DNA of 64,000 bases from the human T2T-CHM13v2.0 reference genome, Homo sapiens. Each line of letters begins with the position of its first letter. Position 1 is the stretch's first letter. The translations under genes were made by a program, and so were the position numbers. Where the stretch lies: assembly GCF_009914755.1 (NCBI RefSeq), contig NC_060925.1. The stretch is one strand, 5' to 3'. The notes under the pieces are model-generated. The model searched no databases. It had not been told where the DNA came from and saw only the letters and a list, made by a program, of their open reading frames with translations. Below are positions 1-64,000 of this stretch, one piece after another.

Positions 1-1001
1 AGGGCTGTGGAGCTGCTGAGTGCACACATGTCCTCCGTCCTGATGCCCTGGCCATGGCTTACCCTGGCAGCCAGCTCTATAAAATTCCCATTATTATTGA
101 AAAGCTCATAGCCCAGGCAGTGGGTTTTTTGTGCTGCTAGAAACTTGATTCATTTTTAACATTTTCAATATTCTGTCATCAGAGTGAGGAGGGGGCTGCA
201 GGGAGGACAAACAACATGAATTTGAGGGTCTGCAGGGGTCTCTGAAGTCACCTTTCTAGTCCTGGGCTCCCCACCTGTGGGTCTGCACACCACCCATTCG
301 CAACGGAGACCACCAGGGAAGTGGTTCAAATGCAGATTCCTGGGCCATTTGCCCTAGAGATTCTGATCCACCAGGTACAGGGTGGGGCCTGGAATTCAGG
401 AAATCCCTAAGTGTTTGGGGAACCATGAGTCAAGTCTAAGCCCCACCCCGGTTACGCATGATGCCACCACATGTCTTTGTATGAAGCACTTGGCAGTTTG
501 CAAAACTCTCCTGCAGATACCACCCAGATGCCGGTAGTGTCCCTAACAGGAGGGCAGGGTAGACCTTACCACCATCATCTTATATTGTTTTCCCACGTCA
601 CAGACAAGAAAACGTCTCAGAGCAGCTCAGGTGCTTTCCAGGGTTCCACAGGTAGAGTCATGATCAGAAATGGAGCCCCCGGTGGCCATACTGTCTCCTG
701 TCCAGGGCAAGTACCAAGCCATTGCCTTCGGCTGACGCAGGCTCCAGACTCCTCCACATTTTCCGGACTCTCCCAGGCCTCCTTGCCCATGTCACTGTGT
801 GCTTAGTGCCCTGGCACGGCAGACAGGGCCTGTGGCCACCCTTCCTCCCTGTGGCCTCGCATCGTGGACATGACCACAGGCAGTGGCCGAGTGCATGGAC
901 ATCCTCCTACAAGCCCTCAACAAGCACCTGAAAGTTGTGGGCAAATTGAATTTAAACAATATTATTACAGTACAAATGACCACAGCTGCTCACTGTACTG
1001 A

Positions 1002-1347
<346 letters not shown>

Positions 1348-1649
1348 TGTTCTCAGGGTCTTTATCCTCTCTTTAGCAACATCCTCGTGGCAATCTTGGA
1401 AGGGTCTTACTGTTGTCCCTGAGAGGTTCTGTGACTGGTCCCTGTTTGCTCAGTGAATGAGGGGCTGACCTTGGCATTCCAGCCCTGGAGGTGGCTTCTC
1501 AGCCATCCCAGCCCGTCCCTGACCCCACTGGCTTAAAGCTCAGAGAGGCCTTCCCCACCCCGGATCCCATCCACTGCAGTCTGCACCCCAGCTAAGCTTG
1601 GCTTTCTTCTTCTCCCCCACCCTCTTCCACGTGGCTCCTGACTCCTCAG

Positions 1650-1773
1650 TCACTAGAGGATCTTGAAGACCAAAAACGGAAAAAGAAGAAAGAGAAGATG
1701 GGATTCGGCTCCATCTCCCGCGTCTTCGCCAGAGGGAAGCAGCGGAAGTCCCTCGACCCCGGCCTCTTTGATG
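1650..1773 (+). CDS. KAZN: KAZN exon 8, long-isoform form using internal donor GATG|gtaccg
   Basis: 124 nt, phase 1; G + AC at 30201 gives GAC (Asp) and continues the frame into the next exon. Confidence 0.9.
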
Positions 1774-1817
1774 GTACCGCCCCTGATTATTACATAGAGG
1801 AGGACGCGGACTGGTGA
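1650..1817 (+). CDS. KAZN: KAZN composite exon (exon 8 by recalled numbering), short-isoform read-through form: SLEDLEDQKRKKKKEKMGFGSISRVFARGKQRKSLDPGLFDGTAPDYYIEEDADW*
   Basis: Acceptor ctcctcag at 1649; open frame from 1650 to TGA 1815-1817; peptide recognised as the kazrin A/C C-terminus, including the basic NLS-like KRKKKKEK. Not in the ORF track because it is an internal exon. Confidence 0.95.
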   Translation, partial: SLEDLEDQKRKKKKEKMGFGSISRVFARGKQRKSLDPGLFDGTAPDYYIEEDADW

Positions 1818-4170
1818 TACGCGCTCCCCTGCGCCTGCTGCCCGCAGGCGTGTCTGTGCGTGTGGGCGTGTGTGCAAGCGAGCGTGGGTGCGCGTGTGGC
1901 CGTGCGTGGGGTGCGTGTGCACGTGTGCGCTGGCACACATGGGTGCTGGGTGTGGCCGAGCGCCTCTAACAAGTGAAAACACGAGTGTGAACCTCTCTCC
2001 CCTGCGTCGCCACCTCTGTAATTGATGTACATACCGCAAACCGTGTGTGAACCTGTCAACTCTCTGTCGTCTTTGGAGCGATACAGTTGTGTTGTTAATC
2101 TGGTTTATTATTTTTCTTCAGTGTTTGGTTTTTCTTTTTCTTTTTGTTTGGTTCGTCGGTTTGTTTTTGTTTTTGTTTTTTTCCCCCTTTCTCCTCCCCT
2201 CCTCCTTTTTATGAAACTTGAAAACTTGAAGGACTGCTGTGTATTTGTAAATAACAAAACTATTGTGCACTCTGTGCTTGTAAATGTCCCTCGTCCAAAC
2301 CGCTACTCCTGGAGCCCGTCTGGCAGAGGATGTGGTCTGTTTTTGATGTCCCCCCTCCCGCCCCCCTGGTGTGAACGTGTGGGACCAGACCCTGTCCTGG
2401 GGGTGCGCCCAAGTCACTTTAACCACAAAACGCCATCGTCGTCAGGGTAAGCTCTGCTCTCTACAAAGACTCGCGAGCCGGGCCAAGGGGCCTTGTCTTG
2501 GCTGGGTTTGTCAGAGGTCAAACCGGCTCTTTTAAACGGCCTACCAGTTTTTAAATTGCATTGCCGTTTCTTTCTTTATGAAAAAAAAGAAAAAAAGAAA
2601 ATTGTTTCATTTAATTTATTTGCACAAATGCTGAAAACTTATTCTATCTAAATTATTACATAAATATTGGAATGTCTATTTTTCCATGGGGTGGGCGGGA
2701 GGTGGGTGTCTCTGTTGACTTGTCTGTTCTGTTACCATGCTGCTACCCAACTGTGCAAAGTAGTTTAGGGTGGCCAGAACCCAGGGACCATTGGATTTCA
2801 AAGCTTGCTTTTTCTGTTGGTTCTTCTCTCTCCTTCTCTCTCTGTCTCTCCCATTCTCCTGCCCATGCATGAAAGGATCCTCCACCTTCTTCCCACCCAG
2901 AGCTCCCTCCAGGCCTTTCTCTATATATTTATTTATCTGACATACAGAACACGACTTTAGTGAGCAGAGTGCTGACAGTCATGGTCCCCTTCTTTGGGTC
3001 TGTCTTTTGAGAGAGGTTGAGTTCAGGGCAAGACAGCCTGCCACACATCCAAGGGTACGACCAGTGGGACCCTGGCCTGAGTCTGTTCTCCGAGGGGCCT
3101 CCAGCAGCTTCTGTTCCTCCCTGCAGCTGTGTCTTTCTTGTCCTGGGTTTAGGATGCAGGTGGGCCAGGCAGGTGTTGTTAGGGGAGGCACCCACTTCAA
3201 AAGGAGGGCCACAGTGGGGACACAGAGTCCAGCACCTGAGCCCTCCACCCTCCCCATTCTGGTTGGTTCCATCAGCCACACTTAGAATCTCCCAGGATCC
3301 CTTGGACTCCGTCCCCCAACTTGTCACAGCAGCCTGAGCCTACCCACCCCAGGAGACAAGAGCTGGCAGGAACATCTGCCTATATGGGGGGTGGCGTTGG
3401 CCCCAAAGAGGCTTCACCAGCAAAGGAACTGTGTGTATTTTAATGCCAGGGGACGGAGGATGTGTGAGCTGTTCAGCAAGGTCTGCCCAAGGCCTAAAAC
3501 TCAATTTCCTTATTCTTTTGCTTCTGCTCGTCCTTAACAACTAACAGCTCAACCCACACCTCTAGACAACAGTAGTCGTGCTTTCTGCTAACGGTGACAT
3601 TTTCAGCTCTTAAAAAGAAGCAAGGAGATTTTCAAATGCTAGAGTATCTCTATCAGAAGGCATAGGACATTGTGTCCAAAGTCTCAAGAACAAACAACAC
3701 TTTCCTTCTGACCTGGTCCAAAAGTCAGCAAACAGCAAGCAGGCAGAGGCCCTCATAAGGACTTTTCTGTCCTCCTTTGACCAAACTGTTTAACCGAGCC
3801 TAGGGGTGACGGGGAGCGACCCAAGCTGGCATCTTTCTCTACGGAGACAGATTTTAGAAAATACTTTTCTTGCCCATGAATTTCTTTTCTGGTTGATTTT
3901 TATCATTTTCCCTTTACTTACAAGAAAATAAGATTGCAACCACTCCTGCTAATGATTTAGTAGTTCCTTTTCATTTCAGTTTTTGTAAATTAGGAGATAA
4001 TTCTAAGAGTTACTAAAGGATGATTTATTTAAGAGAACTACGTCAAATAGCGAATGAGTTATGGGTAACATTAGACGAAAATAACCTTTCCCGTGGGAAA
4101 GGTTTCTCGAAGGCATGGATGCAAATATAAAATATTAAAAAAAATCTAAATAAAGCTTATTTTAAAATAT
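1818..4170 (+). other. KAZN: 3' UTR of short KAZN isoforms (~2.35 kb; end approximate)
   Basis: Follows the TGA; no obvious Alu/L1; U-rich and GU-rich blocks; ends at a polyA signal cluster. Confidence 0.8.
4134..4154 (+). terminator. KAZN: Proximal (intronic) polyadenylation signals ATTAAA 4134-4139 and AATAAA 4149-4154
   Basis: Canonical hexamers followed by a U/GU-rich downstream element (tatgttatttgattgcttctatttgg). Confidence 0.8.
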
Positions 4171-5540
4171 GATCGAATTCTATGTTATTTGATTGCTTCT
4201 ATTTGGCTCCGGGTGGGAGGCTCTGCCCCTCTGGGAGGCACAGGCTGGCATGACCTGCTCCTTGGACTTCCAGGGCTGGGTTCTGGGAGGGGGGATGGGA
4301 GGGGCCGAGGAAAGCTGGCTGGATTCGGGGCCCTTGGAGGGGCCGAGCCGGGGTAGCCTCCCAGAAGCATCTCGCCTCTGCCGCCCTGACTGTAATTTGG
4401 AGGGCTACCCTGTGGTCCAAACGCACCACCCCCGACCTGGCACCCTGCATTGTGGAGCTTAGTGGCCCCAGTCAGCTTTCGTCTGCTTCCTTCTCCCCCT
4501 GAGCTCCTTCCAGAGGCCCCAAAGGAGCCTGTGCTTTGGGGCGTGTTACTTCCCGCAGACCTCCGTGGACCTCTGCGCGTCCCACGATCCCACCCTCCCT
4601 GGAGGACCGAGAGGAGCTTCAGGGAGATAGAGAGGGAGCCACAGGCTTCCTTGATTGAAGCCAGAGTGAGCCAGGCTTTTCCTAGCCCCAAGAGAACCCC
4701 CCAGATACAAAACTCAGGCCTCCCCCAGCGAGACTCCACTGTATGTCCCGAGAAGAGGGTACCCGGGTTACCCCAAAGCCTGACATAGTCAGTACCCTCA
4801 ATCTCTATATCTCCCAACTGAAAAAAAATTTTCCCCGGCAATAAGACTGATGGAGGGCTGGCTTTTAAGTCCCCTCCCACCTCTGCAGCATAAAGCTATG
4901 TAATACAGACACGATGCCGAGGTGAAAATGAGCCCCCAGTGAGGATGCAAATGGATGTGGTAGGATTGGGAAGGCCAGGAAAGCCCTGGGTGACAAGGAA
5001 CTTAGGGCCATCTACCCCAGCAGTTCTCAGCCTGACCACACCTTAGGGAAAAAAAAAAATACTCATTCCAGGCCATATTCCTGGAATTGAAGTGTATTTA
5101 AATCTCCTCTGGTGATTCTAAAGGGTTGCCAGGATTAGAACCACTGAGCTGATCTGAGGAGGGCAAGTGTGGCCACACGCATGCCCCTACTCCCCTCTCC
5201 CTGGCCCCATGCAGACATCACCAATCAATTGAAGAGCCCTTCCTGCCCATCCCGAAGTGGCCTCTGATTTCTCACTTTACATAGCCTCAGATAGCCACAG
5301 CCAGTCAATCAGAGTTGGCATACAAGGATAAAGCCTTTTTGCCCTCTCAAAACTAACCCCGTCTCTCATGCGGGACATATGGCAAAAACTTTGGCCCAGA
5401 GAGGAATGACTTGGCCAGCGTCCTAGCTATCGTGCCTCTCATCCTGGGACCTTCTCAAGAGCCAGGCCATACCTTATTTGGGTCTTTGTAGCTCTACTCA
5501 AAAGCCACCGTACCTCCTTTTTTAAAAGAATCTTCTCCAG

Positions 5541-5668
5541 GGAAGCTGAGGCAGGAGAATGGCATGAACCCGGGAGTTGGAGCTTGCAGTGAGCCGAGAT
5601 CGCGCCACTGCGCTCCAACCTGGGTGACAGAGCGAGACTCTGTCTCAAAAAAATAAATAAATATTTAA
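5541..5668 (+). mobile_element. 5'-truncated AluY-like right arm with 18-bp TSD
   Basis: gagaatggcatgaacccggg...gagcttgcagtgagccgagatcgcgcc; TSD aaaagaatcttctccagg at 5524-5541 and 5669-5686. Confidence 0.9.
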
Positions 5669-6668
5669 AAAAGAATCTTCTCCAGGACCTTGCTCCAAAT
5701 GGTCCAACTTCAAATGGTACCTATTAGAAATTGGAGTAGGGCTGCCCAGGGCATCCAGGGCCAGCTGCACAGGTTGGGCACTGCATTACTCCAGAAGGTG
5801 CCATTCTCCAGGCTACCACGTGAATGGTGTCCTGGTTTTTCAATACACAAGCTGCATGACTGTACTCAGTGGCCCGTCTGTGTGCTCCTCCTACCCACGT
5901 TGCAGGCTAAAACAGCTGTAACCAATAATAACAATAATAATAATATCTAACATTGATTAGGCATTTACCACAGGCCAGGGTCCATGCTATGCACTTTACA
6001 CATATTAACTCAGTTAACCCTCCCAACAGCCTGTCATTGATGAGAAAACAGACGTTGAGTAACTCATCTGAGGTCATGGAGCTGGGAGACAATAGAAGTG
6101 GGCCTCAAACTATGGAGTTTTGGCTACAGAGTTTGTGCCCTGAACCACTCCACCGTCTGAGCAGTGAGGGGCTGCCGCCAAGCAGCTGGGCCTTCTCCCA
6201 GGGGGGCATCTTCAGTGCATCATCTGGGCCTGGTTTCAAGGCCCCTTGCCCACCAGTAGCCTCTGACACAGCTTTGCACTGCCTCACTTTTGTGACTCAG
6301 TCTGTTTCCATCAGCCTTTTCCCCGCAGGCCCAGAAAGCTCACCCCTAGAGAGGAATCAGCGGGGGAATCAGAGCAGAAACCGGCTGCTGTCCAGCACCA
6401 GCTCTCCCTTCCTCTTCCTGGCTAAGTCAGGAGCAGAATCACCTCCACTGGCCCTGCAGTCCAACCCCTGGCTGTACCAGAGCTGCAGATCCTGAGGGGT
6501 AGTGCAGCCCCCAACACCTGGGGAGCTCTGTGGCACCCTTCCCCGCCACAGCATGAGCCTGCGGTCCAGGAGCCGCCCCGCACCTGTGACAAACGGTATC
6601 GTGCCCGTCACTCAACCTGGGCTCCTGGGGAATCCAGGCAGAGTGAGCCTGAACCGTGGGGGACATCA

Positions 6669-6885
<217 letters not shown>

Positions 6886-7169
6886 ATCTCTGGGTTTTCC
6901 CCAAAAACTTGCATTTTCCCAGACACCCCAGATGGCTCCTAGGCTTTTTCCAGTTGGACTCCACTGGGCGGGGCAAAATATGCCCCGGTCCCTGGCCCCC
7001 ACCTGTTCCCATTTTCCAGTGGTTACAGAACCTGGTGATAATGAAGAATGAATAGGGAACATGTATCAGCTTATTCTTTATAAAAGAGTATATTCGTAAT
7101 TCTGCATTACAAAATAATGCCCCCAAACTTACAAATATCTTAGCAGTTCGTATGTTAGAAGTTATTTAA

Positions 7170-7695
<526 letters not shown>

Positions 7696-10600
7696 TGATC
7701 CCAACAGGATTGATCCAAGAATAGCAGCAAGGGGAAATCTTGGCCTATTCATCCTGAAAATGGCAGGACCTCTGATGACCTAGCACGTGCCTTGCAAGGC
7801 CTTGTGACGTTGCCAGGCTGTGTACAGAAACCATGCTTCTGGATCACAGAAAACACTGGCTGGTAGCTTGTTTGCATTTCTGAGTTTTAGGTTTTGAAAA
7901 TTCCTTGTTGCTTTCTTAATGGTTACCAGTAAGTAGCTGTTAATCGCACCAATACAAGAGAACCTATAAAATTGCGTGCCTTGCTTCCAGAATCCTCAAC
8001 GGAAGATTTGCCTTCGGGAAGTCATTTTTGCCCCCATCCAGAGGACCCTTGTAGCCCACCAATGGCTTCCCTGTCATACCTGGATAATCGCTCCCAGTTC
8101 TGGCCCCACATCTGATTCTAAGCAAGTTGTTTAACCTATGAACCTCAGTGTACTCATCTGTAAAATGGGTGTAATTACCCTCCCCTCCTCGTAGGTTCAG
8201 AAATGAGAACTGAATGTGTTTTTGGAGTCTGAAAAGGGCTGGCCCCATGATTACTATTCTCTGTGATTTGTAACACATCTTGAGCCTGACAGTGCCTCAA
8301 ATCAAAACTTGTCCCTGGGGTAAAATCAGGGCATCGGGCTGTGTGTGTGAAGTTCCTCCATCTGCCAGGGTCTGTGAACACCAGCCCTCAGAGTGCAAAT
8401 GCAGTTCCAGCACTGCTACAGAAAAGAATCTGGGCTGCTCTGCCTCAGAACAGGGAGGGTTTGAGTTATTTGCCCCTAGAATCCACCAGCTCTGACAGCA
8501 TTCTGTCTTTCTGAGGTCTGAGTAGAAACACTTAGACGCTGCTCTCAGAACCCAGGGCCAGCCTGGTCTGGAAGTCAGGGCTGCCTCACTTATGCAGTAT
8601 TTTCTTTGTGCCAAGCACTGTTCTAAGCTCTTTCCAGACACTCACTCGTATAATCCTTCCAGCAACTCTCCAAAATACATGTCATCCCCAGTTTACAGAT
8701 GAACAAACCAAGGCGCAGAGAGGTGAAGTTCTTGACTGGAGTCACACACCTAGGAAGAGGTGGAACTGGGATTCACCTCTAGCAGTCTGGCTCCAGAGTC
8801 CATGTTCTTGGTAACTTTGCTGTGTAGTCTCAGGTCACCCACTGGCCCCAAGCCCCCTCTCAGGGCCTGCTGAGCAATAGAAAGCTTCAGAGAACATCAG
8901 AATGCAAGCCTCATTAGTAGGATGAGGCCGGGCGCTGAGTAGGCCAGCTTTTTAGGATTCAACTCCTTAATCCAGAAGAGGAAGAGACCGGCAAAATATG
9001 GGGTTTGCAAACTGTGTTCCATGGAACCCCGAAGGGGTTCCTCAGCAGTCCCTCAAGGGGTTGCCATAGCTGGCGAAAGAATCAGCAGGCAGGGCTCCAG
9101 CCTACCCTCAGCCAGTGGCTCTGCACTTACCTGTTACACACTGGACTTCCGTGTACGAGTCCACGTGAAAGGTCCCATGGTAGAGTGAGTGAGAAGGAAA
9201 GAGGAAGAGAGGAGGTTTGAGAAGCACAAGGAGATCAGTGGTTGTCAAACCTGACCTAGCTTTGGGTTTTAAAGATATCCATTCCCAGGCCCCATCCTGT
9301 AGCTACCGAACCAAAGGGTCTAAGGCCGAGGCCCTGGGAGCTGTGTGCGTATTGAACAAGCTGCCTGGTGTGGGCTCAGTCGCAGGAGGTCACATGGGGC
9401 AGAGACTGAGGGTGGCAGCGTAGTGCCCGTGGGTTGGAGGGCAGACTCGCCAGGGCCATCACAAGGTAGGTTGAGGCCACCTTCCTGGGGCAACCCCAGG
9501 GTCCCCCCAGTAAGGGAGGAAACTTACCCAAGCCAGACCCCAAGCTGCCCCCCAGGCAACCTGCTGCTTGGGGCCTTTCTAGGCCCCGCTGAGCAGAGGG
9601 GACGGGCACTCTGGAGTATCTGACGCCCCAGGCCAGCCTCAGAAGCCTGCAGCAGCACCCACACTGCAGGCACAGAGAGGTTCCCCGAGTCTCCGAGAGA
9701 TGCATAGCCAGGAAGTGGCAGAAGCAGGAGTCAAACCTGAGTGAGATCTGAGTTCTGAGCCTGAGGTCCATCCGACTCCTCCTGACCTGTGTCTGACTGA
9801 GACTTCTGTCCGGTGGACCTGCTGGCCTCGGTCTGGGGCCAGTGATATCCCATGGACACCAGACCATGAGCCCTAAACTGGGGGCAAGTCAGCCCAAGCT
9901 GCTGCACTCTGGGAAGTGGTCAGATGTGGAGCTGCTACAGAGGGGCCTGCAGGCCTCTGCCCACCCCTGCCCTTGGGCTCCTGAGGAGGCCCAGTCTTCT
10001 TCACCCAGAAGCCCCACCACCCCCAGCCCAGCGCCTTCAGGGCCCCTGAGCCCGGCTCTGGACTCCCAGTGTTCAGGTTGGTCAAGGACTCGCTGTGTGA
10101 CCACAGCCAAGCTGGTCTCCCTCTCTGGGCCTTAAGCTGTCTCTAAAACAGACCAGGACAGTGGTTTTCCACCTGTGGCCTGTGAAATCTGAGAAGTCCC
10201 TGGATGTGCCTCAGAAGGCGGTCGGCAAGGGAGAGGCTGCAGCCACCGTGTTGGAGGGTCCCTCCCTGCCATCCGCCTCCCTGCCCTTTAGCCCTAAACT
10301 CCAGTGTATTCGGCTTGTTGAAATAGGTGTGAATGACGGGTCTGCAGCATCTCTGCAGCTGAGAGGCAGTATGTGAGAAAACCAGGGGGCACATCATCTC
10401 CAAGCTCCTCCAGGGGTCTCTGGGCTGTGATCAGGAAGGGAGAGGGGCACCAGCCTGGTGAAGGAGTCACTCCTCATGGGTGTCCCCCGGCTTCCCTGCT
10501 CACCCCTCCTCCCTATCAGTGAGGGGCAGTATGAGACCCTCCTTAACCCTGGTAGAACAGGAAATAGGAAAATGGGGCCCCTGGCTCCCCTTCTGGAAGT

Positions 10601-13600
10601 CTATAAGACAAGGCCAAGGCCATGAATGTCCCCCACGAACCACAGGACAACTGCATTGAGCAACGCCTCCCCAGGTCACAGCGATTTACAGTTCACGACA
10701 CTCTTTCACGGGGAGATGGGGGTCAGGGTTAAGAGATTACATCCTGGGCAAACTCCCTGGGTTTCAACCTCAGTCCTGACGCTTGTTACCTGGTAACCTT
10801 AGGCAAAGGACTTCACCTGCTGTGCCTTCGTTTCTTCATGGGGACAATAGGGGTGAAAAGATACTAGGTCAGAGTGTGGCTGCAGGGATGAAACAGGCCA
10901 ATATGTATACAAGGCTTAGCACAGGGCGCAATAAACCTTAGCCACCATGATGATGACCGTGATGATGACAATGGCAATGGTGATCTCATTTCAGCCTCTC
11001 GCCGGCCCTGTGAGGTAGGCAGGACAGGGCCCTTTGTACAGATGAGAAGACTGAGGCCCAGGTAAGTTCAGCAATTAGCCCAAGCTGCAGGGGCCAGCCC
11101 AGAATAGGACCAGAGGGAGCAAGAGTTTGGGAGCTGAGAGGGGTGTCAGTGGTCTCTAGTCCACTCCCCTCATATTGCAGATGGGAGGGTGCTTGACCAC
11201 AGCCCAGCAGGGCATCAGTGTCTGAACTGGTTCTGGAACCCAGGGCTCCTGCCTTCCTGGCCAGTGCTTTGAGCTGCCTCCAACCATAAGACTCAACTAG
11301 GGGGAAAAAAATCCCTGGGTCAGTAAGTTTTGGAAACACTGCATCATATCTCCACCCCTTATAGATCAGCACAACCCTTTCACTTATTAAGGCTCTGACA
11401 AGTTCTGCAATGAAAGAAAATCTTCTACCTTTACCCATCTAGTGTTTCCCAAACTTACGTGACCACAGAACCACACCTTTTACTCTCATTCGGTGGATCA
11501 CCGACTGGAAACTATTGGGACAGATGACTTCTTCGGGCCCTTCAGCTCCACTATTCTGTGCTTTGAGGGCGCTGTCAGTGGTTCTGTGGCGATCTCTAAG
11601 CATGCCACCATTATTTAGCCATGAGAAGTCTCTGTGGCTCATATGACATCCCTATGGGCCTCCAGAAGGGAGGTGACAGACACCAGGTCAGGTGTAGTCA
11701 CAGCCCCTCTATCTCAGCATCCACTTTGCTAAGAAAGGACCCAAAGCAGTGCACAGCACCCACATGAGGCAGAAGAGCCCGACAGATTGGCTTGGAAATG
11801 CCGGTCCCAGGGTGTTCATTATTTTCCTGCTCTCCTAGGTCCTAGATATAGACAGAGGGGCTGAGTCTGTTGGCACAGGGACCCAGGGGATGGGCATGTC
11901 CATGCTGCCAGGGTGTCTGGCCCCACCTGCCCTCCAGAGCACTTCATCACCCTTTGGTGGCTCTGAGCTGCCTAATTCCTTTCCCTGGGACAGGCCAGAG
12001 ATGTCAGAGTCACATCCAAATTGGATCCGTGCTATACTAGGCCAGCTTCCTTCCTTATTAGGAGGCTGATGTCTGTGGAGGCGGTGTGGAGCCTGTGGCC
12101 AGGGCATGTGGACCAGGAGGGAAGGAAGCAGCCTCTGACAGCTGTCACTGTGGGCACCAGAGCTGTGGTGGCAAGGAGGAGACTTGAGACAAGCCAGGAG
12201 GAACTTGAGGGCCTGTCCCCAAATGGAGGGTTAGAGGTAACAGTCCCGGGTCACTGATGGCAGCTTGAGTGTGTGAGCCAATTCCAAATTCCTTGCATCT
12301 TTTCACATGTGTGCAAGAAACAAACTCATCTTAGTGACAGCCTGAGCCCAGCAGAATTGATCGGCCTCCTACAGGGAGGGGCTTGAGGAAAGGCCTCGGC
12401 TTCGGAGCTAGATCCTGAGGCTCAATCCCAGCATCGGCACATGCCAGCTGTGCAACACCGAGTCCCTTTGAGCCTCAGTTTCCCCCTCTTTGAAATGGAG
12501 ATAAAACATATTGGCTGTTGCAAAGATAAAATAGTAAATGGAGAGACGCATCCAAGACACCCCAGCTGCTTCTTTCAGGGCTGCAGAGGCCCACGTGACA
12601 GAAAATCTCTGCTTCAGAGCAGGAACCCAGGCCCTGAGTCTGGGCTGTGCCCTCTGCACACAATTGATTGGCTTTTCTGAGCTCCACTTTTCTCATCTGT
12701 AAAATGGGCCCCTGGGAATCTTGAGTCCCCCTCTCTGGGGAGGATGCAATGAGCTCATGCTTACTAGTTGTAAAGCACCAGGCAAACATTAGCCGTCACG
12801 ACTGCACTGCCTCGCGAGCAAGCTGGAATTACGGTCACCACCTGCTGTTTTAGATCAGCACCCACTGCAAACATATATTAGGGTGACAATGACAAGGACC
12901 CACCTTGTGGGCTCTCTCAGTTGCCAGCATTGGGCTGGACACTTACTCGCCTCATTTCAACTACGCCACAAACTCAGAGGCCTGTGGGGACCCTGCAGAT
13001 AGGCGGGTCAGTGACGTGGCCACGTGGGGCCAGCACGTGCTGTAGCAAAAGGAAGCAGCTCTGCTCACTCCAGCGAGGCTGCTCGGAGCAATGCCAGCCT
13101 GGTGTTTCCAGAGCTCCAGATCTTCTAGAGAAGCCAAATATCTCACATAATACACCCCAAGTCTTTCATATTGACAACTAATTTTTTTTTAATTTAGTGT
13201 CCATTGGGGGAAAATTTCCAAGGCCCTAATTTGTCTCAGGGCCAACAGCTCTGTCACCTCCAGTCTAGATTCTCTCTCTGTGGACACCTCGTGCTCTGAC
13301 AGTCCCTGGTCTTCCCCTGCGTGTGGAGTCCCCGGGCCTGCCTGGCTGTAGGCGCCCATCTCAATTCACCACCATCCTCCTTCACTGGAGGGCCCTCCTG
13401 TCCTCCACTCCCTGACGGCCAGGCAGCAGGGCTCCACGCTTGTTTCTCAACCCAGAGAAGTGTTCCCAAGACTTAGAGTGTTTGGGGAGTGGCAGTGGAG
13501 AAGGGAAAAGGGGTCTTCGCTCAGCACTGCCCTCGGAGGCCTTGAGTCACTGCAGGAATCCTGAGCTCCACCGCTCCTCCGCAAGGGCTACACAGGACCA

Positions 13601-14154
13601 GGTCAGCTGCTTGCAGCCACGTGACTCAGTTGTTTTTTATAGTCACTACCGGAGTCTCTGGGACTCAGAGATGGGGGTTGGGGGTTTCACCTTCAGGTGA
13701 AGATGTTGATGGGCCTGACAATAGGGTGACTCCGTATTATCCAAGAAATCCCAGGAGGCTGCGCAGTTATCAGCATGAAAAGCAGCTGCAGGCCTCCCAG
13801 GGATGCGGACAGGGGCTCAGAATGAGGAATGGGGACAAAGACTGGCTTCATGGGAGCAGGAGAGGTAGCAGGGGGTGTGAGGAAAGCTAATATGACTTGC
13901 TGACATTTACTAAGTGCCTACTGTGCCAGGCATGGGGTAGGCATTTGATGTACACTCATTAAGTCTTTCAACGAACACTGACTGAATGTTTCCTATATGC
14001 CAGGTTTAGGGCTTAGGGCTGAGGATGCAGATGTGGATGATGAGATAAATTATCCTAACATCATCCTCACCAAAGTCACGTAAGAAATTTGGTGAGGAAA
14101 CTGAGGCTCAGAGAAGTAACATACATAGCCCTAAGAGACAAAATAAGTGATGTG

Positions 14155-14445
14155 CTGGATGCGGTGGTTCATGCCTGTAATCCCAGCACTTTAGGAGGCC
14201 AAGGTGGGCAGATTACTTGAGGCTGGGAGTTCGAGACCAGCCTGGCCAATTCCATCTCTACTAAAAATACAAAAATTAGCTGGGCATGGTGGTGCGTGCC
14301 TGTAATCACAGCTACTCGGGGGGCTGAGGAAGGAGAATCGCTTGAACCTAGGAAGCGGATGTTGCAGTGAGCCGAGATCGTGCCACTGTACTCCAGCCTG
14401 GGCAACACAGCGAGACTCCATCTCAAAAAAAATAAAAAATAAAGT
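14155..14445 (+). mobile_element. Alu
   Basis: Sense Alu with A-tail and TSD-like aaataagtgatg / aataaagtgatg. Confidence 0.95.
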
Positions 14446-17400
14446 GATGGAACGAGGCCAAGAATTGGGGTCCAACAGACTGCACGACACTGCTTTCCAG
14501 GCAGATATGATTGAAGCTGATTAAACTGTGAGCTGTTAGGATAAGGCTTTGTTCTCTAATTTCCAGAATTCAAGGGCTGGAGGGAGGCAGACAAGGCGGG
14601 GAGCAGGGATCACGATTAAAGGTCACCTACAAAGGGAGAGAAGATTAATTCACAAAATGGGAAGAAACCTCCTAGGATCCTTTGCCCCATGCTGTGGCTC
14701 TGGCTGAACATATTAACAGATTCTAGAAGGGCATCGGTCTGCAGCGCGCATGCTGTTCCTCTCAGCTGCCGCTACGGGACCTCCAGTTAGAACGTTTCAT
14801 GAGGCATGATTGGAAAAGCCAAAACTGGTGCCAGTGTTCCCCTTGCCATTCTCCTATAGGTGTCTAAGTTGCAAGAATTCCCCCCACCAAGGACCTCATC
14901 AAAGCTGTCTTCGTTCTGAAGGAAATTAAATCAATGCTGCTCGTAAATGTGTTTGCTGTTCCTAAACTGGCCTTTGTGCAATGCATAGTGAAAGCCGCTC
15001 ACCACTGGCTTAAGAAACTCCCGGGAGGCAGTTGCAAAGCTTTTTGAGGGAGATCGGAGGTGGGACAGTTTGCATGAATCATGCAAGATAGTCACATAGA
15101 AGACAGCACCTCCAATCACCTCACCCTGGTCTAGAGGCTTGGCATCTGGCTCAGTGGTGAGTTCCTGTCCCGGTGTGCAAATAGGCAAGGATTCACCAGG
15201 CAGGGTCTCCCAGCCGTCACAATGCCCAGTGTCCATAGGCGCCTGTGGAAGAGGCTCAGCTGAGCCAGAAAGAACCTAGGTTGTCTGGAGGCCTAAGGAG
15301 GAACTGCTTGCCAGGGAGGGGGCTCATTCAAGCCAAAGAGGCAAAATTGGTGAAAATCTAGCTAGGGAGTGAATTAATCCAGTTAATTAATTATTAAAGT
15401 AATAACTAGTCGTTAAATTGTGGACACAAGATGAAGGACCTTTTGTCACAATTCAATACTGTTGGCTTATTTTTTTTTTTAGTGAAACCCAACATAATTT
15501 CAGATATTTTACTAAACAATGTGAAAGTGGGGTTGGGGCACAGCTGATTTCCTGAAACCCACAGCCATCCATCGCCCCCAGCTTTGCCTCCAAGAGCTGT
15601 ACAGATGCACACGTGCCCGGCCTCTGCATGGGTGCGTGGAGAAGGATGGTCTTCTTGCCCTGGCCACCTGTGTCAAGATCCCCCCCTCACTTCTCATGGG
15701 ATCCACCTTTCAGGGCTGCCCACTGGCAGAGAAGCCTGCCGGGAAAACATGTCAGAAAAGAGGAGTCAGTGTGGGACTTGCCCAAGGAGGCCAGCAGCTG
15801 GAGAAAGATGGGCTTCGGCTGCACTTGCAATTGAGACTATAAGAAGGACTTCCCAAATGTGGGTGCTGCTGCAGCAGTGGAACAGGTTAGCAAGGAAGAA
15901 AGAGGAAAGCTTTTGATGTATAGATATATATGTAAAAGCATAAAGTCATTGTCATTGGATAACTATGTGTTTGTCTTCCCTGGACCTCTTAGCAGCTTCC
16001 TCCTAAGTGCATAAACTTAGAGAATACTTGTCAAGTACCTGCCTAGGAACTGAGTGCAGAGCAGTGGGGACCCTGGCCAACCCCAGGATCTCAATTCCCT
16101 GGCCCTTTGGAAAATTTTCAGAGTGTGGCAGGAGGGACTGAAGGAGGAGGATGTCCTCCGAGGTTGGGAGAAGGGTGGCTGGTCATGGGAAAAAGCACAA
16201 GTCTAGGCCTTTGCAAGACGGTGGCACCAAAATGAGGGGGCGCCCATGTGATTTTTTAAAAGTATAAAGCAGTTATTGTTGGTAAAAGCAGCACTCTGCT
16301 GGACTTTTCTATTTACTTTATGATGTCGTAAATAGGGACACGTTGGGGTGGGAGGTACCACCACTGTTTTAGCCCAGGGCCTCCCAAGGGTGAGCCTGGC
16401 CCTGGGGTCAGGGGTGGTGCAGGTTGGTGGCAGGGCCCCTGCCACCTCGCTGCCCACCAAGGGTCCTGCCATCAGCCCCCAGCAGCCACAGTGGTGAGTG
16501 ACTGATAGGCTCTCCTCCTGATGCTCTTCACACCCACGCTGTCCCTGGTCCTGTGGGCTACCACAGAAGCCTTTCACACATTTCATAAGTATTTCATGGG
16601 GCTTGTGACTGAGGGATCAGCAAAGCATCTACATCCAACAGGGCAGCCATGATCGGGCCATAAAAAGTTGTTTTTTCACATTATCATGAAGTGTTTAAAA
16701 AATGAGAATTCAGCTTTTGGAGCTACATGTGCTGATGGAGGCTCCCCTGCCACTTCCCAAGGGCAGGGAGTGTTGACAGTAGTTGGCTGCCTGAACAGAG
16801 CTGGGCTGGGCTGAGAACAGAGGCCCCGGGGTAGAAGGGAGTAGGACCCTCCCTGTGCCTTAGGGCATGCTGGGGACGCTGGGAGCAGCTACACTCGGTG
16901 CTCCCCAGCAGCTTGTGGTTGGAGGCCAGGGATGCTGCTACATGTCCTACGATGCACGGGACAGCCCCATGACAAAGAAATCTGGCCCCAAATGCCGAGT
17001 GCCAAAGTTCAGAGGCCTTGCCGTAGGCAGAGGGACAAGAGAATGGTAGCATCTACTGCATAAGAGGGGCCACAGGTGACCCTGCTGTGGCTGGAAGAGG
17101 CGTGGACGAGGCGGGGTTGGCAGAAGATGAGACCACAGAGGAAGGCCTGCTCCCTCCCTCCCTCCGTTCCTCCCTTCCTGCCTTCTTTTACTCAATACTT
17201 AGAGGGCTCATTCAATTGCAGGCAGTGCTGGGCCAGGGCTGGCTCACACAGGCCCACGGATGGCTCTCTTCCCAACTCCACGTCCAGTGACAGCCTGCCG
17301 GTCACTGAAATTGGCCACAATAGGAGTATTTACACCACAGAAATTGGCAAGCAAATGCTAAAACCAGTGTACCTCTGGAAAATATAAGAGCCGGTTGTTA

Positions 17401-18562
17401 AACGTGGTTGGGCCCTTGCTAGGGACTAGAGATGTCTAGGGAGCAAAACCAGGCCCAGCGCCTGCTCATGTGCAGTTTATGGTCTGGTGGGAGACACAGA
17501 CTTTCATCGAATAATTACACAACTGTTCGTTTCAGCTGTGAGAGATGTCATGCAGGAAAGGTTCCAGGAATTAATGACAGCGTGTGTGTGTGTGTGTGTG
17601 AGTGTGTGTGTTGGGGAGTTGTAGGGTACCCACACTAGGTGACCAGGAAAGGAGTCCCTGAAATAATCAGTATTGAAACAGAGCCCTGAGCCTGTGTAAG
17701 CTTCACCAGGCAGAGGAAAGTGACAGGCCGCTGTTCAGGCCAAGGGAACGGCAGGTGCAGGGATTGGAGAGGGGGAATTAGGGGCATCGGGGAAATGCAG
17801 GAAGCCCAGGGTGCCAAGGGCAGGGGTGAGAAGCTAAGGATGAAGCTGGCAAGGTCGGCCTGTGGGTCACAGCAAGGACCTTGGGCTTTACCAGGGAGCC
17901 ATTGAAGGATGATGAGCAGAAGAGGTCCCTGGGAAGATACCATTTTTTAAAAAAATTTCCTCTGGGCTTGAAGAGGATGGAATGAAAGAGAAAGAGGGAG
18001 GTAGGGTGTTGAGATACAGCTGGAGTGCTCCAGATAGGAGATGGTGGAGCCAACTGAGACAGGGGACAGGTGATGGAGACTCAGGAGTGATGGAATTCAG
18101 CAGGGGACGTTGCAACCTTAGCCTGCCCTCACCAAGCTCACTGCCTCAACTCTGCCTCAGTGGCAGCCGAGGTCCAAGTGCTCAGCCCCCCTATCTGAGG
18201 TCTGAGACCCTATGGGGCAGCAACAGGCCCAGCCAGGTGCAGGGACACATTCAGCCACCTCACTTGACCTCCAGGGAAGCCTGGTTCCCTGCGCCACCTC
18301 CAACTCAGACACACAAGACACATTTACAACTAAAGCTTTTCTATCAGGCTCCAGGGAGCTCTGCATCCAGGCACACATTTGACCCCAGGGATGCAGATGC
18401 CAGGGAGGTGCCAATGTGCTTGATGCTGCAGACATCAAAAGAGGCTCAGAAGCCCAGGGCATGGGTCACTCAGCCACAGGCTGGGTATAGACTCAAAATT
18501 TTAAATAGTAAAAGAAGAAAAAAAATTAATTAAAATGCTAGAGCACTAAGTCTTTCCCATAG

Positions 18563-18946
<384 letters not shown>

Positions 18947-21224
18947 TGACCTACCTCTGCATTTTTAACCACCTCCCTGGTAGCTGACATCCCTGATCTA
19001 AAGACCACTCTAGGAGCAGTCTCCCTCCTCTAAGTCCCAGCCCTACTGCAAGACTGTGGGATGGACCACGTGACCTTGAGGGCACCATTTAGCCCTAGAA
19101 TTCTGAATCCCACTGGGTGGGAGGCCCAGGTGACCCCATTCATGATGCCATTTGAGCAGCAAGTACCAGGGTGCTCCAAACTCTTCGGAGGTAGGCACCT
19201 TTCCTTGCTCTGGATGGCTCCTAGACAGGCATGTGGACTCAAGCCTGTGCAGCCCCTTTTAGTTGCAAATGTCAACCTCAGGCTAGGTGGAGGGGGGACT
19301 GTTTCAGGGCAAAAATGGTGGAAAGTAGTACATAGCAAAACCTTCTCAAAGCTTCTCCCAGACACTGGTGAATGGTGCACTGGGCCTGTCCGGCCATCAC
19401 CTCTGGCTCCAGGCTGCCTGTGTCACTCCAGCCCAGGGCTCACCCCCGCCAAAGTCTACCATCCTTCCATCCCGCCTTTCCATGCCACCTGTCCCCGGTA
19501 GCTTAGTAAGCATTAGGCATGAGTGTCTCTGGTCATAGAATGAATATGCAGGCACTGTACGGTTTGGTAGAGCAGTCCAAAGGATGGACAGACACGCAGA
19601 GCCCCAAGTTCAGTGGCAACACCCATGTGAACATCGGCCTGTCTTTCCCGATCACAGGCCTTTGGATCCCATCAAGTCTGTCTCGGTGCTTAGGCCTGTC
19701 TCTCTGTCTCTCTCTGTGTCTGTCTCTCACTCTGAGTCATGGCTGGCTTCAAGTTCCCCAGCCTGGCAGGCAGGGCCAGGAGCCATTTCCCAGCCTGTGA
19801 GAGTATCTTCCCACACCCCACACACCATCCTGCCTCTTGCCAGTTTGAGCAATCCTTGCCAATGTTATGTAACCAAGCACAGGCGTTCAAGAACAGGCGA
19901 GAGGGCTGCTCACATAGGTTCTTCTACACTGGGAGGCGGGGAATTCAGGGTTGAAGCAGAGCTCCCACACTAGCCTGCTGGAAACATCGGGGGACCCCTC
20001 TGAGCCTTCACTTCCCATCTGAAATGTGCCCTTTGCCCCTTTATTCCTGGGGGAAGGCAAGAGAAACTGAGGCTTCCCAAAGGAATATCCAAGTGAATAA
20101 TGGTATCATCTTCCTTGGCTGTCAAAACAAGTAGAACAGGGAAGGGCTGAGCTGGGGGGAAAGGCAAAGGAAATGGTATTTCCCATAACCTGGACTTTTC
20201 CCATCACTGATGACATTGGACATCTCCATATACCAGGCCCTGGTAATACAAATATGGAAAGACTTGGCTGATGACCTCGGCAATCACTTTGTGGCAGGGC
20301 AGATGGACAGGCCATGCACAGCAGTGCCAGCAGGAAGCAGTGTGCTGGGTGGACAGTGCACACAGCCAGAGGGACGGCCACTCAGGGCAGCGTGGGGGAA
20401 GACATATTCGGAAGGGCCTCCCTCTACAAAACCAATAAATCTGGAATGAAACATACTTTTTAATGCATTCCTGGTCTCACAGAAAATAAGGGAAATCCCC
20501 AAGACGTCTACAGACAAAAAACAAAAGCTGTAAGCTAACACCAGAACAGGAGCAGTGAGTGATCACCAAAGGCAAAAGCTGAGGTTGTCCTGGAGGCAAA
20601 TGCTGCTATCAGGACTGTTATCAGGGGGTTAAATTTTGGGATATAGCAAAGTGGAAGAACAGAGCCAGAGATGCTGTCATTCAACCAGAGTCTCTCAAAG
20701 GGGCATGAAGTGGCCCCTGGACCCAGGTCTCATCCCCACTCCTCTTCTCTTCCCCACCCCAGTAGAAGTTAATGTAAATCCTCTCTGGAGAAAGGCATCT
20801 GCTATTTAGACCCAAAGATTCCCGCAAATTAAGATCAAATATGTGTTCAGCATGAGTGAAAGTCAGCAAAAACAAATAGCAAATTTAGACCCTCTAAGGC
20901 CTTTTCAGGTTTAGTAATTATCAATACCAAATACAAAATACTAAATACTATGCATAAAATACTTAAGGAAATGTCAGATGAAATCACAGACATGAGCAAA
21001 CAACAGGAAACTGTCTCACAAGACCAGGAAAACTTGAAAGAGAAAACAGATAAAACGTTTTAGAAATGAAAAAAATATAGCTGATAACATTAAAAATGAA
21101 TAAAAGGGTGGGTTAAACAGCAGACTAAATAGGTGAAGAGATAATTTTAAAAATGGAAAAAAAGACCTAAGGAAATTACCAAGAATGCAACGCACAGAGA
21201 TGAGATGAAAACTAAAGGAGAAAT

Positions 21225-21760
<536 letters not shown>

Positions 21761-21955
21761 GTCACAAGATAGGAAAAAATAGAATTAGAAAGTCCAACTT
21801 ATATCTAACTGGAATCCCAGAAGGAGAGAACCGAGAGAATGGAAAAGAGGTAATATTGTAAGAGATAATGGTTCAGAATATTCAAAAAAAGGAGTCCAGA
21901 GATACAGGAAGCACAATTATATCATTCAGAATAAATTTGAAATATCCACATCTAG

Positions 21956-22401
<446 letters not shown>

Positions 22402-22881
22402 TAAAACAAAAGGCAAACTCTCAACCTAAAACCGTGTTCCCAGCAAAACCCTTTGAAGCACAAGGGTAAAACAGACTTTCTTCAGATAGGCAAAAGTTGT
22501 AACAGCTAACTACCAAAACACTTGTAATCGAAAAATCTTTTAAACCATGTTCTTCAGGAATAAGAAAAGTTATTCCAGAAGGAAGGTCTGAGGTACAAGA
22601 AGACATGATGAACAAAGAAATTGGTAAACATGTAAGTCAATTATTTTAAGCAAACGTTATCAGTATAAAATAATCATCGTGACAATGTCTAAATTATGGG
22701 GTTTCAAAAGAGGATAGAATTAAAATCCTGGATGTGGTAGCATGGAAGTCAGGAGGAGTGAGCAGAATTAATATATTTTAAATAATTCTTACTATTTAGG
22801 ATGGCATTAGGATATTGAACAACCCTAGGTTTTATTAAGGTAAATAGGTATAGTGACTTTTCAAGGGTAATCATTAAGGCC

Positions 22882-23062
22882 GTGGTTCTAGAACTTGAGA
22901 ATACCTCAGAATTATCTGGTGGGTTATGAAGCAGACCACTGGGCTCCACCCCCAGAGTTTCTGTTCCAGGAGATCTGGGGTACAGTTCTAGAATTTTCAT
23001 TTCTACCAAATTCCCAGATGCTGCTGATGCTACTAGTCCAGGGACCACACTTTGAGAACTAC
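22882..23062. mobile_element. MER5A-like hAT element
   Basis: gtggttct...aaattcccagatgctgctgatgct...gggaccacactttgagaac. Confidence 0.75.
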
Positions 23063-23176
23063 AACTACTATACTAAAATCAGAAGCAGAGAAAGCTTAAC
23101 TTCCAAACCAACGGAGGGTGGCGGGGAAATGGAATGAGAAAACAAACCAAAGAAAAAAATAATCTTCCATCCAGAC

Positions 23177-23791
<615 letters not shown>

Positions 23792-24114
23792 TCTGGACAG
23801 TAAGTGACATGGGCCCGCAGGGGACAGAGGCCTCCACTCCGTCACTGAGTATCCACTCTATGTCAGACACAAGGCTGAACACTTTGCACACATCATTTCA
23901 TTTCATCCTCACACCATCCTGTGAGATTAAGCGTTCCTATCATCCCCGTTTTACAGAGGGGAAAACCGAGGTTGAGAAAATGTAAAACGCTTCCGTGAGA
24001 TCTTTTGGTTGATAAGCCACGGAGCTGGGATTCAAACCCAGGGCTCCCATATTCCAGTGCCAGCCTCTGAACGTCTAGGCCAGGCGTTTCTCTATGTGGT
24101 CTTTTGCACCGGGC

Positions 24115-24310
24115 CAAAAAACTTTGTGGGCTTTAAGCTTTAGGCTTTGTGGGCCTGTCTCAACGTCTCAACTCTGCCATTGTAGCATGAAAGCAGCTTT
24201 AGACAATAAATAAACAAATGGGCATGGCTGTGATCTAATAAAAACTTTATTTAGAAAAATAGGAGGGAGGGCTGGATTCGGCCTGGGAGGCCGTAGTCTG
24301 CTGACCTCTA
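24115..24310 (+). mobile_element. MER58A-like hAT-Charlie element
   Basis: caactctgccattgtagcatgaaagcagc...aataaaaactttattt...gctggattcggcc. Confidence 0.8.
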
Positions 24311-25598
24311 TGCTGGGCCAACACAATTGCCTCTGTAAGGCCTCATTTAGGGGAGACGTCAATGGTCACACTCAGTAGTACTAACATTCTGTGGGTGGGG
24401 GGGTGTGCATGCGTGCATATGTGTTGGGGTGGGTGGAAGGATGCACAGCCTCTCGTTCCAAAGTCCACAGTCTTTCTAGTTTCTGGAAGGATCCCGAGTG
24501 ACTGCCTTTTAGTGGTAGCTTCTCAGACTCCACCAGGGACTCAGCCAGCACCCGCGACTCGGCAGCCCCTCCGCTGAGCAGCCTGGCCATCAACATGAGT
24601 TATTCCCTCTCTCAAGACTGAGAAGGAGGGAAATAAAAGCCAGGATTGATGGAATCCGGACATAAAATCTGGCCCCATAATGCCTGCATTTTGGAAACTG
24701 CCTTTAATTAATGGTTTATGACCCCAAGGCCCCCCTAGACTCCTCCCAAGCCCTTCTGTCACGTCGTCTCGTTGGTGCTCAGTCCTCAGGGGTGGGGGAG
24801 AAGGAGGCGGTGGTGAATAGGGGCGGTGAATAGCTGTCTTGCAGAAACCAAAATGTGTGGTTTGCGCACATGAACCCAGCCTGGCCTCTGGCATTCCTAG
24901 GGCCTGGACTCCATAAATAATGCGAGCTGTAAAGCCAGCTCCCCTCACAGCCCTGAGGCCTGCTCACTACAGAAAATAAATAACCCACACACACTCACAA
25001 AGACACACAGGCACACGCACACACACGCTCACATTGCACACCAGACGTTTGCCTTTTCTGTTTGTCCACGTATCTGTTATCCCCTCTCTGACCTCGACTC
25101 CCTCTCTCCCTCTCCTCCTTTCAATTTACTTTCGCATCTTTATTGCATCTGGACACCCTTTCTCTCCCCAAACCCTCTTCTTTGAACCTTCCCCTCTTCT
25201 GGGGGACTCAGGAGCAGCAGCCAACTTCTGCTCCCATCTCCTTTCTCTCCTTCCCATGCTCCTTTAGCTCCCTTTCTTGGGGAGACATAGCCAAGGGCTG
25301 CAGACACCCCCCACCCACCCACCTGGGCACAGAACGGACAGATCCACCCTCACCTCACTGAGAGCCCCACCCCTCCCACCTTGACCAGGCAAGAGTCCAG
25401 CAGGGACAGTGAATTTCTGCCCTGCCAGGCTGGACAACCAGGAGGACTTGTTCCCTCTGAAGGCACCAAAGCTGTAGCCAGGAATGTAGTGGGAAGGAAG
25501 TGGCTGCAGCTAAACTCTAGGTGTGGCCAAACAGTGCCCAAGCCCCAGGAGAGGGGCCCCTTATTGCCAACAATAGCCAGCCTTGACTAAGTGCCTAC

Positions 25599-25750
25599 TG
25601 TCAGCCTGAAAAAACAGACATCAGAAAAAAATATCTCCTATATGATGAATGTATTTGGGAGTAAGCATAAATGGATTAGTCTCTGGAAGTATAGCTGTGG
25701 CAAGCCATAGGTGCGTCTGGAGAGGGGACAGCAAAGGGAAGCTTTTATTG

Positions 25751-25788
<38 letters not shown>

Positions 25789-26080
25789 GTTCACATAAGC
25801 TGCTTGGAAACAGACTTCATTGGCTGCAGAGGCTCAAAGCTAGAGTTGGCATCAGTTCATTGGTGGAGATGACGTTACTGGGCAGTGTTCTTTGGAGAAC
25901 ATCTTACCTGAATTGCTGCAGTCCTGAAGAAGGAATTTCTTGGGGGCTATTTTAGAAAGTCCTTGAGACAGTCCTTATCTCAAACATGCAAGCATGAGTT
26001 CCCCTCCTTCGTGATTTCCCGGCTCTAATTCTTCTGGTTCTGACAAAAGTGATTTCATCCTGGTATCTGCAACTTTCACA
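25599..26080 (-). mobile_element. ERV1-type solo LTR (family not determined) with internal A31 run at 25753-25783
   Basis: TG...CA termini (minus strand begins TGTGAAAGTTGCAG), ~480 bp. Confidence 0.65.
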
Positions 26081-27324
26081 CCCCCATAGCTTCGCATTCA
26101 GAGTTTATAACATTCATTTCAAGCTACGAGGCAGATATTCTCATTATTCCCATTTTATATATGGAGAAACGGAGGCTTCAAGGAATCTGCCTGATGCTGA
26201 GGTCTGTTCAACTCCAAAGCCTGGTCCAAATGGATGACAGGGGCCGTGTCTTGGAACTTTGGGTAACCAGATTTGGCCACATATCACCTCTCCTCTTCCC
26301 AGAAGCACATAACAGAGGTGAGACTCAGCTAGCAGAATAAAACAGAGTGAAGCCAGCCAGGCTGGAGGCCTCCCGGGGGCTCTCAGCTCTTTCCCATCCA
26401 GGAAGGATGCCGTGTTTCAGTGCCTGTTCCAATCCCTATAGAATTTGGAGTCCTGTGCCTGATCCAAAAGACTTCCCTGCAAGCCATGCCGGTCCGTGGG
26501 AGCCGGGCACCAGCACTGGCTGCCGGCCTGCACCCCGGCCTGACAGCCCTGTCACCTGGCAGGAAGGTGGGGCCCTGGCGGGGCTGCAGAGGCAGCTGCT
26601 GCCGTTTCCGCATTCCTGGCACCATGGCAACAGGAGGCCACTCAGACGGGTGACCTGCACAGAGCTCTCTGCAACCTCTGCCATTTCCTTGGGAAAAACA
26701 AAGGGCTTAGGCTCACTGAGAAGGGAAACGTGATAATGTTGGCAGTGACCTCTCAACCCATACTTGTCCCAGCACGGACAGCCCGTCACACTCACCCCCG
26801 CTGAGTCCTCACGGCAGCCCACAGAGGAGGCAGGCAGCAGAGAATGGTACCGGGTTAGCTTTACAGAGGAGGAAACTGAGGCACAAGGTGTTTGGGAGAC
26901 AGGTTTTGGTGGAGATGGGGATGATGGATGAGTGTGTGGTCACCAGGTGGATACAGTCCTTTTCAAAGAGTCCCTCAAGGAGTTTAAAATGGAGAGAGGG
27001 AAGGCCTTGTGGGGAGGGGGTTTGTAACTTGAAAAAGTGAGATTTCTAGGCTTTTTTCTACATATCAAACATACTATAGTCAATGCAGAAAACTTGGGAG
27101 ACAGAAAAGTATGCACAGTCACAAATACTCTCACACTCACACGGGCACATTCACACACACACTCGCACAATTACCTATCACTTCTTTTCCAGAGACAGAC
27201 TTTTCATGTTGATCCATCTAGTACTTTACATATTTTTATATACTAGATTTTCTCCACCTAGTATATTGTATACACACACGTGTATATAATAATTATACAC
27301 TTTACATCTACATATAATTTTTAA

Positions 27325-28795
<1,471 letters not shown>

Positions 28796-29351
28796 TGTTT
28801 AGGTTTTTATCGAACCCTCTTTTAGAGAGATTCTTTTCCCCTCTCAATTGAGTCTCTGTAACCTGAACTTTTCATATTTACCAGGCCTTGATGCAACGAA
28901 CCATATATAGAAGAGTGGGGTTAGAAAATGTTGGTGGATGAACTTTTTTTTTTTTTTGGTCTGTGAGGGCCATTCCAGAAACAGCTTTCAGTGTATTAAG
29001 GAATGGAGCTGGGTTCCATTTATCCTACGAAAATAAATCACCCAGTTGCCCAAAGACGACTGCCGCTGTGTTGTTTACAATAGTGAAAAATTGGAAACAA
29101 CCGCCATGCCCATCAGTAGGAGGTGAAATAAATTACGGAGCCTCCTTCTGATGAATCCCGCGCAGTCAAAAGGTACCGCAGGTCTCTGTGGAGATGGAAC
29201 AGTCTCCTCCACAGCGAAAGTGAACAGGCATATCACAAATGCACACACCTCAAATGCACGCACCCCGTAAGCAAGCGGGTCTGTGTGTGTTTGTAAGTGT
29301 GGCTTTTCTGTATCCAGAAAAGAGTATTTAACAGCTGCTGTCTCTAGGTGG

Positions 29352-29946
29352 TGTCGATCTAGAAGAATGATGAGACAGGTCTCAGTCATTTTAGGAGGTG
29401 TATTTGTCAAAGTTAAGGACGCGCGCCCAGGAGACAGGTCTGTGCCTTTCTCCGAAGATGATTTTGAGGCCTCCAGATTTAAAGGCGAAAGGATATTGAG
29501 AAGCACACAGTTTCATGTAAGAGGGGGGCGGGGGAAAATAATCATTCGTGCCTTTGTCTGGCCCAGTGAATCTGCATTTTTACATAAGGTAACATAGACA
29601 GATGGGGAACATGCAGGAAATCGACATTTTTACATAAGATAAAGATAAATGAGGCAGGGGAACAATCAGATATGCATTTGTGCCAGGTGAGCAGAGGGGT
29701 GAATACTGTGTAAAGATAAGCTATCCATTTACATTGCCATGGTGAATTTTAACAGAAATGCTTTAGGGTAAATATCTCCAAGCTCGCCAGGAATTTCCTT
29801 GTGGGCAAAATATGAGGGAGGTGTGTAGCAGTTCATCTTATTTAGGAATCAAAACGGGGAGGCAGGTTTGTGTGACCCAGTTCCCGGCTTGACTTTTCCC
29901 TTTGGCTTAATGAGTTTGGGGTCCCAAGATTTATTTGCCTTTCACA
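29352..29946 (-). mobile_element. MER4-family (MER4A-like) ERV1 solo LTR
   Basis: Minus strand starts TGTGAAAGGCAAATAAATCTTGGGACCCCAAACTCATTAAGCCAAAGGGAAAAGTCAAG, the MER4A-type 5' end. Confidence 0.85.
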
Positions 29947-30200
29947 GTCACGTGGGGTGATCTTCATTTACTGTTTTATTTTTTTCTGGGATAAGCTTTT
30001 CTTCTTTTCTTTTCATAGATTACTTTTGTAATGGGGGCAAGGGCAGAAAAACAAAAACGCCAAAAGCCACTTTGATTTTGAAGAGAATACATGGAGGGGA
30101 GGATGTCCCCACCACCCTCTGCCTCCCGGGGGTATGGCCTGCCCAGCCCCTGCCCCCAGCAGCCTCGTCCCCCAGCATGGCCTGCACTTGTGTGTTGCAG

Positions 30201-30406
30201 ACTCGGACAGCCAGTGCAGCCCCACGCGGCAGAGCCTCAGCCTGTCGGAAGGCGAGGAGCAGATGGACCGGCTGCAGCAGGTGGAGCTGGTGAGGACCAC
30301 CCCTATGTCCCACTGGAAGGCGGGCACCGTCCAGGCCTGGCTGGAGGTGGTGATGGCCATGCCTATGTACGTCAAGGCCTGCACGGAGAACGTGAAGAGC
30401 GGGAAG
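30201..30406 (+). CDS. KAZN: KAZN exon 9 (DSDSQCSPTRQ...HWKAGTVQAWLEVVMAMPMYVKACTENVKSGK), start of SAM domain 1
   Basis: tgttgcag|...AAG|gtaggc; 206 nt, phase 1 to 0; liprin-like SAM motif W...V..WL. Confidence 0.95.
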
Positions 30407-30835
30407 GTAGGCAACTCCGGGCCCCCTATGGGATGCCACCCATGCCCTCTGTGAGCTTTACGTACCCAGAAGCTGGCCTGCCCCCCACTCCTACCCTGGA
30501 GTCAGGAGAAGGTGCAATCTAGGAGCTAGCCAATGCAATCAGCCTCTGATGTACCTGCTCATTGTGCCTCCCTGGCAAGGCAGAGAGCCCTCAGCTGCCT
30601 CATCCTGACAATGGACCCAGGTTTCCTTTACCTGCCTAAGGGAAAGGGCTCCCTCTGCCTGAACAGGGATTCCGCCCCACATCAGAGTTGCAGAGGTTTC
30701 CATGTGCCCTGACCCCACTGTATGAAAGGTGGGCAGGAGATGGGGAAGGAGCCCCATGTCAACAGACCCCCTCTAGGGCAGGAACCCCGCCGGCAGCTGT
30801 CCCAGCCCCCATATGACACTCCCTCCCGGGGGCAG

Positions 30836-30954
30836 GTGCTGCTGAGCCTGAGTGACGAGGACCTGCAGCTGGGCCTTGGGGTGTGCAGCTCCCTGCACCG
30901 GCGCAAGCTGCGCCTGGCCATCGAGGACTACCGTGATGCCGAGGCAGGCCGCAG
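30836..30954 (+). CDS. KAZN: KAZN exon 10 (VLLSLSDEDLQLGLGVCSSLHRRKLRLAIEDYRDAEAGR), end of SAM1
   Basis: ggcag|...CAG|gtgagc; 119 nt, phase 0 to 2; HRRKLRLAI is the typical SAM C-terminal helix. Confidence 0.95.
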
Positions 30955-32320
30955 GTGAGCCCACCACGAGGGGCCCCGGGGGAGGAGAGAAAAAGTCATC
31001 CTGAGGCCTTTGGTCACACAGGTGGGGTGAGCGGGGCACTGTGGGCTGAACCAGGTGGTGGGGGACAGCAGGGTGTGACTAAGATGGTCCGGGGATGCCC
31101 CTGATGAGGGGGCTTGGGCATACCCCAGCCCTGCTCTGGGCCAGCCCCCTCCGTAGAAAGACAGACACATGGGGAAGACAAGAGGCCCCAAAGGCCCTAG
31201 TACACCCCCAACCAATGCGGGAACCTCACGAGCCCCCCAGCACTCCTCTGCCTTCCGGGACCAGCCCAAGCAGCTCTGCACACTGGGCCGCCATGGTGTC
31301 TGCTCCTGGTTCTTACCATACATAACAGGGTGAGGAAAAACGGTGCAAGGCAGAGCCGAGGCAGGCAGAGATCAAGTAGGCGTGAGTGGGCTTGGTGAAA
31401 CCTCTCCCATAGAGGAGCGGGCCAGGTGGAGGGGGCTTCTCTTAGCAAGCATACCTGGGATGGCTGCAGGGCCTTCTCATCAGGTGTACCCCCGCAGGCC
31501 ACCCACCCCCACCGCTCATACCACTCCTGCTCTGCCTCCGGCCTGCCTGCCTCTCTCCTGGCTTTCTGTGAGCAAAATTTGTTGAGCAGGGGCAGCTACA
31601 GGGTAAAGGGAAGGAACCCCCACCCCCACCCCGCCCCACCCCGTTCTGAGAATGTGGAGAGGGGAAGAACTCGCTTTGTAAATCTGACACTTCTGTTTTG
31701 CATAATTATGTCCTTCACTGGTTTCTCCATCATTTTTGTGTAGTTAGTTAATCAAACCTGGTGGTGTGTGCTGTAATTTGCAGAAGCAGCTTAGGGGATT
31801 TTTTTAGAAGCAGGGTTTGGGGTGGAAAATCGGCTGGTTTGGAAGCAGGAAAACCAAATCCATATGTGTGCAGGAGAGGGGCCCTCGGCATGACTCTAGG
31901 GTGGCAGGAAGTACTGAGGTGAGACTGGATCAGAAACTTAGGGAGCGACTCAGAGCAAGAAGGTGCCAGGCCTCATTGGCACCATCAGGATGCTGGCTCG
32001 TCTGAGACAGGGCTGGGCTGAGGGATGGGGAGGAGGGCCATGAGGGCAACCCCTGCTGGGCTTTCCTTCCTGAGGGTCCCAAAAACACCTTACACCCAGC
32101 ACCCACCTCCTAACCAGTTCCATCCAGGAATCCCCTAAAGCCATCCCTGAATCCCCTCACCATCTTTGGTCACCCAAGTAGGAAATCCCTCCTGCCCCCT
32201 TACCCCACACCCAGCAGGGTCCATAAACACTGCCTGTGTTCAATGAACAGGGTGGGGATGACTGCTTCATCTTTCAAAAACTTCAGGAGTCTGGGCTACT
32301 GCCTGGGTTCCCCCTAAATG

Positions 32321-32535
32321 GGGATAAGCTTTTCTTCTTTTCTTTTCATAGATTACTTTTGTAGTGGGGGCAAGGGCAGAAAAACAAAAACACTAAAAGC
32401 CACTTTGATTTTGAAGAGAAGAAATGCATGGGGGGAGGACGTCCCCACCGTCCTCTGCCTCCCAGGGGTGCGGCCTGCCCAGCCCCTGCCCCCGACAGCC
32501 TCGTCCCCCAGCATGGCCTGCACTTGTGTGTTGCA
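32321..32535 (+). repeat. Direct duplicate of 29988-30199 (3' end of KAZN intron 8)
   Basis: Manual alignment: about 12 substitutions and 2 indels over ~212 nt; flanked by CCCCTAAATGGGG direct repeats. Confidence 0.95.
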
Positions 32536-32557
32536 CAACACAGCCCCTAAATGGGGC

Positions 32558-32944
32558 TGTCTTAGTCTGCTTGGGCTGCCATAACAAAATGACACCATCT
32601 GGGTTGCTTAGACAACAACTTACGTCTCACAGTTCTGGAGGCTGGAAGTCCAAGATCGGGATGCCAGCATGGTTGGGACCTGGGGAGGGCTCTCTTCCTG
32701 GCTTGCAGAAGGCAACCTTCTTGCTGTGTCCTCACATGGGGAAGAAGGAAGAGGGAGGGGGAGAGAGTGATGTCTCTGGTCTCTTCCTGTAAGGACAATA
32801 ATCCCATCATGAAGGGCACCCCTATGACCTCATCTAATCAGCTCCCAAAGGCCCCAGCCACAAATACCATCACATCGAAGGTTAGGATTTCAGCATGTGA
32901 ATTGGGTGGGGGGCATGGCAGAGGGAAACATTTAATCCCTAACA
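32558..32944 (-). mobile_element. MLT1 (MaLR) solo LTR
   Basis: tgtcttagtctgcttgggctgccataacaaa...ggaggctggaagtccaagatc...taaca; 5-bp TSD-like ggggc / gtggc. Confidence 0.85.
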
Positions 32945-33556
32945 GTGGCACCACGTTAACCTCCAGGAACCAGGAGTCTGTGGTCCCAGGGATCGTGGAG
33001 CACCATCCTTAGACACCCCCAGGGCTTCCTGGAGGAGGCAGAGGACTTATTTTGAGTTTTCTACTCCCAGTGGGAATCTGGCCTGTCTCCAGTTTGCCAC
33101 ATGACCTTGCCCTCTCTGGGACTGTTTCCCACCTGAGAAGTGAAGGGAGTTAAATTAGGACAGTGGTTTTTAAACTTTTGAGGATCATGACCACTTTAAG
33201 AATCTAATAAGAGCTTTTGACACTTTCTCTAGAAAAAATACACAAAACTTCACAACTTTTCACTGTGTTGGGTTGGTGGGTGGGACTCTCTGGCCCACCC
33301 ACTTTCAGGGCTCCATGGACTCGGGGGTAAGAACTCTAAATGAGTTCATCTTCGAGAACATTTTCAGCCATGACATCTTGTGTGACCATGGGCATGATGG
33401 CGTCCTCTCTGGGACTGGTCACCTTATCTACAAAATACCAATGACAAAACCCACCAACCCCTTACCAACCCATCATCACCTTATGGATATCATTTTATTT
33501 ACCCTCACAACATCAATGCAGGATAGACATGCTTACTCCCATTTTAAAGATGGAGA

Positions 33557-33848
33557 AGGCCGGGTACGATGGCTCACACCTGTAATCACAGCACTTTGGG
33601 AGGCCAAGGCAGGTGGATCACCTGACATCAGGAGTTCGAGACCAGCCTAACCAACATGGTGAAACCCTGTCTCTACTAAAAATAGAAAAATTAGTAGGCG
33701 TGGTGGTGTGTGCCTGTGATCCCAGCTACTCAGGAGGCTGAGGCAGGAGAATTTTTTGAACCCAGGAGGCGGAGGTTGCAGTGAGCCGAGACTGCATCAT
33801 TACACTCCAGCCCGGGCGACAAGAATGAAACTCCGTCTGAAAAATAAA
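33557..33848 (+). mobile_element. Alu (AluS-like)
   Basis: Full length; TSD-like aaagatggagaa / aaagtcggagaa. Confidence 0.95.
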
Positions 33849-36800
33849 GTCGGAGAAAATTAGATGCAGAGAAATCATGAGCATAAAGTCACACTACAAA
33901 AAACCTGACTTCAAAGTCAGTTGCCTTTCCAGTGTCCCATGCTGCCTTTGTGTTAAAAACAAGAACAATGACAGCTTCTACTACTACTATTTATAGAACA
34001 CTAGGTGTGTCCCAGACCCTGTGTTAGGGGTTTTGCATTCTCCTCTCTTTTAGTCCCTACAACTCCATGAGGCAAGCGCAATTCTCCCCGTTTTACAGAG
34101 GAGAAAACGGAGACCCAGAGTTTCAAGGTCCCAGAGCTAAAAAGTAATAGAACCAGAACAGCTTCCCGTTTTCCGTGCTGCGCCGTGACCCAGACAATAT
34201 CTAAATTTTGTGCCGTCCTCAGATTTCAGAGTCTAATCCGGCTCCAGTTCAGGGACGGGGCAGTGACAGATTTTATAAAATGTCTGAATTCCTTTTAAAA
34301 TCATGCTGTTTTATTCAACTTGGGCTCTTACAATAAATAGCTCAAACCAACAGCTGGGAACGTATCGCCAAGCTGCGGCCCCATGGGGACACCCTTAATG
34401 AAAAGAGAACATTTCTGAAGGGCAGGAGCACATTAATTGTGGGCATGCAGATGGAGATTGCTGATTATGGATGGGCCCCTCTCGAGTAGGTTAAGTGGGG
34501 TGCCCCCTCCGCAGCTCTCCACCCCAACTCTTGTTGCACCATTGATTTGCTGACCAAACTCTTGCTTCAGAGAGGAGAGGAGGCCATTCTAGTCTTCATC
34601 AGTGACAAATCTGGCCCAGTGGCATCTGATTCAGAGGGCTGTGGGCTCCAGCTCCTGCCCGAGAGAACCGTCCTGTAACAAGGCTGAGGCCGGCCCTTGA
34701 GGGACTGGGAGGGGGACTGCCCCAGGACCTTTTCATCCTAGAAGGGAGGTTGTCTTGGGCCAGAAGTTTCCAGTTCAGGAGCTCCAGCTGGGCAGCCTCC
34801 AGGTGGACTGGGGCAGATGACCCGCTCACCCAGCACTGCTCTGTCATCCACACATTCGACTATGAGACAAACACTGGTGAGTGTGAACTCAGAGCCTGAA
34901 GGGGCCCTGGACATTCACAGATAAGCCACACCCCACCCTGCCCCCCAGGAGCTGACCGTCCAGTGAGGCAGCTGGCCAGATGCGTAACCATGAACCACAA
35001 TGTGACTGGTGCAGAGATGGGGACTTCCAGGGGCTTTGGACACAGAGAAGGGCTCCTGACCCAGCATGACATCTTGGAAGGCTTCCGGGAGACCAGACGT
35101 CTCTGCAGAGTCCATAGGAGTTCACTGGGGGAAGAGGGTGGGGTAGAGGACAGGCCCGGAGACAAGGGGGTCCCAGTGGGCCCAAGTGGTTCTGGGAGGC
35201 TGATGGGCAGAGGGAAGGAGAGTGAAGCCAAGCTGCAAGCCCATCCTGCTCTTAGCCATTATTCCAGGAAGCATTCAATCAGTGTCTACTGTGCACGTAG
35301 ACTGTGCTGTTTGGCAGTGAACGCAGTTTCTGTCCTGAATGAGCTTATCTGCTAAGGTGGGGAAGAGAGAAAATAAATTAGTGGACAAACCAGCAATTGC
35401 TTAGGTTCAGTATGTGATTAGAGCTTTGAAGGAAAGCACTAGGGACAGTAAGCAGACTTGGGGGCAACTTCAGACAGCAAATTCAGAGAAAAGGGAGATT
35501 TGACGCCCAAGGGATGAGGAGGGGTGAGCCCTGGGCAGGGTTGCAAGGGGCTGGCCGGGGAGGGGAATGGGGGGTGAAGAGCTCAGTGCCTCCAGGAAAC
35601 GGCCCCCAGGACCCCAAGCCCCATGTGCGTTGGGGGAGGGGAAGTCAGCCAGGGCCAGTGCAGGTGACCCTTGTGGACCATTCAAAGGACTTGCGATTTT
35701 ACTCCTGCAAAGAGAAGCCACAGAGTGTTGAGCAGGGGAGTGCACGGTCACACTGACATTTTAAAAGGACCCCCTGGTGGTCCTGGGGGATGCGGAATAG
35801 AAGGGAAGCAAAGGCAGGAAACGGGGAGCAGCCGGGGAAAGTGGCAGAAACCCACACCAGAGACGCCTGCAGCTTAGAGCTGGGAAAGGAGAGAAGTGGA
35901 CAGAGGATGCACTGACCAGAGTGACCGACAGACAAGGACGGGCTATCAGCTTGGGAGCTGGGTGACAGAGAAGGGCCCCTGGGTGACGGTGACAGTGACA
36001 GTGAAGGGGAACAACTGAGCCATTAAGTATGACACGTCTGTGACAGCCAGGCAGCGTTAAGAGGACAGCTAGAGGCTGAGAGAGGAAAGAGGAGCTCAGA
36101 AAAGAGCTCAGAGCTTAGCTGCTCAGAAGAGAGTGGAGAATTTGGGAGCCCTCCCTCACGGGTGCCTTCCAGAGCCCTGGAGATGGGTAATACAGAGACA
36201 GGAGTGCCTGGAGAAAGAGGGGAAGGGGTTAGGAGGGAAGAGGAGCCCATTGTATGGCAGCATGTACCCCAGCAGGGTGGTCACGGGATGCTGAATGCAT
36301 ATCCGGGCATGAAGGCAGGAAGGACAGGGAGGACCCACCCAGGACCCTCAGCAGGAGGGTGGCATGACAAGCTGTCTCTGGCTGCTGCCCCAGGAGCAGG
36401 GTGGAGTGGCTTTGCAAGCCCACCACTTTCCCTTTCACATACTGATGGCTTCGTGGCCCCCTGCACCTCCCACTTAGACCAGCGCTCTCCCACCTGTCAG
36501 ACCTGGGGCATTTTGCAAAGTCCCTTGCAGGTGGGATGCGGTGATCCTCGTTCCTTCTGCAAGGCTGCCACTGTGTGGCGAGCAGCGGAATGACAGCCAG
36601 GCACAGTCACACATTCACCGGCTTGAAAATTCAAGCACTTGCGCACCTGCTGTATACGTGGTACAGGGGTCATTTCTATGTGGGGCACAAGGAAATCTGA
36701 GACCTGGCAGTGCAGTGGTAAGAGAGAGGGTTTGTAATCAGTCAAACATGGACTTTAATTCTGACTCCAAGATGAGCCACTGTGTGGCTCTAGGCAAAGT

Positions 36801-37119
36801 TGGAGCATCCCATCTGCAGAGCGAGGACGGCAGCTTTGCCTTCTTCGCGCATGATTAGGACCTGCCTGGCACACCTGAGTGGACACCCAACATCCCTGAA
36901 GCAGGAAAACAGACCGCAGAGCACTGGGGAGGGATGCGCCGATCAGGTGGGCCAAGCCCAGGCTTTGTGGGTCTCGGGGATGCTGTGGAGGCCCCCAGGG
37001 AAATGAGGGGGGCTTAGGTGGAGGGGCGGGGTCCCCAGAGGTGCTGCCTCCTGCCACACATGGCCCTTCTGCTCCCCGCCCCTGCGCCTTCTCACCCTCG
37101 CTGCGTCTGAGTGTGGGAT

Positions 37120-37560
37120 TCTCTCTTCCTGTTCCCTTCCGTTTGTTTCTCTGTTGATCCCTTTCTGTTCTTGAGTCTCGGTCTTTCTCTCTCTCTCTCT
37201 CTCTCTCTGCCTCTTCCTCTTTGTTCTTCTCTATCTCCCTCTGCTCCTTTCTCTCAGTGTCTCTCTCTCTCCTTCTCTGTCTCTTTCTCTCTTTGTTCTC
37301 TCTTTCTGTGTCCCTTTCTCTCTCTCTGTCTCCCTCCTCCATCCACCTCTTTCACCATCTCTGCCCTTTCTGTCTCATTTTTTCCCTTTTTTCCTCTTGA
37401 TCTCTCGGCTCCATCCCTGTCCATGTCTGTCTCTGTGGCTCTCTTGGTCCTCCCCCAATCCCATTGCTTTTCCTCTCTCTGCATCTCCACCCATTTCTGC
37501 CCGTCCATCTGTTTCTGCCGCCTTTCCCCACCCATCCACTCTCTGGCTATGTCTCCTCCC
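37120..37560 (+). repeat. CT-rich low-complexity tract
   Basis: (CT)n and CT-rich sequence running up to the exon 11 acceptor. Confidence 0.9.
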
Positions 37561-37563
37561 CAG

Positions 37564-37795
37564 CCTGTCCAAAGCTGCCGAGCTGGACCATCACTGGGTG
37601 GCCAAGGCCTGGCTGAATGACATTGGCCTGTCCCAGTACTCCCAGGCCTTTCAGAACCACCTGGTTGATGGGCGGATGCTGAATTCCCTGATGAAGCGAG
37701 ACCTGGAGAAGCACCTGAACGTGTCCAAGAAGTTCCACCAGGTCAGCATCCTGCTGGGGATCGAGCTGCTGTACCAAGTGAACTTCAGCAGGGAG
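37564..37795 (+). CDS. KAZN: KAZN exon 11 (LSKAAELDHHWVAKAWLNDIGLSQY...ELLYQVNFSRE), SAM2
   Basis: cctccccag|...GAG|gtgagg; 232 nt, phase 2 to 0; WL.DIGL.QY and VDGRML are liprin SAM2 signatures. Confidence 0.95.
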
Positions 37796-37849
37796 GTGAG
37801 GACCAGGGCACAGGGTGGGGGCACCTTCCACTGCCCACCCCTCCCCTCT

Positions 37850-38010
37850 TGGCATCTACTGTCTGTTCATCTGTCCACCCACCACCCGTCTATCCATCTG
37901 TCCACCCATCCATCCATCATCCAGCCATCCATTTATTGATCATCCGTCCATCCATCTACCTACCTATCCAGCCATCATCCAGCCAGCCAGCCAGTCAGCC
38001 AGCCATCTTC
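37850..38010 (+). repeat. (CCAT)n/(CCAG)n degenerate tetranucleotide repeat
   Basis: ccatccatccatcatccagccatcc...ccagccagccag. Confidence 0.9.
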
Positions 38011-38204
38011 TCTTCCTCCTTCTTTCCAACAATCCCCTATTGGGCACGGGCCAGGCGCTGTGCTCAGTGCAGGGGAAATGGGAGCCCTCATCCTTGGAGA
38101 GCTAAGTGCTTACCAGAGAGAACCACAAGGAAGCTGGTGGTGCCAATATTGTGGGAGATTGTCCCAGTGAGGGAAGCCCAGGGTTTTATGAATACCCAGA
38201 GAAG

Positions 38205-38282
38205 ATATACCTACTATGTATACCCACAAAAATTAAAATAAAAATGTTTAAGTGTTTGCTATTTTAAAAAAAAAGAAAAAAA
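38205..38282 (+). mobile_element. Very short L1-type retroinsertion (L1MA-like 3' terminus, extra ~20 nt, polyA) with 15-bp TSD
   Basis: cctactatgtatacccacaaaaattaaaa resembles an L1MA 3' end; TSD gaatacccagagaag 38190-38204 / gaaaacccagagaag 38283-38297. Confidence 0.7.
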
Positions 38283-38854
38283 GAAAACCCAGAGAAGTCT
38301 CCAGGGGGCTCAGGGTTGGCTCCTCAGAGGTAGCAACGACTAAATTGAGACCCGAAGGAGGAACCCCAGGGATCAGTAGAAGACATGAGAGAAAAAGTAA
38401 CCCAGCAGAGGCAACAGTGTGGTGAAGGCCCAGAGGACTGATCCACGGCAGCAGAGTTGCTGAGAGTCCTGTTGGGTGGGGTGCTGGCTTTGAGGTGGGA
38501 GGTGGTGGGGGGTTGCTGCAGAGGTCACCAGGGGCCTGAGCTGCTGGGCACTGTGGGGCTGAGTCCAGGTAGCTGACTTTTCTTAGAGTGATGTCAGAAC
38601 CCAACAATTCAGGGTCAGAAGAGGGACAGAAGAGGGGGCCATCCAGCCTTTTGTCCCCCTTCTCAACCACCCACTGAAAAGCATCCACTGTGTGCCTACT
38701 GTGAACCCTGGGGTCAGTCCCTGTGGGACCCAGGGAGGCCTGCGATACGGTGGCGAGGTGGTGAGAGAGGACCTGGAATCAGCCAAACATGGGTTTTCAT
38801 TCCAACTCCAAGACGTGCCACTGTGTGGCTCTGGGCAGTCAGAGCTCCCTGTTA

Positions 38855-39610
<756 letters not shown>

Positions 39611-40043
39611 CCACACAAATTAATATCCCCTTTGTGTGGGCTGGAGCATCTTAACTCAGGCCCAGCAAGAATTACCTGCCTCCTGTTATTCAGGAGGAGG
39701 GAACTGCTTACCTTCCAAATAGGAGCCCCATGTCATGATGCTTTGCTCACATCGGGTAGAGAGGCTGAGCCAGCCCCACTCTCCTAAGCAAGTGTGGGGT
39801 TGAGATTCATTTAACAAATATTGATGATTTCCTGCTAGGGTCAGGGACCATCTCAGTAACAGGAGGTCCCTGACCTCGTGGCTCTAAAAAATTGGGGAGG
39901 GGTTCCTCTTCACCGTCAAATTAACTGGTCCCCAGGGGGTCAAGCCCTTGCTGTTGGGGACAGAGCCCCACGTGGAACTGGGGCCCCCTTAGGCCAGCAG
40001 CATGGCCCCTGCAGGCTAACAAGTCCCCTGCCTTTGCCCCCAG

Positions 40044-40210
40044 GAGTACGCAGACAACCTGACCAACAGCGGCGTCCATGGTGCTGTGCTGGTGCTGGAG
40101 CCCACATTCAATGCCGAGGCCATGGCCACTGCCCTGGGCATCCCCAGTGGGAAGCACATCCTCCGGAGACACCTGGCAGAGGAGATGAGCGCCGTCTTCC
40201 ACCCAGCCAA
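40044..40210 (+). CDS. KAZN: KAZN exon 13 (EYADNLTNSGVHGAVLVLEPTF...HILRRHLAEEMSAVFHPA), end of SAM3
   Basis: gcccccag|...CAA|gtgagc; 167 nt, phase 0 to 2; EYA.NL..SGVHGA is a liprin SAM3 signature. Confidence 0.95.
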
Positions 40211-40949
40211 GTGAGCACGGGCTGGGATCCAGTCATGTGGGCTGCTGGGTACAGTACAGCTCAGGGCTTTGGAAGCAGATGGTCCAGCTCCCCATCCTGG
40301 CCCATCACTTACTGCCTCCCACTCGTTCTTTGCACCATGGTGGTCACCTTTTACAGATCAGGAAACTAAGGCTCAGAGAAGCAAAGTGCTTTAGCCTGAA
40401 GGTCATAGACTAGAAAGACGTAGAGGAGCAGTCAGGTCTTGAATTAAGTGTATATTAAATCAAAAAACACCCAGGTGTTTAGAGAAGAGATAGCAAGCAG
40501 TGCATGTGTAAGGAAAGGCCACGTGCAGGTGGAGTGTAGCTGGGAGGACTTGCATTGGCCTAATAGGTTGAGTTGGTTGGTCCAGGTGGGGCAACTGTGG
40601 GGACAAAGGCTTGGAGTCAGGAATGAGCATATTAATGATGCTTATGGACCAGGTAAGCAGACCACATCAGCCCACCTATCCTAGTATCCCCATCTGAAAA
40701 GTGACCAGAGAATGAACACCTGGGCATAAACCAGTCCCCCTCCCAGTGGATTCTCTTCTTAAAATCATGCACTTAGGGTTAGATGACCATTTATTGAATA
40801 CTTCCTGTGTGAACTATCTAATTTCATCCTCCTGGCAATGTCAAGAGATCAGTAGCACTATCCCTCCTTTATAGATGGAGAAACTTCTTCAAAGGTACCA
40901 AGCTATGTGCCCAAGATACACAGCTAGTAAGTGGCAAATCCTAGATTTG

Positions 40950-41630
40950 TCCTTTATTCTATCAATATGGTGTATTATATTGATTGATTGAATTTCATAT
41001 GTCAAACCAACCTTGCATTCCCAGGATAAATCTCACTTGGTCACAGTGTATAATCCTTTTTATATATTGCTGGATTAAATTTGTTAGTACTTTGTTGAAA
41101 AAATCTGCATCTATATTTATAAGGGATATTGGTCTATAGTTTTCCCTCCTTGTGATGTTTTTGTCTGATTTTGGTATCAGGTTAATATAGCCCTCATAGC
41201 ATGAATTGGGAAGTATTCTCTCCTCTTCTGGGTTTTGGAAAAGCTTGGAAGGATTGGTGTTTGTTATTCTTTAGACATTTGGTAGAATTCACCAGCGAAG
41301 CCATCTGGTCTTGGGCTTTTCTTTCTGGGAAGCTTTTTGACTTCTAATTCAATCTCTTCACTTGTTAGAGGTCTGTTCAGGTTTTCTGTTTCTTCTTGAG
41401 GCAGTTTCAGTAGCTTATATCTTTCTAGGAATTTGTCCATTTCATCTAGGTTAGCTAATCTGGTGGCATGCAGTTGATCATATAATTTTTATCTTATAGT
41501 GCCTCTTATATATAAAGTTGGTAGTCATATTCTCTCACTCATTCACTTACTCCTGGTTTTAGTGATCTGAGTTTGAGTTTTGTTTTTTTTTTTAATCAGC
41601 CTATCTAAAGGTTTGTTGGTTTTGTTGACA
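40950..41630 (-). mobile_element. L1 ORF2 fragment (L1M-type)
   Basis: aaccaaccttgcattcccaggataaatc...ggtagaattcaccagcgaagccatctggtc...gaatttgtccatttcatctagg, characteristic antisense L1 ORF2. Confidence 0.85.
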
Positions 41631-42018
41631 GAGCCCAGATTTGACCTTGGGGCTCTCTAACTCAGGCCTGAGTCCTAAACCCCTAAACCACATGGATCCT
41701 TAGGCAGCAGCTGGGCCACTCCCCATGTTATACAGGTGGGGAAACTGAGGCTTAAGGAAAAATTGTGCATGTATGGCAGGGTCCAGGTGTCCTGGGCTGC
41801 TCTTCCCTATTGGAGGCTGACACCCAAGCTGTTCTCAAAGTGAGGCCCACCCCACAGACCCTTGCAGCAGAATCATTGAAGCTATTGTAAAATGCAGATT
41901 CCCTGGTCCTGCCTCAGACTTGCAGGACAAGTATCTGCTGGCAGAGCACAGGACTCTACATTTTTAGCATTTTGGGGTGCTTCTTACGGAGACAATGTTT
42001 GATAAGAACTCTGTTTTA

Positions 42019-42325
42019 GGCCAGGCATGGTGGCTCATGCCTGCAATCTCAGCACTTTAGGAGGCGGAGGCAGGAGGATTGCTTGAGTCCAGGAGTTCAA
42101 GATCAGCCTGGGCAACATAGCGCGACCTTTTCTCTACTAAAAATTAAAAAAATTCCCTGGAGGTGGTGGAGTGCACCATATAATCCCAGCTACTCAGGAG
42201 GCTGAGGCTGGGGATTACTTGAGCCCGGGAGTGTGAGGCTGCAGTGAGCTATGATTATGCCACTGTACTCCAGCCTGGGTAACAGAGCAAGGGTCCATCT
42301 CTACAAAACAGAAAAACAAAACAAA
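42019..42325 (+). mobile_element. Alu (AluJ-like)
   Basis: gaggattgcttgag, gtgagctatgatt J-type diagnostics. Confidence 0.9.
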
Positions 42326-45123
42326 ACCCTCCTCCAGGAGCCATGAATCAAAAGACACAGGAAAAAGCCTTTTCTCCTCAGAATTATCCCCTTTCCCTGA
42401 CTTCCCTTCTGGAGCCACATGATCTGTAACAAACTTTTTTCTGAGCCCTGGAGAGATGGCTCTAGCTGAATATTAGCAGGCATTCGTGTATCTGATTAAA
42501 CTCTTGACCACTCATGAGGTGACAGGTGTGTTCAGGACTAAGACTAGTCAGGGAGCACCAGAGAAGGGACTGGTGGGGACAAATAGGGTGGGTTCTTATG
42601 TTGTGGTGGGGCAGGGACTTCTTCAAGAATGAGACGAAATCAATGAACCTCTCAATGATAAGATAAGAGGGAAATGACTCTGTCCAGGCTCCACATTCAC
42701 CAAGAGCTTATGGGTCCCAATATGACGTCATCTCTAGTCTCTTCCCACAACTTTGACAATGCACATGACCCAAAGGCGCCAAGGAGAAGTCTCTGCCATG
42801 GTCTCATGGTATCTGCTTTGACACACACTGACTTCCTGCATCTCCCGATAAACCTTGGTCCGGCGCCAACAATGTGTCAGTCATAGGACTGTTCTTTAAG
42901 GACCTGGAGAATAAAACCAGTGGGCAGGAAGGATGCAGCAAGGAGCAGAGGTACCCAAAGGCAGCTGCCAGGGGATCGGAGGAGTCAAAACAAACAAAAA
43001 AAATATGCCTTGAAGGCAATATGGCCTGTCACTAAAACAGAGTCAGGGACAGGACACACAAAGGAGCAGGACTGGAACCAGAGCAGGACTGGAACCCAGG
43101 TCTCTACTCCTAGTCAGAAGCTCTTTCTGGAACTGATCTCTCTCCCCTGGGATCTAAGCTAGCATAGTGCCCCTTTTGCCATAAAAGCCACCCTCCACAG
43201 TCATTGAACACCTGCTGTGAGCAGGCACTTGAGTGATCCATGTCCTGCCTTCACGAAGCTTACAGAGATGGGAGAAGACCTCATAGGTGGATGGTGTGGA
43301 GTTCCAGCCCAGGGCCTGCTTCCACTCCAGGTTTTCTCTCTTTCCCTTTTTTAATAGATCTCTGAGGGTCTCTGCTCATCCAAGAAAGGCTTTGGCTCCC
43401 ATCCAGGCAAGAAACTGGTTTCATAGACAACTAGGTGAAGACATAAACCCATCCAGAATGCCTTGTGGCACTCTAGCCCCAGGCAACCCAAGTTCAAATC
43501 CCAGCAGCACCAATCCTGGCTGTGTGACCCTGGGCAAGTTACTTAACCTCTCTGAACTGTACTTTCCTCATTTGTAAAATGAGTATGGTAATCACTATCT
43601 GCCACCCAAAGAGTTGATGGCAAGATGAGATAAGACAATGCATAAAGCAATTGGCAAAGGAACCAGTACATCATAAGACACCCAATAATATAAATATTAG
43701 TGATTTATTCCAAACCCACCCCTAGCCCCACCACCGCTGCCTCCCATTCCTCCTCTGCAGGGCAATGGCTGCAATGTGGTTTCGAGCCCCAGCATCACTG
43801 CTTTCTTGCTGTGTTGAACATGAGCTAGTGGTTTTAGGTTTTACTCTCTGAGCCTCAGTTTCTTCCTCTGTAATAGGGGAATATGACTCATACCGACCTT
43901 GTAGCTTTGTTCCAAAGGTTCAGTGAGGCAAATTGTATGCAGCCTGCTTGATACATAGATGCCCGGCAGTAACTGAGAGCTTCTGCCCCTGCCTTCATCT
44001 GGAGGCAGAAGAATCTCCATGCAGTCAATTTCCTCTGGAGTAGCTGCATAGGAGTCCCCTTCTGTCAGTTTGCTCCAGCGTTCTCATTAGCATTTCAATG
44101 GAGAAGAACAATTCCATTACAAACTCAAATAGACTTGACCCTCAAACACATAGAATGAGAGAACCTTGTCACCTGTCCCACCTCCTCGGCTGACAGGCTT
44201 CCCAAGACATTGGCAATGGAAAACATTTATTCTCTGGTCACTCAGCAGGCCGCTGGAATGGGGGTGGAAGGACACATTGAGCTTAGATGAGATTCTGTCC
44301 CACCCCACCCTCAAACCATCCCTGAAATGTGAGCCCAAACTCCAGGCACTGGGTCAGCTGAGTGCCCAGAGGCGTGGGCCTGTGTGCGATGGGACCCAGC
44401 GGGGCCTTTGAGGCCACATTCTGGCTCCTCCGCCATCATCGTGTGATTTTAGACAAGAAATTTACCCTCTCTGAGCCACGGTTTTTTCAGCTTGCAATGG
44501 GGATGATCACTCCTTCTTCCCAGGGCTTTGCAGAGGGTTTGCTGAGCCACCGTGGTGAGGAGCTGACAGTGTGCCCAGCACGTAGTGGGTGGCCCTCGAG
44601 TACTCTTTCCTTCCCATTCATTTTCTCCAGCACAGCATCTTGTGCCTCTCTGCCCTTGTAAATCCTTGGTTAATGGGTTGAGACTCAATGCTCGGGCTGG
44701 CCCAGCTGGTGGAGGCTGACTCCCAACCCCCAACCTTCCTTCCTGCACCATGATGCCTATTTAGTGCCCAGGGTTCTCTACATTGACTCAGGAGAGTCCA
44801 GTGAGATGCCCCATTCTCCATAACGTTCCCTCATCAAAAGTTCCCCTTCTAACGTACCATTTCCTCGAGGTCTAAGTGACTAGAAATACTTAATAGGTCG
44901 GTTCAAAGCTTCCAAAGACCTTGGCCCTGTGCTTGGCTTATGCCCTGGAGTTTTCGTGTTTTCATCTTATCCAAAGGCCTAGATGGGGGGATTTCAGCCA
45001 CTGTGGAAAAAATAAGGAGGGAGGATATTTTGGCACACTGGAGGCCAAGGTCACCCCGTATTCCTTTGTCTACAGAAAGACAACCACTTTCTGTGCATAG
45101 GGTAGCTTGTTAAGACCAGGGCT

Positions 45124-45402
45124 GGCCAGGCACGGTGGCTCACACTTGTAATCACACCACTTTGGGAGGTCGAGGCCGGTAGATCACTTGAGCCCAGGAG
45201 CTGGAGACTAGCCTGGGCAACATGGCAAAACCCGGTCTCTACCAAAAATACGAAAATTAGCTGGGTGTGGTGGCGTGCACCTGTAGTCCCAACTGCTTGT
45301 GAGGCTGAGGTGGGAGGATCACCTGAGCCCAGTAAGCCAAGATTGCACCACTGCACTCCAGCCTGGGCAACAGAGCGAGACCCTCACTCAGAGGAAAAAA
45401 AA
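45124..45402 (+). mobile_element. Alu (AluJ-like, internal deletion)
   Basis: Sense Alu with gggaggatcacctgagccc. Confidence 0.9.
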
Positions 45403-45594
45403 GATCAGGGCTGCTTACTGGACTTTATCGTACAGATGAGGAAACTGAGGCCCAGTAAGGTGTTTTACTCGCACCAGAACATATGGAGGGAATAGCTGAG
45501 CAGGAACTCCAACCACGTCTGTGTCCCCAAAGCCTCTGGCCACAGTAAGATGTAATTGTAGCAATTACTCTTTCTATTGTTACTCAGAGCTTAA

Positions 45595-46577
45595 TGTTTA
45601 TGTGTGTGTATATGTATGGGTATGTATGGGTATGTGTGTGTGTGTATATACGTGTATGTGTGTTTGTATGTTTGTGTATGTTTATATGTGTGTATATGGG
45701 TGTATGTGTATGTTTGTGTATGAGCGTGTTTGTGTGTATATATCTGTGTGTATGTGTGTTTGTGTTTGTATGTTTGTGTCTGTATGTCTGTGTGTATATA
45801 TGTGTTTGTGTGTATGTGTGTGTATGTGTGTGTTGTATGTGTATGTATGTGTATGTGGTGTTTGTGTATGTTTATGTGCGTGTATATATGTGTGTATGTG
45901 CATGTGTGTGCTTGTGTGTATATGTGTTTGTGTATGTTTGTGTATGGGTGTATGTGTGTGTGTTTGTGTGTTTGTGTTTGTGTATGTGTTTGTATATGTG
46001 TGTTTGTATGTTTGTATGTTTATGTGGGTATATGTGTGTATGTATGTGTAGATGGTGTTTGTGTATGTGTGTATATATATGTGCGTGTGTGTGCCTGTGT
46101 GTATGTGTGTATATGTATGTGTGTATGTGCGTATTTGTGTGTGTATTTGTGTATGTGTCTGTGTATTTGTGTATGTGTGTGCATATGTGTTTGTGTGTGT
46201 ATATGTGTGTTGTGTATGTGTGTATGTTTAGGTGGTGTTTGTGTGTGTTTGTGTATGTGTATTTATGTATATGTGTATGTGCACTTGTGTGTGTGTATAT
46301 GTGTGTATGTTTGTGTGTGTGTATATGTAAGTGTGTATTTGTGTATTTGTGTGTGGGCATATTGTATATGTGTGTATGTTTGTGTGTATGTGTGTATATG
46401 TAGTGTGTATTTGTGTGTTTGTGTGTGTGTGTCTGTGTATTTGTGTGTGCGCATATGTGTTCATGTGTATTTGTGTATGTGTGTATTTGTGTGTGTTTGT
46501 ATGTTTGTGTATTTGTGTGTGTGTGTATGTATGTGTATTTGTGTGTGTTTGTGTGTATGTGTTTGTGTGTGTGCATA

Positions 46578-46617
<40 letters not shown>
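45595..46617 (+). repeat. ~1-kb degenerate (TG)n/(TGTA)n microsatellite array
   Basis: Continuous alternating TG/TA sequence ending in a pure (TG)n run. Confidence 0.97.
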
Positions 46618-46618
<1 letters not shown>

Positions 46619-47280
46619 CCTCTCATTTAGTCCTCACAATGACCTGCCGAGGAAGTTCTGTTATTAACCCCACTCTGCTCAGCACGCGGCCCAGGCCATG
46701 CCAACGCTAAGGCACTGAGCCAGGCTGCTGACGTGGAGCCCACACGTGCGACCACTGTCCTACCCTAAATCCCAAAGTGGGAAGGCCGTGGTCTAGACCT
46801 TGATCCCAGAGGCCCAAGTTCAATTTCCATCCCTGCCACTGGGTGTCTTGTGTATCTTTGGACAAGACACACCCCCTCTTTGGTCTTCTGTCTCTTCAGT
46901 GAAAATAAGAGATGGGACCCTGAGGCTCTCCCAGGCTTATTTGACTGCTAGTGTTCCAAGAGCTGGGGGATCCAGCACCCCTCTGTGCCAGAGAGCAAAC
47001 AGCCAGCTGCCTGAGTTTACATTTTTTGGCTTCTGCAATTACAGCTGCTTCCCCACTGGACCTGGGGAATTTCGCCTCCAGGTGGAGCAGAGGGGCCATT
47101 CATGAGGGCATTTCCTGACCCACCACTGAGCAAGGCCCTCCCTGTTATGTGGAAGCCTGTGGAACCCAAGAGTTTGAGAACGTAGCTCATTTGCCATTCA
47201 ATCAGTGCTGTCTCCTACACACCACTCCCCTCCCTTGAACTTTCTCAGCAAAATTTGCCCCAGAAGAAGAACTTCTCTGA

Positions 47281-47960
<680 letters not shown>

Positions 47961-48390
47961 CAGAAGCTTCCATGCTTTTGCACAAAGAAGGGAGTCATGG
48001 GGGCAGCTTCAGGCAGAAAGCCAGGTGGGGGACACAGATTGCAAATTCAGAGCAGGGGAGACTCCTCATGCTTCTCCAAGCACAACTAATTAGCTACCAT
48101 GCTGAGATTCTCATCTGGAGTCTGTTGCAGTAAGGTTCACAGTACACTGAAGAGTTAAGATCAAGACTTTGGAGTGTCAGAAGCCTGAGTTCAGATCTTG
48201 ATTCTGCCGCTTACAGCTGTGTCGTCTTGGGCAAATTGCTTGCTGTCTCTGGCCTCCTTTCCCTGTAATGCTGGGCTGGCAGTCCCAAGCCCCAGGCATG
48301 TTGTGAGAATCACGCTTATAAAGTGCTGAGCACAAGGATGGCACGTGGGAGGTAATCAGTCGGTCTCAGCAGCTGTGGTCATTGTCACCA

Positions 48391-48391
<1 letters not shown>

Positions 48392-48421
<30 letters not shown>
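48392..48421 (+). repeat. (TG)15 microsatellite 53 nt upstream of exon 14
   Basis: Direct count. Confidence 0.95.
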
Positions 48422-48423
<2 letters not shown>

Positions 48424-48474
48424 TGGGGAGCTGACTGAGCCTCCCCTGCTGACTCAAAATGGTCCTCTCTTCAG

Positions 48475-48589
48475 CTCCACAGGCATCCGGGAGGCTGAGC
48501 GTTTTGGAACGCCCCCTGGCAGGGCCTCCAGCGTCACGCGGGCAGGAAAGGAGGAGAACAGCAGCGGTCTCAAGTACAAGGCTGGCCGG
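48475..48589 (+). CDS. KAZN: KAZN exon 14 (NSTGIREAERFGTPPGRASSVTRAGKEENSSGLKYKAGR)
   Basis: ctctcttcag|...CGG|gtaagt; 115 nt, phase 2 to 0, fits both neighbours. Confidence 0.9.
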
Positions 48590-49667
48590 GTAAGTCTCTC
48601 AATGGATTTACCTGTGAGTCCTGCAGACCCGGGAAAGGTCTTTTTTTTCTTCTCCCAGCGGCAGGTCTTTTTTTCTCCTCCCGGGAGCTCTGTGGCTCCT
48701 GTGCTGGCCTGTGAAGGTGGAGTGCCAGGCCGGGTCACGGGGGCATCCAGGACAGATGCCCTGGATGTACCTTCAAGGAACCTTCACGATGCTTTGGGTA
48801 CAGTGAACAAAGCCCCCGCAGGGCTTCGAGTAGCACCTGGATCTCAAAGTGCAGGTCTCACCTGCCTGCATGAGAATCACCTGGGGCTATTACTGAACTT
48901 GCAGATTCTGGGACCCACCTTGGTCTCCTGGAAAAGGAGTTCTCTGGGGCGAGGGGGATCCTGCATTCAGCTAGGCTGCCCAGAGGGTTCCAGCGCAGCC
49001 CCAAACTCTGAGCCCCAATCACTGATTTCAATTTGCGACTTCAGTGACCTGACCAATAGCAAAGATGAACCTCTGGTGACTCCAACCAAACAGTATGAAA
49101 ACATGTGCAGTTCAGGTCTGATTGCACAGACTCCAACTGACACAGATTCCTCAATGGAAATGCACAGACAGAGACGGCAGAACTGGGTAATCCAAAATGT
49201 CTTCCATTTGAAGAAGGCATGATCCCCATTCATTCATAAACATGAATACATTGCCACTTTACCCTTAAGAAGCTCCATTCTAGAACGTGCATTCTAGTAA
49301 TTGGGGCTGATATTGCCCCCCAAAGGAGTGAAAATTTGTTTTGGCGCTGGTGGGGGGTGGGGGCGGTGGCAAAAATTCTTATTCTTTCTATGTAAAAGCA
49401 CAAATGTACATATGGTACGGAAGCAGAGGCGTAGTATGTCTGTGGCATTACAATTTCACAGCAGGGGTGCAATTAGGAAAAAACTGTCTAAAAAGTCTCC
49501 TTAGGGAGCAATAATAATAATAAAAAAAGAAGATCTGGAAACACTGGTCTGGAAAGAAAGGCAGTCAAATAAATAGTTACAAAGCACTAATGTGACTACT
49601 TTAACACAGAGATGTGTGCAGTAAGAGAGAAGTATTTTTGAAGGCCTACTATGTGTGATAATAATAG

Positions 49668-49946
<279 letters not shown>

Positions 49947-50548
49947 GTGGGACTTTACTTTTTACAACAAACCTGGGAGTTAGAAACTACTATTCCCATT
50001 TTGTAGCTGAGAAAAATGGGCTCAGAGAGGGGAAGTGACTTGTCCAAGGTCACACAGCTGGGAAGTGGCAGAGCAGGGATCTGAACCTGGGTCTGTGAGT
50101 CTCCAAAACTCGCATTCTTTCTGCCACACCAGGCCGTCTAGAATATTCCTCCTTGACTTGGGAGTGCAGTCAGACCTCATGGGCCTGCTCAGACATTCTC
50201 ACAGGTAGTCTCCAGGACACACTTCCTCAACTCTCCACCCACCAAGGAGGGAAGAAGGAGGCTTTTGTGAATCAGGAATAATCAGACTAACGATATTTGT
50301 CCTCACCCTTGGTAACCAACTGAATCCTTCCGGGGGCAGGGGGACACAAAGCTCTCCCCTAATGGTCATTCACAAACTCCCCTCAACCTCCCTGAGCAGG
50401 GAGTATTATTACTAATAGGAGGAGCACACAGAGGTTAAGTAAGTTACTCAATCACAGAGCAATTAGAATTGGAGACATTTCCCAGACCTTCATTCTTAAT
50501 TCTTGTTTCTCTTCTTCCTGTCCTTTGATCATATTCTTCTCTTCTCAG

Positions 50549-50713
50549 CTGCCCCTGGGGAAGATAGGAAGGGGCTTCAGCAGCAAAGATCCCGATTTCC
50601 ATGATGACTATGGCTCTCTTCAAAACGAAGATTGCGGAGACGATGACCCCCAGAGCAGGCTGGAACAGTGCCGTCTGGAAGGCTACAACAGCCTGGAGGT
50701 CACCAACGTGTAA
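50549..50713 (+). CDS. KAZN: KAZN terminal exon 15 coding part (LPLGKIGRGFSSKDPDFHDDYGSLQNEDCGDDDPQSRLEQCRLEGYNSLEVTNV*)
   Basis: Strong acceptor ttcttctcttctcag; TAA 50711-50713. Total of 409 codons from exon 8 versus 55 for the short form (difference 354, consistent with recalled 775 vs 421 aa). Confidence 0.92.
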   Translation: MPLGKIGRGFSSKDPDFHDDYGSLQNEDCGDDDPQSRLEQCRLEGYNSLEVTNV

Positions 50714-53700
50714 GGAACTGGTGGCTCCACCAGACCCAACGTGAGAGACCCAGGAAGGAAGAGAAGCCAGATGGCCCCAGGTGTCGTTCTCACTGTACAT
50801 AGCGGCCGCAGGCTGAGGATGTCCCTTGCTCCTGGGCAAAATCCCGATGGACTCTGCGGTTTCAGCTCCACAGCGCCCAGGAGAGAGAAGACACCAGCCC
50901 ACCTGTCTTGGGTGGGCCATGGACTTTCCTGTTCAGCTGGAGATGGGCCCAGAGGACCTGTCACAGTGTCCGGCCCTGCCTCCATCCAGGATACACAGGC
51001 TCCACCTCAGAGTGACCGTCACTGTGGAGCAGCCAAGCAGTCCCTGGAGCCTTAAACGGAGCTGCCAAGGTGGGAGGAGGCCCACAGTTCCCTAAAACAC
51101 CCTTCCGGCGGGAGCAGGGGGGACCCCAACCCCACACCCCAGCGCCCAGTGCATTGGCAGAGCCGGGTGCAGGAAGTGCTGCCTCTTGCCGAGACGTCGG
51201 ACAGGGCGGGGGTTGGGGAACTCTCGGCTACAGCATCTTACCCTTGACTGAGAACTTGGGTCCTGACTTGGCTCACTGAATCTCTCTTGGGAGAATGCAA
51301 AATCCTTCCACCTGAAAAGCTCTGTGACACATGGGGGTGGACGTATTGAAGAGCTGTTTGCCGATCCACCCAGGAGTGGCTACGCTGAGTGGGGAGCCGG
51401 TGAATGATCCGTGCAGGAGTGGGGCTTAGCAGCCACATTTCTAGGAGATGCAGATATCCTATCACCAGAATGAAAGCTATTGGGACAACAGGATCGGGGA
51501 TGACCGACGGCCCCATATGGTGAATCTCTGGCCTGTGGTTTGGCTTTACTGAGATTCCAAACCCCACTATCTGCACTCCGTGACAGTGGTATGGAGTGTG
51601 GCAATGAGTTTGGGGTCTGGGGCAGGGAAATGCTTGACATTGTTAACCCAACAAACCTTTGTTGTGATGTCCCTGTCACCTGAAACATAGGTGACATAGC
51701 TCACCAATGTCCTAACCGAGACACAAACTCCACAGAGCAAAATCATTTGGTATTGGTGGGGAGAACCCCAGCCCTTTTCTTGACCTGCCACTGTTATGCT
51801 GTGTGGCTTCTTCCCAGTGGCCTCACCTCTCTGTGCCTCGATGTCTTCATCTACGATACTTCTGGTTCCCTCCCAGGGACATCGTGAGGATTAACACTTG
51901 CTAATATCTGTAACACAATTTGTAACCTCTCAGGAGACAATGGGAAGTTATGGGGTAGCTAATTTCCCATTTACAACACAGAAATGATATAGAGCTAGTT
52001 CGCTCCAACTCTTTAGGTTGAAGCAGTGTGCAAAAGGAAGAAAAGAAATGTTTAATGTTCAGACCTGCCAAGAGCCTCCAACAGGGCTCAAGAAACATAT
52101 AAATCCCATGAGCACAGCCTTGAAAACCAGTTTGACTCAAGCCTTCGGGCCTCAGTTCATTGACCAGATGACAGCCACGTGATGATTAGGGAAGGACGGA
52201 TGCATTGCGATTCTGCTTACACATCGGGTTATCAAAGCGAGTCACTTGTTGGAACCATGATGCTCGACCTCCTTCAAGGCCGTTTGCACTGGGGCTTGAG
52301 TTTCCAAGATTCACAACAGGTGTCAGCCTCTGAGAACCCTCAAAGCGTGTGTTCTTCAACCTGGCAAATTGTTTCCTCTCATGGGGGAAGCCGAGCTCTG
52401 ATGAACTTGAGAATTACACCTCTCTCATGCCGAAGACCGTGGTGTTCCCCCTAATGACATAAACGCAGCCTTTCTTGCTGTCTGAGACCAAATGTCTAGT
52501 TGGTAGACAGGTGGATGTTTGGCCTCCTAAGGGCACACTTCTGATCCTGGGCCCCAGGTGGTGAATCTCTGGCATGTGGCTTGGCTTTGTTGAGACTCCA
52601 AATTCCATTATCTTCATGACATTCGGCCTCATCCATAGGGTCCTGAAGCTGCAGTCCACAGCTCAGAAAGGAGAGGTGAGACCTCCCTCCAACCTGGTGC
52701 CACAGGTCTCTCCCAAGCCACATCCAGCCTGGATGACCTGGGACCCCAGAAACTGCCGTTTGGGAGGCAGCAACAGCAACGTGCCCAGGCAGGCAGTTAT
52801 TCCCACAGAGTGAGCCAGAATTGTAGCAGGGCACTTGAATGCAGAGCTGATGATTTGAAACCAACGTTCACCCAACTTGTCAGAAATGGCACTTACATGG
52901 TTCGATCTTGCTGGAGACAAGTGGACAATTGGGGGTCACTGGCAGAGACGGTATTGCCCAAAATGTTCACAGCAGGAGGCCAGCAGGCCTGAGGCAACAC
53001 GGGCAACCGCGAATGCCTCTTTTGGTTTAAATTATGCCATCACAACCCTCTTTCACCCATGAGGCTCCCCATCCCTGACAGCCAGGTGAGCATTTGGAGC
53101 TGGTTTCTCAACATGAGGATGGGTTGGTTGTTAAATTAACAACCTCCACAGTATCAGATTGAGTGAGCTTTGTCTGCTGGAAAAACCTGAAACGTCAACT
53201 CTGCTTCAAGGTCGGCAAGAAGAACAGAAGGCGGAGACTTGGCAGAGAGACTCAAGCTGATTGTCACAGGCTACAGAGGGGCCAGCTCCAGAACAGTGAC
53301 CAGCTACATCCTGTCCAAGCAGCCCGAGTGTGGTCTTGGTCCCTGCAGGGCGATGTGGGCATCTGGACCTGGGGACGATGTGGATGCACTTCTTGGAAAG
53401 CTGTTGTAGCTTGTGCCTGTGGGTGGAGAAGGCACCTGCCTGGTAGACTCTCAGCTTTCTGACCCCCAGGAGCCTCTGCGAGGCCCCTTTGTCCTTGGCT
53501 GAGCCGGACCTTTCTTTTGGAAATCTGTCTGTCTGTTGGCATCGCTGTTTTCAGACCCCAGGCTGCAGAGGAGGGGAGAAGCCACACAACAATCTGGACC
53601 CAATAAAGTGGAGAGAAGGGCGTCTCTACACAGCCCGGCCAGCGTGGAGGGCCCCAGGACAGGGACCCAAAAGCTTGACGTCACTGAACAGGGCTGGGTA

Positions 53701-54125
53701 CTGGCAGAACAGGAAGATTTGGCCAGAGGTGACCTCAGTGTTCCCTCCAGGGGCATCCAGGCCCCTCTGACCTGGGGAGAAGAAGGCCCATGCTCAGGCC
53801 CACCTCCCTCTTCCCATCAGAGCCCATGCGTCCTGGGCACCACCACTTCCACTCTGCTTTTCGAGGCTCCGGAGGGCTCTTCCTGCTGTGAAAGGAAAGG
53901 AGAAGAAAGCCTGTGGGCAATGGCAACCTCTGAGTCTGGCATTCTTGCCAATGGCTGGCCAGCGAGGAGAATCTCCCGAGCCCTGACACACAAAGGCATT
54001 TTGTGGCTGCAGAGGAAATGGGTTGGCTCTGAACAAAGATGCAGTTTCTAGGGCCGTGGCCCCAAATCGCTTCCCCGAGAGTGAATTTTAACACTGTAAC
54101 AATAAATACTACTGCACAGCACTTT
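50714..54125 (+). other. KAZN: 3' UTR of long KAZN isoform (~3.4 kb; end approximate)
   Basis: Runs from the stop codon to the distal polyA signal. Confidence 0.75.
54095..54106 (+). terminator. KAZN: Distal polyA signal: TGTA (54095-54098) plus AATAAA (54101-54106)
   Basis: CFIm UGUA upstream, canonical hexamer, U/GU-rich tract downstream (tttttctgtgttttct). Confidence 0.8.
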
Positions 54126-55419
54126 ATGGCAGAGGGGGCTTTTTTCTGTGTTTTCTCATTTAGTGTTCCCAGCAGCCTCTTTGTGAGATTTTGAACCCAT
54201 TTCACAGATGGAGAAGCTGAGATCAGAAAGGTGGAGGGCCTTGCCCAGCTCTGTAAAGCTAAGACATCCCAGGGCAGGGACTCAAACCCAGTCCATCTGC
54301 CTCCAAATCCCAGGATCATCCTCACAATTACACACTCTCCCAACCCTCACCCCCCTGCAATGTTGGCAAACCCCCCTCCCCCCACCTCCCAGCATAGGAT
54401 TTACCTTAGCAGGCAGCATCACTCAAAATGCAATTCAGGTGCACTCGGAGTGTCTGGAAAAGTCCCTGTGGGGGCATTGCCTTCTGCCCTGGGAACTTGC
54501 AGTCAGGAGTGGACACCTGACAAGTCCCCTCCCCTTGTGTCATTTGTGTCACTCCGTCACTCCTCCTGGGGGCACTTACATCTTCAGATTACCGGACTGG
54601 ATTTCTAGTGGTGGGACGCCCCAGCACAGTGCCCTTCAGACCGCCCCATGGCCTCGGATCACCTGGTGGGGAGGTATTTTGGGAGTGCAGGTGCAGATGC
54701 GGGAATTCTGGAGTCCCACCTGAGATCAGCATTTCCAACAAGCTTCCAGGTGCTGCTGCCGGTCCAGGGATCTCACATCGAGTTCCAAGGTCATGGCGCA
54801 CAGATGGGCCTTCCTAGCAAAGCCCTAACCACACAAGGTGGGGGCTGGTCTGTGGGCTCCACCCAGGTATCCAAACAGCCCTGATGGAGCCCCACCTACC
54901 AAACCAGGCTGTGTGCTTCTCATGGGGCAGGAACCCAGCTGGACGCGCTGCCCATTGCTCATGTCGGCAGGGGCTGAGCACTCTGGAAGTGTGTATTAAA
55001 TGGGGAGGAGACAAGAAAAGTTAGAAGACGCTGAAAGATAGACTGGGGATGGCCAGTTTCTCTAGGCTGACCACAGATACTGTATTGTTCAATCCACCTG
55101 GGAGCCAGGGCTGGTCCTTGGTGGTGGGGATCCAGTGGCAGAACTTACACAGGTCATGAAAGGAGGTAAGAAACACACCAGTGGCCAGGGTGATTGATTT
55201 CAGATAGTGACAAGTGTGATCGGGACTTCAAGTAGAGTGCGGGGGATCCTTGAGGATTTTTGAGCTGAGACCTAAATTCTGAGGAGCCAGCCCTGCAAAG
55301 ATCTGGGGGAAGACCATCCCAGGCAGGCAGGCAGTCCCTGAGCTAGATGCTGGGACGTAATGGTGAAAAAATCCTGCCCAACCACTACCCTCTTGGTGGG
55401 AAAGACAGACATGAATTAA

Positions 55420-55745
<326 letters not shown>

Positions 55746-57206
55746 AACTGTAGTAAGTCTTGACAGCAGAGGTAGCTGGTAGTCAGAGGGCTTTTCATAT
55801 CTTTTCACATGGGGGATTTAATGTAGAAAAGAGAAGGTGAGGCCTGGGTGGAGGGGAGTTCAGCAGGTGGAGAGGATTCTAGACAGGATGAACAGTGTGC
55901 AAAGGTCCTGTGGCAGGAGGGGCAGAGCCCCACGGCTACAAAGGACCCCCTGAGGCTGGAGTGCTGGGGGTGAGGGTACCATCTCCTGAGGGTAAAGAAG
56001 GGGCACCAGGCAGATCCTCTGCTGGGCCTCTGCCCCCTCCCAGGACCCTCGACCTGGCTCCCGTACATCTGTGTCATCCCAGATGCAATTAGTGCTTCCT
56101 AAGTGCTACACCTGGACATGAGGCCCCGCCTTCTGCAAATGGTTCGCTCTTTCCCTTTGCTCTGGCTCATGGCTAAATCAGATTTATCAGGCTACAGCCC
56201 AATGCAAGGGACCCATGAGGTGGCACTAGGGTAGCCAGGGCACAACTGATTGGCTGCCAACTAAGGTGTCAGGTAGAATCTGCCCAAGATGCCTGTTTTC
56301 AGCCATGTTGGTTGCAAGTTGTGCCGCTGATTCCCAGTGGCAGGGAATGAAGCTGGAGAGGAGCTTCATCAAACCGGTGGGAAATGCCCAGCTCCCCTCA
56401 ATTCACTTGAACCAAGCAGGGCTTCTTTCTGTGGTTGATCTCCGGCACCCCAGGCAGCCCTGGCATTGAGGGGAGTCAAGAAAGGAAGACCCGGCCCCCA
56501 AGGAAGGGTAGAGCCTCGTGTGGGATGGAGGTGAGGGGCTGGGTCTCCCTTAGTCTTTCTAAGCCTCACAGTGCACCCCCCAGGAGGAGAGGGCTGAGTC
56601 CTCCTAATAATTGGCAGCTAAGATTCTATGCATATGTTTGTTCCAACCACTTACCGTATGCTGAGGCTTTGCACAAGTATCTCTTTTAATCCTAAAACCA
56701 TCTGGAGGGGTTCATGCTATCACTATTTTCCTGATGAGAGTCGGTGAGTGAAGGAGCTCTCCCAAGTGTTCACTGCTAATAGAGCCAGAATTTGAACTTT
56801 GGCTGCATTAACCCTATTCTGCCGGGCCCCATCCCCTCCAGCTGCCTCTCGGATGAGGACTTACATCCCAGAAGGGCTCCTCAGCAGAGCGCAGATGGAT
56901 CAGTTCATCTCAGTGTTTGACTAATCGCCCTTGAGGAGTCTTACGCAGTCCCACCCCATCTCTGCAACATCTCTCTGGACCACGAGAGATCTCCGCTGAA
57001 TTCCAGAGGCTATAATCTGGGTCTCTTCTGAGACATTCCACATTCTCACCTTTGCATTACGGTAATTTGTGGGAGGTCTGTAGGGACTGTGACTGCTCCT
57101 GGACCACATTTCCCAGTGTCCAGCACACTCTTGTTGTCTGTTAAGCAAACGAACAGATAAATATATAAAAATTCACAGAGCAACAGCTGCCCATGGAAGA
57201 TGCTAC

Positions 57207-57421
57207 CCTGCTGTGCCGGCCAATATGGCAGCCACAGGCAACACGTATTTACTCAAATTATGAATTAAAATTAAATTAGAATTTAAAACTCCATTCCTCA
57301 GTCACACTAGCCACATTTCAGGTGTTCTATAGCTACATGTGGCTAGTGGGTGGCTGCTGTACCAGACAGAACAGATACAGAACATCCTCTTTGTCACAGA
57401 AAGTTCCACTGAACAGTGCTG
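57207..57421 (-). mobile_element. MER3-like hAT element
   Basis: ccaatatggcagccac...cctcagtcacactagccacatttc...cagaaagttcc...cagtgctg. Confidence 0.8.
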
Positions 57422-57577
57422 CCTCATAGCATCCAGAGGGGATTGAGTTTATTATACAAGCCCTGCCCTCAAGAAACTTCCAATCTGGCTAATGAGGAAA
57501 AAAAAAATAAGGCTGCAGGAAAACATAAATAGAAAAACAAAAGACCGTAGGGCAGGTAGAATTTCTACATGAGCCAG

Positions 57578-58160
57578 TGATATAGTTCGAATATTTGTCC
57601 CTGCCCAAATCTCATGTAGAATTGTAATCCCCATTGTTGGAGGTGAGGTCTGGTGGGAAGTGATTGGATCATGGAGGCCAATTTCTTTTTCTTTTTCTTT
57701 TTCTTTTTTTTTTTTTGAGACGGAGTCTCGCTCTGTTGCCCAGACTGGAGTGCAGTGGCATGATCTCGGCTCACTGCAAGCTCCGCATGGAGGCCGATTT
57801 CTAATGAGTGGTTTAGCACCATCCTCTTGGTGCTAGCCTTGTGACAGTGAGTGAGTTCTCACGAGATCTGGTTGTTGTAAATGCTGGCATCTTCTTCCTA
57901 CTTTCTCCTTCTTGCTCCTGCTTTTACCATGTAATGCACAATACATGGTAAAAGCAGGAGCAAGAGAGAGAAAGTAGGAAGAAGGTATCTTCTTTTGCCT
58001 TCCACCATGATTGGAAGCTTCTTGAGGCCTCCCTAGAAGGGGATGCTGGCACCATGCTTCCTGTATAGCCTGCAGAACCATGAGCCAATTAGACTTCTTT
58101 TCTTATAAGTTACCCAGTGTCAGGGATTTCTTTATAGCAATGCAAGAATGGCCTAATACA
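57578..58160 (+). mobile_element. MSTA-like MaLR solo LTR with perfect 5-bp TSD (GCCAG), containing a truncated Alu and a fold-back hairpin
   Basis: tgatatagtt...cccaaatctcatg...gcctgcagaaccatgagccaatt...ctaataca; gccag at 57573-57577 and 58161-58165. Confidence 0.9.
57687..57785 (-). mobile_element. Severely 5'-truncated AluY-like insertion in the MSTA LTR
   Basis: cactgcaagctccgc (Y-type); 17-bp TSD catggaggccaatttct 57670-57686 / catggaggccgatttct 57786-57802. Confidence 0.88.
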
Positions 58161-58859
58161 GCCAGTGACCAGTGACTGAAACCCCACTCAAAGAATGGTT
58201 TGCAAATACAGTAAATGGGAATGAAGCGGCATACGTAAAGAACACTCAAGGTCAACAGCTGGCTTTGGACACAGCTGGCGCCAGGGTGTCCGATGTTGCT
58301 TTCAAGACACTCAGCCTTCTTCACCTCTTGGGTTTGCTATCGTTTATACCAGTTAATTCTCAGACAGATTGTCCCCATTTGTTGGCAAAATGGTCACAAG
58401 ACAAACACTGTCTCAGCCAGCAACCCCTGCACAAGAGAGACCCTCTTGCCAGGCGGTTCTAGCAAAGTCTCAGGGTGGAATCCCATTGGCTTGGATAGGA
58501 TTGCAAACTCACCAAGGGTGGAGGCAGCCCACCCAGGCTTATGGCCTGAGGACACAATGCATGCACGGATTTTCCGCTCTTAAGAGGTGAGAGAACAGCA
58601 GCCCAAGAGCACCCTGCGGCTCTTAGGACGTGCGAAGCCAGTGGATCCTCTAAAGTGGCCCGGCAGGGGCCTCCTCTTTCCCAACACAGGCTTCCTCTCC
58701 CCTGCAGGTGGGGCTGGGCAGGCAGACTCCAGGGGAGAGGAGCCCCCTGATATTCAGACAGGAGAAAAAACTTAAGACCAAGCACCCAGCAGCTCACATA
58801 AGTGCCAGAAAGAGAACTGAGAATTCAGGGACATCCAACCTTGAGCTGAGGACTGATAA

Positions 58860-59240
<381 letters not shown>

Positions 59241-59709
59241 CTGTATGTGTTTTTGCTCATTTAGTCTCCACAACAATCTCGGGTAAGCATTGTTTTCCCC
59301 ATTGGTCAGATGGGAAACTGAGGCACGGAGTGTTCCATAGATTTCCCAGTGTCCCACCTTAGTGAGTGGCAGCTAGGACCTCAGCCTCAGCAGACTGGCT
59401 CTCTGTGGAGTCTGGGCTCGAACCCACTGGGCCATTACAGCCTTGGCCCTAAAGCTGGCTGGTCACACCCAGCTGTTTACAGTAAAATTTCCTGAAGCCA
59501 GATGTCCCCAAGGCGAAAAAGACCTCCTCATTATTAAGTACTGCACGGTTGGAAGCTGGATCCACCCCCTCTGCCTGGAAGAATATTGCTCTGTAAATTA
59601 TAGGCTTAAAGGGTAAAGACAGCCCCATCAGCCCCGTGAGCTCCTGACTTAAAACAAGGTAATAATTTAGGGACTTAGAAAGGTCTGGTTCGGTGAGTAC
59701 TTATAATAG

Positions 59710-60126
<417 letters not shown>

Positions 60127-60529
60127 TGATTCAGGCCCGGCCACTAATACAGCACATTAGCGGCGGTGCCTGGCAGCAGCTGGGTGTGCCAGCCTTCCTC
60201 CCCTTCTAACCAAGGTTGGAGCTGAAAGACCTGGTGGGGCTGACTGTCTGTCACCCAGGCTCTGCCACATACACCAGGCTGTGTGACGTGGGGCCAACTC
60301 CTTACCCTGTCTGAGCCTCGGTAGAGTCGGAGCGGATGTTCTCTGAGGTCTTTTCCCGGCTCTGAAGTGGTAGGTTGGGTGAGGAATGGAGGTGTGGGCT
60401 GGGTGGACAAACCAGGAGGGGTCCCTGTTCTTCCATGTCCCACCTCAAGTCCTAGATAAGGAAGAAAAAGAATGGACACCCTCCTATCACCATGACGCCA
60501 CATGGCCGTCGACAGCCACCACCACTCCA

Positions 60530-60725
60530 CACACTCACAGGGACCCGCCTGCCTGCGCCCCAGGCGCGGCCCGGGACCTCCCAGTGGGGGTCCGCCTCGA
60601 GCCTTGTGGTTTGGATTTCATGGGAAATTCCTGGGTGGGAACCAATCAGGATGGAGAGGGGAAAGCATCTCTGCTGAGACCTCCCGATTGATTGGCTGGC
60701 CTCAGGGAACTGCTCCGCCCCCACT
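60530..60725. promoter_or_regulatory. Candidate promoter/enhancer module (CpG patch, NF-kB site, two CCAAT boxes, GC box)
   Basis: GGGAAATTCC 60622-60631; aaCCAATcagg 60642; tgATTGGctg 60691; CTCCGCCCC 60713-60721. Confidence 0.45.
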
Positions 60726-61198
60726 CCGTGAAGTTCTTGGAGGTGGGGGTGCTGCTGATCTTAGTGCCCTTAGGATCCTGCTGCCCCCACCTCACCCCCA
60801 ACCCCGCCTTCAGGGAAGTCTCAGGATCCTGGCTGGACCAATCCAGCCCTGCAGCCCTGGCCCATGATGAAAGGCCCGGGAGTAGACTCCAAACCTGAGA
60901 GGTGAAAATCAGAACCCTTTCCGACAGGGCTCAGAATTGCAGGTGGCGGTGAGCTGCCGCTTTTTTTTGGATCTTAAGCTGTACGACGAGTCCCAGAGCT
61001 GCAGGCTGCCCCATCCCACCCACAAGGAGATGCCTAGAGAACGGGGCCCAGCCAGAGTCGGATGCCTAGATGCGGGAGGGGGGCAAGGACAACTGATCTA
61101 TTCTCAGATCCAGTCGTCTCCAAGGCCACGTCCACCCCTGCTTTCTGAGGTTTGGTTGTGATGCACTAAGCACCACCACCCTACCATTCCCATTTCTC

Positions 61199-61570
61199 TG
61201 TGTCTTAGTTTGCTAGGGCTGCCATAATCAAGAGCCACAGGCCACGGTGCTTGCACAACAGACATGGACCCGCCTATGGTCCTGGAGGCTGGAAATCCAA
61301 CCTCAGGGTGCCAGCAGGGTTGGCTTCTTCTGAGGCCCCTCTCCTTGGCTTGCAAACGGCCATATTCTCCTTGTGGTCCATCCACGGTTGCCTCTCTATG
61401 TATGTGTGTGCCCAAATCGCCTCTTCTTATAAGGCAGTAGTCATGTTGGATTAGGGCCCACCCATCTGACCTCATTTGAACTTAATTACCTCTTTAAAGA
61501 TCTGATCTCCAAATACACCCTTAGGTACTCCACATCTGAATTTTGAGGATATGCAATTCAGCACGTAAGA
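61199..61570 (-). mobile_element. MLT1 (MaLR) solo LTR
   Basis: tgtcttagtttgctagggctgccataa...tcttcttataagg...ttggattagggcccaccc. Confidence 0.85.
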
Positions 61571-61852
61571 GTCTCACACACTACCCCCATCACCAGCTAA
61601 AGACAACTAGAATTGGATTCCACATGCTTGACTGGAGAAGATTCCCAGGTAAATGACCTACTGTCCACTGGCCTTGACACTGAGGTGACTCCCACCCTTT
61701 CTCCCAGCAACTACATACCACACACATGCACACACACAACTCTCGCCTGCATTTTAAGGACTCTATCTGCATTACACAGAACAACTTGGAAGCATGAAAG
61801 AATCCTAAATTCTTCTGTTTTTTTAATTGACCCAGTCTTGCTGCTAGAGATG

Positions 61853-62384
61853 AGTAACAAGTGCCCCCATTTTTCCCGGAAAAAGACAAGGAGTTACTAT
61901 TATTCTTTATTATTTTCTCTTCTTTTCTCCATTTCTCCCTGTTCTTCACTTCCTACTTAGCTCTTTAGAAATGCAGTTATAGCCTTTTACCTCCTCTTCC
62001 CCACACACTCCTTACAGGGCAAGTTCACCTAATCATGTGCTTAGAAGCTCCAAAGCAAAACTCTCACCCACCAGGAGGTTTCCTCGATAGATAACAGTTG
62101 ATTGATGACCCAAAGTATGCCCATGAAGATGCCAACTCGAGTCCCAGTAAATAAGCCATCAAGGTAGCATGTGAAACCCCCCTGCTCACTTCCACCCCTG
62201 TGTAGGCCCCTTTTAAAAACACTCCCCTTCTGCTCCAAAGGCAAGGTGGAACCCTTAAGGCAGGAAGCCTGTACTTCTTTCCCTATGTTAGCTTTGGAAT
62301 AAAAAGTCACTTTCTTTATACCAGACCTAGCTTGTTAATTAGACTCTGCAAGTGGCGAGGAACTGAATCTGCATTTTGGTTACA
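61853..62384 (+). mobile_element. ERV1-type solo LTR (family uncertain)
   Basis: ~530 bp; TATA-like ttttaaaa; AATAAA 62298-62303; ends ...ggttaca. Confidence 0.65.
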
Positions 62385-63634
62385 ATGTCGTCCCCTTGAG
62401 CCTGTGAGAGTTGCAGAGTCAGAAGCCAGGCTGCTTTTGTGGGCAAGTTATGGCTCTGTGTCTCCTCACTGCCATGCCACCATCTGGACACCCCAGGACC
62501 ATCGCCCCTCTTTTGGTTTCTTCACAGGGTTTCCACATGGCTCTTTTCTGGCCAGGTTCCTCTCCAGGACAACTCCGGTTCTAGCTCAGGATAGAGATCA
62601 ACCCAGCGCCAAGAGGATGGAGCCAACACCACCCTGACAGCACAGAGCCCTGGTACACTTGCTGCAAGATGCTCTTCCAGGAGCCTCTCAGAGATAGATG
62701 GGCATGCAACTGGCATCCCCAAACAACTGGAGCAAGTCTTATCAAAGTTGCTTCCATCATTTATTCACTCAACAAACACTTGCTGGGTGTGTGTGCCTTA
62801 TGCCAGCACTATGTGAAATAGATCTACTGACAAAACAGTCTCTGGCCTGAAATAATGCACACATACATATATATCATGTCAGCAGGTGCTGTGAAGAAAA
62901 GAAACACAAAGCAAGAGTGAAAGACTCCAGGAGACACGTGTTAGGTGGGCAGGTTCATTTGGTTTTGTGGTCACTTAACCCAACAAACTCCAGCATCGAG
63001 GTCACCAGAGGCTTCAGACTGGCTTGTTAAAAACGGCAACTTTGCCGACACCCTCTTGGTGACACAAGAGTGAAGGCCCTGGGGTGGAGTCCTCACTCAC
63101 AGGAAAGCCAGTCCATGTCACTGACATCAGTCTCCAAACCCAAGCAGAAAGTTCCTCTATGGCTGGGTTCCCCAAGACCACCCTGACTATTCCAACCACA
63201 TCCACAACCAGCTCTACTATTATTGGCATAATAGCTGCCTATTTTAAATCGGGCCAGACCTGACATCACTGCCTGTGTCTGTGTAACCACAGGCCTAAGA
63301 CGCTGGCTCTGTTTTCTAATACATAGATGTGGGTACGGATATGTGTGCCTCTATGTGCCAAGTATGCACATAAATATACAAATAAATATTCCTGCAAATG
63401 CTCACCTGCATGTCCCCCAAATCAGGTCACACTCCATGAGGGACATAAGTGCCACAGTTGGGAACCACTGCTTTATGGCACCCAACAGATTCCTCATGCA
63501 GCATCGGCCTGCAGTCTCCTGTGGCTGTGAGCTCACTGTACCATGAGTCTGCCTGTGCCCTTCTTAGTTCCAGTTGCTCATGGGGACTTTCTATCACTCT
63601 GCCTCCTGGTCCCTCTTCCACGTTGACCCTCTGT

Positions 63635-63933
63635 TATTTGTTTTGTTTTGGGGAGACAGAGTCTTGCTCTGTCACCCAGGCTGAAGTGCAGTGGCACGAT
63701 CTTGGCTCACTGCAACCTCTGCCTCCTGGGTTCAAGTGATTCTCATGCCTCAGCCCCCTGAGTAGCTGGGATGACAGGCATGAGCCACCACACCCGGCTA
63801 ATTTTTGTATTTTTAGTAGAGACAGGGTTTCGCCATGTTGGCCAGACTGGGCTCGAACTCCTGACTTCAGGTGATCTGCCCGCCTCGGCCTCCCAAAGTG
63901 CTGGGATTACAGGCGTGAGCCACCGCGCCTGGC
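63635..63933 (-). mobile_element. Alu (AluS-like)
   Basis: Full-length antisense Alu. Confidence 0.95.
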
Positions 63934-64000
63934 CTGTTATTTTTTTTAAGCAGCATAAATGCCTCCCTCCCAAAACATCTCCTTCCCCCAACCCCATTAC

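What the first reader, a model, noticed from the sequence alone, without database searches (positions are those of the whole stretch)
57891..57984. Near-perfect 94-nt hairpin created by fold-back duplication inside an MSTA LTR (candidate de novo pre-miRNA or cruciform)
Seen: arm 57891-57933 (cttcttcctactttctccttcttgctcctgcttttaccatgta) is the reverse complement of 57942-57984 at 41 of 43 positions, with an 8-nt loop (atgcacaa). As RNA on either strand the stem has one G-U wobble and one mismatch. As I recall the MSTA consensus, it contains the left arm but not the purine-rich right arm, so the hairpin arose after LTR insertion. Established: replication template switching can create such hairpins in one step, a proposed origin for young primate miRNAs. 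Inference: it probably lies within the antisense TMEM51-AS1 transcript and KAZN read-through region, so it could be a Drosha/ADAR substrate or a cruciform-prone fragile site.
Basis: partly seen in the sequence, partly recalled or inferred. Interest (0 to 1): 0.72.

Follow-up and report, generated by a model that had tools for sequence, protein, structure and literature searches.

The report
Backward-copied hairpin in an old LTR
A 43-base-pair hairpin sits in an old retrotransposon remnant inside a human lncRNA intron; it likely arose when replication briefly copied the neighbouring DNA backwards, and it is probably one of thousands of such neutral relics rather than a microRNA.

Summary
The hairpin is real: arms 57891-57933 and 57942-57984 pair at 41 of 43 positions, loop 8 nt, z about -13. 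It lies in a solo MaLR/MST-type LTR (57578-58160; family label recalled) within a TMEM51-AS1 intron. The right arm is a locus-specific insertion: all 38 other copies with usable anchors (of 58) are 35-71 nt shorter here, and its distal 17 nt match the own left arm 17/17 but other copies at most 13/17. That fits a short-range template-switch duplication, possibly with a third switch that recopied 11 nt. Function is unsupported: no Rfam family at gathering score, absent from two novel-miRNA tables, stem longer than the 33-39 optimum, no basal UG, mismatches at positions reported to inhibit Drosha. Published base rate: 57 of 6,054 such hairpins are miRBase miRNAs. It is far shorter and less AT-rich than known fragile palindromes. 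Raw small-RNA, editing and primate data could not be seen. Verdict: correct origin story, ordinary object, most likely neutral.

The parts
57578..58160 (+). Solo LTR of MaLR/MST type (family label recalled), TG...CA ends, 583 nt including two later insertions
   Evidence: Ends and identical 5-bp flanking repeats at 57573-57577 and 58161-58165; dispersed genomic copies at median 81-86%, best 89-93% identity
57687..57785 (-). 5'-truncated Alu 3' piece with poly(A) tail inserted in the LTR
   Evidence: 17-nt direct repeats 57670-57686 and 57786-57802 with one mismatch; 79-92% to other Alu copies in the window; poly-T run
57891..57933 (+). Left arm: native LTR sequence, template of the duplication
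   Evidence: Colinear in other copies, median 32 of 43, best 36
57934..57941 (.). 8-nt loop; orientation relative to the LTR unresolved
   Evidence: Inverted reading better in 16, forward in 7, tie in 13 of 36 copies scored (of 38); sign test p 0.09
57942..57984 (-). Right arm: inverted copy of the left arm, inserted at this locus only
   Evidence: 41/43 to own left arm; missing from 29 of 29 and 38 of 38 anchored copies; distal 17 nt at most 13/17 in 60 other copies
57984..57994 (+). 11-nt stretch that repeats 57886-57896 directly (10/11): possible third template switch; makes a small competing 6-bp hairpin at the base of the stem
   Evidence: Same comparison within each of 38 other copies gives 3-8 of 11; a looser version gives 10 in 2 of 38
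57138..60305 (-). TMEM51-AS1 intron that contains the LTR and hairpin
   Evidence: Hub annotation; GT and AG edges on the minus strand seen

Best explanation
The hairpin is a locus-specific inverted copy of 43 nt of an old solo LTR, likely made in one replication template-switch event after the LTR had inserted, and likely neutral. Shown: the right arm is an insertion absent from other family copies and matches this locus's own left arm better than any other copy seen. Inferred: the polymerase left its template just behind the left arm, copied the left arm backwards (from the nascent or the opposite strand; not resolved), perhaps recopied 11 nt from the base of the arm, and returned; later a two-base change hit, probably, the left arm. 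Inferred: the stem folds transiently in TMEM51-AS1 intron RNA and is degraded with the intron, at most with stray ADAR editing or Drosha cuts, without yielding a functional small RNA.
For: Span between flanking anchors 44-80 nt (median 68.5) in 38 copies against 115 in the window (20 of 58 copies dropped for lack of a colinear anchor pair). In 29 of 29 global alignments at most 14 of 43 right-arm positions aligned and at most 8 matched. Own arm 41/43, other copies at most 38/43; distal 17 nt 17/17 against at most 13/17 in 60 of 65 copies scored. Arm divergence 4.7% (95% CI 0.6-15.8) against 14-19% median copy-to-copy divergence; P(2 or fewer of 43) 0.05 at 14%, 0.007 at 19%. At the two differing positions 16 of 27 anchored copies carry the right arm's letters and 1 the left arm's (11 of 38 had no anchor). 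The pattern matches the four-point model, types 3-2-1-4 or 3-1-2-4 (PMC5453318, passages). 57 of 6,054 miRNA-sized template-switch hairpins in human genic regions are miRBase loci (PMC10710096). No miRNA evidence found.
Against: No primate orthologue could be read, so the pre-event state is inferred from paralogues only. Against the closest copies (7-10% divergence) two differences in 43 are unremarkable (P 0.18-0.41), so arm divergence alone does not prove a post-insertion date, and arms of inverted repeats can be re-homogenised. DNA searches score only the best candidates (8), so a better donor elsewhere is not formally excluded. Neutrality rests on absence of evidence: two larger catalogues were not held, one supplement was unreadable, no raw reads were seen. 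[quoted passage not shown]
Confidence: 0.82

Rival explanations
1. It is a weakly processed proto-miRNA: Microprocessor cuts the stem from the TMEM51-AS1 intron, Dicer trims a roughly 70-nt precursor, and low levels of about 22-nt RNA load on AGO in a tissue not well sampled.
For: Sense-intronic position, as for 81 of 99 intragenic template-switch miRNA loci. CNNC starts 5 nt behind the stem on both strands and UGUG lies in the minus-strand loop. TMEM51-AS1 is reported as expressed in 17 tissues (PMC12102048, one passage).
Against: Stem 43 bp against an optimum of 33-39 or about 35; no basal UG; lower stem fully paired, so no mismatched GHG; with a cut measured from the base the wobble and mismatch fall at positions 5-6, inside the 4-8 zone reported to inhibit cleavage; UGUG is at 32-33 rather than about 22 from that cut; a CNNC in that 3-nt slot has about 15% chance and helps mainly optimal-length stems. 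Not in the candidate tables of PMC4054668 or PMC5630040. Base rate 0.9%.
Confidence: 0.04
2. Its effect is on DNA: the repeat forms a lagging-strand hairpin or cruciform often enough to be a local mutation or breakage hotspot.
For: Stable DNA hairpin, -45.1 kcal/mol; short spacer and high arm identity are the features that raise risk (PMC7999016, passages); the stretch is transcribed.
Against: 94 bp, 41% G+C, 8-nt spacer, longest perfect stem 24 bp, against PATRRs of about 200-595 bp with over 90% A+T. The review cites about 180,000 human palindromes longer than 40 bp. No breakpoint data seen.
Confidence: 0.05
3. The right arm came from elsewhere or earlier: a fragment of a second LTR copy inserted in reverse, or a fold-back made during reverse transcription when the element inserted, with later homogenisation of the arms.
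For: Other copies match loop plus proximal right arm at 84-93% and the arm at up to 38/43. Tail-to-tail LTR ends do make perfect inverted repeats elsewhere (L055). Upper confidence limit of arm divergence (15.8%) reaches copy-to-copy divergence.
Against: The distal 17 nt, in a C/T tract that varies between copies, are identical to the own left arm and at most 13/17 in 60 others; the insert ends exactly beside its template; no flanking duplication typical of an insertion was seen; no second locus with this fold-back in the genome-wide pattern search.
Confidence: 0.06
4. It is a functional double-stranded RNA element, an ADAR substrate whose editing or protein binding affects TMEM51-AS1 splicing or stability.
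For: 43-bp near-perfect duplex with 21 adenosines in the 3' arm on either strand.
Against: Deep in an intron, 754 nt from the nearest splice site; no editing data seen; the one literature search on short non-Alu duplexes gave listings only. Incidental editing would fit the best explanation too.
Confidence: 0.03

Closest known systems
Short-range template-switch mutations, four-point model (Loytynoja and Goldman 2017, PMC5453318; Walker et al. 2021, PMC7954356)
   Same: A reverse-complement copy of adjacent sequence inserted beside its template, making a new inverted repeat and lengthening the locus; types 3-2-1-4 and 3-1-2-4 are 31% and 23% of high-confidence human-chimp events.
   Different: The copied piece (43 nt) is long against a median of 12 and a maximum of 128. 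An 11-nt direct recopy suggests a third switch, which the two-switch model does not cover, though multi-switch cases are reported. The pre-event state is inferred here from paralogues, not orthologues.
Template-switch-born miRNA hairpins (Monttinen et al. 2023, PMC10710096)
   Same: Near-perfect stem from one event, sense strand of a host intron, near a transposon promoter, later mismatches.
   Different: No annotation or read evidence found; it resembles the 6,054 miRNA-sized hairpins, of which 57 are miRBase loci.
Canonical pri-miRNA hairpins (Roden et al. 2017, PMC5340965; Li et al. 2020, PMC7174388)
   Same: Long stem, 8-nt loop, CNNC behind the stem, UGUG in the minus-strand loop.
   Different: Stem 43 rather than 33-39, no basal UG, no lower-stem mismatch motif, mismatches in the inhibitory zone.
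PATRRs and other fragile human palindromes (review PMC7999016)
   Same: Near-perfect inverted repeat with a short centre, in an intron.
   Different: About 2-6 times shorter, 59% rather than over 90% A+T, no known rearrangement.

Membership tests
Template-switch mutation (four-point model) | Inserted segment is the reverse complement of nearby sequence at the same locus | tested here: met
   41/43 to own left arm; distal 17 nt at most 13/17 in 60 other copies
Template-switch mutation (four-point model) | Segment absent from the pre-event sequence | tested here: met
   By paralogue proxy only: absent in 29 of 29 and 38 of 38 anchored copies
Template-switch mutation (four-point model) | Event placed on a branch by orthologue comparison | not testable with these tools
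   No primate genomes held (no relatives)
Template-switch mutation (four-point model) | Event type: loop forward (3-2-1-4) or inverted (3-1-2-4) | tested here: inconclusive
   16 inverted, 7 forward, 13 ties of 36; p 0.09; the 7 further copies all favour inverted but were picked with the loop in the query
Bona fide miRNA (criteria as in PMC9074900) | [quoted passage not shown] | not testable with these tools
   Criteria; no read data. Proxy: absent from candidate tables
Bona fide miRNA (criteria as in PMC9074900) | Member of a described miRNA family or annotated locus | tested here: not met
   0 of 33 Rfam matches reach the gathering score; no miRNA row in the hub annotation
Canonical Microprocessor substrate | Stem length 33-39 | tested here: not met
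   43 bp
Canonical Microprocessor substrate | Basal UG at -14/-13 and mismatched GHG in the lower stem | tested here: not met
   UC (plus) and CC (minus); first 17 pairs fully paired
Canonical Microprocessor substrate | CNNC 16-18 nt behind the 3p cut; loop 8-16 nt | tested here: met
   CNNC at 16 on both strands, loop 8; chance of the CNNC about 15% per strand
Canonical Microprocessor substrate | Apical UGU/GUG about 22 nt from the 5p cut | tested here: inconclusive
   UGUG in the minus-strand loop, but at 32-33 from a base-measured cut; in register only with an apex-measured cut
PATRR-type fragile palindrome | Several hundred bp, over 90% A+T, recurrent breakpoints | tested here: not met
   94 bp, 41% G+C; breakpoints not testable
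MSTA subfamily of MaLR LTRs | Best match to the Dfam MSTA model | not testable with these tools
   No repeat library held; solo-LTR anatomy (TG...CA, 5-bp flanking repeat, many dispersed copies) shown; label recalled

The most novel reading that the evidence does not exclude
The locus is an unannotated primate proto-miRNA born in a three-switch replication event. It is either cut from the TMEM51-AS1 intron or, since the stem starts about 10 nt behind the position where other copies carry a TATA-like word, made as a capped 5' hairpin from the LTR's own promoter in germline or DUX4-expressing cells, tissues that small-RNA catalogues sample poorly. Against: this copy lacks the TATA-like word that 24 of 38 copies have, and only about 1% of DUX4-bound sites start transcripts.
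Probability: 0.03. Interest if true: 0.55.

Novelty: new member of a known kind. Interest (0 to 1): 0.15.

Why it matters
As a neutral relic it matters little: it is a clean example of the raw material from which young miRNAs arise, and it shows that paralogous repeat copies can stand in for an outgroup when calling template switches inside repeats, where one published analysis left repeats out. If it yielded a small RNA it would add one more template-switch-born primate miRNA to at least 18 known; a capped, LTR-driven version would be more unusual.

Tried and rejected
Rfam matches to plant and animal miRNA models (best 62.6 bits against a gathering score of 93) were rejected as structure-only. 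A recurrent fold-back hotspot in this LTR family was not found: one locus with the exact paired-motif pattern, five with up to two mismatches, the four others neither similar to the LTR nor hairpins; the pattern covers only one position and copies that keep both 12-mers. A per-position test for rare letters shared by both arms was weak (one position) and was replaced by the distal-17-nt test. The Alu flanking-repeat offsets printed were wrong and were recomputed. A random genome sample for hairpin frequency could not be obtained; the 69 loci already held (201,109 nt, centred mostly on LTR copies) gave 3 inverted repeats with arms of 20 or more, none longer than 32 bp or with a spacer under 47 nt. 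The great-ape template-switch list (PMC7954356, 4,016 rows) has no row with the expected hg38 digits, but those digits are recalled, so this is weak. Supplements of PMC10710096 (3 files; a fourth too large) had no hit; those of PMC5480830 had no hit and no control hit, so are uninformative; PMC6468295's could not be read. Full-text search for the 12-mer gave 10 papers whose titles are unrelated (listing only). A search for MSTA-derived miRNA hairpins gave 4 listings, none with the term MSTA. Earlier scan findings were not open.

Full report
Observation. Arms 57891-57933 and 57942-57984 are reverse complements at 41 of 43 positions, the two differences are adjacent, and the loop is 8 nt. Both RNA strands fold into the stem with z about -13 and no shuffle of 200 as good; each has one U-G and one C-A at pairs 18-19. 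It is the strongest inverted repeat of the window.

Setting. The hairpin lies in a 583-nt solo LTR, 57578-58160, with TG...CA ends and identical 5-bp flanking repeats. Genome searches returned many dispersed copies, at median 81-86% and best 89-93% identity. I call it MaLR/MST-type from memory; no repeat library was available, so MSTA itself is untested. A short 5'-truncated Alu piece (57687-57785, minus strand) interrupts the LTR between 17-nt direct repeats that differ at one base. By the hub annotation the whole LTR is in a TMEM51-AS1 intron, 754 nt from one exon and 2,322 nt from the other, and 3,770 nt past the KAZN end.

The right arm is an insertion at this locus only. In pairwise alignments with the 29 copies, at most 14 of 43 right-arm positions aligned and at most 8 matched. 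Of 58 copies, 38 gave a colinear pair of flanking anchors (20 dropped); their span was 44-80 nt, median 68.5, against 115 in the window. A paired-motif pattern found only this locus exactly; four further loci at two mismatches were neither LTR-like nor hairpins.

The donor is the own left arm. The right arm matches it at 41/43; the 38 copies reach at most 38 (median 32) and seven copies picked with the right arm as query reach 36-38. The distal 17 nt are identical between the arms but match at most 13/17 in the 60 of 65 copies that could be anchored. At the two differing positions 16 of 27 anchored copies carry the right arm's letters and one the left arm's, so the later change probably hit the left arm. 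Arm divergence is 4.7% (95% CI 0.6-15.8). That is unlikely at the median copy divergence of 14-19% (P 0.05-0.007) but not at the 7-10% of the closest copies (P 0.41-0.18). A post-insertion date is thus likely, not proven.

Mechanism. An adjacent reverse-complement insertion is what the four-point template-switch model yields as type 3-2-1-4 or, with an inverted spacer, 3-1-2-4 (PMC5453318, passages). Loop orientation would tell them apart but is unresolved: inverted better in 16, forward in 7, tie in 13 of 36 copies, p 0.09; the copies vary at this spot in ways that look like CpG decay (seen; interpretation mine), which blurs the test. One detail is new to the finding: 57984-57994 repeats 57886-57896 directly at 10/11, while the same comparison inside each of 38 copies gives 3-8 and the window stretch matches the homologous stretch of other copies at 4-7. 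A looser search gives 10 in 2 of 38 copies, so chance in a C/T-rich tract is not excluded. I infer a third switch, or a small inverted triplication later trimmed; multi-switch cases are mentioned in PMC10710096. The copied 43 nt are long against the ape median of 12, maximum 128 (PMC7954356, passages).

Is it a miRNA? None of 33 Rfam matches reaches a gathering score and the annotation has no miRNA here. A 12-mer present in the hairpin on either strand is absent from all 8 supplementary files of PMC4054668 (the candidate table holds hairpin sequences and an 8-mer control hit 15 times) and from the 11 of 19 files searched of PMC5630040, including its novel-miRNA table (control 8 hits). Two larger catalogues were not held and one supplement was unreadable; they could bear on this. 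The geometry is suboptimal: 43 bp against 33-39 (PMC5340965, passages) or about 35 (PMC7174388, passages); no basal UG; a fully paired lower stem; and, with a cut 13 nt from the base, the wobble and mismatch at positions 5-6, within the 4-8 zone reported to inhibit cleavage. In favour: CNNC at the right distance on both strands (chance about 15% each), UGUG in the minus-strand loop, loop size in range, sense-intronic position, and MIR579 as a miRNA with a 44-nt stem. The base rate decides: PMC10710096 (abstract, results and discussion read in parts 1-3 of 6) counts 6,054 miRNA-sized template-switch hairpins in human genic regions, of which 57 (0.9%) are miRBase loci. The defining read criteria (PMC9074900, passages) could not be tested.

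Is it a fragile site? The DNA hairpin is stable, and short spacers and high identity raise risk (PMC7999016, passages). But it is 94 bp, 41% G+C, with a 24-bp longest perfect stem, against PATRRs of about 200-595 bp and over 90% A+T. No breakpoint data were seen. ADAR editing is plausible for a 43-bp duplex with 21 adenosines in one arm but untested (listing only), and incidental editing would not make it functional.

How rare? No comparable hairpin occurs in 201,109 nt of 69 other loci; three shorter ones with 47-56-nt spacers do. With about 6,000 such hairpins in genic DNA alone, finding one in a 64-kb window is unusual but not surprising (inference).

Most novel reading. Twenty-four of 38 copies carry a TATA-like word just ahead of the arm's homologue; this copy does not. 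MaLR LTRs can act as DUX4-driven promoters in testis and FSHD muscle, about 1% of bound sites starting transcripts (PMC3836709, passages). A capped hairpin from this LTR, or an intronic proto-miRNA, is not excluded; I put it at 3%.

In print. I found no description of this hairpin in the searches (listings) or in the passages and supplements named above. TMEM51-AS1 papers were seen as listings only, apart from one passage of PMC12102048.

Verdict. Observation confirmed; origin by local template switching well supported; function unsupported. New member of a known kind, interest 0.15.

Noticed in passing
window 57687-57785: Short 5'-truncated Alu piece inside the LTR with a 17-nt flanking direct repeat (one mismatch); it carries a word I recall as typical of AluY, so it may be young. 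Whether it is polymorphic is untested.
   Followed up: partly
L055 1263-1367: Two LTR-like 3' ends lie tail to tail and share a perfect 26-bp inverted repeat with a 53-nt spacer; perfect identity could reflect arm homogenisation.
   Followed up: no
L016 2331-2450: Perfect 32-bp inverted repeat with a 56-nt spacer, resembling a palindromic DNA-transposon remnant (label recalled).
   Followed up: no
window 58162-58176: A 7-nt unit repeated twice directly behind the LTR's right end, overlapping its flanking repeat.
   Followed up: no
L050 and L051, between the two anchors: These two LTR copies lack about 16-25 nt just behind the arm homologue, the same spot where the window copy gained its insertion; two of 38, so possibly a slippage-prone site.
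   Followed up: no
window 53107-53163: Weak inverted repeat in the KAZN 3' UTR / TMEM51-AS1 exon overlap (28-nt arms, 71%, exact only at the centre), probably chance.
   Followed up: no
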